In this document: positions 1-64,000 of the stretch, in pieces | How positions within the stretch are numbered: position 1 is the first letter of the stretch | Layout: every line of letters begins with the position of its first letter | Source of the DNA: Nitrospinaceae bacterium | Lineage (GTDB): Bacteria > Nitrospinota > Nitrospinia > Nitrospinales > Nitrospinaceae | DNA length: 64,000 nt | Reading direction: 5' to 3' | Assembly (NCBI GenBank): GCA_965223665.1 | Contig: OZ245011.1 | Coordinates: 640,001-704,000 of the forward strand | Made by a program: the position numbers and the translations under genes | Notes under the pieces: model-generated | The model's database searches: none | What the model saw: the letters and a program-made list of their open reading frames with translations, nothing else | What the model was told of the DNA's origin: nothing

Positions 1-531
1 AATGTTTTTGATTCTATTTCAAAAGAATTTAAACTGGTAGACATTCTTGTTAATAATGCAGGAATTACTCGTGACGGTTTGTTAATGAGAATGAAGGAAT
101 CCGATTGGGATTTAGTTTTAAATATCAATCTCAAAGGGAGCTTCCTTTGCAGTCAGCAAGCGGCAAAGCAGATGATCAAACAAAAGGATGGGGCGATTGT
201 TAATATAGCTTCTATTGTTGGTTTGATGGGAAATGCCGGACAAGCCAATTATTCGGCTTCAAAAGCAGGGTTGATAGGATTAACCAAAACCACTGCGAGA
301 GAAGTTGCCTCTCGTGGGATTCGAGTGAATGCAATTGCTCCTGGGTTTATAGATACAGCAATGACCCAAGAGTTGGATGATAAGGTTCGAGAAAAACTTA
401 TTGAACAAATTCCTCTTGCCAAATTAGGGCAACCGGAAGATATTGCAAATTGTGTGAGTTTTTTAGTTTCTGACCGGGCGCGTTATATCACAGGTCAGGT
501 AATTAGTGTAAACGGTGGGATGTTGATGTAA
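1..531 (+). CDS. fabG: 3-oxoacyl-ACP reductase (5'-truncated by window)
   Basis: Frame open from base 1 ([13 protein letters not shown]); YSASK catalytic motif, VNAIAPGFI; directly upstream of acpP-fabF. Confidence 0.96.
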
Positions 532-553
532 CATCTTTTAGGAGTCAGTCACT

Positions 554-787
554 ATGTCTGTTGAAGAAAAAGTAAAAGAAATAATCGTTGATCAATTAGG
601 AGTTGAAGAAAAACAAGTTTCAGGAAATGCTGCTTTTATTGATGATTTGGGAGCAGACTCCCTGGACACAGTTGAATTGGTTATGGCTTTAGAAGAGGCT
701 TTCGATATAGAAATCCCTGATGAAGAAGCCGAGAAAATTTCTACCGTTCAAGACGCTGTCGATTATATCAATAATCATACCAACTAA
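554..787 (+). CDS. acpP: Acyl carrier protein
   Basis: [14 protein letters not shown] phosphopantetheine motif; AGGAG Shine-Dalgarno. Confidence 0.98.
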
Positions 788-825
788 ATCTACTATCATT
801 TTATTTTTACCATTTGTAACAAACT

Positions 826-2067
826 ATGACTAGAAGAGTTGTCATCACAGGCATTGGAATGCTCACGCCATTGGGGAATGGGCTAGAAAAAAATTGGTCT
901 TCTGTAATTGAAGGGAAGTCTGGGGTTCGGTCTTTGACTAAATTCCCCGTGGATGAAAACTTTCCAGTACGTATTGCGGGCGAAGTTGATGGTTTTAAGC
1001 CCGAGGATTATATTGACCATAAAGATGTAAAAAAAATGGATACTTTCATTCACTATGCTGTTGCCTGCAGTAAAATGGCTCTAACAGACTCTGAATTTTT
1101 AATTACAGAGGAAAATGCAGAGAGAGTCGGGGTATTAGTTGGGGTTGGTCTTGGCGGCTTACCTGCAATTGAAAGATATAACCAGATTTATCAAAATCGA
1201 GGGGTGAAAAAAATTACGCCATTTTTTATACCCATGCTTATTCCCAATTTAGCTTCAGGACAAGTTTCTATATTGTTAGGTGCGAAAGGCCCTAATTCCT
1301 GCGTTGTAACAGCTTGTGCTACTGGAACCCATGCGATTGGTGACGCATTTCGAATGATTCAAAATGATATTGCAGATGTAATGATAGCGGGAGGAACAGA
1401 ATCTGTAATTACACCATTGGCAATTGGGGGGTTTGCGGCTGCAAAGGCACTGTCAACACGTAATGATGATCCGGAAACTGCAAGTCGACCTTTTGACATT
1501 GATCGTGACGGTTTTGTTATGGGTGAAGGATGTGGAATTGTAATATTGGAAGAATATGAAAAAGCTAAGAAACGTGGTGCAAATATATATGCTGAAGTTG
1601 CAGGTTATGCCTTAAATGGGGATGCTTTTCACATCACAGCCACTTCTCCGGGTGGTGAAGGTGCAGCCCGATGTATGAAATTAGCCTTGGAAGATGCAAA
1701 AATGAATGTTGATGAAATTGACTATATTAATGCTCATGGAACTTCTACTGCAGCTGATGCTACTGAGACGAATGCTATTAAAACAGTATTTGGAGATCAT
1801 GCATATAAATTAAAAGTTAGTTCCACCAAATCCATGACAGGACATTTGTTAGGTGCCGCTGGAGGGGTTGAGGCAATCTATTCTGCGATGGCAATTAAAA
1901 AGGGAATAATACCACCCACCATAAATTATTCAAATCCTGACCCGGAATGTGATTTAAACTATGTTCCTAATAATGCAATTGAGCAACCAATCCGGGCAGC
2001 CATTTCTAATTCTTTTGGGTTTGGAGGAACTAACGGAGTGTTAGTTTTAAAACAACCGATGAATTGA
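826..2067 (+). CDS. fabF: Beta-ketoacyl-ACP synthase II
   Basis: TACATG active Cys, NAHGTST, KSMTGHLLG, SNSFGFGG. Confidence 0.97.
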   Translation: MTRRVVITGIGMLTPLGNGLEKNWSSVIEGKSGVRSLTKFPVDENFPVRIAGEVDGFKPEDYIDHKDVKKMDTFIHYAVACSKMALTDSEFLITEENAERVGVLVGVGLGGLPAIERYNQIYQNRGVKKITPFFIPMLIPNLASGQVSILLGAKGPNSCVVTACATGTHAIGDAFRMIQNDIADVMIAGGTESVITPLAIGGFAAAKALSTRNDDPETASRPFDIDRDGFVMGEGCGIVILEEYEKAKKRGANIYAEVAGYALNGDAFHITATSPGGEGAARCMKLALEDAKMNVDEIDYINAHGTSTAADATETNAIKTVFGDHAYKLKVSSTKSMTGHLLGAAGGVEAIYSAMAIKKGIIPPTINYSNPDPECDLNYVPNNAIEQPIRAAISNSFGFGGTNGVLVLKQPMN

Positions 2068-2780
2068 CTGGCGGAATGCTAACTCAAGAAAGAATAGATC
2101 ATCTCACCAATTTCCAAAGTAATTTGGGATACTCTTTTGTAAACATTGCCCTCCTAAACAAAGCTCTTACCCACAAATCGTTTGTAAATGAAAGTCCGGA
2201 TAAACTTAAAAATAATGAGCGATTTGAGTTTTTGGGTGATTCCGTTTTAGATCTCATTGTAAGTAATTTTTTAGTTAAAGAATATTTGGATTATGCAGAG
2301 GGAGCTTTATCAAAAATTCGTGCGGCTGTTGTAAATGAAACTTGTTTAGCGGGCCTTGCAAGAGAAATTAATCTTGGTGAATTTCTTTTGCTGGGTAAAG
2401 GAGAAGAACTATCCGGTGGGCGCAATAAAAATTCGCTTTTAGCCAATGCATTTGAAGCCGTAGCCGGGGCAGTATATTTTGATAGTAGTTATGATAAAGC
2501 TTCTGAAGTATTATTGCCTAAGTTAATGCCTCAAATTCTAAAATATGCAGAAACCTGGGAATTTCGGGATTTTAAAAGTGAATTGCAAGAGTATACTCAA
2601 ATCCACTTAAATTGCATTCCTACCTATCAAGTAATTAATGAGTTCGGCCCTGACCATGCCAAACAATTTGAAGTAACAGTTTCTATGAATAATAAAGGTC
2701 AGGGAAAGGGGATTGGTAGAAGTAAAAAGGAAGCCGAACAAGCTGCCGCAAAGGCCGCACTACTAAATCTTCAAAAGTGA
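2064..2780 (+). CDS. rnc: Ribonuclease III (start may be ATG 2076)
   Basis: NERFEFLGDSVL signature plus C-terminal dsRBD (GPDHAKQF, SKKEAEQAAA). Confidence 0.97.
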   Translation: MTGGMLTQERIDHLTNFQSNLGYSFVNIALLNKALTHKSFVNESPDKLKNNERFEFLGDSVLDLIVSNFLVKEYLDYAEGALSKIRAAVVNETCLAGLAREINLGEFLLLGKGEELSGGRNKNSLLANAFEAVAGAVYFDSSYDKASEVLLPKLMPQILKYAETWEFRDFKSELQEYTQIHLNCIPTYQVINEFGPDHAKQFEVTVSMNNKGQGKGIGRSKKEAEQAAAKAALLNLQK

Positions 2781-2783
2781 AAA

Positions 2784-3797
2784 ATGGCAAAGAATTTCAT
2801 TATTGTTCCAATTTTTATTTCCCATCAAGGCTGTCCATACCGTTGTGTCTATTGTGACCAAAATAAAATTTCAGGATCACAGAAGCAATTGGATCAACAC
2901 GTCATAAGTCAAACCATTAAAACCTATCTTCAACAAAATTCAGAAGCTTTAATGTCTCCCGTAAGAGAGGTGGCCTTTTATGGAGGAACCTTTACCGGCT
3001 TGCCCTTAGAACGTCAAAAATTTTTGTTAGGTTTAATCCAACCTTATTTCGAAAAAGGATTAATTAACTCTATTCGTCTTTCTACTCATCCTCAAATGAT
3101 AGCCTCAGAAAATTTAAAATTTTTAAAAAAATTTAATGTGAGAACAATAGAGTTAGGGGTTCAGTCCACAGATAAAGAAGTTTTAGAATTATCAGGAAGA
3201 GAAAACTCGGTTGATAATTTGTCTGAAAAGATAGAATTAATAAAAAACTATAATTTTCAACTTGGAATTCAACTAATGGCGGGTCTGCCTGGAGATACCC
3301 GGGTGAAATTCCAGGCCTCGGTTAATGATGTAATTGAATTAAAGCCTAATTTTGTTCGACTTTATCCAGCTTTAGTTATTCGAAATACAAAATTACATGA
3401 ATTATATTTAAATGGAGATTATACTCCCTGGTCTTTGGAAAAAATGATAGAGAGTTTAAAGGACGCTGTAAGTAAATTTCGATCAAATAGTATTAGGGTA
3501 ATCAGAATTGGCCTTCACCCGGAACCCTCTTTATTTAGAGATTTAGTTGCTGGACCTTTCGATCCTGGAATCAGAGACAAAGTAGAATCTCAAATTTGTT
3601 TAGATCAAATGGTTAAAAAAATTAAAAATGTATCCTTGAATTATAAAAAATTTTATTTTAAGGTTCCCTTAAACAAGACATCTGACTTTATAGGTTATCG
3701 AAGGGAAAATATTCATAAGTTAAAAATTCTTTTCCCAAATTCGGATATAAAGATTCAAGGGGATAAGGTTTGTCAGCAATTAGAATTAATAAATTAA
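2784..3797 (+). CDS. Radical SAM protein, Elp3/YhcC-like, rnc-associated
   Basis: CPYRCVYC (CxxxCxxC), FYGGTFT, IELGVQS, LMAGLPG. Confidence 0.85.
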   Translation: MAKNFIIVPIFISHQGCPYRCVYCDQNKISGSQKQLDQHVISQTIKTYLQQNSEALMSPVREVAFYGGTFTGLPLERQKFLLGLIQPYFEKGLINSIRLSTHPQMIASENLKFLKKFNVRTIELGVQSTDKEVLELSGRENSVDNLSEKIELIKNYNFQLGIQLMAGLPGDTRVKFQASVNDVIELKPNFVRLYPALVIRNTKLHELYLNGDYTPWSLEKMIESLKDAVSKFRSNSIRVIRIGLHPEPSLFRDLVAGPFDPGIRDKVESQICLDQMVKKIKNVSLNYKKFYFKVPLNKTSDFIGYRRENIHKLKILFPNSDIKIQGDKVCQQLELIN

Positions 3798-3830
3798 TTA
3801 CATTTAAATATAAAAAAGGAGCGGTATCAA

Positions 3831-4115
3831 ATGGTAACAATCGGTATGAACTATAAAATAATTCCAGGCAAAGAGGAAGTTTTTGAAGGAGCATTTAATA
3901 AAGTTTTGAAACTAATGAGTACTATGGAAGGTCATACAAACTCAGCTCTTTATAAAGATATAAATGATTCACAAACCTATTTAATTGTTTCTGAATGGAG
4001 TTCTGAGGAAAGCTATCAAGGATTCATTAATTCGGATAAATTTGCTGGTGTAGTGGATTGGGGAAAAGAAAATATTTTGGCTGGTCGACCATCGCATACT
4101 CTTTACCGTCATTAA
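3831..4115 (+). CDS. Antibiotic biosynthesis monooxygenase (ABM) family protein
   Basis: 94 aa; PGKEEVF, YLIVSEWSSEE pattern; AAGGAG Shine-Dalgarno. Confidence 0.8.
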   Translation: MVTIGMNYKIIPGKEEVFEGAFNKVLKLMSTMEGHTNSALYKDINDSQTYLIVSEWSSEESYQGFINSDKFAGVVDWGKENILAGRPSHTLYRH

Positions 4116-4139
4116 ACATTAATAAAATATGCTAGGCAG

Positions 4140-4171
4140 GAGTTGGAAGTTGAGCTTCCAACTCTTATTTT
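4140..4171 (+). terminator. Intrinsic terminator-like hairpin after fab-rnc-ABM run
   Basis: GAGTTGGAAG-ttgag-CTTCCAACTC perfect 10-bp stem followed by TTATTTT, between convergent genes. Confidence 0.7.
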
Positions 4172-4192
4172 CCTCCACCAAAAACCAAAGTT

Positions 4193-4405
4193 TTAACCTT
4201 TGGATATAGGGGTATGTTCAATCTCTCCTTTTTTAATGCATTTCATTATTTTGTTATAAAAATGTTCGCTTTCGTGGGACAAATGATCTTCAACCTGCCA
4301 ACGTATGGTTACCAATTTCCCGTCTGGATGGTTAAGAATTTTCAAAACTTCTCCAATATTCCCAGAAAGGGGTTCGAATAAAGAATCGCCGATTTGGAGT
4401 TTCAT
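4193..4405 (-). CDS. Small hypothetical protein (possible Tudor/KOW-like beta-barrel)
   Basis: ATG with AGGA upstream; LQIGDSLFEPLSGNIGEV pattern. Confidence 0.6.
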   Translation of the reverse strand: MKLQIGDSLFEPLSGNIGEVLKILNHPDGKLVTIRWQVEDHLSHESEHFYNKIMKCIKKGEIEHTPISKG

Positions 4406-4498
4406 TTTTTTCCTATTGACTGTTTTAAATGGACTCTTATTATATACCCTTCAAAAAACTATAGTTATTAATTCGATTTTAATCGCTGGAGGATATAT

Positions 4499-4744
4499 AT
4501 GGCCTATATTACCATGGCGCCGATGTATGCAACCATGACATCGGGAAAAGTAGATGAATTTTTGGTTCAAATTGGAGATACCATTAAAAAAGGCACTCCT
4601 GTTGCAGAAATTGTAGCTGAAGGATATTTCACCTTGATTTCCGAATATGATGGGGTTGTAAAGGAAATTTATGTAGGAGAAGGTGAATACGTGGAAGTAG
4701 ATACTCCTTTAATTGAAATTGAGGAAGAGGAAGAAGAAAGTTAG
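4499..4744 (+). CDS. Stand-alone biotinyl/lipoyl-fold protein lacking the acceptor Lys
   Basis: LVQIGDTIKKGTPVAEI and GVVKEIYVGEGEYV lipoyl-domain pattern; GGAGG Shine-Dalgarno. Confidence 0.8.
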   Translation: MAYITMAPMYATMTSGKVDEFLVQIGDTIKKGTPVAEIVAEGYFTLISEYDGVVKEIYVGEGEYVEVDTPLIEIEEEEEES

Positions 4745-4746
4745 TT

Positions 4747-5673
4747 TTAAAATAATGGCTTTTGGTCATCCCTTTCTTTATGTTCTGAAATGGAATCAGT
4801 TTCAGTATTTTGGGGCTTTGGTGTAATTAAATTTGAGTCTTCATTTTTTTGCTTTGTTAATTCAATAAAATTTTGATCCTTTTCAAGATTTAATTCAAAT
4901 TTTCTTTCAGAAATTCGCGAACGGACGAGTTCCTTATCTATGGCTTCTAAATTTAGTTTCGCCTGCTTTAAACTAGAATCAATTTTTAAAGCCGCTTGGT
5001 ATTCTTTTTTGGCTTTTAATAAATTATTATTAAAATAAAAATATAGGTTTGCTAAATTTAAGCGTGCTTTTAAATTTTTTTGATTATTTTTAATGGCTTT
5101 TTTAAAAGAATTTTCTGCTTTTTTATATTTTTTCTGATTCGCATAAATTACACCAAGATTATTTAAAATTTGTGGCATATTTGGTTTAATTTTTAGTGCG
5201 GCAATATATTCTTCCTCAGCTTTTTTAAAGTTTTTAGTCTTTGAGTATAAAATTGCCAAATTAAAATGGGCTTTTGCATATTCCGGATCCATTTCTAAAG
5301 CTGCCAGAAATTCCTTTTCTGCTTTGGTAAACTTTTTTCTTTTAAATAGTTTTTTCCCGTTTTCTAAATGCTGGAAGGGATAAAGAATTTTTTTTGGGGC
5401 AGAATTTTCAATTAATTTATATTTTTTTGATTTTATTTTCGGGACGTTGGAGAAATCACCATTTGGCCAATTATAAAGAGATGGGTCTCCTAATAAACTT
5501 GTATGATATTTGGCAACCTTCACCAAATATTTGTTTTTATTGAAATTTTTATTTTGTTCAACAATCGAATGATTGGAAGATGCGGCGAAAGTTAGATTGA
5601 CGGTAATGAATAATATTCCTAAAGAAACTGGGTACTGCTTGTAAAAACGGTTACTAATAATACGATCTTTCAT
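4747..5673 (-). CDS. Exported tetratricopeptide-repeat protein
   Basis: Hydrophobic N-terminal segment; repeats AHFNLAILY, ILNNLGVIY, ARLNLANLY. Confidence 0.85.
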   Translation of the reverse strand: MKDRIISNRFYKQYPVSLGILFITVNLTFAASSNHSIVEQNKNFNKNKYLVKVAKYHTSLLGDPSLYNWPNGDFSNVPKIKSKKYKLIENSAPKKILYPFQHLENGKKLFKRKKFTKAEKEFLAALEMDPEYAKAHFNLAILYSKTKNFKKAEEEYIAALKIKPNMPQILNNLGVIYANQKKYKKAENSFKKAIKNNQKNLKARLNLANLYFYFNNNLLKAKKEYQAALKIDSSLKQAKLNLEAIDKELVRSRISERKFELNLEKDQNFIELTKQKNEDSNLITPKPQNTETDSISEHKERDDQKPLF

Positions 5674-5823
5674 GTACCCTCCAGGGAAATACTAGTTATA
5701 AAAATAACCAAAAATTTATGGAGATCAATAAAGAAAAACTCTTATGAATTATCCCTTATTTGACATTATAAAAATAAAAAGATCATTTCTAGTGACAAGT
5801 TAGTTACATTATTGATTCAAGTT

Positions 5824-7176
5824 TTATAGATAAGAGAAAATAACAGTCGTTGTAGATAGGTAAGTGAAAAGACCAATAATATCATTAATTACGGTTACCA
5901 TGGGGCCAGTACTAATCGCTGGGTCAATTTTCATTTTCACAAAGAATAAAGGTAACGTTGAGCCGATAATAGACGCCATAGAAACCGCCAAAAAAATTCC
6001 CAATCCCAAAGACAAGCCTAAGAGTGAATTTCCATTTGGAAGTAAATTAGAAAAGGCTGTCAAAATAATACCACACCCTGCCCCAAATAAAAGACCATTT
6101 AAAACTCCAACTTTTATTTCACTAAATACAATTGTTTTAAGATTATCTGTTTGAACATCACCCGTTGCCATACCACGTACAATAATAGTTGCTCCTTGAA
6201 TTCCAACGTTCCCTGCAAGGCCAAGTACAAAAGGTATGAAAAGTAAAACAATCGAATATTCAGCTAAAGTTAGCTCGAATTGTTTTAATATTAAAGCACT
6301 TACCATTCCTCCAATAAAGGTTGTTAATAACCAGGGAGCTCGTGCTGCAATTTTGGTGATCGTCCGTTTGGCAAATGGATTAACCTTTGCGGTACCCGCC
6401 ATGGTGTAAATATCATCGTCGGTAGTATGTTTTAATCCTCTAAAAACATCATCAAAGTTAACAATGCCATGAATAAGATTGTCCGAATCAATAACGGGCA
6501 GAATACTTAAATGCTCGTGATCCATAATATTTGCGATTTTTTCACAAGAATCTTCAAGAAAAACACTTGGAGTTGATTCTCTTATAAAATTTGAAGCTTG
6601 GGCATTCGGTTGAACATTTAATAGATCCCGTAATTTAAAATAACCTAAAAGTTCCTTTTCATCATTAACGACATAAAAATTTAGACCCCGATCTGCCTTA
6701 TTTTCTCTAACAAATTTCATCAAAATATCACCCGCTACTTCATTTGGAGAGACTCTGTTAAATTCAGGGGACATTAAACCACCTGCAGTTTCTTCATTAT
6801 ATTGAATTAAATTTTTAAGGGATTGAGCCTCATCGGGTTCCATTTGCTCAAGAATTTTTTCCTGAACTTCGGGTTCATGCTCCTGTAATATGTCTGCGGC
6901 TTCATCTTGCGGCATACCTTCGAGAAAGGGGGCCATAAAATCATGACCTAAGGACTCGATCAACTCTTTTCGGCTTTCGATATCTGTTTCGTATAGAACT
7001 TCCTGCCGCTTTGTATCATCCCCAAGGCATTGAAAAATTTTGACTTTTTCTTCTTTAGATAGTTGATGGAGAAGCCGGGCTATATCAAAATGATCAAAAG
7101 ATTCCAAGTTTGTTTGAAAATCCTGGTCTGATAAATCCGGGTCTGAAAAATATGATTTTAATTTATCAATTGCCAT
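5824..7176 (-). CDS. mgtE: Magnesium transporter MgtE
   Basis: ETAGGLMS, CBS pair, ARAPWLL, AGNVGIQG, IDPAISTGPMVTVINDI. Confidence 0.95.
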   Translation of the reverse strand: MAIDKLKSYFSDPDLSDQDFQTNLESFDHFDIARLLHQLSKEEKVKIFQCLGDDTKRQEVLYETDIESRKELIESLGHDFMAPFLEGMPQDEAADILQEHEPEVQEKILEQMEPDEAQSLKNLIQYNEETAGGLMSPEFNRVSPNEVAGDILMKFVRENKADRGLNFYVVNDEKELLGYFKLRDLLNVQPNAQASNFIRESTPSVFLEDSCEKIANIMDHEHLSILPVIDSDNLIHGIVNFDDVFRGLKHTTDDDIYTMAGTAKVNPFAKRTITKIAARAPWLLTTFIGGMVSALILKQFELTLAEYSIVLLFIPFVLGLAGNVGIQGATIIVRGMATGDVQTDNLKTIVFSEIKVGVLNGLLFGAGCGIILTAFSNLLPNGNSLLGLSLGLGIFLAVSMASIIGSTLPLFFVKMKIDPAISTGPMVTVINDIIGLFTYLSTTTVIFSYL

Positions 7177-7249
7177 GGTTTTGATATTATTAGCACAAAG
7201 AGTATTTTGTAAACTGTATTATAACGAAAAAATTTAGGAGTTTTGATTA

Positions 7250-7501
7250 ATGATTATTGGAGGTATGTCGCGTCGTGAAATTGAGGCATTGCGAAAGCAA
7301 CAAGCTCAAAAGAAAACTATACGTTCACGAAAAAAACGGTCCACAATATTATCAGATAAAACGATGAAACAAGTTATTAAAAAATTCGACGAAGATCATG
7401 ATCCTCAATCCCGAGTTCGAGAGGATGTTAACATCGATGAACATGTCAAAATGAATGATGTTTATTTACGTTCTGGCTGGTATGTTCCGAAAAAAAAATA
7501 G
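7250..7501 (+). CDS. Small basic hypothetical protein
   Basis: AGGAG before ATG 7250 (alternative GGAGG/ATG 7265); fills intergenic gap. Confidence 0.65.
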   Translation: MIIGGMSRREIEALRKQQAQKKTIRSRKKRSTILSDKTMKQVIKKFDEDHDPQSRVREDVNIDEHVKMNDVYLRSGWYVPKKK

Positions 7502-7575
7502 AATATCAGTTTGAACTTAAATAGGATCTGATTGGAATTTTCAAATAAATCCAAGAAGGCTTAATTATCCCCAAA

Positions 7576-9228
7576 TTATTTATTTTCATGCAGTTTTAAA
7601 TATTTTTTGTAAATTTCTTCTTTGATGAAAAATTCGACTAAATCATGATCTAATTCGTTTTCCTTAACTTTTTCTCTTAAAATTTGATTGACCTTTTCCA
7701 TAGGCATGGTTTTTTTGTAAGGCCGGTCACAGGCGGTTAATGCTTCAGCAATATCTGTAACAGCCATCAATTTGCCTTCAAATGGAATTTCCTCCCCTTT
7801 TAATCCCAAAGGATATCCTTGTCCATTCAGGCATTCATGATGAGCCCCGGCAAAATTTGGAATATTTTTTAATTTTTTTGTAAAGGGAATTTTACCTAAC
7901 ATATCCAAGGTAACTTGCGCATGGTTTTTCATGATTTGCCGCTCAGCTTCCGTAATACTACCTTTAGGAATAGATAGGTTCTCTAATTCATCATCCGTTA
8001 AAAAAGGATGTAAATTTCCATCAATATCTTTATAAGTCATTTTTGAGATTTCTTTTAATCTGCAGGTAACCTGTTGATCCAAAAACTCAGAGGGTTCATT
8101 GCATTTTAATATAAAGCGGCGAATTTCTTTTAAACTCTCCAGTTGGTTTTTTTGATCTTCTATTGATTTATTAATCAATTGTGGGGATGAATTATTTTCT
8201 TTTAATTTTTGTTCAATTTGCAGACCTTCTAGCTCTTTTTGTTGAATAATATATTGCATTCTTAAATCTACTAAATGAGCTCTATCAAAAATTGTTTCTA
8301 GTTTTTTACTTTTTTCAATAATTTCCACTGGGGTGGTCACTTTTCCAATGTCATGCATCCAAGCAGCTACTCGTAATTCATTAAATTTTTCAGGGGAAAA
8401 ACTAATATTTTTAAAAGGTTCTTCGTTGGATTCATGAATTGATTGAGCCATAACCAAAGTTAAATTTGCTACTCTCCGGATATGTCCTCCTGTTATAGGA
8501 GATTTTTCATCAATTGCAGTGGCCATTACTTCGGCGAAAGACTCAAACAAATTCTCCATATCAGTAATTAACTTAGCATTGGTTATTGCAATAGCGGCTT
8601 GGGATGCCAAAGATTCGGTAAGATGTTCAAAATCCGGAGAAAATGAAATTACTTCACCCGTATTAGGGTTTTTAGCATTAACAAGTTGAAGAACACCAAT
8701 TATATCGTTTTCATGGTTACGCATTGGAATGACAAGCATTGATTTTGATCTATAACCATTTGACTCATCAAATTGTTTGGGACCTGTAAAGTCAAATAAA
8801 TCTGTATCATAAACATCAGGAATGTTTACCGGGATACCTTTCAAAGCAACAAATGCCGAAACATTAGTTTCTTTCATTTCCAAAGGAGAAAAGGGAATGG
8901 ACTGGCCACTACGTCCTCCCATCCTAATGTTCATTGAATCGCTTTGGACAATTTTAAAGTGCAGGGCATTGTCTTCAATTATATATAAAGTGCATGAATC
9001 GGCATGAGTGAATTTTCTAGCATGATCGCAAATCATTTCCAGGAGGGCGTTTATATCATGTTCGCAGGATAAAGCGCGGCCGATATCAGAAAGTTTGCTG
9101 ATTTGTAACATGAGATGGTCCGAGTAATTTTTTACTCCACTGACCACTTCATTAAGGAGTTTGTTTAATTTTTCATCGTTTGTCGTGAGTTTCTTTTGGG
9201 ATTCTATTTTGTCGTTGAATCGGTCCAT
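7576..9228 (-). CDS. GAF + HD-GYP domain cyclic-dinucleotide phosphodiesterase
   Basis: GAF (YRSKSMLVIPM, IGVLQLVN); HDIGK, HHECLNGQGYP, DRPYKK. Confidence 0.9.
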   Translation of the reverse strand: MDRFNDKIESQKKLTTNDEKLNKLLNEVVSGVKNYSDHLMLQISKLSDIGRALSCEHDINALLEMICDHARKFTHADSCTLYIIEDNALHFKIVQSDSMNIRMGGRSGQSIPFSPLEMKETNVSAFVALKGIPVNIPDVYDTDLFDFTGPKQFDESNGYRSKSMLVIPMRNHENDIIGVLQLVNAKNPNTGEVISFSPDFEHLTESLASQAAIAITNAKLITDMENLFESFAEVMATAIDEKSPITGGHIRRVANLTLVMAQSIHESNEEPFKNISFSPEKFNELRVAAWMHDIGKVTTPVEIIEKSKKLETIFDRAHLVDLRMQYIIQQKELEGLQIEQKLKENNSSPQLINKSIEDQKNQLESLKEIRRFILKCNEPSEFLDQQVTCRLKEISKMTYKDIDGNLHPFLTDDELENLSIPKGSITEAERQIMKNHAQVTLDMLGKIPFTKKLKNIPNFAGAHHECLNGQGYPLGLKGEEIPFEGKLMAVTDIAEALTACDRPYKKTMPMEKVNQILREKVKENELDHDLVEFFIKEEIYKKYLKLHENK

Positions 9229-9336
9229 TGCTTTAATTTCCAGTCACCGATGAAATGTTGAAATGGTGTATTATCTGGCAAATTTTTAATAAAAGCAATT
9301 CACAGATTAAGGAATGCAAAAAATAATAGATTTAGA

Positions 9337-10140
9337 TCATATATATTCTTCTAATAATTGAGGCTCCTCAGTGAGCCATATTTTATTTCCACAGACATTG
9401 ACAAAAACCGCCGATTCGGACTTAAATATTTCTAAATGAGCTTGTATTAAATTTTCAGGTTTGGTGGGGCTATCCCCATAAAGCTCTCTTTCTTCGTCCA
9501 TTATCCCATTCATGTAGTTTTCAACACCATCTTTACTGCTTACACCCTCAAAGTAAGAGCGAATCAGGGGATCCTGAAAATTTTCCAATTTTTTCGCAGA
9601 TTTTCTAAGGAGAAGCTTAATACCTCTGGAGGAAAAAGATTCAAATAGCCCTGCACGAATACAAACTCTCCTGGATTTTCCTTTTTCGACGGTCCATTTT
9701 TCTATTGCTTCTTTTGAATACCCCATTGCACCATAACTCCCCAATTGATGGCGTGTTACATAAAAAGTAGAGTAGGTAACAATTGTATTTATATTTAAGG
9801 CTTTTTCTAAAGCCACAATTGGATCAAAAGACAGTTTGTTGGAAGAAGCAATTTGTTCAGGTGTGGTCTCATTAATGGCAAATCCAACATCTCCCAAGGC
9901 AGTAGCGTAAAACATATAATCATAAGTACCGTCGCCAATGGATTTTAATTGCTCAATACAATTGGAATCAGAAATATCACCAAATGCAGTAATATTGGCA
10001 TCATCTATTGTAAAGTCAGGATTTTCTTTGCCATACCAATTGGCAACAATATTAGCATCACTGCCGAAATGATTTCGAATAGCTTTGATAGCGGCAGTGC
10101 CCATCACTCCTGACCCTCCGATCACTAAAAAATTTCCCAT
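9337..10140 (-). CDS. Divergent SDR/Rossmann oxidoreductase, FabI/FabL-like
   Basis: VIGGSGVMG nucleotide-binding loop; YGAMGYSK (Yx6K). Confidence 0.6.
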   Translation of the reverse strand: MGNFLVIGGSGVMGTAAIKAIRNHFGSDANIVANWYGKENPDFTIDDANITAFGDISDSNCIEQLKSIGDGTYDYMFYATALGDVGFAINETTPEQIASSNKLSFDPIVALEKALNINTIVTYSTFYVTRHQLGSYGAMGYSKEAIEKWTVEKGKSRRVCIRAGLFESFSSRGIKLLLRKSAKKLENFQDPLIRSYFEGVSSKDGVENYMNGIMDEERELYGDSPTKPENLIQAHLEIFKSESAVFVNVCGNKIWLTEEPQLLEEYI

Positions 10141-10189
10141 AGTTAGCTCCCCTTGTCTTATCTATGTTCCCAAATGGTTACTTAAAAAT

Positions 10190-10861
10190 TTACGATCCGC
10201 CATAATTTTCATCTATATCCCAATAAGGGACTTTTGAATTTTCTTCTAATGCTAAAGAAATATTTCCATCACTTTTTGCAAAGGCATTAATTTCTTGAGT
10301 TAACTGTTCAGTTGCTTTTATTTGTAATTTATTGGGAGATTTATTAACCTGCTTGGCTAAAGAATTGTAATGTTTTATTATTCCAGAGGCTTGGTCAATT
10401 GATCGGTTAATAGATTCAGGATTTAAAGCTCGGAACTGAATTGACCTCGCAAATTCAATATATTCTAACCATATATCAATTTCTTCTTTGGTTTTTCCTA
10501 GAATTAAATGTTCTTTTTTGAATTCATCCTTGTCTATAACTTCTAACCGTTCAGAAACATAACTGGCTAACTCATCAAAAGGAACTCCCTGGATGGTTTG
10601 ACAAAGATAATTAAAGTTCCAAATTAACATATTAATTTTTTGGTCTAATTGAAGAGCTTTAAGGGATTCTCCTCTTAATGTGGGTGACTTTTCAAACAAA
10701 GACCACAATCCCCCCACATCTCCAACTTCTTTTTTAGCTTTATCGAGTGGTAAAAGGTATTTTAGACAAGCTTTAGTTTCAGCATTAGGAAAAACATTTT
10801 GAGGAAAAAGAAAAATACATAAAAGAAAAGTTATAATTGTGCCTTTTAATATTTTATTAAT
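10190..10861 (-). CDS. Putative secreted hypothetical protein; probable ATT start at 10861 (ORF track starts at GTG 10717)
   Basis: Frame open upstream to TAA at 10874-10876; extension encodes a signal-peptide-like NKILKGTIITFLLCIFLFPQNVFP; TAAGGAGAG Shine-Dalgarno precedes ATT. Confidence 0.6.
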   Translation of the reverse strand: MNKILKGTIITFLLCIFLFPQNVFPNAETKACLKYLLPLDKAKKEVGDVGGLWSLFEKSPTLRGESLKALQLDQKINMLIWNFNYLCQTIQGVPFDELASYVSERLEVIDKDEFKKEHLILGKTKEEIDIWLEYIEFARSIQFRALNPESINRSIDQASGIIKHYNSLAKQVNKSPNKLQIKATEQLTQEINAFAKSDGNISLALEENSKVPYWDIDENYGGS

Positions 10862-10958
10862 AGAAAGCTCTCCTTACTTAGCAAATTATTATTGGGAAAC
10901 CACTTTATAATGGCTAATATTTGAAGTCAATGTCCATTTTGAAAGGAATTATTCGTAT

Positions 10959-11375
10959 TTATTTCAACTGAGTTTGACCTAATTTTAAAATTGTCTGAAA
11001 TTCTTTTTTGGTAATAGGCATAACCGATAGTCTTGATTGTTTTATCAGTGCGACATCTTTTAAAGTATCCGTTGATTTAATAATTTCCAATGTGACAGGT
11101 TGTTGCATTGCTTGGATCGGTTTTAAGTCAACCACCACCCAGGCTGGATCGTCTGTAGTAGGATCCTGATAAAATTCTTTTGTTACCTTGGCAATTCCTT
11201 TAATTTCTTTTTCATTGACACTATGGTAAAAGAAAACAAGATCCCCTTTTTTCATGGCTTTCAAATTATTTCTAGCTTGATAATTTCTTACCCCGTCCCA
11301 GTAAGTTTCTTTATCTTTTATAAAATCATTCCAGCTGTATTTAGATGGTTCTTGTTTTACTAACCAATAATTCAT
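10959..11375 (-). CDS. EVE domain protein
   Basis: YWLVKQEP, WDGVRNYQARN, FFYHS, SRLSVMP. Confidence 0.93.
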   Translation of the reverse strand: MNYWLVKQEPSKYSWNDFIKDKETYWDGVRNYQARNNLKAMKKGDLVFFYHSVNEKEIKGIAKVTKEFYQDPTTDDPAWVVVDLKPIQAMQQPVTLEIIKSTDTLKDVALIKQSRLSVMPITKKEFQTILKLGQTQLK

Positions 11376-11558
11376 CTTTTACTCCAAAATTTTTCAAAGT
11401 GGTATTTTATATAAATTAATTAGTAAAGTCTTTATCTTAATCATATAGATGGGGTCGGTCTGTAGTAAAAATTTCAATTTTTTAGATGGATTAAATATCA
11501 AAATTTTATTGGGATTGAGCTTGTGCCACCAAATGCGTTAACAAACATTGAATATAAG

Positions 11559-11586
11559 TTGTTAATGTTCCTAAAGTGTATATAAT
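11559..11586 (+). promoter_or_regulatory. Putative sigma70 promoter of DEAD-box helicase gene
   Basis: TTGTTA-16 nt-TATAAT. Confidence 0.45.
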
Positions 11587-11817
11587 GTATCTATAATTAG
11601 GTGGTTGTAGCCGTCAAGAGAATTACTGGTGTCAAACCAGGGAATACTTTCCATTTTTTGGTTGAGAAACGTCCGACCCGATTTAGTCAAGATTTCTCCC
11701 CCCATTTTTCTCAGAATTGCAATATTTCTTAACCTTACTAGAAATCAATCACATCTTGTCAACAGAAGCATTTTTTCATGATAACTATGAAATAGCTTCT
11801 TTTATTATGGAAAAATC

Positions 11818-13164
11818 ATGTTAACTCAATCTTCATCAAACTCTTCCAGGAGTGGATTTGACTCACTCAAACTTATTAGTCCCATTTGTAAAGCGGTTCG
11901 AGAAGAACACTATACACAGCCTACGCCTATTCAAATTAAAGCTATACCGCATTTGTTGGAAGGTCGTGACCTTTTAGGATGTGCTCAGACAGGTACAGGT
12001 AAAACTGCGGCCTTTGCACTACCAATTTTGCAACAATTGGTAAAACGGAATCAGATAACAGGGAAAAAGCAAGCGCGAACTTTAATCCTTACACCAACTC
12101 GGGAATTGGCTTTGCAGATTGATGAAAGTTTTAGAACCTATGGTCGATATTTAAATCTTAATCAAACAGTAATATATGGGGGCGTGAGGCCTAAAAAACA
12201 AATTCGAGAATTATTTAATGGAGTTGATATTCTTGTAGCCACCCCTGGTAGGTTGCTTGATTTAATAAACCAAAAACACCTTTATATAAATAAAGTTAAT
12301 ATGCTGGTATTTGATGAGGCCGACAGAATGTTAGATATGGGCTTTTTACCAGACATAAAAAAAATTACTAGCATGGTTCCGGCTAACAGACAAACCATTT
12401 TGTTTTCAGCAACCCTTCCGGATGAAATTCTTTCTTTAACACAAAAGTTCCTTGTTAATCCCGTTCAAGTATGTGTTTCGCCTCCATCAAGTACGGTAGA
12501 AAAAATCAAACAACGCGTATTATTTGTTAAGCGAGAGAACAAGAGCGCTTTATTGGAAACCTTATTAGAAAATGAAAATATTGAACGGGCTCTTGTATTC
12601 ACACGAACTAAACATGGGGCCAACCGTGTGGCGAAAAGATTAATTAAAAACCAAATTAGAACAGAGGCGTTTCACGGAGACAAATCACAATCGGCTCGTA
12701 TTCAAGCTTTGAAAAAATTTCGATCTGGACATGCAAGGGTTTTGGTAGCAACAGATGTGGCCTCACGAGGACTCGATGTCGATGGAATTACTCATGTAAT
12801 TAATTTTGAATTACCTGAGGAAGCAGAAAACTATATTCATCGAATTGGTCGAACGGCCAGGGCAGGGGCTGAGGGAATAGCACTTTCATTTTGCGATGCG
12901 GGGGAAAGAGGTTATTTGCGAAAAATTGAAAAAACTATTCAATGCGATGTTTCCGTTGAGGAGGATCACCCTTATCATTGTAGAATTATTGCTTCGAAGA
13001 GTAGTAAACCGAAGGTTGGAAATCGGATAAAAAAGAATTCCAAGAAAATAAGAACCAATGGCCAAGAAATGAACTCCCCAAGGCGTAAATCCTTAAAAAA
13101 TAGAACTTCAAAACCCTTCAAAATATTCAAGAAATTTAAGAAACATAAAGCTTTGGCCGGTTAA
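11818..13164 (+). CDS. rhlE: ATP-dependent DEAD-box RNA helicase, RhlE-like
   Basis: AQTGTGKT, PTRELA, DEAD, SAT, HRIGRTARAG; basic C-terminal tail. Confidence 0.88.
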   Translation: MLTQSSSNSSRSGFDSLKLISPICKAVREEHYTQPTPIQIKAIPHLLEGRDLLGCAQTGTGKTAAFALPILQQLVKRNQITGKKQARTLILTPTRELALQIDESFRTYGRYLNLNQTVIYGGVRPKKQIRELFNGVDILVATPGRLLDLINQKHLYINKVNMLVFDEADRMLDMGFLPDIKKITSMVPANRQTILFSATLPDEILSLTQKFLVNPVQVCVSPPSSTVEKIKQRVLFVKRENKSALLETLLENENIERALVFTRTKHGANRVAKRLIKNQIRTEAFHGDKSQSARIQALKKFRSGHARVLVATDVASRGLDVDGITHVINFELPEEAENYIHRIGRTARAGAEGIALSFCDAGERGYLRKIEKTIQCDVSVEEDHPYHCRIIASKSSKPKVGNRIKKNSKKIRTNGQEMNSPRRKSLKNRTSKPFKIFKKFKKHKALAG

Positions 13165-13248
13165 GGTCCCTAAAAGGTTAACGTTGCTAATTCATGGCTA
13201 AAATGGCTTTATAAATCCATTTTCCGGATAATATTTTTCAAATTCCCA

Positions 13249-13277
13249 TTGACTGTAACGTAATTGCTCAATATAAT
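13249..13277 (+). promoter_or_regulatory. Putative sigma70 promoter of the aldolase pair
   Basis: TTGACT-17 nt-TATAAT. Confidence 0.7.
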
Positions 13278-13353
13278 CTGCAAAATCAATAAAAATATAG
13301 GTTTATGCCAAACACCGCACATGCGGTGACAAAATTTAATATAAAGGTGAAGT

Positions 13354-14304
13354 ATGTTTCGTCCGGAGATAAAAGTATTAGATTGTACCATCCGCGATGG
13401 CGGGTTAATGAATAAGCACCAATTCACCCCAGAAGTAGTTAGAGGGGTATATAAGGCATGTAATGATGCTGGAGTCGATTATATTGAACTGGGATACAAA
13501 GCTGATGACTCACAGTTCAGTCGGGATGAATTTGGTCCAATGAAGTTTTGCTCGGAAGAGGATATCGGGGCTGTAATTAATGGAATTGAAAAGAAAAGTA
13601 AGCTTTCCGTAATGGTGGATATTGGCAGAGTGGATCCGAGTTCAATTGTTCCAAAAAGTGAAAGTCATGTCGATATGATGCGCGTAGCGTCTTATGTAAA
13701 AGATATTGATAAGGCAATTGATTTGGTAAATCAATTACATGCTAAAGGATATGAGACCACAATTAATATCATGGCGGTTTCTCATGCCAGGGAGCGGGAA
13801 CTCGACGAGGCACTTGAACAGGTTGAAAAGGAAAGCCAGGCCGACGTGATTTATCTGGTAGATAGTTTTGGAGCCTTATATTCCGAACAAATTGCTTATT
13901 TGGCTAAAAAATATAAACAAGCGATGCCAAGCAAAGAAATAGGGATTCACGCACATAATAATCAGCAGCTTGCTTTTGCTAATACAATAGAAAGCATAAT
14001 TAATAGAATTAATTATTTAGATGGAACTATCTATGGTATTGGCCGTGCAGCTGGAAATTGTCCCTTAGAGTTGCTTTTAGGATTTTTGAAAAATCCAAAG
14101 TATGACCTTCGTCCAATTTTAGATATTATCGGCAAAGAATTTTTAAAAATTCGAGACCAAATTGAATGGGGATATTATATTCCTTATATGATCACCGGAG
14201 TTTTAGATTTACATCCGCGTGCAGGTATGGCGCTATTAAACTCTGAAGATCGAGACGGCTTTCTTGATTTTTATGAAAAATTAACTAACGAAGCTAACGT
14301 CTAA
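13354..14304 (+). CDS. DRE-TIM (HMGL-like) metallo-aldolase, 4-hydroxy-2-oxovalerate aldolase-like catalytic domain
   Basis: DCTIRDGG, GIHAHNN, GRAAGNCPLE. Confidence 0.82.
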   Translation: MFRPEIKVLDCTIRDGGLMNKHQFTPEVVRGVYKACNDAGVDYIELGYKADDSQFSRDEFGPMKFCSEEDIGAVINGIEKKSKLSVMVDIGRVDPSSIVPKSESHVDMMRVASYVKDIDKAIDLVNQLHAKGYETTINIMAVSHARERELDEALEQVEKESQADVIYLVDSFGALYSEQIAYLAKKYKQAMPSKEIGIHAHNNQQLAFANTIESIINRINYLDGTIYGIGRAAGNCPLELLLGFLKNPKYDLRPILDIIGKEFLKIRDQIEWGYYIPYMITGVLDLHPRAGMALLNSEDRDGFLDFYEKLTNEANV

Positions 14305-14305
14305 A

Positions 14306-14968
14306 TTGGAACTGCCATTCTCTAATTTTGATTCTACTCAATTTGAAAAATTACCCGTACTGGGAATTATTCGAGGAATTAAAAGGGATGCTTTAAAAGG
14401 AGTCCTAAACTCTGCCCTAGAGTCAGGGTTAAAGCATTTAGAAATTACCTTAAATACCCGGAATTCGTTCGAATTAATTTCGGAAGCGGTTAATTTGTTT
14501 GACGACACCCTTTGCGTAGGGGCGGGTACAGTAATTACTAAGAAAGAAGCGGAGTTAGCTGTTTCAGCGGGAGCAAAATTTTTAGTAAGTCCTACTTTAA
14601 ATAATGAGGTTGCTTCTTACTGTAAACAAAATAATATTTCTTATTTTCCCGGTGCCTTAACACCTACAGAGATTGAAGCAGCCTGGAATTCAGGGGCTCA
14701 AATGGTCAAAGTGTTTCCTGCAACTGCAATGGGTCCAAAATATTTTAAAGAAATTAAAGGACCGTTTTCCAACATCAAATTAATGGCTGTAGGGGGGGTA
14801 AAAAAGGAAAATATTGCAGATTATTTTAAATCTGGAGCATCGGCTGTTGCAGTAGGAGGTTCTATTTTTAGTGTAGAACGAATGAATAATGAAGGATTTT
14901 CTTCCATAAAAGAAGATTTAAGTGAAATTTTATTTGCAGTTAAAGATTTTTTGAATACAATTAGGTGA
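14306..14968 (+). CDS. eda: KDPG/KHG aldolase
   Basis: EITLNT, VGAGTV, PGALTPTE, VKVFPA, AVGGV. Confidence 0.9.
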   Translation: MELPFSNFDSTQFEKLPVLGIIRGIKRDALKGVLNSALESGLKHLEITLNTRNSFELISEAVNLFDDTLCVGAGTVITKKEAELAVSAGAKFLVSPTLNNEVASYCKQNNISYFPGALTPTEIEAAWNSGAQMVKVFPATAMGPKYFKEIKGPFSNIKLMAVGGVKKENIADYFKSGASAVAVGGSIFSVERMNNEGFSSIKEDLSEILFAVKDFLNTIR

Positions 14969-14998
14969 AATTTGTTTCTAAGTTTATCTGGGGGGAAC

Positions 14999-15265
14999 AT
15001 GAGTTCTGATTTTTTGAAAAATTTTATGAATTTTGGTGATGAAGAAAGATTTGCGCGAATTTGTGAAGGATTAGAAGAAATAATCCGTGAAGCAGAAGGA
15101 AATTCTGAAGAGAAAAAAGTATCTGATTTAGAAATTATGCAAGCACTGGATTTTGTGGGTTTTAATCTTTTTCGAGATTCTTGGGAAGATTATAAAAAAA
15201 TGGATTTCAATAAAGATTTGAGCTCATTAAATCAAAATAATAAAGAACGTCATTTAATTCATTAA
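14999..15265 (+). CDS. Small acidic hypothetical protein
   Basis: ATG 14999 preceded by GGGGGA; same frame as ORF 14972..15265. Confidence 0.6.
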   Translation: MSSDFLKNFMNFGDEERFARICEGLEEIIREAEGNSEEKKVSDLEIMQALDFVGFNLFRDSWEDYKKMDFNKDLSSLNQNNKERHLIH

Positions 15266-15281
15266 TACCTCTCCTGAAAAA

Positions 15282-16850
15282 TTAAACCTCATTATTTGCA
15301 ATTTTGTCAAACTCCTCAATACGTTCCATTAGATGGTGCATCTTTTTATCAATGGTCGTAATGTGCTTTCCAATCTTTTCGATTTCTTTTTTTTCCTTAG
15401 TTAAATAAACCGTTTTACACTTTGCTAAATGAGTATTGATATGTTCAATCATGTCATGAATTTCGTGGCTTTCAATTGAAAGGTCATCAGCAGTTTCTTT
15501 TATATTTATAATTGTGTCCACCGCTTTTTCTTCAGTTAATTTTTCTTTTACTAATTTGGAACGCGCGATTTTTCTACGATACAATTCCAAAGAAATCCCT
15601 GAGAAAATAAGAAAAATTAAACCAAATGTAGCAACATCAACTAACAAATAGACATAATCACCAAAAAAACGGCCCGTATGAATTTCTGTCATTAGTTTAA
15701 CTAAATCCATAGTTTTATGAACACCGGCCTTTTCTTCAATGCTTGAAGCCAGCGATGTCTTTAACCATTTCTTCCCCTTATTCATGGAGTAAACTAAATC
15801 ACTAGAAGTCCCCAAAAATAGAAAAAGAAAATCTTTGGTGGAATCTTGAAAAGTATAGATATGATTCAATGTTTGATAATTAGAGGACTCTTTAAATAGG
15901 TTTTGCCAGCTGTCTCCTCCATTTTTTGTGAAATACAATTTATCTTTAGTAATAGCAAATAGAGACGATGGATTTTGTGGATCTGAAACAATTTTGTAAA
16001 CTGGGATATTTTTTATTGTCGCGTCTTGTTCCCAGGTAATACCACGATTGAAAGATTTATAAATACCCCTTTGGGTCGCTAAGTAAATAAATTCTGGGTC
16101 TGTATCTAATGAAAGTAGAGAATTTGGAACGGGAACAACTTTATCCCATTTTTTTTTCCAATCACCCTCATTTAAGTTTTTCTTATATACTCCATTAACA
16201 TTACCTGCAAAAATAGATTCGCCTTTAGAAGAAATTTGAATAAATTTGATTTCAGTTTCATCCTCAAGTTTTTTTTCAATAGGAGAGGGGTCCCACATCT
16301 CCCCGCCATCTTCTGAAACAAATACACCTCCTTTTGTACCGGCATAAATGATTTCAGGATCATTGGGATGAATAATTATGTCTACAATATCAATATTGCT
16401 TAATCCAGCTGATTCTTCAAACCAATCAGTCCAATGTATTCCTCCGTCTTCCGAAAGATAAATTCCTTTAGAAGTGCCTGCATAAATAACAGAAGGATTG
16501 TTAGGTGAAATCGCAATGGTTTGGATATTATTGTTTTTCAATCCATCGTGAAGTTGAATCCAGGTTCTACCTAAATCCTTTGAATGAAATAATCCTGAAT
16601 TAGTTCCTACATATATTTGCAAAGGATTGACATGGGATACAGCAATGCTTTGAACATTTAAATCATTCCTTGTCATCTTAAAATATTTTTCAGGAAGATA
16701 TTCAGCGGTCACATCGATCTTCTCCAACTCTAAAGAATCCCGATGCATTAGTAGAATTCCACTAATAGAAAGGATGAGGAAAAAAATAGCGCAGACAAAC
16801 CCTACCCATTTATGAAATATTCTAGAAGATTTGAAAAATCGAATATTCAA
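15282..16850 (-). CDS. PepSY-associated TM protein with BNR/Asp-box beta-propeller and His/Cys-rich C-terminal tail
   Basis: FHKWVG...SGILLMH TM1; six SxDxGxxW-like repeats; EIHTGRFFG before TM2. Confidence 0.8.
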   Translation of the reverse strand: MNIRFFKSSRIFHKWVGFVCAIFFLILSISGILLMHRDSLELEKIDVTAEYLPEKYFKMTRNDLNVQSIAVSHVNPLQIYVGTNSGLFHSKDLGRTWIQLHDGLKNNNIQTIAISPNNPSVIYAGTSKGIYLSEDGGIHWTDWFEESAGLSNIDIVDIIIHPNDPEIIYAGTKGGVFVSEDGGEMWDPSPIEKKLEDETEIKFIQISSKGESIFAGNVNGVYKKNLNEGDWKKKWDKVVPVPNSLLSLDTDPEFIYLATQRGIYKSFNRGITWEQDATIKNIPVYKIVSDPQNPSSLFAITKDKLYFTKNGGDSWQNLFKESSNYQTLNHIYTFQDSTKDFLFLFLGTSSDLVYSMNKGKKWLKTSLASSIEEKAGVHKTMDLVKLMTEIHTGRFFGDYVYLLVDVATFGLIFLIFSGISLELYRRKIARSKLVKEKLTEEKAVDTIINIKETADDLSIESHEIHDMIEHINTHLAKCKTVYLTKEKKEIEKIGKHITTIDKKMHHLMERIEEFDKIANNEV

Positions 16851-19045
16851 TGCAATTCCTTTTCTTGAGTAGCAATAGGCTGCGAAATTCGATCGTAATC
16901 GTCTTTAAGCTGGTTCTCGAAATATTTCACCTGATCAAATAATTCATGAACTTTCTCATCAATTTCTTTTAAATGCTCTGAAAGTTCCTTTAAGTCGTGA
17001 TCCTGAGTATCCTTTAAAAAGATTTCACAACGTTTCGCATGATGGGAAATATGCTCTACTAAATCATGAACAACCGTAATATTCTTTTGAATTTGATTGG
17101 CTTCAACTTTTAAATCCTGGGTTGCTTTTTCCATTTTAATTCCAAAGGTATAAATTAAAGCTCCAGCATATGCTATTAAAAGTACCATTTGCCCAATAAA
17201 AGTTTCCCAAGTTGGATACATTCCCAGCCATGGAATCTCAGGTGCGAAATTGGCTACGGTCATGGAAATCTGGTTCCCCATCTGTAATTCATGAAGACCT
17301 TTTCCCATAAACACAAAAGCAAGAAAATATAGAAAAACACTGGTAAAAGCGAAAAACCATTTCACAGGTATTCGCAAGCCAATTTTATTTATTAAAAAAT
17401 ATACAACTGCGAGGAGAAGACAACCTGCGAAAAAACCAGGAACAATACCCCCAGATTGTTCCCCAGCATATAAATAAAGGGCTTTATAAAAGAGTATAGT
17501 TTCGAAGCCTTCTCGATACACAGATAAAAAAGCAACTGTTCCAAGGGTAAATGCACTACCAGTTGAAACGGCTTGTTGCATTTTCCCTGTTATATAACTT
17601 TGCCAACGAGCGGTTTCAATTTTTGAAACTAACCAATAGCTCACGTAAAACAAAACCACCATAGCTATTAACATGATCCAGCCTTCCATAAGTTCCTGGC
17701 TAGCTGTACTGATTTTTAATATTTCCTTGAGAATATATGCGGTTATGAAACTTCCAATTATTCCAATGCCCACTCCCATATATACAGATTTGAGCTTATC
17801 TCTATTTTTTGATTTAATTAAAAATGTAATTAAAGCCGCCACAATAAGGATAGCCTCAAAGCCTTCTCTCACAATTATTGATAAAGACTGAATAAAAAGT
17901 CCGAAGAATCCAATCTTTTGAGTTAAAATCTTTTGAGCTTCATCCAAATCAGTTTGTATATCACCAACTATTTTTTGAACCAAGTCAATTGAGGCATTCC
18001 TCTTCATTTCTGCTTGAAGACGACCGAATAACGATTCTAATCTCAGTCCTAGCTCTTTACGCTTTGTTAATAGAGGTGATTCAAGTTTTTCGTATGTCAA
18101 ATATGCATCAAAGGATTTTTCTGATGCTGCCTTATTATCTCCACTCTTAAATGTTTCTAAGCTATCTGCTAGAAGTGTATTTACTTCCTTGAAAATTGAA
18201 TTGACTTTATCTCTTCCGGAGGCACTTTCGATTTTATTTTCGGGATTGGAAACAATTAAAGGAATCTCAACGTTGGAATTAGAAAAGGTTCGTATAAAAT
18301 ACGTTAAATCCCAAATTTCATTTTCTTTGAATTGGTCTCCCCAGCCCACCATGGCTGTTCCGGCTATGCCTACATTAATAATTTGGAAGTTATCATAGGG
18401 TTTTGAAAGTTTATTACCTGTAATATTGGGATCAGCTAAAACTGCTGGTTTGGGATCTAATTGTTCTGCGATTGGCCCGTCTCCCTGCCCGGATACTCCA
18501 TGGCAGATTTTGCAATTATTCATGTACAAATTTCTGCCATTTTCTAACGAAACCGGCTCGGTGGGAGTTTTACTCAATTCCACGCCAAATGCTTTAAGAA
18601 TATCTGTATTTAAGCTGTTAACTTTTTGATTGATTTCTAAAGGGTCTGCTTTAGCTAAAATGGTTTTCTTTAAGCTTTGAAATTTTGCTTCAAATTTTTC
18701 TGTTAAGTCTTTAGCAATATTTTGGGAGATTGAATGGAAACGATCATTAGCTTGACTAAGAAAAACCTGGCTTTCTTCATACTCGGCCGCATTGATTACT
18801 TTTCCATTTGAAATTCCTTCCGCGTACTCTTTATTAACAATATTCATCATCATTACTATTTTTTTGACTTGAGAATTTGTTTTATTTAAAGGTGTTTGGG
18901 CAATGGAAGGTGAAGAAAAAGTTAAGCCTGTTATCCCCATTAAAGATAAAAATATTAGGATTATTCTATAACTTCTTAAAAAAGTGGCCAGGCAGGGCCT
19001 AAAACTAACCTTATTTATTTGCACCAAAAATCTCCCGAAAAGCAA
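16847..19045 (-). CDS. Cytochrome c-FTR1 family iron permease fusion (PbrT/EfeU-like); exact start uncertain
   Basis: CKICH heme motif; two REGFE motifs; GKGLHELQ; GMYPTWET. Confidence 0.9.
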   Translation of the reverse strand: MLFGRFLVQINKVSFRPCLATFLRSYRIILIFLSLMGITGLTFSSPSIAQTPLNKTNSQVKKIVMMMNIVNKEYAEGISNGKVINAAEYEESQVFLSQANDRFHSISQNIAKDLTEKFEAKFQSLKKTILAKADPLEINQKVNSLNTDILKAFGVELSKTPTEPVSLENGRNLYMNNCKICHGVSGQGDGPIAEQLDPKPAVLADPNITGNKLSKPYDNFQIINVGIAGTAMVGWGDQFKENEIWDLTYFIRTFSNSNVEIPLIVSNPENKIESASGRDKVNSIFKEVNTLLADSLETFKSGDNKAASEKSFDAYLTYEKLESPLLTKRKELGLRLESLFGRLQAEMKRNASIDLVQKIVGDIQTDLDEAQKILTQKIGFFGLFIQSLSIIVREGFEAILIVAALITFLIKSKNRDKLKSVYMGVGIGIIGSFITAYILKEILKISTASQELMEGWIMLIAMVVLFYVSYWLVSKIETARWQSYITGKMQQAVSTGSAFTLGTVAFLSVYREGFETILFYKALYLYAGEQSGGIVPGFFAGCLLLAVVYFLINKIGLRIPVKWFFAFTSVFLYFLAFVFMGKGLHELQMGNQISMTVANFAPEIPWLGMYPTWETFIGQMVLLIAYAGALIYTFGIKMEKATQDLKVEANQIQKNITVVHDLVEHISHHAKRCEIFLKDTQDHDLKELSEHLKEIDEKVHELFDQVKYFENQLKDDYDRISQPIATQEKELH

Positions 19046-19061
19046 TAAACAGACATGTATT

Positions 19062-19080
19062 AATAATGAGAATTGTTATC
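19062..19080. promoter_or_regulatory. Fur box-like operator
   Basis: AATAATGAGAATTGTTATC, 15/19 match to GATAATGATAATCATTATC, abutting the -10 of the FTR1 promoter. Confidence 0.75.
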
Positions 19081-19109
19081 AATATATTCTCAACCATATT
19101 AATTGTCAA
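19081..19109 (-). promoter_or_regulatory. Putative sigma70 promoter of the FTR1-PepSY operon
   Basis: Minus strand TTGACA-17 nt-TATATT. Confidence 0.75.
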
Positions 19110-19363
19110 TAAGTAAGAGTTTATCCTATACAATCATAGATACTATTTGAGACAACTTATTCAATTTTTTGGCTTTTCGTTATTTTTCCATTAAAAATTA
19201 TCTTAATAACCTGGAATTTATCTTGAAACCTTATTATTTTAATTTCTTAATAATTTCGATTTGTAATAAACTCATTTATTATTAAAGAATTAAATTAATA
19301 GGTTTAGCTAAGTAATTTATTAAATTTAAATACCTAAATAATTGATACTAAAAAGATAAAATT

Positions 19364-20893
19364 ATGAAGTTAGGTGAAGCCCAGAATGCTCTGAATGAAA
19401 AGTTAAAAGAATTATCCCATTTAGGAAATGTGGTGGGCCTGATGCATTGGGATCAGGAAGTTATGATGCCTGCAGGCGCAACAAATTCTAGAGCCCAGCA
19501 ACTTTCTCTGTTAGCGGGGATTTATCATGAAAAGCTGACCAGTCCAATAATAAATGACTTATTGAATCAAATTGAAGAAGGTTCTTTGGACCAATTAAAT
19601 GCATATGAAATATGTAATATTAAGGAAGCCCGTAGGAATTATGATAGAGCAATAAAAGTACCCAAAGATTTAGTTCAAAAAATAGCAGAATTGAGTTCCA
19701 GGGGACATAAAATATGGGCTAATGCCCGTGAGAATAATAAATTTGGGGAGTTTGCTCCTTGTTTAAAAGAGTTAGTAGAACTCAAAAAACAATGGGCCGG
19801 ATACATAGATCCTGAAAAACCTGCATATGATATAAATATCGATGATTTTGAAAGAGGGTTTAGCATTAAAATAATTGACCCTTTATTTCAAAAATTAAAA
19901 GAAGAACTGATTCCCCTAATCCAAAATATACAAGAAAGTTCTTACTCACCTGATAGGTCATTTTTAAATAAAAAGTACCCTATTACAAAACAAGAATCTC
20001 TGGGTAAACAAATTGCTAAAGAAATAGGGTTCGATTTCAATTTTGGAAGAATGGATACCTCCGTACATCCTTTTTGTGGAGGGGGAGACTACACAGATGT
20101 GAGGATTACTACACGTTATAGTGAAGATGACTTCATTGAATCTTTATACGCTGTAATTCATGAAACAGGTCATGGATTGTATGAACAGGGGAGAAATAAA
20201 AAATATGCGGGTTTGCCTGTTTCTGAAGCGCTTTCTATGGGAATGCATGAATCCCAATCCTTGTTTTGGGAAAAATTGATTGGAAGAAAAAAAGCCTTTA
20301 TTGTTAATTATTTAGATCTTTTTAATTTAACCTTTGCTAGAACATTTGATGGAGTAAGTCCTCAACAATTTTATGAGGCAATAAATATATGTGAACCATC
20401 ATTAATTCGAGTAGATGCGGATGAGGTGACCTATCCACTCCATATAATATTACGTTATGAAATTGAAAAAGGTCTATTTGATGGAACTATGGAAGTTGAT
20501 GAATTACCAGAAATATGGAACCAAAAAATGCAAGATTATTTGGGAATTCGACCACCCAGTGATACTTTAGGAGTGTTGCAGGATGTTCACTGGAGTGGAG
20601 GAAGTTTCGGATATTTTCCTTCGTATACTTTAGGCGCTTTGTTTGCTGCCCAATTTTATCAAACCATAGCGAATGAAATCCCAGAAACAAACCAAATAAT
20701 TGAAGAAGGCAATTTTGAGGTGATAAAAAATTGGCTTAATGAAAAAATTCATTCACAAGGAATCCTTTATTCTACGGATGAACTATTAAATAAGGTGACG
20801 GGACAAAGTCTAAATCCAGAAATTTTTATATCTTACCTAAAGAAAAAATATCAGGAAATTTATAAACTTGATCTTAATTCCTTCCCAAATTAA
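19364..20893 (+). CDS. Carboxypeptidase, M32 (Taq) family
   Basis: HPF, DVRITT, HETGHGLYEQ, HESQS, IRVDADE, QDVHW, YFPSYTLG. Confidence 0.95.
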   Translation: MKLGEAQNALNEKLKELSHLGNVVGLMHWDQEVMMPAGATNSRAQQLSLLAGIYHEKLTSPIINDLLNQIEEGSLDQLNAYEICNIKEARRNYDRAIKVPKDLVQKIAELSSRGHKIWANARENNKFGEFAPCLKELVELKKQWAGYIDPEKPAYDINIDDFERGFSIKIIDPLFQKLKEELIPLIQNIQESSYSPDRSFLNKKYPITKQESLGKQIAKEIGFDFNFGRMDTSVHPFCGGGDYTDVRITTRYSEDDFIESLYAVIHETGHGLYEQGRNKKYAGLPVSEALSMGMHESQSLFWEKLIGRKKAFIVNYLDLFNLTFARTFDGVSPQQFYEAINICEPSLIRVDADEVTYPLHIILRYEIEKGLFDGTMEVDELPEIWNQKMQDYLGIRPPSDTLGVLQDVHWSGGSFGYFPSYTLGALFAAQFYQTIANEIPETNQIIEEGNFEVIKNWLNEKIHSQGILYSTDELLNKVTGQSLNPEIFISYLKKKYQEIYKLDLNSFPN

Positions 20894-20902
20894 AATTTAC
20901 AA

Positions 20903-21403
20903 ATGAGCATGCAATCCCAAAAAAAACCAGTATACATTGAAGATTATTGCTCCGTTTGTCGTAATCCATTACCAAAAAATGCCCTTTTTTGTGAACATTG
21001 TGGTCCCAAAAAAATAAACTTTGACCATTCCATTGATGCACAATTACCGGTTGGGAAAACTATTCGTTGGATTTCAATATTAACCATTATTTTTGGAATT
21101 TTGGTTTTTTTTAAATTGGATTTTAAAAAAGACAAAATGACAATAGAAGATCAAGATATTCAAGAAGAAGTTAAATCCGAACCAGAGATTCCCAAAGATA
21201 AGGACTATGAAATTTTTCACTATATTAATGTCAACCAGGCATTTATTAGAGATCAAGCCAGTAGTAAAGGGAAAATAGTAATGGTTGTCACTAAGGAAGA
21301 TAAAATTACAGTTTTAGAAAAAGGGGATCATTGGACGAAGGTCAAAGTAAACCAAAATATTGGATGGGTTGGAACGCGGCTGCTGACAGGAACTATAGAG
21401 TAG
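20903..21403 (+). CDS. Zinc-ribbon, single-TM, bacterial SH3 domain protein
   Basis: CSVC...CEHCG; TM helix; WTKVKVNQNIGWV. Confidence 0.75.
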   Translation: MSMQSQKKPVYIEDYCSVCRNPLPKNALFCEHCGPKKINFDHSIDAQLPVGKTIRWISILTIIFGILVFFKLDFKKDKMTIEDQDIQEEVKSEPEIPKDKDYEIFHYINVNQAFIRDQASSKGKIVMVVTKEDKITVLEKGDHWTKVKVNQNIGWVGTRLLTGTIE

Positions 21404-21410
21404 AAAAAAA

Positions 21411-22028
21411 TTATTGGGATTGAATCAATTTTGATTTAACTTTTTCTAATTCTTCTTTTAACATCTTATAATTATGAGTAACAGGAAATTGAGGAAATTC
21501 TTTTGTAATAGATTCCGGTGGACAAAAGAATATCCCGGCATCAGCTTCCTTTAGCATTCCTGTGTCATTATAAGAATCCCCTGAAGCCACAACTTTAAAA
21601 TTTAAACTTTTCAAAGCAGCTACCGCTTTTGTTTTACCATCGTGTTGCCTCAGTTGATAATTGACTATTTTCCCATTTGAATCGACTACTAAAGAATTAC
21701 AAAACAAAGTGGGGTAATCCAGTTGTTGCATTAAAGGTCCGGCAAATTGATAAAAAGTATCAGAAAGTATAATGACTTGAAACTCGCTTTTTAGCCAGTT
21801 TAGAAACTCATAGGCTCCATCCATGGGTTTAATTTCTTTTATAACTTTTTGGATGTCATCAAGCTTTAAATTATGTTCATCTAAAATTTTTAATCTCCCT
21901 TTCATTAATTCATCATAATCGGGGATATCTCGTGTAGTAAGCCGTAACTTATCAATACCTGTTTTTTCAGCAAAGGCTATCCAAATTTCTGGTATCAAAA
22001 CTCCTTCTAAATCTAAACAGGCTAGCAT
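21411..22028 (-). CDS. thrH: Phosphoserine phosphatase/homoserine phosphotransferase
   Basis: CLDLEGVLIPEIW, TTRDIPDYD, ILSDTF, GDSYND. Confidence 0.93.
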   Translation of the reverse strand: MLACLDLEGVLIPEIWIAFAEKTGIDKLRLTTRDIPDYDELMKGRLKILDEHNLKLDDIQKVIKEIKPMDGAYEFLNWLKSEFQVIILSDTFYQFAGPLMQQLDYPTLFCNSLVVDSNGKIVNYQLRQHDGKTKAVAALKSLNFKVVASGDSYNDTGMLKEADAGIFFCPPESITKEFPQFPVTHNYKMLKEELEKVKSKLIQSQ

Positions 22029-22111
22029 TATATTTATCCTTATTAAAAAGTTTTAAAAGATGGATTTGGGAAAGGGAGTTTATTATAGAAAAAGAAAACA
22101 AGAAAACAAGT

Positions 22112-23698
22112 CTAATTCACTGGGGGATTTGATTTTTTTTGTAATTTTCTGTCTTTTAAAAGTTTTACCAAAAAATCCCACTCCTCATTTTTCAATAAGC
22201 GGGATACAAATATAAAAATTGCCACTCCACAACTTATTTCCATTATCAAAGTAAACAATCGATAAATAAAAATTGCATCTGGATCAAAGAAATTTTTATT
22301 TCCAAAATGGACTGCAAGACCCATTATGGTAGAAGCTATGATAAGTTTTAAAAGAGAATTAATAATTTTTCTGCCACCTAACCGACCAAGTTTTTTTTTC
22401 AAAAAATACACCAGCACAGCAGCATTGAATATTGAGGATATTGAGGATGCCAAAGCCAGTCCCCCATGCTTGAGCGGATTCATTAAAACTATTCCAAGCC
22501 CTATATTTAATAGCATGGAATAAATACCAACTCTCATAGGGGTTTTAGTGTCTTGAAGTGAATAATATGCAGAGACAAGAATTTTTGATCCAGAAAAGGC
22601 GCACAAACCTACAGAAAAATATACAAGAGCAATGCTGGTCCCTTCCGTTGTCATTCTCAAAAACTCGCCTCTTTCCCAAAGAGTGTTGACTATAGGGAAA
22701 CTTAAAAGTATTAACCCAATGGTCGCTGGTACAGTAATAAATAATATAAGGCGAATTCCAAAAGAGAGAGTATCTCTTACTTCCTTAAAGTTTTTCTGTG
22801 CGACTTGTTGAGTCAGCATTGGGAGTAAGGCAATACTTAAAGCCACCCCAAATACACCCAAAGGTAATTGAACCAATCGGTTTGCATAATAAAGATAGGA
22901 AATAGATCCTCCCGCTAATAAAGAGCCTAATAAAGTATCAACCAATAAATTAACTTCATATACTCCAAAGCTTACAATACCTGGAAGTAATAATTTCCCA
23001 GCTCTTATTACTCCTGGATCCTTAAAATTTAAATAGGTTGAAAGTTTAAATCCACAACGAAAGGTGGCTGGTAGTTGAACTAAAAGCTGGGCAATTCCGC
23101 CCAATAAAACACCTATAGCTAATCCAATAATTGAGGGATTGGTTAAAGGAGAAATAATCCAGGCACCCAATATCATGCAAATGTTTAGCAAAATGGGACC
23201 AGCGGCTGGAAGTGCAAATATCCCATGTGAATTTAATATTCCCATACAGTAAGCTGCGATTCCCACTAAAACTAAATAAGGTGCCATCCATTGTGTGAGG
23301 GTCACCGTTATTTCAAATTTAGCAGGTTCATCAATAAAGCCTGGAGCAAATGCCATGATGATATAGGGCGCTAAAAAGAATATTGCCAAGGACGAGATAA
23401 GGAGGATTAATAACTGAATATTAAACAGGTTGGAGGTAAACCGATCAGTTTCCTCAGCACTCTTAGTTTTCAGGTATTCCCCGTAAAGAGGGATCATGGC
23501 TGCGGTGACTGCACCTTCTCCTAGAATTCTTCTTTGAATATTGGGAATTCGAAATGCCACAAAAAAAGCGTCTGCCTGTGGGGAGGCCCCGAATATCATT
23601 GCAATCACCAAATCCCTTATAAAACCAAATAGCCTTGAAAGGAGTGTCATGGAACCTACTGTTCCTGCGGCAAGGCTGACCTTCTTATTATTTTCCAT
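22112..23698 (-). CDS. murJ: Lipid II flippase MurJ
   Basis: SRLFGFIRD, AFRIPN, LYYANRLVQLPLG, QDTKTP. Confidence 0.95.
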   Translation of the reverse strand: MENNKKVSLAAGTVGSMTLLSRLFGFIRDLVIAMIFGASPQADAFFVAFRIPNIQRRILGEGAVTAAMIPLYGEYLKTKSAEETDRFTSNLFNIQLLILLISSLAIFFLAPYIIMAFAPGFIDEPAKFEITVTLTQWMAPYLVLVGIAAYCMGILNSHGIFALPAAGPILLNICMILGAWIISPLTNPSIIGLAIGVLLGGIAQLLVQLPATFRCGFKLSTYLNFKDPGVIRAGKLLLPGIVSFGVYEVNLLVDTLLGSLLAGGSISYLYYANRLVQLPLGVFGVALSIALLPMLTQQVAQKNFKEVRDTLSFGIRLILFITVPATIGLILLSFPIVNTLWERGEFLRMTTEGTSIALVYFSVGLCAFSGSKILVSAYYSLQDTKTPMRVGIYSMLLNIGLGIVLMNPLKHGGLALASSISSIFNAAVLVYFLKKKLGRLGGRKIINSLLKLIIASTIMGLAVHFGNKNFFDPDAIFIYRLFTLIMEISCGVAIFIFVSRLLKNEEWDFLVKLLKDRKLQKKSNPPVN

Positions 23699-23942
23699 GA
23701 GAGTAACGATTGGTAGTTTGGGAAAAATTAAGTTTTACAATGAAAAGCTTCTGGGGAAATTAAATTTTTTTATTTTTGGATTATTATGATTAAAATGGCA
23801 GAACATTTCTTAGCCAGTATAGCAGAATATTTTTTTTGGGAACATAAACGAAAATTAGCTAGAACAAAAAAAGAGATGCTCAAATATTCTTGTTATAATA
23901 TTAAGGTAACTCTTATCGGTCACCTTTATTCTGAAAAATATA

Positions 23943-24536
23943 ATGCCTAGGTTAAAACTAAAACCAAAAAATCAAAAATCGTTTGAGAAAATTCAGAAAG
24001 CATTGGAAGGGACTTCCATAATACAGAGACAAGAATCACTCACCTATGGAAGATGGGATTTTGTGGTCTACGGACCCTCTTCCAAAAAAGAAACTATTTT
24101 AAGGCAGGGGTATGCTGAGCATGCTTCAATTCAAAGAGCACCCCTTTATGTTGCGACACTTGCTGATCCCGGGAATACAGGGATTGGGGGGGTCCCTTTA
24201 GAAGAACTCCTTCCTGAAAACGAAATTCCAAAAGAGTATGAGGGGCTTGAAATCATTCAAATTGATCCAATTCGCCCCTTAACAATTACAGAAAAACAGT
24301 CCCTCCCAGAATTAAATAAAGCAGAAGATGTAATAGGTAAAAAATTTGAATCAAAAAATACTGCTATAATTAAATCATTAAAGGCGGAAGATTGGGTGAT
24401 TTCTGTGATGAAATATTTAAATGAAACTGATAAATTTTTTCCGGATCTTATTCAAACAAATTTCCACAATGAAGTTCTCCAAAGAAACTCGTTTTCAGGA
24501 AAGGGTTTGCAAAATAATTCTAATTTATTGAATTGA
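23943..24536 (+). CDS. Hypothetical protein upstream of thiD
   Basis: 197-aa ORF filling the gap and abutting thiD; no motif recognised. Confidence 0.6.
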   Translation: MPRLKLKPKNQKSFEKIQKALEGTSIIQRQESLTYGRWDFVVYGPSSKKETILRQGYAEHASIQRAPLYVATLADPGNTGIGGVPLEELLPENEIPKEYEGLEIIQIDPIRPLTITEKQSLPELNKAEDVIGKKFESKNTAIIKSLKAEDWVISVMKYLNETDKFFPDLIQTNFHNEVLQRNSFSGKGLQNNSNLLN

Positions 24537-25393
24537 TTCCAACCGTAAATTTTATTCCCTCAATGAATCCTGTCCAAAAATATAAAACGGTTCTTACAAT
24601 TGCGGGTTCAGACCCAAGCGGTGGGGCAGGTATACAAGCCGATCTTAAAACTTTTTCTGCATTGGGTTGTTATGGAATGTCAGCAATTACTTCTCTCACG
24701 GCCCAAAATACACAAGGTGTACAAGGTGTTCATAATGTTCCCTCGGATTTTGTGTTTGACCAAATCAAATCGATTGCAAAAGATATTAATTTAGATGCAA
24801 TTAAAATTGGTATGTTACATAATTCCAAAACTATTAAGACAGTCGCCGCTGCAATAAAAGAATTTAAGCTTAAAAATATTGTATTAGATCCAGTGATTTA
24901 TGCGAAAGGAGGGGATAAGTTACTGGAAGATGATGCAGTTGATTCTCTTAAAAATGAGTTATTTCCCTTGGCAAGAATTATTACTCCAAATTTGAGGGAA
25001 GCCAATCATTTGGTAAAATTTAAGTTTCAACAATTGGATCAAATTGAAAAAGCGGCATCTGAATTATGTATTCATTATAATACTGCAGTTGTAATAAAAG
25101 GGATAGGACATGAGAACCAGAAAAGCGATGATTGTCTCTCTATACCTTCAGAAAACAGTTTAAATGAAATTATTTGGTTAAATCACAACCGAGTGAATAC
25201 ATTAAACGTCCATGGTGCTGGTTGTACTTTTTCTTCATCCATTGCTGCATTCCTTGCTCAAAATAAAAATTTAAAAGATGCAGTTTTTCTTGCAAAAGAA
25301 TTCACAACCAAAGCCATTATTTCTGGAATGAATTTTAAATTAGGGCAGGGACATGGCCCAGTAAAGCATTTTTATCAATTTTGGAAAAATTAA
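24533..25393 (+). CDS. thiD: HMP/HMP-P kinase (start may be ATG 24563)
   Basis: TIAGSDPSGGAGIQADLK, KIGML, ITPN, HGAGCT, GHGPV. Confidence 0.95.
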   Translation: MIPTVNFIPSMNPVQKYKTVLTIAGSDPSGGAGIQADLKTFSALGCYGMSAITSLTAQNTQGVQGVHNVPSDFVFDQIKSIAKDINLDAIKIGMLHNSKTIKTVAAAIKEFKLKNIVLDPVIYAKGGDKLLEDDAVDSLKNELFPLARIITPNLREANHLVKFKFQQLDQIEKAASELCIHYNTAVVIKGIGHENQKSDDCLSIPSENSLNEIIWLNHNRVNTLNVHGAGCTFSSSIAAFLAQNKNLKDAVFLAKEFTTKAIISGMNFKLGQGHGPVKHFYQFWKN

Positions 25394-25402
25394 AAGGAAA
25401 GT

Positions 25403-26053
25403 ATGAAATTCTCCGAAGAAGCTTGGGCTTCAATTCAAAATATATACAAAGAAATTTTGAATCATCCTTTTAACCAGGAATTAGCAAAAGGAATTTTAGC
25501 TAAAGAAAAGTTTCAATATTACTTAAAACAAGATTCACTTTATTTAGTAGATTTCTCCAGGGCACTGGCTATTTCGGCCTCAAAGGCACCTAATCCAGAT
25601 GATATTGTTTTATTGCTCCATTTCGCCGAGGGGGCTATCGTTGCTGAACGAGGTTTACATCAATCCTATTTCGATTTATACGAAATCACATTGGATGTGG
25701 GGCAAGGCCCAGGTTGTTTTGCCTATACAAATTTTCTTAAATCTACAACAGCACACCAGAGTTACGAGATTGGGGCGGCAGCATTACTTCCTTGTTTTTG
25801 GATATATCGGGAAGTGGGTTTAGAAATACATAAAAACTCAAATTCTGAAAATCCTTATAGAAAGTGGATTGATACTTATTCAGGAAAAGAATTTATTGAT
25901 GTGGTAGACCAAGCCATTGATTGGACAGATAGGGTGGCATCCAAGGCCGGTTCGGAGGATTTATTAAAAATGAAACAAGCGTTTATACAATCGACACAAC
26001 TGGAGTGGATGTTTTGGGATTGTGCTTATCGTTTAGAGCAATGGAATCCTTAA
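25403..26053 (+). CDS. tenA: Thiaminase II / TenA
   Basis: HPF, YLKQDSLYL, LLPCFWIY with catalytic Cys, WIDTY, EWMFW. Confidence 0.92.
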   Translation: MKFSEEAWASIQNIYKEILNHPFNQELAKGILAKEKFQYYLKQDSLYLVDFSRALAISASKAPNPDDIVLLLHFAEGAIVAERGLHQSYFDLYEITLDVGQGPGCFAYTNFLKSTTAHQSYEIGAAALLPCFWIYREVGLEIHKNSNSENPYRKWIDTYSGKEFIDVVDQAIDWTDRVASKAGSEDLLKMKQAFIQSTQLEWMFWDCAYRLEQWNP

Positions 26054-26065
26054 TTAAATTATTTT

Positions 26066-27895
26066 TTATAAATCCTGAATAAACTTGGGTGCATAGGTAC
26101 GCACCTGTTTTCCATTCAAAACATGGAAACGACGAATTCGTTCTATAGTTTGTGCAGAAAATCGCTTTAAAGGTATATGGACAATATGTTTTTTATATTG
26201 TCTTGAAAGCCGCCTCCAATCAGCTTTTGGTGGACCAGGAGAGACAACAAGAACATTTTTTTCCCTCGAATGAAAAAAGGCGGCCTCAAGCAATTTTTCT
26301 TCTAAAGTTTGAGAAAGAAATAACCTTGGATCTTCCCAAATATTTATAATTGGACGTGGAGGGTAAATCATCATACATCCGCCATAAGTTGCCTTACCAA
26401 TCCCTGGGCCTATTAATTCACTCATATATTCTGTTGCAAAAAAACATAAGGTGGATTCATCTTTATGTTCTGCATACCAAGTTTGCCGCCAGGGGTATCG
26501 CTCCGGATGAGGCTCCATTTCAAAAAGAAAGACCACCACTTCAATAGTACCTTTTGATGGAGGAATTTCTTTTACATAAATATCTCCTGAATACCAATTT
26601 CGAAGCGTATCCCGAATATCAATCCCGTCTTTCACTGATGAAGTGAATTTTTCCGTCCGTGCTAAATCATTTGCCAGTAAAAGTTTTGCTTGTTCACGAA
26701 CATGAGTGTTTAAGCTTTCTATGCGTTCATCTTCTGGAGGCCAGGAGCATTGGCCATAGGGGTCCCAGGTGTATTTCCACTCTTCTTTTTTTTCGGGTTT
26801 GGGTTCTGGTTTTAGATCTAGTGTCCTCCATATAAATTGGGTTTCCGAGAGACGGTTCTTCATTTTATATTTTTGGTTTTCTTCAAAAAGTCCCTCATTT
26901 ATTCCAAGGGAAAGGGATTCCAAATTAGTTGTGTCTTTTTGAAAAGGGTATTCTCTAGCCGCTTCAACCAAACTGATTGCAAAAGAATCACCGCCAATTT
27001 GTTTGGCTGCAGTTACAAGTGTAAATAAATCAGGCGATAGACGATTTTCCAACAGTGTTAAATTACGAACATACTGAAGAAAAATCTGGAAAGTTTGTGC
27101 CGTCAAATTGTGATATTTCAATTTATATTTTTCCAGAAACTTTTCTCGTCCTTTTAATAAAATTTCTTTAACACCATCCAGAGTAACATTTTTATCTGTT
27201 TGTAATTCCTGTCGCCGCTTTTCATACAAATAGGTAATGTAAGGAAATTCACTTAATGCAAAAAATAATGTTGATGGATCCACTCCAAATAAATCCGGTT
27301 GATTATTAGCTTGAGATTGTTTTGGATATTCCCTTCTTTCATTAAAAGCCTCTTTAATCCATGGCCAATCCAAAATGGAGCATATAAAAATTATGTTTGA
27401 AAAGTCCATTTCTAATTGATGAAGTTGGAATGCCATCCATCTCGCTCTTTGGTCATGTTGACTCTCTTGGGCCGGCCTTTTAATTGAGGGTAAAATTGCG
27501 GTTGCAAATTTTTCTAACGACATTTCATTTAGGGCATAAGAATCAGGAAAATCAAAATCCCTAACCTCATAGTTTTCTACACTTAAATCTATAAACCTTC
27601 TTGGTATTCCCTCTTGTTGAGCAATTCGAAGACCAGTGATAATAGGTTGGGTAGGGTCTATAGGAACATAGTTGATGACATTTTCAGGTTCCTCTAAGCA
27701 ACTAATAGTAATATAGGGGAGCTTTTGCAGTCCCTGTTCAACAGAATTTTGGAACTCTGGTGGAAGACAAACTGCTAAACAATCGCAACTTGAGGAAAGC
27801 ATACGTTGGCGTACTTCTCTCGCCATAACCCCACTGCCGTGAATTACCGGAAGAAATTGGATTCGATCACTTAAGTGAAATACAGAGTTTATCAT
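26066..27895 (-). CDS. Conserved-looking hypothetical protein, MoxR ATPase partner
   Basis: 609-aa ORF 21 nt downstream of AAA+ gene; PVIHGS, RARWMA, DGIDIRDTLRNW motifs. Confidence 0.7.
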   Translation of the reverse strand: MINSVFHLSDRIQFLPVIHGSGVMAREVRQRMLSSSCDCLAVCLPPEFQNSVEQGLQKLPYITISCLEEPENVINYVPIDPTQPIITGLRIAQQEGIPRRFIDLSVENYEVRDFDFPDSYALNEMSLEKFATAILPSIKRPAQESQHDQRARWMAFQLHQLEMDFSNIIFICSILDWPWIKEAFNERREYPKQSQANNQPDLFGVDPSTLFFALSEFPYITYLYEKRRQELQTDKNVTLDGVKEILLKGREKFLEKYKLKYHNLTAQTFQIFLQYVRNLTLLENRLSPDLFTLVTAAKQIGGDSFAISLVEAAREYPFQKDTTNLESLSLGINEGLFEENQKYKMKNRLSETQFIWRTLDLKPEPKPEKKEEWKYTWDPYGQCSWPPEDERIESLNTHVREQAKLLLANDLARTEKFTSSVKDGIDIRDTLRNWYSGDIYVKEIPPSKGTIEVVVFLFEMEPHPERYPWRQTWYAEHKDESTLCFFATEYMSELIGPGIGKATYGGCMMIYPPRPIINIWEDPRLFLSQTLEEKLLEAAFFHSREKNVLVVSPGPPKADWRRLSRQYKKHIVHIPLKRFSAQTIERIRRFHVLNGKQVRTYAPKFIQDL

Positions 27896-27916
27896 TCTAA
27901 AAAATTAATTTAATTA

Positions 27917-28882
27917 TTAGGAATCTCGATCAGGATGTAATGGATTATCATCTCCAAAGAAAAAATCTCCTAAACCCATTGGTAAGTTTTCCGATCCCAA
28001 TGCACGTCGCTTTTTTTCAGCCATATTTTCCAGGTTTAAAGCATCTTCCCCTAATATTTTTTCAACTGCTTCCTTCCAAATTTCATCTTTTGAGAGAGGG
28101 TGGTTTGAGCTTTGTGTTAAACGCTTAATTGCATATTGGAGGATATGAATTCCGTCTCTAGGAGAAAAATCTAAATCAAGTAGATGAGATTTTTGAAGAA
28201 AGTTTACCGTCATATCTAAAAGATCATTCTCTGCAAAAGGAAGATGGTATTTTAAAATAGCCATTTCGTCTTCATGAGTGGGCATATTTATCTGAAGTGT
28301 GGGTTGTAGTCTGGACAGTATATAATCTGGTATTTCGAATGTGGACTCATCATTATTCATTGTTATACATGAGCGAAAATCAGGATGTGCATGAATTCGA
28401 ATTCCAGCAATTATGGATTCTGCATATCGCCTGTGATCAAAAAGGGGAGCTAAAGAAGCCCAACTTTTTTCATTCATCCGGTTTCCTTCATCCAAAACGC
28501 AAATACCACCTGTAATCATTGCAGAGACTAAGGGAGAAGCATGGTAGGAAATTTTCCCTGCTTCAGATAGTACAGGAGTGATTAAAAGATCTTCTGGACG
28601 TGTGTCACTGGTGCATTGATAAATATATAGTGCTTGGTTTCTTTTTCGGGCAGCTACCATCCCTAAGGTGGTTTTACCTATACCTGGCATTCCCACAATT
28701 CTAGGAACCAGTGGTAAATCTTTTGGATCAACCAACATCCAACATGCCAATATTTGCTTTAAAATTTCCTGTTGTCCAATCCAGGTCGTTTCACTTTCGT
28801 CCGGTGGGCTAAGTGTTAGTTGAACGTCACCTATTGTGACTTTTTTATCATTCAAATTGTTTGGTTTGACGTCGTCTTTCAT
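27917..28882 (-). CDS. MoxR-like AAA+ ATPase (AAA_5)
   Basis: Walker A GMPGIGKT, Walker B VLDEGNR, HPDFR, ITMN, LSRL. Confidence 0.88.
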
Positions 28883-28912
28883 ATTTTTCCTGGAAGTAAA
28901 TAAGTTTATTAA

Positions 28913-28941
28913 AGGATACTATTAGGCATATAGGCTGTCAA
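28913..28941 (-). promoter_or_regulatory. Putative sigma70 promoter of the MoxR operon
   Basis: Minus strand TTGACA-17 nt-TATCCT. Confidence 0.55.
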
Positions 28942-28982
28942 ATGTTACGATCAATAAAAAAATAATTTAGAGATTTTGTATC

Positions 28983-29633
28983 ATGCTAGTAGATATTAAT
29001 GTTAAAGGAAAAACTATTTTTATTTTAGGAGGTGGCAGAGAGGCAACACGTAAAATAGAATTGTTGCAAAGCCAGGAATGTAAATTATATGTATTTACAG
29101 ATCACGCTTCCGAAAAAATACAACAATTGGCAGAACAAAAAATATTAACTTTAAAAATTCAGAAAATTGATCCGAAAATTTTTATCGGTGAAATAAAACC
29201 TTATCTTGTTATGTTAATGACAGATGATAGAGAATTAAATCGAGAAATGGCTGAATCTGCTAGAAAATTGGATTGCCTTGTTTATATTGTGGATGATCCA
29301 ACCAAAAGTGATTTCAACCATCCTTCCACTATGACTTTTCACAACACAATCCAAGTTGCATTGTCGACAGGAGGGAAAAGTCCCCTAATGGCAAAAATAA
29401 TCAGGCAGAAAATTCAACCCATTCTTAATGAATTAATTCAATACGAAGATGCTATTCTGATAGAATTATTGGGAAATATCCGTGAACAAGTGAAACAGAG
29501 CATTCCAAATCAAAAATCCAGGCAACAGTTTTTTGATTCCATTAGGAATAATCCCCAAATAATAAAATTAATTTCCCAAAAACAATTGACTCAAGCAGAG
29601 TCTTTAGCCCTTTCTATTTTAAAAGAGTTTTGA
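28983..29633 (+). CDS. Precorrin-2 dehydrogenase/sirohydrochlorin ferrochelatase (CysG-N/SirC/Met8 type)
   Basis: ILGGGREATRK, VDDPTKSDF, STGGKSP. Confidence 0.88.
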   Translation: MLVDINVKGKTIFILGGGREATRKIELLQSQECKLYVFTDHASEKIQQLAEQKILTLKIQKIDPKIFIGEIKPYLVMLMTDDRELNREMAESARKLDCLVYIVDDPTKSDFNHPSTMTFHNTIQVALSTGGKSPLMAKIIRQKIQPILNELIQYEDAILIELLGNIREQVKQSIPNQKSRQQFFDSIRNNPQIIKLISQKQLTQAESLALSILKEF

Positions 29634-29731
29634 ATTATTTCTAAGTGAATTTTGTCCTAAACTCAGGACTGATGTTAAAATGAAGAATAGAAATAATTTG
29701 AACACATTCCGGTTTTATTCGGGAGGTTGTT

Positions 29732-30328
29732 ATGGAAAATATAGACGAAATATTGGCTGATTATATTCAACGTTTTATAGATTCCAATTCTGCTGCTTTA
29801 AATATGGCAAATCACCTAAAAGCCTGTGGGATAGGTTTAAATCCTTTAATAGATCATTGCACCATTAGAACCCATAATGTTGACCAGCGTGCAAAACAAT
29901 TTTTAGATCTGGGTTATAAATTTGATAATAAAATAGGGACTCTGGAATTTGAAAGCTGGTGGGCCAAAGTCTATCGTAAACCCGGTTATCCCGCTCTATT
30001 TATTGATCAGGCTTTTGAAGGAAAAAGAGGAGAACCAAGTCTAATTCCTAATTGGGTTAATCACCATGGAGATCAATGTTTTCATCATATTGCCCTTTTA
30101 GTTGAGGATATTGAACAATGTATTCAATCTATCCAAAAAAGAGGGTTTGATGTTGCTGGAGAAATTATTGGGAACAAAGACTCGGACTTAAGGCAAGTAT
30201 TTACGAAACCAGAAATCAAAAATGGAGAAGTTTATACCGTCCTCGAATTAATAGAAAGACATAATGGCTATGAGGGTTTTCTTCCTCCTCAAGCAGATAG
30301 TTTAATGGAATCCTCACGTTTATCCTGA
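29732..30328 (+). CDS. VOC-fold metalloprotein, DUF1338/HPPD-like
   Basis: DHCTIRT, HHIAL, LRQVFT, ELIER, GFLPPQADSLMES. Confidence 0.65.
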   Translation: MENIDEILADYIQRFIDSNSAALNMANHLKACGIGLNPLIDHCTIRTHNVDQRAKQFLDLGYKFDNKIGTLEFESWWAKVYRKPGYPALFIDQAFEGKRGEPSLIPNWVNHHGDQCFHHIALLVEDIEQCIQSIQKRGFDVAGEIIGNKDSDLRQVFTKPEIKNGEVYTVLELIERHNGYEGFLPPQADSLMESSRLS

Positions 30329-30337
30329 TGTGGCTTC

Positions 30338-31756
30338 ATGATACGAAAAACAGACCCTGAATCAATTGCTCCTTATTTACGCGACGCTTCTAATTATTCG
30401 GAAGGAAATGCCAGTGAAGTAGTAATTCCAGAAAATCAGAAGGAACTTGTATCTTTCTTAAAACAAAACAAAAGACCCATCACTATTTCTGGAGCAGGAA
30501 CCGGGCTTACAGCCTCTAGAATCCCTTTATCTGGGATTGTCATTTCCCTGGAGAAATTTAAAAAACTTGAAACGGTTAATAATGGAAGTCTTAATGTGGG
30601 GGTGGCGGTTACTCTCAAAGAACTTATTGATCATTTAAAAGGATCAAATTGGTTTTATCCTCCCAATCCAACAGAATGGTTGGCTTCTATTGGTGGAACA
30701 TTAGCCACGAATGCTTCTGGAAGCAGAAGTTATAAATATGGTTCCACTAGAGACTATGTATTGGAATTAGAAGTGGTCTTTAGTGATGGGAGGACCACAA
30801 GGATATCCAGAGGGGAAAAAACAAATCAACCTTTGCATTTAAGTGATGGCACTGAGATTAAGTTTCCATTCATAAATTATGAAAGTCCTATTTGTAAAAA
30901 TGCTGCTGGATATTTTATTCGAAAAGAAATGGATTGGATTGATTTATTTTTAGGTTCTGATGGAACTCTGGGGATATTTACCGAAGTTAAACTTAAACTT
31001 TTACCTTCACCAAATAAGTTTCTTAGTGCAATTTTATTTTTTAAAAGCGAAGAAGATTGTTGGGATTTGGTAGAAAAGGTTAAAAATAATAATGATGAAA
31101 ATATTAGCCCTTGTTCATTAGAATATTTTGATCAGTTTTCACTAAATCGATTAAAAGATAAATTTAGTGGTATCCCGACTTTTGGAAAAGCCGCATTGTT
31201 TTTTGAGCAAGATGTCCAACATGAAGATGAATTTAACCAATGCCTAGAGATTTGGTATGAATTTTTAGATGCTGAGAAGGTGCCTCTGGAAGATTCGTGG
31301 TTCGCTGAAACGTCTAAAGATTTGGAAAAATTTCATGAATTCAGGCACCAAGTCCCCTTAATGATAAATGAAGAAAACAGTCGTTTAGGTAGAATAAAAA
31401 TTGGGACCGATATGGCCTTGGGGGATAAATATTTTAAAAAAATGATGGCTTTCTATGATGAAATCTTAAAGAAAAGTAACCTCGATTATATAATATTTGG
31501 GCATATTGGTGACAATCACCTTCATATAAACCTGCTTCCCAATAAAGATCAAATGAATATTGCACAAAAAACTTATGATGGCATGGTTGATCAAATATTA
31601 AATTGGGGGGGTACGGTTTCTGCCGAGCACGGAATAGGAAAATTAAAAAAAAGGTATTATCATAAAATGATTGGTACGGAAACCTTAAATGAACTTAAAT
31701 CTATAAAAAGAATATTTGATGGAGAAAATAAGCTAGGGTTAGGTAACCTTTTGTAA
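30338..31756 (+). CDS. FAD-linked 2-hydroxyacid oxidoreductase (GlcD/D-lactate/D-2-HG dehydrogenase family)
   Basis: GAGTG, IGGTLATNASG, GSDGTLGI, GHIGDNHLH, SAEHGIG. Confidence 0.88.
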   Translation: MIRKTDPESIAPYLRDASNYSEGNASEVVIPENQKELVSFLKQNKRPITISGAGTGLTASRIPLSGIVISLEKFKKLETVNNGSLNVGVAVTLKELIDHLKGSNWFYPPNPTEWLASIGGTLATNASGSRSYKYGSTRDYVLELEVVFSDGRTTRISRGEKTNQPLHLSDGTEIKFPFINYESPICKNAAGYFIRKEMDWIDLFLGSDGTLGIFTEVKLKLLPSPNKFLSAILFFKSEEDCWDLVEKVKNNNDENISPCSLEYFDQFSLNRLKDKFSGIPTFGKAALFFEQDVQHEDEFNQCLEIWYEFLDAEKVPLEDSWFAETSKDLEKFHEFRHQVPLMINEENSRLGRIKIGTDMALGDKYFKKMMAFYDEILKKSNLDYIIFGHIGDNHLHINLLPNKDQMNIAQKTYDGMVDQILNWGGTVSAEHGIGKLKKRYYHKMIGTETLNELKSIKRIFDGENKLGLGNLL

Positions 31757-31802
31757 AATAAGAATGCAACTTGTCTCCCAAAATTCATATGGGTTTGTAA
31801 AG

Positions 31803-31831
31803 TTGACGTGTTTAATTACAAAGGGTAAAAT
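31803..31831 (+). promoter_or_regulatory. Putative sigma70 promoter
   Basis: TTGACG-17 nt-TAAAAT upstream of the HNH gene. Confidence 0.6.
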
Positions 31832-31887
31832 TTCGGTTTAGATTTTTGCCATTTTTTTCAAATGGATACAGCAGTTGATGAGGCGTT

Positions 31888-32415
31888 ATGCTGGATTCTT
31901 TAAAAATTTTAATTTTAAACCAGTCTTATGAACCTTTACAGTTTTGCAGCGCAAAACGTGGAATTGTAATGGTATTAAATGGTCGTGCTGAACAAATTGA
32001 GGTGGATGGTTATTGCGTGAAATCACCTAATGCTTCATTTCAGTTACCGGTTGTTATTCGTGTGCTAAAAATGGTGAAAAGAAATAAAAAAAAGCAAATG
32101 TCTTTTAGTAAAAAAAATATTTTGCGTCGAGATAACTTCACTTGTCAATATTGTGAAGATAAGGATAATCCTCTAACAGTAGATCATATTATTCCAAAAT
32201 CCAGAGGAGGAAAAACTTCTTGGACCAACGTAGTGGTTGCCTGCAAACCCTGTAATTTGAAAAAGGGAAATCGAAACTTAATTGAAGCTCAAATGAAATT
32301 GAGAAAACCTCCAGTTCGACCCAATTTTCATTTTCAACCAATCGCCGTTCCGGAGGGACCTCCCTCTCACATTAAAAGCTGGAAAAAATATATGCCGTCT
32401 TCCTGGATTAGATAA
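31888..32415 (+). CDS. HNH endonuclease family protein (McrA-like)
   Basis: LNQSYEPL, RDNFTCQYC, TVDHIIPKSRGG, NVVVACKPCN. Confidence 0.92.
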   Translation: MLDSLKILILNQSYEPLQFCSAKRGIVMVLNGRAEQIEVDGYCVKSPNASFQLPVVIRVLKMVKRNKKKQMSFSKKNILRRDNFTCQYCEDKDNPLTVDHIIPKSRGGKTSWTNVVVACKPCNLKKGNRNLIEAQMKLRKPPVRPNFHFQPIAVPEGPPSHIKSWKKYMPSSWIR

Positions 32416-32439
32416 ATCTTAATTAATTTTTCTTGCGAG

Positions 32440-33768
32440 TTGAAATTGGAAACTCCCTCACTTACCGAAATTATTACTGAAAAAGAATTTTTGCCCTTAC
32501 TTCAAGAGGTTTGTTGCGATTTTTTTAAAACCTTTAATGCTTTCGCTCTTTATTCAGACACAGAAATTCTTGCAACCCGTAAGTGTTATTCAAATTTGAT
32601 AAGACAGGCTGAACTTTTAGAAAGTTTTTTGGATGAATATGGTGCACGTAGAAATATTACCTGGCTTCCCTTTACCGAGGTTGTTGCATCTATTCGAAAT
32701 TTAGTAATTGCTGCCTTTTTTGTTAAACATTTGATAGACCGCTACCCCTCTTATCGCTTAAATGATACTCCAGAATTAAAAAGTAAATTTTTTGAAGACT
32801 CCGGAATCACTTTGGATTTTTTAAATAAGTCTATTAAACAATTATTCGACCAATGCATCATCTTTGCGAAAGATAATGGTTTACAAGTTTTGGATTCTGC
32901 AATAGATCCCGGGGAGTTTGATGAGGTAGAAATATTTAAGCAACTACCGAATAATGCTGAGCGTGAGAATATTAGTGAAGACGATGAGCGAATAATTGAG
33001 TTGTTTGAAAAATTAAGTACAGTCGCGCGCACAATGGAAGAAATTGGAATTGAATCCACTGAGGATCCAGATAAACTTAAGTCGATAGTCCCAAAAATTT
33101 TGGGTGAAAAAAAGGCAAGAGACTTAATGAGTTCAGTTCACAACGTGCAATCAGAGTTTGATACCTACATTAAAAACACTTTTATTGAACAAAAACACAA
33201 AGATTTGAAAAACTTTCGTGGATATATTTCCATGCCTCTACATTTGCTGGAAGTGACTAATTGGCTCTGCCATTTTTATGAAAGGCATGAAGATGAAATT
33301 CGTCAGGCTGAGGCAAAACGAGTAATTGCTAAATTAGTTAACAAAAGTGAATTATTAGGAAAAATAGTAAATTATTGTTATTTCTATTGTTTACACTATA
33401 TACGTGAAGCGGATACATTGAGTAAAGAAATTGTTAAAAGCTTTGTAAAAACTATCCAATGTGAAGTGCCCATCCCTAAACCTCTGGGATTTCACGCTCG
33501 ACCTTCCACTTATATATCTTTAATAGTTAGAAAATATGATGCAGACGCCTTTTTAATTGTAGATGGAGAAAAATTTTCCGCACGTTCCGTAATGAGTTTG
33601 TTGCAGGCTGGTGGGACTATTGCTGATAAGGGTTACCAGACTGTTATTTTTTCCGGAGATAAGAGGGTAGTCAAAGATATAGAAATACTAGCTCAACACA
33701 ATTATTGCGAAGATCAAAATATTCCTAATGAGCTTAACTATCTAAAAAGTATGAGAGAAACTGCTTGA
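32440..33768 (+). CDS. Large helical protein with C-terminal HPr domain
   Basis: LGFHARPS (His15 site) and ARSVMSLL (Ser46 site) in the last ~105 aa. Confidence 0.8.
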   Translation: MKLETPSLTEIITEKEFLPLLQEVCCDFFKTFNAFALYSDTEILATRKCYSNLIRQAELLESFLDEYGARRNITWLPFTEVVASIRNLVIAAFFVKHLIDRYPSYRLNDTPELKSKFFEDSGITLDFLNKSIKQLFDQCIIFAKDNGLQVLDSAIDPGEFDEVEIFKQLPNNAERENISEDDERIIELFEKLSTVARTMEEIGIESTEDPDKLKSIVPKILGEKKARDLMSSVHNVQSEFDTYIKNTFIEQKHKDLKNFRGYISMPLHLLEVTNWLCHFYERHEDEIRQAEAKRVIAKLVNKSELLGKIVNYCYFYCLHYIREADTLSKEIVKSFVKTIQCEVPIPKPLGFHARPSTYISLIVRKYDADAFLIVDGEKFSARSVMSLLQAGGTIADKGYQTVIFSGDKRVVKDIEILAQHNYCEDQNIPNELNYLKSMRETA

Positions 33769-33803
33769 GAATATTTTTAAAGAAATTTAAATATTAAAAG
33801 GAT

Positions 33804-34307
33804 ATGAATGAAGAATTAGAAATTTTTGATGTAGTTGATGAAAATGACAGTGTGTTGTTTCAAGCCACTAGAAAAAAAGTCCATGATAATGGTTGGCTTC
33901 ATCGATCAGTTCATATACTAGTTTTTAATTTAGAAGGAAAGCTCTTTCTCCAAAAAAGAAGTCAAAATAAAGATGAAAATCCTGGTTATTGGGATACTTC
34001 TGCGGCGGGGCATGTGAATGCAGGGGAAAGCTATTTAGACTGTGCCAAAAGGGAATTGCAGGAAGAGTTAGGAATTGAAGAAGAATTAGAATTTTTTATT
34101 GGGATATCGGCAAGACCAGAAACATTCGGTGAGCATGTTAAGACATATTTATGTAAAACCGAAAAAAAAATAAAAATAAATCCTTTAGAAATTGATGAGG
34201 GTAAATATTGGAAATTAAGTGATATTTCACAGGCATTGAAAAATTCTCAATTTTTGTTTACCTCCACATTTCGGTTGATTTTTGAACACTACACAAAAAA
34301 TAAGTAA
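33804..34307 (+). CDS. NUDIX hydrolase (IDI type-1/YfcD-like)
   Basis: HRSVH, LQKRS, GHVNAGESYLDCAKRELQEELG. Confidence 0.9.
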   Translation: MNEELEIFDVVDENDSVLFQATRKKVHDNGWLHRSVHILVFNLEGKLFLQKRSQNKDENPGYWDTSAAGHVNAGESYLDCAKRELQEELGIEEELEFFIGISARPETFGEHVKTYLCKTEKKIKINPLEIDEGKYWKLSDISQALKNSQFLFTSTFRLIFEHYTKNK

Positions 34308-34353
34308 TCGTTATTTCCATCCTCAGTTTTTTTCTAACGAACATTAGACCGAT

Positions 34354-36765
34354 ATGGCATTTTTAAAACATTCCATTTTTATTGTCATTTTAATTACTAC
34401 TTCAATAGATTGTGTATTAGCAAATCCTTGGGACACTTATAACACTGATACGGCATTTCCCATTAATTTTCTATTTAGAAATGAAATTCCAAACTTAGAA
34501 AATAATAATGACAATTACAATAAAATCGCCGGAATATTTGAAAAATCAAAAATTCAAACAGAATCCGATGAACAGTACCGTTTAATTCAGCTTGGAAAAG
34601 GATATATTCTTTTAAAGAAAAATAAATATGATGAGGCTTTAAAAGTTTTAAAGAATAATATCAAAGGTCAATTTATATTAGAAGATTACCGGCTTTATTA
34701 TATGGCTGAAGTTCTATATAAACAGGCAGTTTTAAAGACCAAAAAGAATCAGGATTCCCAGGCAATTTCTCTCATGGAGGAGAGATTAGAGATTTTATTT
34801 AAAATTTTTAATCAGTTTCCCGAAAGTCCATTTAATGTCGAAATTATTTCAAAAATTATTGAGCAAGAGATCCTATTGGGAGAATTAAATTTAAAAATTG
34901 AGAAATATGATAAAGCTTGGACTCTTTTTAGAATGGCAATGCTTCGCTCCTATGAGAATGATCCCAAATACCTTCAGGAAATAACCCATTATTTGTTGAA
35001 GAATTTTGAAGCTGCTGAAGATTATGAAAGTGTAATAGAAATCTATCATTTTTTATTAAATAAATATCCCACAAAAAATTTTATCCAGGAAGCCAAAGCA
35101 TATTTGGAAAAAAAAGAGAAAACTTTGGAAAAAAAGGGTGTCGAATTTAAAAAAATTCAAAACCTGATTTATTCTTATGAAAAAAAAGGAATGACTCCTG
35201 CAAAAAAAACAGTTTTATTGAGGGAGATAAAAAATAAATTTGAAAGTGAAGAAGTTCAAAAATTTTACCAATTTATAGAAAAAAATAATTTTAGCAAAGC
35301 ATTAATTATAGGTTATGAAATATTAAACAAATACCCAGGGTTACTGGAAACACAAGGTATTATTGAAGAATTAAATAAAGTAATGCGTGTTTACATAAAA
35401 TCAAGAGGGTGGAATTCTTCAATTAATAAGATACTGAATGTTTACACATTAAAGCAGTTATATGATCTCGCGTTTTATTTTTGGAATCGTTCAATGAGTA
35501 GCTATGCGGCCAAATCCTTTAAACGGATTCTCAAACGTTTTCCTCAAGAGGTTCAATATTGTCATAAATCCCTGTATTTTCTTGGTCGAATTTATGAAGA
35601 TAAAAAAGAATATACAGAAGCAATAAAATTTTATTCACAAGTAATTGATTATTACAACCATGGACCATATGCGGCAATTTCTTTTTTTAAAGTTCCTTGG
35701 GTGCAACGTCTAAATGGTGATTTGAATGCTGCAAAATTAAATTTCCAAAAAATCATAAACCTGTTTGAAAGTTCTAATGAAGTCATTAATGATTCTCTTA
35801 TTTCTTTGGAATTTGTTGCAGGTGCTCGGTATTGGTTAGCTCAAACAGAAAAAGAGTTGGGTAATAATGAGGAAGCAAATCGTCATTTAAAAAATTTAAT
35901 AGATAATCATCCTTTGTATTTTTATTCAATGCTAGCTAGGATAAATTTTTCAAAGGGACCTACGGATCTCATTAATAAAAACTTTTCATTTAAAAAGCAT
36001 TATCGAAATCCAAACTTAAGCCCAATAGATAAAATTTTTTTAAGACGAGCTGAAGAATTGATTTCGATCGGTTTCCTATCAGGAGCAAGATATGAACTAG
36101 AAAAAATCGGTTCAGGATTAAGTGATTTTGAATTTGCATTCTATCTTTCCAACCTTCAGCACCAAGCTAATGCATATCAAGAATCTATTCAGCTAACTTT
36201 GGAGATAAATAGAAAAAATGAAATTAAAAATTATCCCGTATCAATTATTGAATTGATATTTCCTGACGCTTATATAAAGGAAGTTAAAAAGGTCAGCAAA
36301 AAATATAATATCGATCCCTTTTTAATTCTTTCTTTAATTCGACAAGAAAGTGCCTTTAACAAAGATATAGTTTCAAATGCCAATGCCATAGGCCTTATGC
36401 AGCTTATTCCGAGTACTGGAAAGCGAATGGCTCGTTCAATTAAATTAAAGCAATTTTCTAAAAGAAGTCTTTTTGATCCACAAATAAATATTTCTTTGGG
36501 GCTCAAATATATTGATACTTTAATAAAAAAGTTTAAGGGAAACTCTATTGCAGCCTTGGCAGCATATAATGCGGGGCCCAATAAAGTTAAAACCTGGCTT
36601 AGAATACGCAATAATCTTAAACCACTTGAGTTTCTAGAAAGTATTCCATTTACGGAAACAAGAAATTATGTAAAAAACGTATTAAGAAATTATGTATTAT
36701 ATAAGTTTTTGTATGGGGAAAAACCCATACAAAAGATAGATAACCTCATTTTTATTGCAAATTAA
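34354..36765 (+). CDS. Soluble lytic transglycosylase with TPR region (Slt-like)
   Basis: IRQESAF, AIGLMQL, AAYNAG, IPFTETRNYV. Confidence 0.92.
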   Translation: MAFLKHSIFIVILITTSIDCVLANPWDTYNTDTAFPINFLFRNEIPNLENNNDNYNKIAGIFEKSKIQTESDEQYRLIQLGKGYILLKKNKYDEALKVLKNNIKGQFILEDYRLYYMAEVLYKQAVLKTKKNQDSQAISLMEERLEILFKIFNQFPESPFNVEIISKIIEQEILLGELNLKIEKYDKAWTLFRMAMLRSYENDPKYLQEITHYLLKNFEAAEDYESVIEIYHFLLNKYPTKNFIQEAKAYLEKKEKTLEKKGVEFKKIQNLIYSYEKKGMTPAKKTVLLREIKNKFESEEVQKFYQFIEKNNFSKALIIGYEILNKYPGLLETQGIIEELNKVMRVYIKSRGWNSSINKILNVYTLKQLYDLAFYFWNRSMSSYAAKSFKRILKRFPQEVQYCHKSLYFLGRIYEDKKEYTEAIKFYSQVIDYYNHGPYAAISFFKVPWVQRLNGDLNAAKLNFQKIINLFESSNEVINDSLISLEFVAGARYWLAQTEKELGNNEEANRHLKNLIDNHPLYFYSMLARINFSKGPTDLINKNFSFKKHYRNPNLSPIDKIFLRRAEELISIGFLSGARYELEKIGSGLSDFEFAFYLSNLQHQANAYQESIQLTLEINRKNEIKNYPVSIIELIFPDAYIKEVKKVSKKYNIDPFLILSLIRQESAFNKDIVSNANAIGLMQLIPSTGKRMARSIKLKQFSKRSLFDPQINISLGLKYIDTLIKKFKGNSIAALAAYNAGPNKVKTWLRIRNNLKPLEFLESIPFTETRNYVKNVLRNYVLYKFLYGEKPIQKIDNLIFIAN

Positions 36766-36792
36766 GCTAATTTCGAATTTTAAGGAATTAAG

Positions 36793-37476
36793 TTGACTCC
36801 CTTTGATATTGCAGTTTTGATAATTATTACTGTTTGCCTGATCCAATCCTTTATAAAAGGGATGGTAAGAGAAATGGTTTCTCTGTTGGCTTTAGTCTTG
36901 GCATATTTTATTGCTGTTTATTTTTCAGCTGATCTAGCAGCTGTGATGAGTGAATTTATTTCAGATAACACTGTTGGTAAAATGGTTGCGTTTGTAGTTT
37001 TGTTTATTGGTGTGGTGTTTGTAGTTTCCTTATTGGGACGTTTACTTCGATCAATGTTAACCTCATCAAATTCTATTTCAGGATGGGATCGAATCTTTGG
37101 GGGTGTATTTGGTATTGTAAAGGGCATACTAATAATTGTCATATTAATGTTTCCGCTGCAATTATTTGAAGACTTTTATAATGATATAACTCAAAAATCA
37201 AAGTTTGCCCCAACTTTTGAGAAAATGGTAAATATTGTTAGCTCTCAAGTAGGAATTCATGATGATTTCCTTAAGGAAATACCTCATAAAATGCAAGGGA
37301 TTCAAGATAGAATTAAGGATCTAAATAAAATAGAAGAAATAAAGAAAAAGGTTGAAGAAAAAACTAAAGCCTTCAAGAAAATAATTCCCAAAAAAAACCA
37401 GACTGATTTAGAACAACTATCAGAAAAAGATAAAAAAGATTTAAACGAATTAATAAATAGTGAAAAAATAAATTAA
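36793..37476 (+). CDS. CvpA family membrane protein
   Basis: FDIAV, KGMVRE, DRIFGGVFGIVKG. Confidence 0.85.
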   Translation: MTPFDIAVLIIITVCLIQSFIKGMVREMVSLLALVLAYFIAVYFSADLAAVMSEFISDNTVGKMVAFVVLFIGVVFVVSLLGRLLRSMLTSSNSISGWDRIFGGVFGIVKGILIIVILMFPLQLFEDFYNDITQKSKFAPTFEKMVNIVSSQVGIHDDFLKEIPHKMQGIQDRIKDLNKIEEIKKKVEEKTKAFKKIIPKKNQTDLEQLSEKDKKDLNELINSEKIN

Positions 37477-37485
37477 TTATTCTTC

Positions 37486-38349
37486 ATGCCTATAAAAATA
37501 AATTTAAATGGTGAAATTCAAGATCAAGCCTCTATTTCGGTTTTAGACCACGGATTTCTTTTTGGTGATAGTGTTTATGAGGTAATCTCGACTCATAAAG
37601 GAAAACCATGTTTTGTTGATGAACATTTAAATCGTTTGCAGAGATCAGCTGCATCTATTTTTTTAAACCTACCGTTCGATCAAACAAAAATTAAAGAAGA
37701 AATAAATAAAACTATTTCTGAAGCTGGAAATTCTGAATCTTATATACGTATTATTGTTACCCGCGGAGAAGGAGAAATCGATATAGATCCCAGTTCCTGT
37801 TTGCAACCTAATGTCGTTATATATGTAAAAGAAGCCTTTATATATCCAAAAGAAAATTATACGAATGGAATTAATATTTCCCTTGTTTCGGTAAAAAGAA
37901 ATCCCAAAGAAGCCCTGAATCCGGGAATAAAGACGGGAAACTATTTAAATAATGTTTTAGCCAAGATCGAAGCTAAGAAATCGGGTGCCGCAGATGCTTT
38001 AATGTTAAACCCGCAAGGATATTTAACTGAGTGTACTACTAGTAATTTCTTTTTTGTTATTGAAAATCGGCTTATGACTCCTTCATTAGAATGCGGTATT
38101 TTGGCGGGTATCACACGGGATTCCCTAATTCGCCTTTCCAGGGAAAATGGGATTTTATTAGAGGAGGGTCAATGGCCTCCTGAAATATTAGATAAAGCAG
38201 AAGAGGCATTTATTTCAGGAACTACAAAAAAGGTAATGCCCGTTGCTTTTTTGGATGGGAAACCTATTGGAAACGGAAAACCAGGACCCATCACTAAAAA
38301 AATGATTCGAATCTATGAAACTTTTCTAGACCAAATTATTTCTCTATAA
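37486..38349 (+). CDS. Class IV PLP aminotransferase (IlvE/Dat/PabC family)
   Basis: DHGFLFGDSVYE, KTGNYL, ECTTSNFF, ILAGITR. Confidence 0.92.
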   Translation: MPIKINLNGEIQDQASISVLDHGFLFGDSVYEVISTHKGKPCFVDEHLNRLQRSAASIFLNLPFDQTKIKEEINKTISEAGNSESYIRIIVTRGEGEIDIDPSSCLQPNVVIYVKEAFIYPKENYTNGINISLVSVKRNPKEALNPGIKTGNYLNNVLAKIEAKKSGAADALMLNPQGYLTECTTSNFFFVIENRLMTPSLECGILAGITRDSLIRLSRENGILLEEGQWPPEILDKAEEAFISGTTKKVMPVAFLDGKPIGNGKPGPITKKMIRIYETFLDQIISL

Positions 38350-38354
38350 AGTTT

Positions 38355-38963
38355 ATGGCTCTCTTAGTTGGTTTAACTGGAGGAATGGGAACGGGTAAAA
38401 CAACCGTAGCAAAATTTTTAAATGAATTGGGCGCCTTTATCATTGATGCGGATCAAATTTGTCGCCAATTAATGGAACCCAATCAATTGGCATGGAAAGA
38501 AATTATTCGAGAATTTGGAACAGAAATCTTAGATAATGAAAATCAAATCATTAGAAGCAAATTAGCTGAAATTGTATTTAATGACCCAGTCAAGAAAGAG
38601 ATTTTGGAAAATATTCTGCACCCCAAGGTATTTGACGCCGAAAAACAAAGATTTTTAGAAATTCAACAAAGATATCCTCGGTCTATTGTTATTTTAGATT
38701 CTCCCTTGTTAATTGAATCTGGAAATTACCGTAAAGTAGATAAAGTAGTAGTGGTAGTTTGCAATGAAATATTGCAATTAAAACGAATTTTAGATTCCAA
38801 TCGATTTACAAAAATAGATATAGAACGAAGAATCCAAAATCAAATGAGCTCTCGAGAGAAAATTAAATTTGCTGACTATGTGATTCACAACGATACTGAT
38901 AAATTGGAATTAAAAATAAAAGTGAGAAATCTTTACGAAAATTTAAGAAACTTATTGAAGTAG
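38355..38963 (+). CDS. coaE: Dephospho-CoA kinase
   Basis: GLTGGMGTGKT, IDAD, LHPKV, PLLIE. Confidence 0.93.
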   Translation: MALLVGLTGGMGTGKTTVAKFLNELGAFIIDADQICRQLMEPNQLAWKEIIREFGTEILDNENQIIRSKLAEIVFNDPVKKEILENILHPKVFDAEKQRFLEIQQRYPRSIVILDSPLLIESGNYRKVDKVVVVVCNEILQLKRILDSNRFTKIDIERRIQNQMSSREKIKFADYVIHNDTDKLELKIKVRNLYENLRNLLK

Positions 38964-38970
38964 TTATCGC

Positions 38971-39615
38971 ATGGCTGAAGAAGAAGCAACTCAAACAATT
39001 GATACCGATGAAGCTGAAGAACTTGAAAAGCTTCTTGAAACAGAAGAACCTGAAAAAGAAGCTGAAGATGTTTCGCCCAATAAAAACATATTTCAAAAAC
39101 TCAAGTCTAATAAAAAATTAGCAATAATTTTTATTGGAGTTTTTATAATGGTCGTTGGGCTTGGAATTGGCGGATATTATATGTTCTTCATTGAAGAGGA
39201 AGTTACTTTGGAAGAGGTGACGGCGGAGGTTAACTCAGATAATGAACCCGAGGAGATTAAATCTGAAACTGAGAAAGGATTGATTGAGGTTCCTAATGTT
39301 TATCATTTAAAGCCATTTTTTTTGCCTATTAAAGAAAAAGAACAAGAAACCGGTCGCTTTATGCATGTCACTGTTAATTTATTGTTGAGCAATAAGAAGT
39401 TGGATAAAGATATTGAGAAAATCCTTCCTTTAATTAGGCAAAATATTTATTCCATATTAAAGCGAAAACGACGAAATAATTTGAAAAACCAACCTTCAAA
39501 ATTAAAAGAAATTGTGAAGCGAGAAATTATTACCGCTTCAAATTCTCTATTATTAAGTGGAGCCGGTACTATCTCAGACGTGTATTTCTCCGAATTCATT
39601 ATTAGTGAATCCTAA
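38971..39615 (+). CDS. fliL: Flagellar basal body-associated FliL-like protein
   Basis: Single TM; LKPFFL, PLIRQ, ISDVYFSEFII terminus. Confidence 0.75.
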   Translation: MAEEEATQTIDTDEAEELEKLLETEEPEKEAEDVSPNKNIFQKLKSNKKLAIIFIGVFIMVVGLGIGGYYMFFIEEEVTLEEVTAEVNSDNEPEEIKSETEKGLIEVPNVYHLKPFFLPIKEKEQETGRFMHVTVNLLLSNKKLDKDIEKILPLIRQNIYSILKRKRRNNLKNQPSKLKEIVKREIITASNSLLLSGAGTISDVYFSEFIISES

Positions 39616-39697
39616 ATATATTTTCAATTAGTTTCTTGACAAATCGGGCGATAACTTTATATTAAATTATAAGTGAATTTTGCTAAGAATTGCTATT

Positions 39698-40027
39698 ATG
39701 CCCGTAATTGAACCTGGAAATACCCAACAAATCTTTCAAATGAGTTCTGCTGTCGAAAAGATGCAAACTCAGCAAGTTCAACATCTTCCAAGTGAGCCTA
39801 TTCAAACCGAAATTTTTAATAAACTCAAAAAAGAAAAAGCCAAACAAGTAAAAAAACTTGAAAATTCAGAAGAAACACAAGCCACAGATCCAAAGGGTCA
39901 TAATTCTATAGAGATACCCCCCCTTAAGAAACCCTCGAAAAATTCCGAAGAAAATCTTAGTGAACAAAATGTGCCATCTGGTTTTCCCGAAAGTCCGCAA
40001 GGAGAAAACCTGAATATTGTGGCTTAA
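39698..40027 (+). CDS. Small hypothetical protein in flagellar accessory cluster
   Basis: ATG 39698 in ORF 39680..40027; C-terminal GENLNIVA. Confidence 0.6.
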   Translation: MPVIEPGNTQQIFQMSSAVEKMQTQQVQHLPSEPIQTEIFNKLKKEKAKQVKKLENSEETQATDPKGHNSIEIPPLKKPSKNSEENLSEQNVPSGFPESPQGENLNIVA

Positions 40028-41579
40028 AATCAATTTAAAATTATTTCAGGATATGTTTTTTCCAGAGTTTCCCGCCAATCAATTAAGGAATTTGCTTAGC
40101 CAAAAGTTGAGTTTGAAATTGGAAAAGTTAAGGCTTCAAACTCTTTCCAATATTGATTTAATTCCTCAAAAAAATAACTTAAAATCGAAAACTTCTAATC
40201 TTCAAATTAATCAGTCTATCAAGACAAATTTAAAACCCATACAAAGTCTTAATAGCGGTATATTAAAAACTGATAGCAAATTTACAAACAGAAATTCGGA
40301 GGCTGGTCCTCTTCAAGTAAGCAATTTAAAAAATAATTCGGTTAATTCAGTAAATAATCCAAATGTAACTAAAAATAAACTTATCAATGAAAATAGGGAA
40401 TATGAAATTTCAAATAGAGATTATTATTCGAGTATAACTTCAAAAAATAAAACTCGTTTAGTACAAATCACAAAATTAACCGACAAACAGATGAGGCAAT
40501 TTGATTTTCCTTTAAAAGGGAATTTGGAAGGGCAAGTTTTAGAAACATTTAATAACAAATTATTGCCTGTAACCCTAAAAGGAAAAACCGTGGTTGCGGA
40601 AAATCCCCAAAATATTCAATTTAATATTGGCAAAAATATTTCTTTAAAAATTCAAAATGTTGGTACCCATTTTAAGTTTGTAGTATCCGAAAAAAATTCC
40701 CTGGATACTTATGGAATCCAGTCTGATGAAGTGAAAAATAATAATTACTTTGATAAATTAAATAAAGAAATAAGCATTATTAAAAATCAAATTTTGAACG
40801 TCACAAGCTCAAATAAGGACATCATTGAGTCTCAATTATTCGATAGAATACAAAAGATTCTTAATTTGTTTAAACCTAAGGATCCAATTTCTTTTAAAGC
40901 GGAAGCCATTCAAAAAGCCATTGCCCAATCAGGAATTAATTACGAAGCCAAAGTCAAAGAGCTTTTATTTGAAAATTCTAAAAATAAAATATTAGAAAAC
41001 GTTAAGAATGACTTAAAAGGTCAGTTGTTAGATCTTAAAAAAAAGATCCAAGTTTTAATTTCTAAAGAAACCATTCCTGAATCCACATTAGTAAAAATAA
41101 AAGAATTTCAAACTCAGGTCCGTCAGTCTATTCAGGGGATAGAACAACAACAATTAAACCAATTTGTAAGTAAACAAGAAAATCAATCATTCCTTCTACC
41201 ATTTGTAGATAATTTGATGGGAAAAGATGAAAAAATTAAAATATATTTCCGATCCGACCAACAAGAAGGAAAATCAGAAAAACAAAACCAAAAAGAATTT
41301 TCACTGATTTTTCTTTTAGAATTAACAAATCTTGGAAATCTACGAATTGATTCAAAAATAAAGAATGAACAAATTGATATTAAAATAACAGGAGAAGGTT
41401 TGGATATTGTTGAATTTATTAATTCTCAGATTTCGGAATTCACAGACCAAATGGAAAGTATTGGTTTTAATATTTCTGTATCAACCACCGTTCAAAATCA
41501 AATTGTATTAAATTTTCCAGAGAGTCACCAAGAAATAAAAATTAATGATATTAATCGTTTGATAGATATAAGGACATGA
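40017..41579 (+). CDS. FliK-like (hook-length control C-terminal domain) protein
   Basis: LELTNLGNLRID C-terminal motif, RLIDIRT end; coupled to FlhB-C-like gene. Confidence 0.65.
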   Translation: MWLKINLKLFQDMFFPEFPANQLRNLLSQKLSLKLEKLRLQTLSNIDLIPQKNNLKSKTSNLQINQSIKTNLKPIQSLNSGILKTDSKFTNRNSEAGPLQVSNLKNNSVNSVNNPNVTKNKLINENREYEISNRDYYSSITSKNKTRLVQITKLTDKQMRQFDFPLKGNLEGQVLETFNNKLLPVTLKGKTVVAENPQNIQFNIGKNISLKIQNVGTHFKFVVSEKNSLDTYGIQSDEVKNNNYFDKLNKEISIIKNQILNVTSSNKDIIESQLFDRIQKILNLFKPKDPISFKAEAIQKAIAQSGINYEAKVKELLFENSKNKILENVKNDLKGQLLDLKKKIQVLISKETIPESTLVKIKEFQTQVRQSIQGIEQQQLNQFVSKQENQSFLLPFVDNLMGKDEKIKIYFRSDQQEGKSEKQNQKEFSLIFLLELTNLGNLRIDSKIKNEQIDIKITGEGLDIVEFINSQISEFTDQMESIGFNISVSTTVQNQIVLNFPESHQEIKINDINRLIDIRT

Positions 41580-41878
41580 GTTTAATGCAGAAAAAACCAA
41601 AAGCTAAAACTGCAGTTTCTCTAAAATATAACCCTGAAAAAAATACTGCACCGAAAGTGACTGCAAAAGGGCAGGGATCTATTGCAGAAAAAATCATTTC
41701 CTTCGCAAAAGAAAATAATATTCCTATTAAAGAGGATCCTGATTTGGTTCAAGTTCTATCACAAGTGAATTTGAACCAAGAAATTCCCCCAGCGGTTTAC
41801 CAAGTTGTGGCCGAATTATTGGCTTTTGTTTATAAAATGAATCAAAATTATAAGCCAGCCATTTCCAAAGGAAAATAA
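41576..41878 (+). CDS. Stand-alone FlhB C-terminal-like (EscU/YscU family) switch protein
   Basis: AVSLKY, APKVTAKGQG, IPIKEDPDL, EIPPAVYQVVAELL. Confidence 0.9.
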   Translation: MSLMQKKPKAKTAVSLKYNPEKNTAPKVTAKGQGSIAEKIISFAKENNIPIKEDPDLVQVLSQVNLNQEIPPAVYQVVAELLAFVYKMNQNYKPAISKGK

Positions 41879-41927
41879 TTCCTTTTTTTTACTTTAATCC
41901 CTTAAAAAAACCAAAACTTGGAAAACC

Positions 41928-41956
41928 TTGACTGTATATATGGGGTTTGGTATTCT
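41928..41956 (+). promoter_or_regulatory. Putative sigma70 promoter of MltD-like gene
   Basis: TTGACT-17 nt-TATTCT with TGn extension. Confidence 0.55.
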
Positions 41957-42113
41957 TAAAAAAAACAATTAGTTATAAACATTTATAGAATGATATAATT
42001 ATTTAAATTTGCCAGACCCTACTTTGAAACTGTCTGGTATCCTTTTCGAATTCCAGCTTTCCCAACGCTCAAAATTAATATTGGAAAGCTTTTCATGATG
42101 GAAGTAACTAGGT

Positions 42114-44330
42114 TTGGCAAAACTTTATAAAATCTGCTTGGTTAAATTAATCTTACTGCTTGGGCTTTTCGTTTCTCCTGTTTTTGCTTCTTTTCCCGGG
42201 AACCTCCAAGAAAATGAGCAATATCATTTTAAAATTCCACCTGGTTTAGGTCCACAAGTTGAGTTTTGGAAGAAAATTTATACCCAATATTCAACCCATC
42301 ATGCAGTAATTCATGATATGCAAAACCTCAATGTTATATATGAGGTGGTTTATCTTGGCAAAAGAGTTCTTTCCTCAAGAGCTAGAAATCGTAAGGTTTA
42401 TCCATATATCCAAAAGTATAAAAAAATCTTAAAAAAGATTTCCCGGACAAAAAACAAATCCAAACTAAGTAAGGAAGAAAAAAGGGTTGCTAAGTTAGTG
42501 GGTTCTAATTTTCGAAGAGCCTCACGAAATATTCGTATTCAATTGGGGCAAATGGATCGTTTTAAACGGGGTTTGAAATTATCAGGAAGATACATGGAAA
42601 GTATTCGAAAAGTATTTCGAGAAGTTGGTGTTCCTGAAGAATTGACTGCTCTTCCCCATGTAGAGTCCTCTTTTCAATTAGGAGCCTATTCCAGTGCTGG
42701 AGCAGCCGGAATTTGGCAATTTACACGAAGTACGGGACGCTTATTTTTAAAGGTGGGTTATACAGTTGATGAACGGTTAGACCCTATTTTATCTGCCTAT
42801 GCTGCCGCAAAATTATTAAAATCTAATTATAAGCAAGTTAAAAGCTGGCCTTTAGCCGTTACCGCTTATAACCACGGAATTAATGGAATGAAGCGGGCTA
42901 AAAGAAAATATGGAGATAATATAGGTAAAATAGTTCGTCATTATCGGAGCAGAACATTTGGATTTGCGTCAAGAAATTTTTATGCTGAGTTTTTAGCAGC
43001 ATTACAAGTATCCTCTAATCCTCTCAAGTATTTTCCTAAATTGCGGTTGGATCCTCCATTAAGATTGGCAAAAGTTCGTCTGAAGGACTATATGGATGTG
43101 GCCACTCTAATGCAATTTCTTGGAATGTCTCGAAAAGAAATTTCAACTTACAATCCATCCCTAAGAAAACCAGTAGTGTATGGGAAAAAAAGAATACCAA
43201 AGGGATTTATTTTTCAAGCTCCGGCTGACAGATTTCCAAATATTTCTTCATTATATGCAAGTATCCCTGGAAACTTTAAACATAAAAAGCAAGTAAGGTC
43301 TCGTTGGTATACGGTTCAACGGGGGGATACACTTTCTAGAATTGCGCGCCGCTCAGGTACCACAGTTAGGAAAATTAAATACCTAAATCATATTGGGCGA
43401 AAAAACAGGATTTACCGAGGTCAGGTTTTAGAAATGCCGGGCTGGAGTAAATCTAAAGCCAAAGTTGTCAAAGCGAAAGTTAAAAAACAAAAAATTGAAA
43501 AGTATAAAATTTCAGAGGATGGAACAATCCAATATAGAGTTCGTAGACATGACAATCTTACAAAAATTTCTAGAAAGTTTGATGTTCCGGTTAGTGTGTT
43601 AACCCATTTCAATCAAATGAATAATCCCAATAGTTTAGTCCCAGGGGATTATGTAAAAATACCTAAGCAAGTACAAAGTCTTGTCGCAAAAAATTCTAGC
43701 TCAAAAAATGCTAATAATATTCAATTAGCTAAACTTGAAACTCCTGGAGAAAATAACAAAAGAACAGCCACTAAAAAAGTAGTCAAGACACCACCGGCAA
43801 AAAATGGTAAAAATGAAATTACAATTACCTATTCTAATACCGTTCATGACCCACAATTTTTTAATAAAAATCGACCGGCCTTTACTCCTGTAAAAGTTTT
43901 TAACAAAAAGAAATATAAATATCCCTTAGGAATTATTAAGGTTGATTTTGATGAAACCCTTAGTCATATAGCCGATTGGGCTAGAATTTCTGTAAGAGAA
44001 TTAAGACGTCTTAACAAACTACGTCGAAGAAGTTCTATTCGCATGAACCAGACTATTAAGGTTCCCTTCCGTCGTGTTTCCGCTGAAGACTTTGATGAAA
44101 AACGGCAAGAATATCATAAAGCGATTCAAGAAGATTTCTACAATAATTACCGGGTTGAAAAAGTGGTAATCAGAAATTTAAAAAAAGGCGAAACTTTGTG
44201 GGAAATTTGTAACAAGCAAGATGTGATTCCTTTATGGTTATTAGGAAATTATAATCCAGAAAAAAACCTTCATGCATTGACTGTGGGAGAATCAATTGTA
44301 ATTCCCGTTATCGCAGATATTAAAGCCTAA
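42114..44330 (+). CDS. MltD-like lytic transglycosylase with LysM repeats
   Basis: HVESSF, AAGIWQF, TAYNHG; LysM repeats YTVQRGDTL, YRVRRHDNL. Confidence 0.9.
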   Translation: MAKLYKICLVKLILLLGLFVSPVFASFPGNLQENEQYHFKIPPGLGPQVEFWKKIYTQYSTHHAVIHDMQNLNVIYEVVYLGKRVLSSRARNRKVYPYIQKYKKILKKISRTKNKSKLSKEEKRVAKLVGSNFRRASRNIRIQLGQMDRFKRGLKLSGRYMESIRKVFREVGVPEELTALPHVESSFQLGAYSSAGAAGIWQFTRSTGRLFLKVGYTVDERLDPILSAYAAAKLLKSNYKQVKSWPLAVTAYNHGINGMKRAKRKYGDNIGKIVRHYRSRTFGFASRNFYAEFLAALQVSSNPLKYFPKLRLDPPLRLAKVRLKDYMDVATLMQFLGMSRKEISTYNPSLRKPVVYGKKRIPKGFIFQAPADRFPNISSLYASIPGNFKHKKQVRSRWYTVQRGDTLSRIARRSGTTVRKIKYLNHIGRKNRIYRGQVLEMPGWSKSKAKVVKAKVKKQKIEKYKISEDGTIQYRVRRHDNLTKISRKFDVPVSVLTHFNQMNNPNSLVPGDYVKIPKQVQSLVAKNSSSKNANNIQLAKLETPGENNKRTATKKVVKTPPAKNGKNEITITYSNTVHDPQFFNKNRPAFTPVKVFNKKKYKYPLGIIKVDFDETLSHIADWARISVRELRRLNKLRRRSSIRMNQTIKVPFRRVSAEDFDEKRQEYHKAIQEDFYNNYRVEKVVIRNLKKGETLWEICNKQDVIPLWLLGNYNPEKNLHALTVGESIVIPVIADIKA

Positions 44331-45103
44331 TCAAACTTCTCGAAATATTTTAAAGCTGTTTCAATTGCCATTAATTGGGCCTCAACTCGCTTCTCCATTG
44401 AAAAATGAGTTGAAGATTCCAATGTGAAAACCCCGGCACAATTTTGCATATGGCTAAAAATAGCCATTGGCCACCATTCCATATTTTCAGGTTCAACTTT
44501 GGGTGTAATAATTCCCTTTAAAGCATCTGATTCATCAATTGAGGAATCATTATTGATAGGCATAATTTGCTTTACGTTATTTATTATTTCTTTACCCAGA
44601 GGAAGCAGACGGGGTTCATTTGGCTTTTGATATAAATAGTAACCTGGAGAATCTACATCTTCATGGAGTTCGATATCCAAATTCAGCGAATCGCTAACTA
44701 TTTTTTGAACAAATTTGACTTCTTTGGGAGGATTACTTTTTTTAAAACATCGATTTAAATCAAAGTTTTCAAAATTTTCTCTTTTATTAAATTCATATCC
44801 GAATGGATTGATACATGGAATGATGTTGAAAGTCCAGTTTGATAAAAAAGGATTATAAAGCTTTCTTTCTATAAACTGTATAATGGTTTCAATTCCCCCT
44901 GGCTCATCTCCATGAATTCCAGCTGAAATTAATATTTTTTTTGGTCCGCTGAGACCAATATTTATATGGTGAATTGGGTACGTTTTATTGGGAGTTTCTA
45001 AGTGTAAGATGTTTTTTATTTCTGCTTCAGGTGGAAGGATCTTAAGAATACGATCTACAATTAACTTATAATTTCTAGTTTCTGACAAACTATTTTTCAT
45101 CAT
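44327..45103 (-). CDS. M14 family zinc carboxypeptidase/deacylase
   Basis: AGIHGDE, NPFG, DLNR, ELHED. Confidence 0.85.
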   Translation of the reverse strand: MMKNSLSETRNYKLIVDRILKILPPEAEIKNILHLETPNKTYPIHHINIGLSGPKKILISAGIHGDEPGGIETIIQFIERKLYNPFLSNWTFNIIPCINPFGYEFNKRENFENFDLNRCFKKSNPPKEVKFVQKIVSDSLNLDIELHEDVDSPGYYLYQKPNEPRLLPLGKEIINNVKQIMPINNDSSIDESDALKGIITPKVEPENMEWWPMAIFSHMQNCAGVFTLESSTHFSMEKRVEAQLMAIETALKYFEKFD

Positions 45104-45742
45104 TTAACCTAAGAATTTCTTTTCAGAGAATTCGCATTCTTTAGAAATAACACAATGAGAACAATCAAAATTTTTGGCTTTACAAACATACCTCCCGTGC
45201 AAAATCAAATAGTGGTGTGCTTTTTGTTTCCATTTTTTTGGTACTCGTTTTAACAACAAGTTTTCTGTTTCCTCAACGGATTTTCCAGGGGCTAAACCTG
45301 TACGATTGGAAAGTCGAAAAACATGAGTATCTACAGCGATTGTTGGATGGCCAAAAGCTTCATTTAAAACCACATTGGCTGTTTTTCTTCCTACGCCCGG
45401 TAATTCTTCTAATTTTTCTCTAGTGTCTGGTATTTGCCCCTCATATTTCTCAGATAAAATCTTACAAGTGTTAATAATATTTTTTGCTTTGGTAGGAGCT
45501 AAACCGATAGTTTTAATCTCATTTTTTAACTCAATTTCACCACATTTAATAAAATCTTCAGGAGTAGAATATTTATTAAATAAAGTTTTAGTTACCTTGT
45601 TTACCGATTTATCTGTTGCTTGAGCGCTTAAGATTACAGATATTAACAATTCAAAACTGTTTCTATAACTGAGCTCAGATTTGGCATTTGGCATGCTTTT
45701 ACTCAGTTTTTCAAACAGGCGGTTTATTATTTTGGGGGTCAA
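45104..45742 (-). CDS. nth: Endonuclease III
   Basis: LSAQATD, LPGVGRKTANV, VDTHV, Cx6Cx2Cx5C. Confidence 0.96.
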   Translation of the reverse strand: MTPKIINRLFEKLSKSMPNAKSELSYRNSFELLISVILSAQATDKSVNKVTKTLFNKYSTPEDFIKCGEIELKNEIKTIGLAPTKAKNIINTCKILSEKYEGQIPDTREKLEELPGVGRKTANVVLNEAFGHPTIAVDTHVFRLSNRTGLAPGKSVEETENLLLKRVPKKWKQKAHHYLILHGRYVCKAKNFDCSHCVISKECEFSEKKFLG

Positions 45743-45792
45743 TGTTAATCCATTGATTGGGAAGGATAATAAAGTAGTTTCAATTCTAAGAA

Positions 45793-46551
45793 TTAATTTG
45801 CGTTTTTAGCACAACGAACACCAACCAAAAATGTTTCTGTGCCATCTTGCATTCCTTGGTAACGAATAGCAGCGCGAATAAAATTTTTATCGTCTATCCA
45901 GGAACCTCCTCGGATTACTCTAAAACTTAATCGCTTTTGAGGTCCTTTAGGATTTTGGGTGGGGCTTTCTTTATAGTAACTTTCAGAAAACCAGTCCTCA
46001 ACCCATTCCCAAACACTTCCCATCATATCGTGTATTCCCCATGCGTTTGGTTTTCTTGTTCCCGGTGGATGTGGTTTTCTAGCTGAGTTCCTTTCATACC
46101 AAACATAATCTCCATTCACTCCATCCCCCCAAGAATTTTCCTTAGTACTTCCCGCGCGGGCGGCATATTCCCATTCAGCTTCAAAAGGTAGGCGCTTTCC
46201 TTGTTTTTTACAAAAGTTCCTTGCGTCTTCCCATTTAACATGATCCACAGCCAAGTTAGGACTTATATGCAAGGATGGATTAAATTGCATTACTTTTTGG
46301 AATTTTTCCTGATTGGCCTCATATTTATCCAAATAAAATGCATCCAGACAAACTTTATGAACGGGCCGTTCTCTATAATTTTTTCGACCCTCCTCATAAT
46401 CGAAAATGTTGTTAGATCCCATCATAAAGCAGCCTTCGGGAACTAACACCATTCCCTCGGGAGGAGAATCAGCACTTGAAATTAAGGGAAATCCCATAAA
46501 GAAAAGAAAAATATAAACGATAAGAAAGTATGTGTTTTTCATGGGGTCCAT
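45793..46551 (-). CDS. Exported FGE-sulfatase (SUMF1) domain protein
   Basis: FMMGS, RLPFEAEWEYAAR, DMMGSVWEW, RGGSW. Confidence 0.9.
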   Translation of the reverse strand: MDPMKNTYFLIVYIFLFFMGFPLISSADSPPEGMVLVPEGCFMMGSNNIFDYEEGRKNYRERPVHKVCLDAFYLDKYEANQEKFQKVMQFNPSLHISPNLAVDHVKWEDARNFCKKQGKRLPFEAEWEYAARAGSTKENSWGDGVNGDYVWYERNSARKPHPPGTRKPNAWGIHDMMGSVWEWVEDWFSESYYKESPTQNPKGPQKRLSFRVIRGGSWIDDKNFIRAAIRYQGMQDGTETFLVGVRCAKNAN

Positions 46552-46666
46552 TTTACTTGGGCCTTAATAAAAGTTCAAGCAAACTCCCATTATGGAATCA
46601 GAAAAAATCCACTTTTTCTGACTCCACAAGGACAACAATTTTCCTGTTAAATATTTGAGGTAGAAT

Positions 46667-47683
46667 ATGAAGAAAATTTTAATTTTTACTTTACTAATCC
46701 AAATTTTAGTGAGTTTGGATTGCCAAGCGAATTACAGGAAAAAGATCATCACCTATCCTTTAAAAAATATCTCTGACTGGGTGGGGACTTACGAGCCAGG
46801 AACGATATTGGCTCAGTTAATTGAAGCTGAATTAAGAAATAATTACTCTTTTAGTTTTAATTTGATTCAATTGGATCTTTCACAAGAACGCCCTGATTTG
46901 AACAAAATTAAAACTCCGGCACAGTTTATCATTACAGGTAAAATTTTAAAATATCAGCCTGCCATACCGCTCCGACTCGAAAATACTCCGTTGGGAGAAA
47001 ACTTAGGCCAATTTGCACACGCAATAATAGAAATTGAATTGTTACACGGAATTACTCGACGGGTCCTTTGGAAAAATATTTTTCAGGATAAAACTGAAGC
47101 GGGAAACATTACAATCGGATCTTCAAAAAATACTTTGTTGTTGGAACATCCAGATTTTTTAAAAACAGGCATGGGGCAATTATTAACCAAACTTTCTAAA
47201 AAAATAATTCCTAAACTTGAAGAAGTTATTAGAAATATTCCATTCCAGGGTCAAATAGTTGGTGTTCAAAAGAAAAATGAAGAAGTCGTTTTAAATATAG
47301 GTTGGATAAATGGAGTGGAAATCCGGGATGATTTCATTGTTTTTGGTATGGAAAAAAAATACAAAGATTCCATTTATAAATCCGATTTAGGTGATCGGTT
47401 TCAACAGTTAGGTGTTGTCCGAGTTAAAACAGTGCATGAAGGATTTTCAGAAGCAGTAATTTTAGCGGGATCGGATTTTTCTAAGGGAAACTTAATTCAG
47501 GCCAAAGTATTTAAACCATATATTCAACCACAAGATGAAAATAAAAAACCAACCCAAAATGACTTTATTCCAAGGGTTAAAAAACCAACTAAACCTTTTT
47601 CCAAAAAGACCAGGGGTGATAAAAAGCAATCTTTCAGCAAATTCAATTTTTTTGACCTATTAGGTTGGGATATTCAATATTAG
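46667..47683 (+). CDS. Exported protein, CsgG/FlgT-like architecture
   Basis: Signal peptide; PFQGQIV and VVLNIGWING C-terminal beta-domain pattern. Confidence 0.5.
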   Translation: MKKILIFTLLIQILVSLDCQANYRKKIITYPLKNISDWVGTYEPGTILAQLIEAELRNNYSFSFNLIQLDLSQERPDLNKIKTPAQFIITGKILKYQPAIPLRLENTPLGENLGQFAHAIIEIELLHGITRRVLWKNIFQDKTEAGNITIGSSKNTLLLEHPDFLKTGMGQLLTKLSKKIIPKLEEVIRNIPFQGQIVGVQKKNEEVVLNIGWINGVEIRDDFIVFGMEKKYKDSIYKSDLGDRFQQLGVVRVKTVHEGFSEAVILAGSDFSKGNLIQAKVFKPYIQPQDENKKPTQNDFIPRVKKPTKPFSKKTRGDKKQSFSKFNFFDLLGWDIQY

Positions 47684-47684
47684 T

Positions 47685-50600
47685 TTAATTCTTGTTGAGT
47701 TTTTGAAATTCTTGTAATGAAGTAATACCTAGTTCAGCTGACTTTAAAGCCTTTAGAGCTCCAACTAAAGCATGAGCTCCTGAAATGGTTGTGCAGTACG
47801 GTAAGTTTCTGGTGAGAGAAGATCGACGTAATGAAAAAGAATCCTTTATAGCCTGCTTTCCAAATGTAGTATTAATCACAAATTCAACTTTACCTCCTTC
47901 TATTGCTTCAACAATATGTGGAGATCCATCTTTAACTTTGTTAATTGCAACTACGGTTAGCAATCCATTATTCATTAAAAACTTTGCAGTTCCTTCGGTT
48001 GCTAAAATTGAATAACCCAGTTTGTCTAATTGTTTGGCAATTTCCAGGACGGCTGATTTATCAGTATCCTTTACGCTAACAAAAACCGTACCCTCCAAGG
48101 GTAAATCAATACCTGTGGCAATTTGGGATTTCGCAAATGCTTTTCCAAATGTGTCATCGATTCCCATTACTTCTCCGGTAGATTTCATTTCCGGCCCCAA
48201 TAAGACATCCACATTTGAAAACTTTATAAATGGAAAAACAGACTCTTTTACAGCAACATGTGAAGGAATAACTTCCTCTGTAAAACCTAGGTCGGCTAAA
48301 GATTTACCGGCCATAACTCGTGCGGCGATTTTAGCTAAAGGTACTCCAATCGCTTTACTTACAAAAGGAATGGTTCTTGAAGCTCGAGGATTAACTTCAA
48401 GAACAAAAATTTGGTCATCTTTAACAGCAAATTGAATATTCATTAATCCTATTACATTTAATTCTTTAGCCAGGGCAATGGCTTGGCGTTTTATTTCTTT
48501 AATTGTACTGGAAGGTATAGAATAGGGAGGCAATGAACAAGCGCTGTCTCCTGAATGAATACCTGCTTCTTCTATATGTTCCATGACACCGCCAATTACG
48601 ACCTGTTGTCCATCTGAAACTGCATCCAAGTCAACCTCAATGGCATTTTCTAAAAAGCTGTCAATTAAAATTGGATGTTCAGGAGAAGCTTTAACAGCAT
48701 GATGCATATAATGATCTAGGCTTTTTTCATCATAAACAATCTCCATGGCTCTACCACCCAATACATAGGAGGGACGGACCACAACTGGATAACCTATTTT
48801 TGAAGCTATATTTTCTGCCTCTTCAAAAGAAACTGCGATTCCATTATCAGGTTGTTTTAATTCTAATTTTTCCAATACTTCTTTAAATCTTTTCCTATCT
48901 TCTGCTCGATCAATATTATCTGGATGAGTACCAATAATTGGAATACCAGCTTTGGAAAGGGCTAACGCTAGACGAAGGGGAGTTTGGCCTCCGAATTGAA
49001 CAATGACTCCATCTGGTTTTTCCACGCGAGCGATATGTAAAACATCTTCCAATGTAAGTGGCTCGAAATACAATCGGTCGGATGTGTCATAATCGGTGCT
49101 TACAGTTTCAGGATTACAATTTACCATGATAGTTTCAAATCCATCTTCTTTTAGGGCGAATGAAGCATGCACGCAACAGTAATCAAATTCGATCCCTTGA
49201 CCTATACGGTTGGGTCCTCCACCAAGAATCATTATTTTTTTCTTATTAGAAGGGTTTGATTCGCATTCATTTTCATAAGTCGAATATAAGTAAGGGGTAT
49301 GTGCTTCAAACTCTCCACCACAAGTGTCTACACGCTTGTACACAGGGTAAAGATCAAGTTGATCCCGTTTTTGATAAATTTCATTTTGGGAACAATCCAA
49401 CAGCTTACTTAAAAACAAATCAGAGTATCCATATTGCTTTGCTTTTCTTAATTGATTTTCGGGTAAATTTTCAATCGTTTTATAAGATTTAATTTCTTTT
49501 TCCAGATCTATTATTTCTTTTAGATTGGAAAGAAACCACGGATCAATTCCGGTAATTTGATTAATTTCTTCAAGAGTGACGTTTCTTCTAATTGCTGCAG
49601 CCACATGCCATAATCTATCCCAGTGCGGTAGTTTTAGTATTTCTTTGAGCTTGCTTTGATCGGTTTCGTGGAGATGCTGGATATCTTGCCCCTCTACAAA
49701 GTTTTCATTTAAACCCGAGATTCCAATTTCCAAGGAACGGAGGGATTTTTCTAAAGCTTCCTTAAAGGTTCTGCCGATAGACATAACCTCACCTACAGAT
49801 TTCATTTGGGTTCCTAAAAGTGGAGGGGTTTTGAAAAATTTTTCAAATGTAAATCTGGGAATTTTTACAACACAATAATCTAGAGTAGGTTCAAATGATG
49901 CAGGAGTCTCGCGGGTAATGTCATTAGGTATTTCATCTAAGGTATAACCCACCGCTAATTTAGCAGCAATTTTTGCAATTGGAAACCCGGTCGCTTTTGA
50001 TGCTAAAGCAGAACTCCTGGAAACTCGGGGATTCATTTCAATAACAATCATTTCTCCATTAAGGGGATTTACAGCAAACTGAATATTGGAACCACCTGTT
50101 TCTACACCAATCTCTCGAATGATATCAATTGCCGCAGTTCGCATAATTTGAAATTCTTTATCAGTTAATGTTTGAGCAGGAGCAACCGTAATACTGTCTC
50201 CTGTATGAATTCCCATGGGATCAAAATTCTCAATAGAACAGACGATAACTACATTGTCATTTTTGTCACGCATGACTTCTAATTCATACTCTTTCCACCC
50301 AATTAAAGATTTTTCAATTAGTACTGTATTAGTTGGGCTGGCACTTAATCCCCAATTAACCACTGATTCAAATTCCTCTTTGTTGTATGCAATTCCACCT
50401 CCAGTTCCTCCCAGGGTAAATGAAGGTCTTATAATAGAAGGAAAACCCATCTCATTTACAATTTCTAAAGCCTGATCCAGTGTGGAGGCAAATCCACTGG
50501 GAGCGACTTTTAAGCCAATGGATTCCATTGCCTTCTTAAACAAATCCCTGTCTTCTGCCTTATGAATGGTTTCAGCATCTGCACCAATCATTTCCACACC

Positions 50601-50933
50601 GTGTTGTTGTAGAATTCCCTGCTCTGCTACTGCGAGGGCTGTATTCAGACCAGTTTGACCACCCATGGTAGGTAAAATTGCGTCAGGTTTATCTTTTTCG
50701 ATTATTTTTTGGACCACTTCAGGGGTTACTGGCTCTATATATGTGCTGTTGGCAAAGTCCATATCGGTCATTATGGTAGCGGGATTGCTGTTTAACAAAA
50801 CCACTTCATAACCTTCCTCCCGTAGAGCCTTACAGGCCTGTGTTCCGGAATAATCAAATTCACAAGCCTGGCCAATTATTATGGGGCCAGCGCCAATAAT
50901 AAGTATTTTTTGTAAATCAGTTCGTTTAGGCAT
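47685..50933 (-). CDS. carB: Carbamoyl-phosphate synthase large subunit
   Basis: [41 protein letters not shown] domain. Confidence 0.99.
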
Positions 50934-51805
50934 CAGTCTTTATATATGTCTTTAATGTCTATTTGCCGTGATCGTTCACAAAGCAAACTCATATAGGATA
51001 ATCTTTTAAGTAGCTCAAATTTGTTTTTTTTGTTTTTGCTAATCTGATCACATTCTCCTTCTTCTATACTTTTTCTATATTTGTTAACCTGAATTTCTAG
51101 TTCATTTATTTCGTTTTTTAATTTACTTATTTCTTCCCCTAAAGATACTCGTTTCTTTTCTGAAGAAGATTTGTCTTGCTTGGTTTGTAAAGTATTTACT
51201 TTCTTCAAAAAAGAACTTCTCTTTTTCTCACATTTAATTAAATCTTTTTTTAATTGTTTTATATTTTTCAAAAAATTCTTTTTTTGTTCATTTAAACTTT
51301 TAACTTTATTTTTTATATAACTAAAAGTTTCCTTAGGATGGAAACAAAAATTTTCTGTAAAAAAATAAGAATTTTTAAAATAAATTAAGCGAGTTTCAAA
51401 AATATCATCCTTTTTTATTCCAAGATGGTTTTGTTCATACTGAACCACATATTTTTTTTCATCAAAAACCTCATAAACATCTACCTCTTTTGGCCGGATT
51501 TTTTTTACTACAAAAATTCCATGAGTCCATTTGGAAAAGTTTTCATATAGGTTTTGTAAGTCATCGGAGAGGAGTGAACTGTTTGTTTTCATGTACTGAT
51601 CAAGCCTGGTTTTAAAATCATGGGAAATTAGATCATCCAATACAAACCACTCTAAAAAAGCTCCCATACGGGATTGATAGGATTGGTCATCTTCAAATAT
51701 TTCCCCTGAAATCGCTTGATATTCTTTTTTTGCTTTAAGTAATTCTTCCGATTGCTCCTGTTTGCTAATGTCCCCGATCAGATTTCTTAGTTTTTCTTGA
51801 ATCAT
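50933..51805 (-). CDS. Hypothetical coiled-coil protein between carA and carB
   Basis: 290 aa; overlaps carA stop and carB start. Confidence 0.75.
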
Positions 51806-52938
51806 AAATTCCTTTCCATCATTTCAACAAAATTCTGGAAAAGATAACTTGAGTCTTGTGGGCCTGGAGAGGCCTCAGGATGATATTGGACAGAGAATAT
51901 AGGTAAACTTTTATGTTCAATGCCTTCTACTGTTTTATCATTTAAATTTATGCACTTTATTTGGACGTCAATTGCCGGGGAATTTCCATCTACAGCAAAC
52001 CCATGATTTTGTGAAGTAATTTCAACTTTTTTTTCTTTTAAATCCATTACAGGCTGATTCCCGCCGTGATGTCCAAAACGTAGTTTAAAAGTGGTTCCCC
52101 CCAAAGCCAAATTCAATATTTGGTGGCCCAGGCAAATCCCAAATATGGGAACTTTACCTATCAAATCTTTTACATTTTTAATTGCGTAGGGAACTGCGGC
52201 AGGATCACCAGGGCCATTGGATAAAAAAACACCATCAGGCGTATATTTTAAAACTTCCTTGGAGGACATTTTGGCAGGAACGACTGTAACTTCGCAACCC
52301 GCTTTGACTAATTTCCTTAGTATATTTCTTTTTATTCCGAAATCATATGCAATGACTCGATACTTCTTTTTATTTGTGGAAACATCTTTTAAATATCCAT
52401 TTTCCAAGGACCACTCACCTTCATCCCAATTATAAGGATTTTTACAGGTTACTTGACTTACTAAATCTCTACCTTCCATTTTTGGAAATTGTCTCGCTTT
52501 TTCAATTAATTTCTTGGGATTATTTATATCATTTGAAATTATGGCTTGTTGGGCCCCTTTGTCTCTTATATGTCGAGTCAAAGCTCGTGTATCTAGTCCC
52601 TGAATACCTACAATGTTGTTTCTTTTTAAAAAATTATCCAGTGTCTCTCTGGAACGCCAATTACTAGATACAGGGCTTAATTCCTTAATTATAAATCCAG
52701 AGAGATAAGGACGGTCGGATTCAAAATCTTCAGGATTAATTCCATAATTACCAATTAAGGGATAAGTCATTACAACCATTTGACCGCAATAGGAAGGATC
52801 GGTTATCACCTCCTGATAGCCTGCCATACTGGTGTTAAATACTATTTCCCCAAGAGCATCTCCCGTAGCACCAAACATACTTCCTGTAAAAATTTTTCCA
52901 TCTGCTAAAGCCAGTACAGCTTCCATAAATTTTTCCAA
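51802..52938 (-). CDS. carA: Carbamoyl-phosphate synthase small subunit
   Basis: TDPSY, SNGPGDP, GICLGHQ, QYHPEASPGP. Confidence 0.98.
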   Translation of the reverse strand: MEKFMEAVLALADGKIFTGSMFGATGDALGEIVFNTSMAGYQEVITDPSYCGQMVVMTYPLIGNYGINPEDFESDRPYLSGFIIKELSPVSSNWRSRETLDNFLKRNNIVGIQGLDTRALTRHIRDKGAQQAIISNDINNPKKLIEKARQFPKMEGRDLVSQVTCKNPYNWDEGEWSLENGYLKDVSTNKKKYRVIAYDFGIKRNILRKLVKAGCEVTVVPAKMSSKEVLKYTPDGVFLSNGPGDPAAVPYAIKNVKDLIGKVPIFGICLGHQILNLALGGTTFKLRFGHHGGNQPVMDLKEKKVEITSQNHGFAVDGNSPAIDVQIKCINLNDKTVEGIEHKSLPIFSVQYHPEASPGPQDSSYLFQNFVEMMERNL

Positions 52939-52949
52939 TTAATTTGAAT

Positions 52950-54248
52950 CTAGTGAGTGGTTCCGGAATAAATGATTTTTCCGCGGGCAATAGTACAAAT
53001 AATTTTCCCTCTTAATTTCCAGCCATGAAACGGGGAATTTTTGCTTTTTGATTTGAACTTTTGTGTATCAATAGTGATATTTGATTCTGGATCAAAAACT
53101 ACCACATCCGCATCTTTTCCTATACCTAATGAACCTTTATCTAAATTAAAAATTTCTGCTGGTCGAGAGGTAAACTTTTCTACCATTTTGGAATGAGTAA
53201 AAATTCCCTCTTCAACTAATTTTAAACTTAGGGGAAGGGCCGTTTCTAAACCTACAATGCCAAAACAAGCAGAATTATATTCAACCTGCTTGTCTACTAA
53301 ATCATGAGGAGCATGGTCTGTGGCAATAATATCAATTGTATCGTCTTTCAGTCCTTCTTTAATGGCTTCAACATCTTCTTGTGTTCGAAGAGGGGGACTC
53401 ATTTTTGTGTTTGTATCATAACCACGTACAGCTTCATCGGTAATAGTAAAGTGATGAGGTGCCACTTCACAGGTGACAGGAAGCCCTTTTGCTTTTGCAA
53501 TTCGCACCAGTTCCACCGCCCCACCACTGCTTATATGAGCCACATGAAGTCGGCCACCGGTTTTCTTTAGGAGAGCAATATCACGATAAACCATAATATC
53601 CTCAGCCTCTGTGGGCATCCCTTTAAGACCTAATTCTGTGGAAACTATCCCTTCATTCATGCAACCCCCGGAGGTTAAATCTAAAATTTCACTATGCTGA
53701 ATCAGGGGCAAATCGAACATTTTGCTGTATTCAAAAGCTCTCCTCATTAATTCGTTGCTCATTACAGGGCGCCCATCATCCGAAAAACCTACCACACCCG
53801 CATCTTTAAGATCACCCATGTCAGTCAGTTTTTCGCCCTTTAAACCCATTGTGATAGCTCCAATAGGTAAGGTATTTATGGTTCCATGTTTTTTTCCCTG
53901 GGAGATCATTAATTCTGTAACGGATCTATTGTCATTCACCGGATTGGTATTCGGCATCATTGCTACAGTAGTAAATCCACCTGCGGCAGCGGAATCACAA
54001 CCTGTGGAAATGGTTTCTTTGTATTCATGACCTGGCTCACGGAAATGAACATGCATATCCAGAAACCCCGGAGCAACAATGCATTTAGTGGCATCAATGA
54101 TTTTAGAAATATCTTGTTCTGGAATTTTACCAGTGGGTTCTAACTTTTGGATTTTTCCTTTTTCTATAAGCAAATCAAAAGGACCATCTAAGTTATTTGC
54201 CGGATCAATTACCCGTCCATTTTTAATTAGAATTTTCATTACTCGCAC
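52950..54248 (-). CDS. pyrC: Dihydroorotase (start may be ATG 54239)
   Basis: [23 protein letters not shown]. Confidence 0.96.
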
Positions 54249-55158
54249 CTAATAGGAGATACATTAATGCCATACGTACTGCTAATCCATTCGTTACCTG
54301 ATGTAAAACCAGTGAATGAGGACTTTCTAATACATCTAAGGAAATTTCTATACCTCTATTTACCGGACCGGGATGTAATATTAGCAATTCTTTTTTTGCA
54401 GACTTTAATTTTTCAGCGGTTAATCCAAATAAATTCGAATATTCTCTAAAACTGGAAAGCAACCCTTGATTTTGTCTTTCTAATTGGATACGAAGCATCA
54501 TGACTACATCTATGTCTTTTAGAGCATTTTCCAAACTGTGTTCTACAGTTACATTTAACTTTTCAATACCCAATGGGATGAGGGTAGGGGGACCCACTAC
54601 TTTCACTTTCATTCCTAATTTGGTCATTGCAAATATATTCGAACGAGCTACCCGACTATGTAAAATATCTCCCACAATGGCCACTCTGAGACCCTCAAGT
54701 TTTTTAACTTTTTCTTTAATGGTCAATAAATCCAATAGTGCTTGTGAAGGATGTTCGTGGGTTCCATCGCCTGCATTGATAACTGGACAATTTATGTGTT
54801 TAGCTATCATTTCGGGAGCTCCAGAGCAGGAATGTCTTACCACTAAAATATCTGGCTGCATAGCTTCCAAATTATAGGCTGTGTCTAATAAGCTTTCTCC
54901 TTTAGTTATACTACTTGTGGAACCTGAAATATTAATTACATCTGCACTTAAACGTTTTCCGGCAATTTCAAATGAAGTTCGAGTTCTGGTGCTGGGTTCA
55001 AAAAACATATTAATTATGGTCCTTCCCCGTAAGGTAGGTACTTTCTTAATTGACCGAGTGGAAATTTCCTTGAAGGATTCAGCAGTATCTAAAATAGAAA
55101 GAATTTCTTCTTTAGTGAGATACTGAGTTCCTAAAATATCTTTATTGGCGAAAGGCAT
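54223..55158 (-). CDS. pyrB: Aspartate carbamoyltransferase catalytic subunit
   Basis: [25 protein letters not shown]. Confidence 0.98.
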
Positions 55159-55160
55159 TT

Positions 55161-55709
<549 letters not shown>

Positions 55710-55715
55710 TTAGGC

Positions 55716-55748
55716 AAAAAAAAACCTCCTCGGAATTATCCGCGGAGG
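55716..55748 (-). terminator. Attenuator terminator in the pyr leader
   Basis: Minus strand CCTCCgCGGA-taat-TCCGaGGAGG followed by a run of 9 T. Confidence 0.85.
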
Positions 55749-55790
55749 AAATCAATATGTGATATCTTAAAATTAATTTTTGCATTTGTT

Positions 55791-55829
55791 GATCCCTTGC
55801 CAGTCTCACAGGACTGTCTTAAAGAGGTC
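55791..55829 (-). ncRNA. PyrR-binding RNA element
   Basis: Minus strand CTTTAAGACAGTCCTGTGAGACTGGCAAGG matches the PyrR binding-loop pattern (UUUAA..AGUCCnGnGAG.CUG..AAG). Confidence 0.88.
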
Positions 55830-55842
55830 AGTAATAAAAATG

Positions 55843-55871
55843 ATATTAGCTAGTGCTAGGAATTAAGTCAA
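55843..55871 (-). promoter_or_regulatory. Putative sigma70 promoter of the pyr operon
   Basis: Minus strand TTGACT-17 nt-TAATAT just upstream of the PyrR element. Confidence 0.65.
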
Positions 55872-55917
55872 GTGAAAACCTATACACCAGTCACCAAAAA
55901 ATCAAATCGGGATAATC

Positions 55918-56532
55918 ATGGTCAAAATTAATAAAATTTATACAAAAACAGGTGACAAAGGAACAACCCGGTTGGTAGGAGGAAATCCTATTCCAAAAAA
56001 TCATCCGCGAGTAGAGGCCTATGGAACTATTGATGAGTTAAACAGCATTGTAGGAATTGTGCGTTACTTTAATAGTCAAAGAACTGAATCACTAAGAAAA
56101 GAAAAATTTGATGTAATACTTGAGGAAATTCAGCAAAGATTATTCGATCTTGGAAGTCAATTAGCCACAGACCCAAGCTATAAATCAAAAATGCCCAATC
56201 CTCCTAAAATTGATAAAAAGCAAATTCAATGGTTAGAGCAAGTCATTGATGCAATGAACGAAAATTTAAATCCTTTGAACAGTTTTATATTACCTGGAGG
56301 AGGTGCTCTCAATTCCTTTTTGCATCAGTGCCGAACTGTTTGCCGGCGCGCCGAACGGAATATAATTTCCCTCAACCAACAGGAAGAAATATCTCCTGAA
56401 ATAATTTCATTTATTAATCGATTATCTGATGCGTTCTTTGTATTCAGCCGCTGGCTTAGTGAAACTCAGGGAGAAAGGGAGATCCTTTGGAAACCAAATA
56501 TTCCGGATGAACCCGATTGGAAGTGGGACTAA
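55918..56532 (+). CDS. PduO-type cob(I)alamin adenosyltransferase
   Basis: KIYTKTGDKGTT, AYGTIDELN, FILPGG, RTVCRRAER, NRLSD. Confidence 0.94.
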   Translation: MVKINKIYTKTGDKGTTRLVGGNPIPKNHPRVEAYGTIDELNSIVGIVRYFNSQRTESLRKEKFDVILEEIQQRLFDLGSQLATDPSYKSKMPNPPKIDKKQIQWLEQVIDAMNENLNPLNSFILPGGGALNSFLHQCRTVCRRAERNIISLNQQEEISPEIISFINRLSDAFFVFSRWLSETQGEREILWKPNIPDEPDWKWD

Positions 56533-56598
56533 ATTAATCTTGAACCTGTTAAGCAATAAATATTTAGTCAATAAACTAAAATATATTGGAATTAGTAA

Positions 56599-57930
56599 AT
56601 GACTGAAAGGAATTTAAAAGAAGACCCACGTTCCAAAGACCAATTAATGGTATTTGGTTTAGTGTTTATAATACTTTTAATTGGTTTTTTTATTGCATTT
56701 CAATTTGTAGAACCTGCCCCACCCAAAAACATAAGAATTGCAACAGGTTCCACAAGTGGTATTTATTTTTCATCGGCAGAAAAATATAGGGAGTTTGTAA
56801 AAACGGAAGGGATTAATTTAGAAGTAATTACTACAGCAGGATCCGTTGAGAATTTAAAACTATTAAATGAGCCTAATCAAGGGGTCGATTTTGGATTTGT
56901 GCAAAGTGGCTTTGCAACCAAATCATTAAATTCAAGCATCGTGGGGCTGGCTAGTCTATACTTTGAACCACTTTGGATATTTTATAAAAGTAAAGAAGAT
57001 TTGAACCGTTTGACAGATTTAAAGGATTTTAAAATAGCTGTTGGAGAGGAAGGTAGTGGAACCCAAGAAGTGGCTCTAAAACTACTATCAGAAAATGGAA
57101 TTTCTGATTCCTCCCTTGTTTCTATTGGAGGTGAAAAAGCCATTGAAGCTTTACATAAGGGACAGGTGGAAGCCGCCTTTATGATTTCCTCTCCAAAGTC
57201 CCAAAAAATTAAAGATCTGCTATTTCATCCAAAAATAAAATTAATGAGCTTTAGTCGTGCAGAAGCGTATGCTCGAAAACATGATTTTTTGGCTCATTTG
57301 ACTTTGCCCGAAGGGGTGATCAATTTTGAAAAAAATATTCCACCCGCTGATATACAATTAATTGCTCCTGCTGCTTTATTAGTAGCGAGAAGTGATATCC
57401 ATCCCGCTTTAATTAGTTTAATACTACAAGCCGCAACTCGCCTTCATGAGAAGGGTGGACTATTTGAAAAACACGGTCAATTCCCTTCCTTAGAATATGT
57501 AGATTTTCCCCAACAGGAAGATGCAGAGCGATATGTAAAAAAAGGGCCTCCCTTTCTACAGAAATTTCTTCCATTTTGGGCGGCAACATTAATCGATCGA
57601 ATGATTGTAATGTTGATCCCAGTAGTTACTTTACTTATTCCTTTATTTAAAATAGTGCCACCAACATATGCTTGGCGGGTTCGCTCCCGTATCTATCGTT
57701 GGTATGAAGAGTTACAAGTAATTGATGAAGGGATTGATGAACTCAAACAATTATCTGAATTAAAGAAATTTTTAGAGGAATTGGATCGAATTGAAAAGGA
57801 AGTCATTCGTGTTAAAGTGCCGTTATCCTATGCAGAATCTTTATACAATTTAAGGTTACATATTGAAATGGTAAGAAGCAAGGTAGATCAACACCGCGAG
57901 GCCTTAAAAAACCAAATTCCGGTGGATTAA
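56599..57930 (+). CDS. TAXI-family solute-binding domain protein with two TM helices and C-terminal extension
   Basis: IATGSTSGIY, GSVENL, YFEPLW, GEEGSGT; second TM then RIYRWY helical tail. Confidence 0.82.
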   Translation: MTERNLKEDPRSKDQLMVFGLVFIILLIGFFIAFQFVEPAPPKNIRIATGSTSGIYFSSAEKYREFVKTEGINLEVITTAGSVENLKLLNEPNQGVDFGFVQSGFATKSLNSSIVGLASLYFEPLWIFYKSKEDLNRLTDLKDFKIAVGEEGSGTQEVALKLLSENGISDSSLVSIGGEKAIEALHKGQVEAAFMISSPKSQKIKDLLFHPKIKLMSFSRAEAYARKHDFLAHLTLPEGVINFEKNIPPADIQLIAPAALLVARSDIHPALISLILQAATRLHEKGGLFEKHGQFPSLEYVDFPQQEDAERYVKKGPPFLQKFLPFWAATLIDRMIVMLIPVVTLLIPLFKIVPPTYAWRVRSRIYRWYEELQVIDEGIDELKQLSELKKFLEELDRIEKEVIRVKVPLSYAESLYNLRLHIEMVRSKVDQHREALKNQIPVD

Positions 57931-57938
57931 ATTTTATT

Positions 57939-58235
57939 CTATTTAGCTCGTAATCCTTTCCAAGTTAAAACGACTTTTCCTTTTCGTATTTTCAATTGAC
58001 ATCCTAAACGCATTCCTTTTTCTAAATCCTCGTCATACAAATAATCCTTTTCTTCTTCAGTAATTCGGGAAATATTTTCACGTCCCTCCAGTACCGTAAG
58101 CTCACAAACCCCACAGGTACCTTCGGTACATCCAAAAGAAAGAGAAACGTCAACTTCTTCACATATATCTATCAGACTCATACCATCCTCACATTCGTGA
58201 GAAACGTTGTCTGGTTCAAAATTTACTTCAGCCAT
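57939..58235 (-). CDS. [2Fe-2S] ferredoxin
   Basis: CTEGTCGVC...RLGCQ. Confidence 0.92.
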   Translation of the reverse strand: MAEVNFEPDNVSHECEDGMSLIDICEEVDVSLSFGCTEGTCGVCELTVLEGRENISRITEEEKDYLYDEDLEKGMRLGCQLKIRKGKVVLTWKGLRAK

Positions 58236-58261
58236 AATTGTTAATCACTTTCCAAATTTAA

Positions 58262-59173
58262 TTAAAACCCAGTGTCTTTGAGTTTTTGAATTAGTTCCAC
58301 CTGTTGGTCCGAAATCATTGATGGATAGGAAACCTGAATGACAATTATTTGGTCTCCTATTGTTCCTTTAGAATTTTTAACTCCCAAACCTCTTAAGCGC
58401 AACTTTGAATTTGGTTGGGTCCCCTTCGGAACTTTGACTTGTTTATCCCCATCCAGGGTTGGCACTTGTATTGTAGTTCCTAAAAGTGCATCAGTTAATT
58501 TAATGGTTTGGTTAATTATTATATTGTTATTTTCTCTTTTAAATATAGGATGATTTTGGACTTGAATTTTAAAATAGAGGTCACCTGCAGGACCCCCCTG
58601 ACTTCCTGGATGCCCTTTTCCAGCTAATCTCATTTTTGTTCCATTCAAAATACCTGAAGGAATTTTTACACTTATATCTTCAATAGATCCCCCTCGCTCC
58701 ATTTTGAATTTTTTTTCACTTCCCCTGGCAGCCTCTTCAAAAGTGATTGTCATTGGAGAAATTATATCCTGTCCCTTTTTAGGTCCTCTTTGTGCTGATC
58801 CAAATATATTTTCAAATGGACTTGAAAATGAGGAATAACTCATATTCTCAAATCCTCGAGGGAATCCCGATCCTCCAGATCCGCCAAAACCAAATCCTTT
58901 TAAAATTTCATTTATATCAAACCCCTGAAATATATCATCTTGAGTATATCGTTGCCGAAAACCTTCAGCCCCAAACATATCGTATTGTTTACGTTTTTCT
59001 TTATCTTTTAAAACCGCATAAGCTTCATTTATATCTTTAAATTTCTCTTCAGCTTTAGAATCGTTTTTATTGTGATCTGGATGATATTTTAATGCCAGTT
59101 TTTTATAGGCTTTCTTAATTTCATCGTCGGAGGCAGTTTTCTTTACCCCTAAAATTTCATAGTAATTAGGCAT
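58262..59173 (-). CDS. DnaJ class B / CbpA-like chaperone
   Basis: J-domain with HPD, G/F-rich region, C-terminal domain, no zinc finger. Confidence 0.92.
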
Positions 59174-59242
59174 ATTTTATACTGGTTGAAAAAAATAGAG
59201 TTCTAACTTAGGATATTTATATACAAACATTATAGACTTTTT

Positions 59243-60082
59243 ATGCGAACGGCCTTTATTTTTTTTATATTTATAGGAATAATTTTTTCTTGGGGTTGTG
59301 CTAAACCCCCGCCAGATGCATTCCGCCCCATTGCCCAGGGCTCACTCCTTAAACATCAAAAAGATCTGTTTAGTTGGGATCCTTCATCTAAAACTGAATT
59401 AGAAGAACGCAGAGCCAATCAGAAAAGATTCGATGATTATAATTATGAATTTAAAAATTTGCTAAAACAATATGCTGATATTTTAAGTGTTGAAATATTT
59501 GCTGAAAATATAATCAGTCAACTTGGACCAGATTTTAACAAAATTCGAAATGGTATAAATCAGAAAATAGTTAAAATTGATAAAGATAATGGCAAAATAA
59601 AAAAAGAAATTGTAGCTCTCAGACATTCAATAGATAAATTAAAAGATAAAGTTGAGCTAGCAAAGAAAACTAATGAGCCAACAATTTTCAAAAATAAAGA
59701 ATTATTTGCAGCTGTACGGTTTTTCAGGAAAAAACAATATTGGAAAAGCATACAAAAATATCGTAAGATTTTGAAAACTCATTATCCAGTTGACCTTGAA
59801 GATAATATACTATTTGGCTTAGCCTCTAATTATTTTAAGTTGGAGAAATATGATTTAGCAGAAAATAAATTAGAAATTATTATCAACAAATTTTATCAAC
59901 AAGATAAATGGTTAATTTCTCACGCCATGTTGGGTTTGATTTATAATATCCAGGGAAAAAATAGCAAAGCTATTTACATTTTGGAAACAGCATTAATGCA
60001 TAATCCAACTCCTCAAATTAAACAAATAATTCAACAATTGATCCGTATTGCCCAAAATTCAGTTTCCAATGTCAGCAGTTGA
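59243..60082 (+). CDS. Lipoprotein with coiled coil and TPR (CpoB/YbgF-like layout)
   Basis: FSWGC lipobox-like motif; coiled coil; TPR-like helices. Confidence 0.65.
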   Translation: MRTAFIFFIFIGIIFSWGCAKPPPDAFRPIAQGSLLKHQKDLFSWDPSSKTELEERRANQKRFDDYNYEFKNLLKQYADILSVEIFAENIISQLGPDFNKIRNGINQKIVKIDKDNGKIKKEIVALRHSIDKLKDKVELAKKTNEPTIFKNKELFAAVRFFRKKQYWKSIQKYRKILKTHYPVDLEDNILFGLASNYFKLEKYDLAENKLEIIINKFYQQDKWLISHAMLGLIYNIQGKNSKAIYILETALMHNPTPQIKQIIQQLIRIAQNSVSNVSS

Positions 60083-60725
60083 TCAACCCGCACCTAGTTT
60101 AGATATTTCTGAATGGGTTCAAGGCCCACCCTCAAACATAAGTAATGAAACTGGCAAAGTTATTTTGATTGAAGTTTTTCAAGTCAACTGTCCAGGTTGT
60201 TTTATTGGGGGCTTACCTGAAGTTATACAAGTTCATGAGCAATTTAAAAATGAACCAATGGTTATATGGGGATTAGCTACTGCCTTCGAAGATTTTCAAT
60301 TGAATAACCTAGAAAACCTAAAAAGACTTTTAACAACTGGCGAGGTAGTTGGAGAAACTTTTAACTATTTGTTGGATAGGGGTATGCTAAGAGGATCTTC
60401 TCTGGATTATCAAATTCCCTTCCCGGTTGCATGGGACAAAGTTGTGAAACGTTCTGGAGGCTCAAATGAAGCGGAGGTTTTAACATTTATAAAACGGGAT
60501 TTTCCAAATTATGAAGAGCTTCCTAATAACGCTCAAGTATTAATAAAACAGCAAATCAGCAATTATTTAGCTAATAAACAATATGATGCAAAGACATTTG
60601 ATAAGTATGCGCTTCGAGGAACACCGTCTTCTATTATTATTGATAAAAAGGGAATTTTGCGTCATAAATTATTTGGTTCTGGCTTAGGCTTAACGGAAAT
60701 AATTACTCCGTTGCTTAATGAATAA
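60069..60725 (+). CDS. Thioredoxin-fold (TlpA/redoxin-like) protein
   Basis: FQVNCPGC, LRGTPS, IDKKG; ATG 60069 within ORF 60048..60725. Confidence 0.85.
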   Translation: MSAVDQPAPSLDISEWVQGPPSNISNETGKVILIEVFQVNCPGCFIGGLPEVIQVHEQFKNEPMVIWGLATAFEDFQLNNLENLKRLLTTGEVVGETFNYLLDRGMLRGSSLDYQIPFPVAWDKVVKRSGGSNEAEVLTFIKRDFPNYEELPNNAQVLIKQQISNYLANKQYDAKTFDKYALRGTPSSIIIDKKGILRHKLFGSGLGLTEIITPLLNE

Positions 60726-60730
60726 ATTTC

Positions 60731-61714
60731 ATGCTTACCTTTAAAAAATATATTCAAACTATAGAGCGTTTTGAGGAGGCTTGGGTTTTGCTTGCCGCAC
60801 TTCGGTTCAATATCTATTCAATTTTAGGTAAAGAGGAGCTCACGGGTAAGAAAATTGCACAAAAAACAAAAACAAATGAAGAAGGGATGGCATGTTTGTT
60901 AAATGCCTTAGTGGCTCTAAAAGCTTTGTATAAAAAAAACAATAAATATTCCAATACACCTGAGATGTATAAGCATTTTTGTTCCACAAGCCCTTCATTT
61001 AAAAAAGGAACAATTTTTTTAAAGGCCAATGGTAATGACGAATGGAAAAAGCTGATCAATACAATTCAAAAGGGTAGAGATATTTCAGAATATGAAAAAG
61101 AGGATGATCCAAACTTTAGATATCTATTTTCCCATGCCATGCATGAGAGGAGCTTCCCGTTTGCAAATAAAATTGCTGAAATATTAAATAAAGGATCAAT
61201 CAAGAAATTTTTGGATTTTGGAGGAGGCCCCGGGTCTTATTGCTCTGCTCTCTTAAAAAAAAATGAGAAACTAGAAACTTATTTATTTGACCGCCCAACA
61301 GCTATTAAAGTGGCAAAAGAATTAAATGAAAAACAAAAATATTTTAAGCGGCTCAAATTCATAGAAGGAGATTTGTTTAAAACCAAATTCGGGCAAAATT
61401 ATGATACGGTATTATTTTCAAATATTTTACATATATATAATCCGACTCAAAATAAGAGGTTATTTCGAAGAATTCATAAATCCTTAATTAAAGGGGGGCG
61501 GTTAGCGATAGTAGAATTTTTCATAAACGAAAACAGAATAGAACCCTATGATGCTGTTATGTTTTCATTAACCATGCTTCTCTATACCGCAACTGGAAAA
61601 ACTTATTCTTATAACGAAACAGAGGCTTTATTAAAGGAAACGGGTTACTATAAATTCAAGAGGATCCAGCTGGATAATTCGGTTGGAATATTAATCGCCC
61701 ATAAAAACAATTAA
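60731..61714 (+). CDS. Class II O-methyltransferase with dimerisation domain
   Basis: LDFGGGPG, FDRP, EGDLF, SNILH. Confidence 0.88.
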   Translation: MLTFKKYIQTIERFEEAWVLLAALRFNIYSILGKEELTGKKIAQKTKTNEEGMACLLNALVALKALYKKNNKYSNTPEMYKHFCSTSPSFKKGTIFLKANGNDEWKKLINTIQKGRDISEYEKEDDPNFRYLFSHAMHERSFPFANKIAEILNKGSIKKFLDFGGGPGSYCSALLKKNEKLETYLFDRPTAIKVAKELNEKQKYFKRLKFIEGDLFKTKFGQNYDTVLFSNILHIYNPTQNKRLFRRIHKSLIKGGRLAIVEFFINENRIEPYDAVMFSLTMLLYTATGKTYSYNETEALLKETGYYKFKRIQLDNSVGILIAHKNN

Positions 61715-63603
61715 ACTTTCACGGGAATTTTATTCGATAATTTTTCATTTTTTTCTTTGAAAGTTTTTATTAGAACCTTGATCTCTTTTTGAAGTGTTTG
61801 AATAAATTCCATATCCCTTTCAAATATTTTTTCTTTGATTTCTTCCATTGGTTCGGAATATTCCAATAAAGCTATTTGGTACGATTCTCTATTCCATTTA
61901 AGAAAAATCTCCACCAGTATATTTTGCAAAAAAAGAAATAAATCTGGTTTGTTTTTTAAATAAATCCAAAAATTTTGGATCTCATTTGAGAATAAATGTT
62001 TTCTATCATTTGTGGCTGAATTTTCATCAATTTTTAAAAATATATTATTTATTAAATCAAGGAGATGAAAATAAGAGTTTAATTCTCCTCTTAACGCTAC
62101 CCTCACTTTTTCTATTACTTTATGATTAAGGGGTTTATTAACTATTTTAAAGTTATTTGATTCTAGTTTCTTATTGGGAAATTGAAAAAGAATTTCTTTC
62201 AAACTTACATTGGGAATATTTGGAATTGAAATCCCACCTTCTGTGGCATTTAGTAGTAATGAATTTTGAGCAATATCTTTAGAAAATATATTTCTAAAAG
62301 AATCCAAAGCTTGAGTGGTTGTTGATAAATTTCCGAATATATTTCTTGCTGGTTTCATTGATGAAAGATTTTCCTTAAACCGTTGTTTAATGAAAAAGCT
62401 CATGGTCCGTGTTTGCGTGCAGTCCATTTTGTAAGTTTCGTGATAATGAGAATCTGAACAATGGAGACGAGTTTTTTCAAAGGCAAGATCTTGCCCGACT
62501 AAAACCAGTGGACTGCAACCAAAATAATTTCCAATAGAGGCTCCAAAATGAGCAACAGATTGATTTGCTCCTACACTCCCTTTTGAACCGATTAAATTAA
62601 CCACCCATTGATTAAAATTGGTGGTAGATTCAATCACTATTTTTTTTCCAGAAAATCTTTCAATAATTAAAGGTGGGATAGTTGGATTGAAAATTAATGT
62701 TACATTGTGTGGAATGGACTCAAAGTCAAATGAATTGATTGAAATCTCATTAGGATCAATGGCAACCACAAAATCCGGAATAATTCCATTTTTGATTAAA
62801 AATTTTAATGCTGTGGGAACAGAAAACAATAATGATTTTGATTTTGCATTCTTAAGTAATGAAATATTTTTATCTAATGAAGGCCCCGCTGATATTATTA
62901 TTCCCGGAATCCCATGGGCAAAATTTTTAAACTCTTTAATACCAATGGTGCTCATAGTAACTTCCAAATTTGCAATTTCATTATTAAAAAATAATTTAGA
63001 AAAGGCTTCTTGAGTATTTATTTCAATTTTTGTGTTTTGAATAATTTTCTCGAAATTGCTTTCATATTTTTGGTAGTAATCTTTGTGTTTTTTGTATAAG
63101 GATGGGAATTTAAATTTCGTAAAACCATTTATTGCAAAATCATATTTTATTTCTTCGGGAAAATGGATTAGGGTTTCCGGATTTTCACCTATCGAAAAAT
63201 AAACACCAGGGTGACTAAGAATATCCTTCAAATCATTATTTTGCATTGCCATTTCGAATAATTCTCGATCTTTTTCAATGACAAATATTTTTGATTTTAA
63301 AGGTATCTTTTTTATTAATTCTTGGACATGATAGCCTAATCCTAAACCAAAAATTACGTAGTTTATTTCTGGTTTTTTTAATAGGGATTTAATTAGCTTT
63401 TGAGCTTCTTTTTGAGGATCATAACAACTGTGGATGGTTGTCTGCGAGCCATCGGAGGACTTTAGAATAACCCCTGGAAAACCTGTTTTCGATTGCCGAA
63501 TAGAATAACTTCCTCTACCAAATGATTTTTTCATTTGTTCAGTTAATACTGGGAATTTTTTTTCCAGAATGAATAAATTATCTTTTGAGGGAATTATGTT
63601 CAT
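61711..63603 (-). CDS. Motility-associated factor (Maf/DUF115) flagellin glycosyltransferase-like
   Basis: HSCYDP, FGLGLGYH, SAGPSL, VGQDLAF, NATEGG. Confidence 0.85.
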   Translation of the reverse strand: MNIIPSKDNLFILEKKFPVLTEQMKKSFGRGSYSIRQSKTGFPGVILKSSDGSQTTIHSCYDPQKEAQKLIKSLLKKPEINYVIFGLGLGYHVQELIKKIPLKSKIFVIEKDRELFEMAMQNNDLKDILSHPGVYFSIGENPETLIHFPEEIKYDFAINGFTKFKFPSLYKKHKDYYQKYESNFEKIIQNTKIEINTQEAFSKLFFNNEIANLEVTMSTIGIKEFKNFAHGIPGIIISAGPSLDKNISLLKNAKSKSLLFSVPTALKFLIKNGIIPDFVVAIDPNEISINSFDFESIPHNVTLIFNPTIPPLIIERFSGKKIVIESTTNFNQWVVNLIGSKGSVGANQSVAHFGASIGNYFGCSPLVLVGQDLAFEKTRLHCSDSHYHETYKMDCTQTRTMSFFIKQRFKENLSSMKPARNIFGNLSTTTQALDSFRNIFSKDIAQNSLLLNATEGGISIPNIPNVSLKEILFQFPNKKLESNNFKIVNKPLNHKVIEKVRVALRGELNSYFHLLDLINNIFLKIDENSATNDRKHLFSNEIQNFWIYLKNKPDLFLFLQNILVEIFLKWNRESYQIALLEYSEPMEEIKEKIFERDMEFIQTLQKEIKVLIKTFKEKNEKLSNKIPVKV

Positions 63604-63633
63604 CAGGTTGAAAGAATTGAATATTCTTTCATA

Positions 63634-63660
63634 TTATCGGAAATACAATGGAAAACCTGA
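63634..63660 (-). promoter_or_regulatory. Putative sigma28 (FliA) promoter of maf
   Basis: Minus strand TCAGGTTT-11 nt-TCCGATAA versus consensus TAAAGTTT-N11-GCCGATAA. Confidence 0.65.
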
Positions 63661-63662
63661 AG

Positions 63663-64000
63663 TCAACTTAGGGTAAGAGTTTTTTTTTGAGCTCTTAAAA
63701 AAAATAATTCCCAATGGGTGTATACCCCTTGAGGAGAAGAAAAATTTTGGTCATATTGGGAAATAACGGTTCTTAAACCACCTGGTCCATATTTTTTCAG
63801 TGGTGCCGCCCCAATTTGTTGAAGGTTTTTTAATAATTGTCGAGTCCCTGAAAAAAATATTTCCCGGTTTTCTATTTCGAAATCTTTCAAGTCTAAATTC
63901 GCCGCTTTTAAAAGTTCTTCCCATTTATTTTGTGATAATAACCTTGTGGGGCCCTGAAGTCCTGCAGTTTCCCTAAATTCCTTAAGGGTTCTGGGACCAA
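63663..64000 (-). CDS. BioC-like SAM methyltransferase, C-terminal part (truncated by window)
   Basis: Frame open to window edge; GPRTLKEFR and LLKNLQQIGA resemble the BioC C-terminus. Confidence 0.6.
   Translation of the reverse strand, partial: GPRTLKEFRETAGLQGPTRLLSQNKWEELLKAANLDLKDFEIENREIFFSGTRQLLKNLQQIGAAPLKKYGPGGLRTVISQYDQNFSSPQGVYTHWELFFLRAQKKTLTLS

Follow-up and report, generated by a model that had tools for sequence, protein, structure and literature searches.

FTR1-family iron permeases have as their hallmark two RExxE motifs in transmembrane (TM) helices, and Ftr1p, from whose literature this is known, has seven TM helices and a cytoplasmic C-terminus. PepSY_TM proteins act in the periplasm as metal reductases that depend on haem (PMC13038864; PMC8238504; bioRxiv 10.1101/2021.01.28.428567), the family is tied to iron uptake and Fur regulation (PMC8238504; PMC13038864), and FoxB has four TM helices, two haems held via conserved histidines, and periplasmic PepSY domains (PMC13038864; FoxB preprint). 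The Fe(II) transporter FeoB bears a metal-binding, Cys/His-rich C-terminal region at its cytoplasmic end, as described in the abstract of PMC10647171. Here we analyse two overlapping genes whose products, an FTR1 permease and a PepSY_TM protein, share a C-terminal tail. They lie in a window, the whole stretch of DNA analysed, of 64,000 nt from Nitrospinaceae bacterium (GCA_965223665.1, contig OZ245011.1, positions 640,001-704,000, forward strand), and their features are collected in Table 1.

Table 1. Features of the two-gene locus, in window coordinates
Feature	Position	Strand	Basis or remark
Sigma-70-like promoter candidate (TTGACA, 17-nt spacer, TATATT) upstream of operon	19081..19109	-	consensus match only
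Fur-box-like palindrome, directly following the -10 hexamer	19062..19080	.	19-mer consensus match
Gene 1, cytochrome c/FTR1 permease with tail	16847..19045	-	732 aa counted from TTG 19045
Cytochrome c domain, residues 161-256	18278..18565	-	Pfam stretch 168-253
CxxCH, residues 178-182	18500-18514	-	within cytochrome c domain
FTR1 membrane core, residues 380-635	17141..17908	-	hydropathy segments
FTR1 tail domain, residues 636-722	16880..17140	-	BLASTP against PepSY tail; AF2 hairpin
FTR1 tail conserved core, residues 660-709	16919-17068	-	27/50 positions invariant
TTGA overlap, gene 1 stop / gene 2 TTG start	16847..16850	-	
Gene 2, 2-TM PepSY_TM/propeller protein with tail	15282..16850	-	522 aa
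TM1, residues 16-34	16749..16805	-	hydropathy 2.73
Periplasmic propeller, residues ~41-380	15711..16730	-	Pfam matches
TM2, residues 402-420	15591..15647	-	hydropathy
PepSY tail domain, residues 448-514	15309..15509	-	homology to FTR1 tail
PepSY tail conserved core, residues 465-514	15309-15458	-	

The two membrane proteins and their iron context

The gene 1 protein consists, in order, of a signal peptide, a periplasmic c-type cytochrome, an FTR1 permease of probably seven TM segments and a cytoplasmic tail. It belongs to the FTR1 family (PF03239, 91.7 bits against a curated cut-off of 25.3, E = 6.8e-26), with two REGFE motifs (residues 393-397 and 511-515) of which R393, E394, G395, E397 and R511-E515 show no variation among 41 orthologues. 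The cytochrome matches Cytochrom_C (9.6e-10) and Cytochrome_CBB3 (7.5e-09), PF00034 and PF13442 scoring 40.1 and 36.2 bits, each above its cut-off; a CxxCH is present, and C178, C181, H182 and M232 are invariant in the same 41 orthologues. The protein is not an EfeU equivalog, because it reaches 105.9 bits (E = 3.9e-32) with the EfeU/Ftr1 model NF041756, below the equivalog cut-off of 255. Six segments of the FTR1 core exceed the hydropathy threshold, and the seventh (~496-518, with the second REGFE) falls under it. Since a periplasmic c-type cytochrome is followed by what are probably seven TM segments, the C-terminus would lie inside, and the charge bias is compatible with this orientation. 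As to the start of gene 1, an in-frame GTG at 19024, preceded by GGGAGA (19031-19036), appears more plausible than the TTG at 19045.

The TTGA overlap noticed in the first-pass annotation is present (...GCATTGAATATT...), with the gene 1 stop TGA at 16847-16849 and the gene 2 start TTG at 16848-16850. This TTG start is supported by the 34 N-terminal residues gained with it, which match both PepSY_TM and the orthologue consensus; the Pfam PepSY_TM stretch covers residues 12-41. The gene 2 protein has two TM helices, a BNR/Ycf48-like beta-propeller on the periplasmic side and a cytoplasmic tail, and its Pfam matches (Sortilin-Vps10, 1.2e-19; PSII_BNR, 3.5e-11; PepSY_TM, 1.1e-08) all exceed their cut-offs, PepSY_TM (PF03929) with 35.7 bits against 28.8. 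A newer Pfam release adds PF25852 (DUF6242_C) on the orthologues, a family associated with the propeller and not with the tail. With two TM helices and a propeller, the protein falls outside the FoxB type as defined by four TM helices, two haems and PepSY domains. TM1 has H13, within the consensus 'FHKW', at its cytoplasmic edge and the invariant H36 at its periplasmic edge, and an invariant 'EIHTGRFFG' (H391) stands before TM2; because these histidines are conserved, a dimer of the gene 2 protein could rebuild the haem sites.

Upstream of the operon, the top-scoring Fur-box-like site of the window lies directly against the top-scoring promoter-like site. The latter agrees with the consensus at 11 of 12 positions and ranks first among 13 sites in 14900-19400. 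The former scores 15/19 on the forward and 14/19 on the reverse strand against a 19-mer Fur consensus, and it is the top match and the sole one of 15/19 in all 64 kb. Fur may thus bind at 19062-19080, which suggests an iron-regulated context for the FTR1 gene. Among distant relatives, one tail-bearing FTR1 gene (L016) adjoins Fur and P19 genes, and another tail-bearing FTR1 (P0233) is fused to a P19 domain.

A shared and conserved tail domain

The two tails are paralogous to each other, being copies of one domain. The ungapped alignment of the two 50-residue cores (residues 660-709 of 732 and 465-514 of 522), whose translations agree with the segments first quoted for 16919-17068 and 15309-15458 on the reverse strand, contains 14 identities on recount, as originally reported, with a BLOSUM62 score of 103; shuffles of one tail score 43 at most, and 0 of 20000 reach either 103 or 14 identities. 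When the two whole proteins are compared by BLASTP, the tail pair is the sole significant segment (E = 9e-10, 19/75 identities), and the match is lengthened by ~20 residues upstream across a 7-residue gap. Both window tails match the tail profile with all motif positions present (E = 1.5e-34 and 3.1e-31).

The nine potential ligands named at the outset (H1, D2, E5, H6, H10, C14, H32, D37 and H41) are all invariant in an alignment of 14 tails from both families, and the proposed check, whether the His and Cys residues are kept in orthologues, comes out positive for the His, Cys, Asp and Glu positions of both families. In the best 120 of 232 FTR1-type matches, H1, H6, H10, C14, H32, D37 and H41 are each found in 120/120, E5 in 119 and D2 in 116. 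In the PepSY-type orthologues (77 anchored of 78, P0159 being left out), H1 and E5 occur in 77/77, H10 and C14 in 76, H32, D37 and H41 in 75, D2 in 74 and H6 in 73. Across the whole family, counted on 49 domain rows drawn from 45 representatives, the order is H10 (46/46), H32 (43/47), H1 (41/44), H41 (41/47), D37 (40/47), H6 (39/45), C14 (38/46) and E5 (37/45), and D2 is variable (28/44). C14 is replaced by Ser in two genomes (G056 and G069) and by Ala in the FTR1 protein of G002, and it is missing from three short PepSY_TM proteins (P0240, P0241 and P0243). The family motif reads I-H-[DE]-x2-E-H-[IL]-x2-H-x3-C ... H-[IL]-x2-[IL]-D-x-K-x-H-x-[LV] within a hairpin of ~65-80 residues.

The tail core is moreover the most conserved segment in each of the two proteins. 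In the FTR1 protein its top residues have a mean frequency of 0.90 and 27/50 positions are invariant, against 0.83 and 98/256 in the membrane core; in the PepSY protein it is 0.82, against 0.60 in the propeller. In helix 1 of the FTR1 family almost all heptad positions are conserved, the outward b, c and f included, which metal binding alone does not explain and which points to further protein contacts.

Hydropathy and charge place both tails in the cytoplasm, as the first-pass annotation had it; the PepSY protein is N-in with two TM segments, and its tail starts with a Lys/Arg-rich stretch. The helical hairpin expected there is also what AF2 predicts for an 83-aa FTR1 tail construct (helices 2-38 and 44-82, pLDDT 80.7). 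On a helical wheel the hydrophobic pattern is heptad-like, and each ligand takes the same angle, measured from the hydrophobic moment, in the two families. On one side are H6 (about -110 degrees), H10 (about -70), C14 (about -30) and H32 (-72); on the other are H1 (about +110), E5 (about +150), D37 (+67) and H41 (+107). If the loop spans residues 39-43, as in the AF2 prediction, H32 would stand level with H6/H10 and D37 level with H1/E5, a placement built on secondary-structure boundaries and an ideal wheel. The tandem copies found in transglutaminase-like proteins are predicted as four long helices (pLDDT 70.9, pTM 0.54), which superpose on long four-helix bundles such as Maquette-3 (6z0c; Z 18.2, rmsd 2.8, 160 residues aligned), single-chain ROP (Z 15.0) and the di-iron proteins YtfE (5fnn, Z 13.9) and ScdA (9j47, Z 12.7), where VIA Z values below about 13 are common among helical bundles; Foldseek with this model returned nothing at E <= 0.001. 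The single hairpin gives weak matches to hairpins of a generic kind, among them ROP, DHp and ESAT-6, and PDB sequence searches with the tail gave coiled-coil constructs alone, with weak E values. No characterised domain matching the tail was found in Pfam, NCBIfam, the PDB or the literature. The initial remark that no such tail is known in canonical FTR1 or PepSY-TM proteins agrees with this: no FTR1 or PepSY_TM model covers it, and tail-less FTR1 orthologues exist.

Distribution of the tail

A profile search found no more than two tail copies in the window's own genome and no more than 46 matches among 1.84 billion representative proteins. A Pfam scan of 24 of the 46 shows mostly FTR1 or PepSY_TM proteins, together with two soluble transglutaminase-like proteins that carry two tandem copies of the tail. 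One of the tandem-copy proteins comes from a genome bin labelled Thermoplasmata archaeon. The neighbours of one tandem-copy gene (L026) have no link to iron, and the tail module is therefore not specific to iron uptake.

Among genomes of the phylum with at least two matches, 53 of 55 have the tail pair 1.5-1.7 kb apart on one strand. In the window's order, all 17 single-match genomes hold the FTR1-type tail and none the PepSY-type alone, so the PepSY tail is never seen there without the FTR1 tail. The reverse is seen in at least five genomes (G025, G053, G056, G058 and G069; 94-97% complete, G025 a single contig), which have a conserved FTR1 tail and lack the PepSY gene at the locus; a search of these entire genomes with the whole PepSY protein recovered the FTR1 tail alone, plus a weak BNR match in G025 (E = 3.3e-4). 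The PepSY gene is also absent at the locus in G080. Tail-less cytochrome c/FTR1 genes of 622-629 aa occupy the same syntenic locus in three genomes (G092, G100 and G012). Like the small numbers of copies and matches, these genes fit a tail that serves as an accessory module. In more distant lineages, three loci (L014, L015 and L017) carry the tail on a PepSY_TM protein with no FTR1 gene within the stretch read, and in another (L041) a short tail-bearing PepSY_TM gene lies two genes ahead of an FTR1 gene.

Possible functions and comparison with known systems

We consider it about evenly balanced whether the tail is a previously undescribed, rare cytoplasmic hairpin module on reductive iron-uptake proteins that probably binds metal and senses or handles iron. 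It would be a single cytoplasmic domain of ~65-80 residues, predicted as a hairpin of two antiparallel helices, and its conserved polar residues may form two clusters on opposite flanks of the hydrophobic seam: H6, H10 and C14 of helix 1 with H32 of helix 2 (cluster A), and H1 and E5 of helix 1 with D37 and H41 of helix 2 (cluster B). Metal, with Fe(II) as the natural candidate, would most likely be bound there at the inner membrane face. The two carriers, under Fur-type regulation, would be a cytochrome c/FTR1 permease and a propeller-headed PepSY_TM protein, putatively a haem-b-type reductase, and the tail may report or receive cytoplasmic iron and so tune the activity of its membrane carrier. 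Two hairpins probably pack as a four-helix bundle, in a homodimer or possibly in an FTR1-PepSY pair where both are present. That the tail binds a metal, which metal this is, that hairpins bundle and that the tail regulates its carrier are all inferred; His-rich amphipathic helices may be conserved for reasons besides metal binding. A bolder and rather unlikely version holds that an iron- or redox-sensing bundle physically couples a transmembrane haem-b ferric reductase, a dimer of 2-TM PepSY_TM proteins, to FTR1, the paired hairpins binding Fe(II), or a bridging cluster on the H10-x3-C14 of two hairpins, so that occupancy gates both the passage of electrons to the periplasm and iron entry. If true, it would mean a built-in post-translational feedback on reductive iron uptake, faster than Fur, and a module that soluble transglutaminase-like enzymes have taken over as a tandem sensor.

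The tails might instead heterodimerise into a four-helix bundle that fixes the PepSY_TM reductase to FTR1, with metal being merely structural. The gene overlap, the constant spacing of the pair in 53 of 55 genomes, the 17 single-match genomes, the tandem form modelled as one four-helix bundle and the L041 neighbourhood are all consistent with such docking; however, the five genomes above keep the FTR1 tail with no PepSY gene genome-wide (G080 lacks it at the locus), and L014, L015 and L017 have the tail-bearing PepSY_TM protein without FTR1 in the stretch read. Moreover, a 2-TM PepSY_TM protein should self-dimerise to rebuild the 4-TM di-haem core of FoxB, as described in PMC13038864 and the FoxB preprint, and this would bring two copies of the same tail next to each other. 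We regard docking as quite unlikely. Because five related genomes retain the FTR1 tail without a PepSY orthologue, the heterodimer cannot be the tail's sole reason; of the original proposal that the tails hetero- or homo-dimerise, obligate heterodimerisation is weakened by these genomes and by other lineages in which PepSY_TM is the only tail carrier in the stretches read. Very unlikely in our estimate is an entry point for electrons, in which paired hairpins hold a bis-His haem or an Fe-S cluster on two H10-x3-C14 and feed the PepSY_TM haem-b chain. H10, conserved in 46/46, sits at -65 to -72 degrees, close to the hydrophobic face, and the structure that best matches the tandem model is a maquette designed to bind haem, but that match is generic for long four-helix bundles and Foldseek found nothing at its threshold. 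To our knowledge, FTR1 does not pass electrons through the membrane, yet it has the best-conserved tail; each hairpin has a single Cys, which several members have lost, and the domain also occurs on soluble transglutaminase-like proteins. On the other side, PMC8238504 reports that PepSY_TM reductases move electrons through the membrane via two haems and that some relatives (1077 genes) have a fused cytoplasmic NAD-binding domain in the tail's place.

The hairpin could also be a metal-free coiled coil, a stalk or oligomerisation element with its His, Asp and Glu in hydrogen-bond and salt-bridge networks, and this would fit the coiled-coil constructs found in the PDB, the generic hairpins returned for the single copy and the heptad-like pattern. 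Against it, the five His and the single Cys, Asp and Glu persist in proteins with different carriers and otherwise ~25-30% identity, and the i/i+4 spacing at matching levels on both helices would be typical of metal sites and uncommon in plain coiled coils. We take this explanation to be very improbable. Hemerythrin has a ligand set of five His, one Glu and one Asp, and the conserved residues of the tail have the same composition, with HxxxE, HxxxH and HxxxxD spacings; YtfE and ScdA are also among the fold matches. Nonetheless, the first-pass idea of a split hemerythrin/ferritin-like di-iron domain, in which a pair of hairpins would restore a hemerythrin-homologous bundle, is not supported: neither tail matches PF01814 or ferritin-like families at E <= 1 in Pfam, aligning the tail profile with ten Nitrospinota hemerythrin domains in hhalign yields a probability of 0.07% (E = 0.7), the motifs lie on two helices and not four, and the fold Z scores are in the range common for helical bundles. 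Such homology is hardly credible.

Returning to the metal-binding hairpin module, its nearest counterparts differ from it in various ways. Hemerythrin-like di-iron domains (PF01814; YtfE/ScdA) resemble it in ligand composition and, if hairpins pair, in the four-helix bundle, but the tail's ligands are on two helices per chain and the Pfam and hhalign results separate the two. ROP, histidine-kinase DHp, EsxA/B and designed haem or metal maquettes have a like predicted fold without sequence relationship, and the maquette resemblance, as a generic helical-bundle match, is uninformative on function. With FTR1/EfeU-type permeases (Ftr1p-Fet3p, EfeUOB, P19-cFtr1 and FtrABCD) the gene 1 protein has in common the Pfam FTR1 match, the two RExxE motifs, the multi-TM core and the suggested iron-regulated context, with relatives beside or fused to P19; it adds an N-terminal periplasmic c-type cytochrome, a fusion already known under the NCBI name 'cytochrome c/FTR1 family iron permease', and a C-terminal hairpin tail of ~90 residues beyond the FTR1 models. 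The gene 2 protein, a putative reductase, shares with FoxB, FpvG, VciB and CrpH the PepSY_TM match and the conserved histidines at membrane boundaries, whereas it has two TM helices to FoxB's four, a BNR/Ycf48-like propeller in place of the PepSY domains, and the added cytoplasmic tail. Finally, the C-terminal region of FeoB, likewise at the cytoplasmic end of an iron importer and with no expected sequence similarity to the tail, is by description short, unstructured and Cys-rich, whereas the tail here is long, conserved and a predicted helical hairpin.

Homology and conservation of the two tails

The two 50-residue stretches at the C-termini of a cytochrome c/FTR1 permease (gene 1) and a PepSY_TM/propeller protein (gene 2) lie where the first-pass annotation had placed them, and they align without gaps at 14 identities in 50 positions. 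Their proposed common ancestry holds: the alignment score is 103, compared with a maximum of 43 among shuffled sequences, and none of 20000 shuffles reaches 103. In a BLASTP comparison of the full proteins, the tail segment is the only significant one (E = 9e-10). Moreover, the nine residues proposed as metal ligands (numbered within the 50-residue core) are invariant in an alignment of 14 tails, which comprises the two window tails, five FTR1-type and seven PepSY-type tails; the only other invariant columns are I7, K39 and L43. The same residues are largely retained in wider samples, and the departures in PepSY-type tails include two aberrant proteins, P0199 and P0200.

Retention of the candidate ligands in tail sequences (FTR1-type, best 120 of 232 matches; PepSY-type, 77 anchorable of 78; whole family, 49 domain rows from 45 proteins)
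Residue	FTR1-type	PepSY-type	Whole family
H1	120/120	77/77	41/44
D2	116/120	74/77	28/44
E5	119/120	77/77	37/45
H6	120/120	73/77	39/45
H10	120/120	76/77	46/46
C14	120/120	76/77	38/46
H32	120/120	75/77	43/47
D37	120/120	75/77	40/47
H41	120/120	75/77	41/47

In both protein types, conservation is highest in the tail core. Among 41 FTR1-type orthologues, the mean top-residue frequency is 0.90 in the tail core (27 of 50 positions invariant) and 0.83 in the membrane core (98 of 256), and among 40 PepSY-type orthologues it is 0.82 in the tail core and 0.60 in the propeller. In helix 1 of the FTR1 family nearly all heptad positions are fixed, beyond the ligands; such conservation, on all sides of the FTR1 tail, points to additional contacts. 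FTR1-type and PepSY-type tails from two different genomes of one genus (g23) share 17 of 52 residues, similar to the window pair, and this comparison gives no sign of within-lineage homogenisation of the two types. A tree built from 39 of the 49 domain rows (58 columns; rows that lacked a context label or had over 20 gaps were excluded) separates FTR1 and transglutaminase types plus P0220, P0221 and P0222 from Nitrospinota PepSY and short PepSY tails with a UFBoot of 85. Most deeper nodes have UFBoot values of 16-65; support in the tree falls short of what dating the duplication would need, and no conclusion was drawn from it.

The operon and the predicted placement of the tails

The stop codon of gene 1 overlaps the TTG start of gene 2 in the sequence TTGA. 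Named homologues of both genes are Nitrospinota throughout, and the architecture of gene 1 already has an NCBI name, 'cytochrome c/FTR1 family iron permease'. The product of gene 2 has two transmembrane segments only, with a BNR/Ycf48-like propeller in between (Sortilin-Vps10, 1.2e-19). The promoter-like site is the best in its region, and the 19-mer that abuts it matches a Fur-box consensus better than any other in the 64-kb window; together they suggest iron-dependent repression of the operon.

Features of the operon in the window and of FMN_bind/PepSY_TM gene pairs in distant Nitrospinota-class genomes
Feature	Sequence	Position	Strand	Details
Gene 1	Window	16847-19045	minus	732 aa counted from TTG; signal peptide, c-type cytochrome, FTR1 core
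Gene 1 cytochrome domain	Window	CxxCH, residues 178-182		Pfam Cytochrom_C 9.6e-10
Gene 1 FTR1 permease core	Window			Pfam 6.8e-26; two REGFE motifs
Gene 2	Window	15282-16850	minus	522 aa; PepSY_TM 35.7 bits (cut-off 28.8)
Promoter-like site	Window	19081-19109		Upstream of operon; TTGACA, 17-nt spacer, TATATT; 11/12
Fur-box-like 19-mer	Window	19062-19080		Abuts promoter-like site; 15/19
FMN_bind gene, then tail-bearing PepSY_TM	L014	5995-7219
FMN_bind gene, then tail-bearing PepSY_TM	L015	5718-6921
FMN_bind gene, then tail-bearing PepSY_TM	L041	261-1485
FMN_bind gene, then tail-bearing PepSY_TM	L017	2243-4488

For gene 1, an in-frame GTG at 19024, preceded by GGGAGA, is a likelier start than the TTG, and gene 2 likely starts at the TTG at 16850. 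The public gene models appear too short at their 5' ends in both cases (positions 19022-19045 and 16746-16850 of the window). In the database, gene 1 (P0003, 697 aa) starts from an internal Met, so that its signal peptide is missing, and gene 2 (P0123, 488 aa) starts from M35 and lacks both TM1 and the PepSY_TM match. The operon is flanked by an aldolase-like gene pair (13354-14968) and an M32-type carboxypeptidase-like gene (19364-20893), both named from their translations.

Simple hydropathy and charge rules place both tails in the cytoplasm, in agreement with the earlier proposal. The cytochrome domain of gene 1 has to lie in the periplasm and, given this, Lys/Arg counts together with hydropathy put the FTR1 C-terminus on the cytoplasmic side; similarly, the Lys/Arg-rich N-terminus of gene 2, its two transmembrane segments and the beginning of its tail (YRRKIARSK) predict a cytoplasmic PepSY tail. 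The helical hairpin that had been proposed is likewise predicted by AlphaFold2 from the 14-tail alignment, with antiparallel helices at 2-38 and 44-82 of 83 residues (pLDDT 80.7). On an ideal helical wheel, H6, H10, C14 and H32 occupy one flank of the hydrophobic seam and H1, E5, D37 and H41 the opposite flank, and the angles of both groups are the same in the FTR1-type and PepSY-type families. Judging from the predicted loop position, H32 would be level with H6 and H10, and D37 with H1 and E5.

Distribution of the tail and states of the locus

We searched 1.84 billion representative proteins with the 14-tail profile and obtained 46 matches at E <= 0.001, 24 of them at E <= 1e-10; a Pfam scan covered 24 of the 46. 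The tail occurs in a cytochrome c/FTR1 protein (P0213), in FTR1 proteins without cytochrome (P0212, P0229, P0234, P0235), in a P19-FTR1 fusion of 1246 aa (P0233), in PepSY_TM proteins with propeller (P0205, P0209, P0214, P0216, P0221, P0222) and in short two-TM PepSY_TM proteins of about 210-220 aa (P0240, P0241, P0243), among which one cluster, that of P0240, bears a Spirochaetota name. Two soluble transglutaminase-like proteins (P0215, P0217) carry two tandem copies at their N-termini, and the other matches are small proteins or fragments. One of the 46, P0219 (1035 aa, eight matched stretches), appears to be a false positive caused by low complexity. The window's own genome holds exactly two copies.

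Two FTR1 proteins from metagenomes, P0233 and P0235 (919 aa), are very long: each has an N-terminal periplasmic part that is large and helical, and each ends in the same tail, while P0233 also contains a P19-like Iron_transport domain. In the periplasmic part of both proteins, a segment of the form 'EY..AV..G.I.....EY.E..IFL' is similar to residues ~73-97 of gene 1. With the tandem protein P0215 as query, metagenomes yielded 248 pattern matches, none of which was confirmed, and a scan of the genome collection with the query A4 returned a single locus, L026. There, the gene for a tandem-tail transglutaminase-like protein (178-1344) is on a contig of 4.5 kb from a bin labelled Thermoplasmata archaeon; neither of its neighbours, of 440 and 398 aa, looks iron-related.

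Within Nitrospinota, the profile matches 80 of 120 genomes, and FTR1 was found in 96. At least two matches occur in 55 genomes, and in 53 of these they lie 1.5-1.7 kb apart on the same strand; the exceptions are G063, with matches on two contigs, and G090, with matches far apart, which was left out owing to runs of N inside the operon. In G022 (C1:2345146-2345381) the PepSY tail matches as two overlapping pieces in different frames, which indicates a frameshift or a sequencing error. Single matches occur in 25 genomes, and all 17 of those within the window's order are FTR1-type; no PepSY tail without an FTR1 tail was seen in this order. In all six single-match genomes examined (G025, G053, G056, G058, G069, G080) no PepSY gene follows the tailed FTR1 gene, and in five of the six, FTR1 is followed directly by the aldolase genes that in the window lie downstream of gene 2. 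A whole-protein search for the PepSY orthologue in five PepSY-less genomes (94-97% complete) found only the FTR1 tail and one weak BNR match. C14 is Ser (HAKRSMAF) in the FTR1 tails of PepSY-less G056 and G069 (L020 5782-7950, L021 2462-4612) and stays Cys in three other such genomes.

Moreover, the syntenic position in G092, G100 and G012 holds a cytochrome c/FTR1 gene whose product of 622-629 aa ends right after TM7, with no PepSY gene, and G021 has a split, tail-less cytochrome c/FTR1. One phylum thus holds three states of the locus (both proteins tailed, tailed FTR1 alone, and tail-less FTR1), so the tail is an accessory module, optional within the phylum. The flanks are syntenic across the phylum in all three states. 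Outside the order, tail-bearing PepSY_TM genes directly follow FMN_bind genes, and no FTR1 gene was found in the stretches read of L014, L015 and L017. The PepSY_TM protein beside FMN_bind is of the short two-TM form, except for the propeller form in L017. In L041 the second gene after PepSY_TM, beyond a 95-aa ORF, is an FTR1 gene truncated where the contig stops, and in L016 a tail-bearing FTR1 gene is flanked by Fur and P19 genes.

Searches for a known domain returned no family for the tail. Pfam and NCBIfam gave only noise on both tails, and newer Pfam annotation of FTR1-type homologues lists FTR1 and cytochrome families only. PF25852, found on PepSY-type orthologues, was considered as a name for the tail and rejected; it is DUF6242_C according to the Atlas, and because it also occurs on BNR/propeller proteins without PepSY_TM it is probably part of the propeller. 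In the PDB, the best sequence matches were GCN4-fusion coiled-coil constructs for the FTR1 tail (E = 0.0022 and weaker) and a helical stretch of UvrB for the 14-tail profile (E = 0.0035), both taken as noise; Foldseek with the single-hairpin model gave no PDB match at E <= 0.001, and the ESM Atlas gave no informative family for the FTR1 tail (top score 0.84). A full-text search of the main texts of the papers covered found no account of such a tail and no paper with both 'PepSY_TM' and 'FTR1'; Supplementary file 1 of PMC8238504, a listing of PepSY-like gene clusters, might include such loci. As far as these searches reach, the tail domain and its sharing by both carriers are undescribed, and the carriers themselves are of known kinds.

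Possible roles of the tail and relation to known systems

These results show that the tail is a new, rare and strongly constrained domain, a cytoplasmic hairpin by prediction, with a conserved His/Cys/carboxylate pattern, and that it sits mainly on the two membrane components of reductive iron uptake. Its most likely role is metal binding, probably of Fe(II), so that iron would be sensed or received at the inner face of the membrane, and the hairpins would pair into four-helix bundles; we regard the chances of this reading as evenly balanced. The first-pass annotation had suggested a hemerythrin/ferritin-like bundle, and kinship with hemerythrin finds no support, since profile-profile comparison with ten hemerythrin domains from related genomes gave a probability of 0.07%. 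The tail could otherwise be a device for docking the two proteins to each other. Its presence on soluble transglutaminase-like proteins as well, one of them without adjoining iron genes, favours a sensor or binding module of general use over a specific docking device.

The heterodimer of the two tails that had been proposed may still form where both proteins are present, but it is not the sole reason for the tail, because the FTR1 tail persists without the PepSY protein. Complex prediction for the FTR1 tail (636-722) and the PepSY tail (440-522) gave ipSAE values of 0.18 and 0.24 against a mark of 0.32, without controls, and speaks neither for nor against binding. Pairing of like hairpins is also conceivable. 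The core of FoxB consists of four transmembrane helices with two haems, according to PMC13038864 and the FoxB preprint. The two-TM PepSY_TM unit of gene 2 corresponds to half of this core, so it should form a dimer, in which two copies of its tail would come to lie next to each other. For the tandem copies that open P0215, the model consists of four long helices (pLDDT 70.9, pTM 0.54, from a six-row alignment). This model superposes on Maquette-3 (Z 18.2, rmsd 2.8, 160 residues) and on single-chain ROP (Z 15.0), matches that are generic for long four-helix bundles, and its best Foldseek match in the PDB has E = 1.9e-3, with none at E <= 0.001.

To our knowledge, both the post-translational regulation of bacterial FTR1-type permeases and the cytoplasmic connection of PepSY_TM reductases are poorly understood, and here both protein types end, on their cytoplasmic side, in one small, ligand-rich, highly conserved domain. 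This bears on iron acquisition in Nitrospinota, which are marine nitrite oxidisers. The three locus states provide natural comparison strains, tail-less and partner-less, and a soluble tail fragment of ~80 residues should be easily expressed, with clear ligand mutants. Should the tail prove to be a metal sensor, the few known cytoplasmic regulatory domains on metal importers would gain a new family. In distant Nitrospinota-class genomes, the pairs of FMN_bind and tailed PepSY_TM genes fit the flavinylation-associated 'PepSY-like systems' of PMC8238504.
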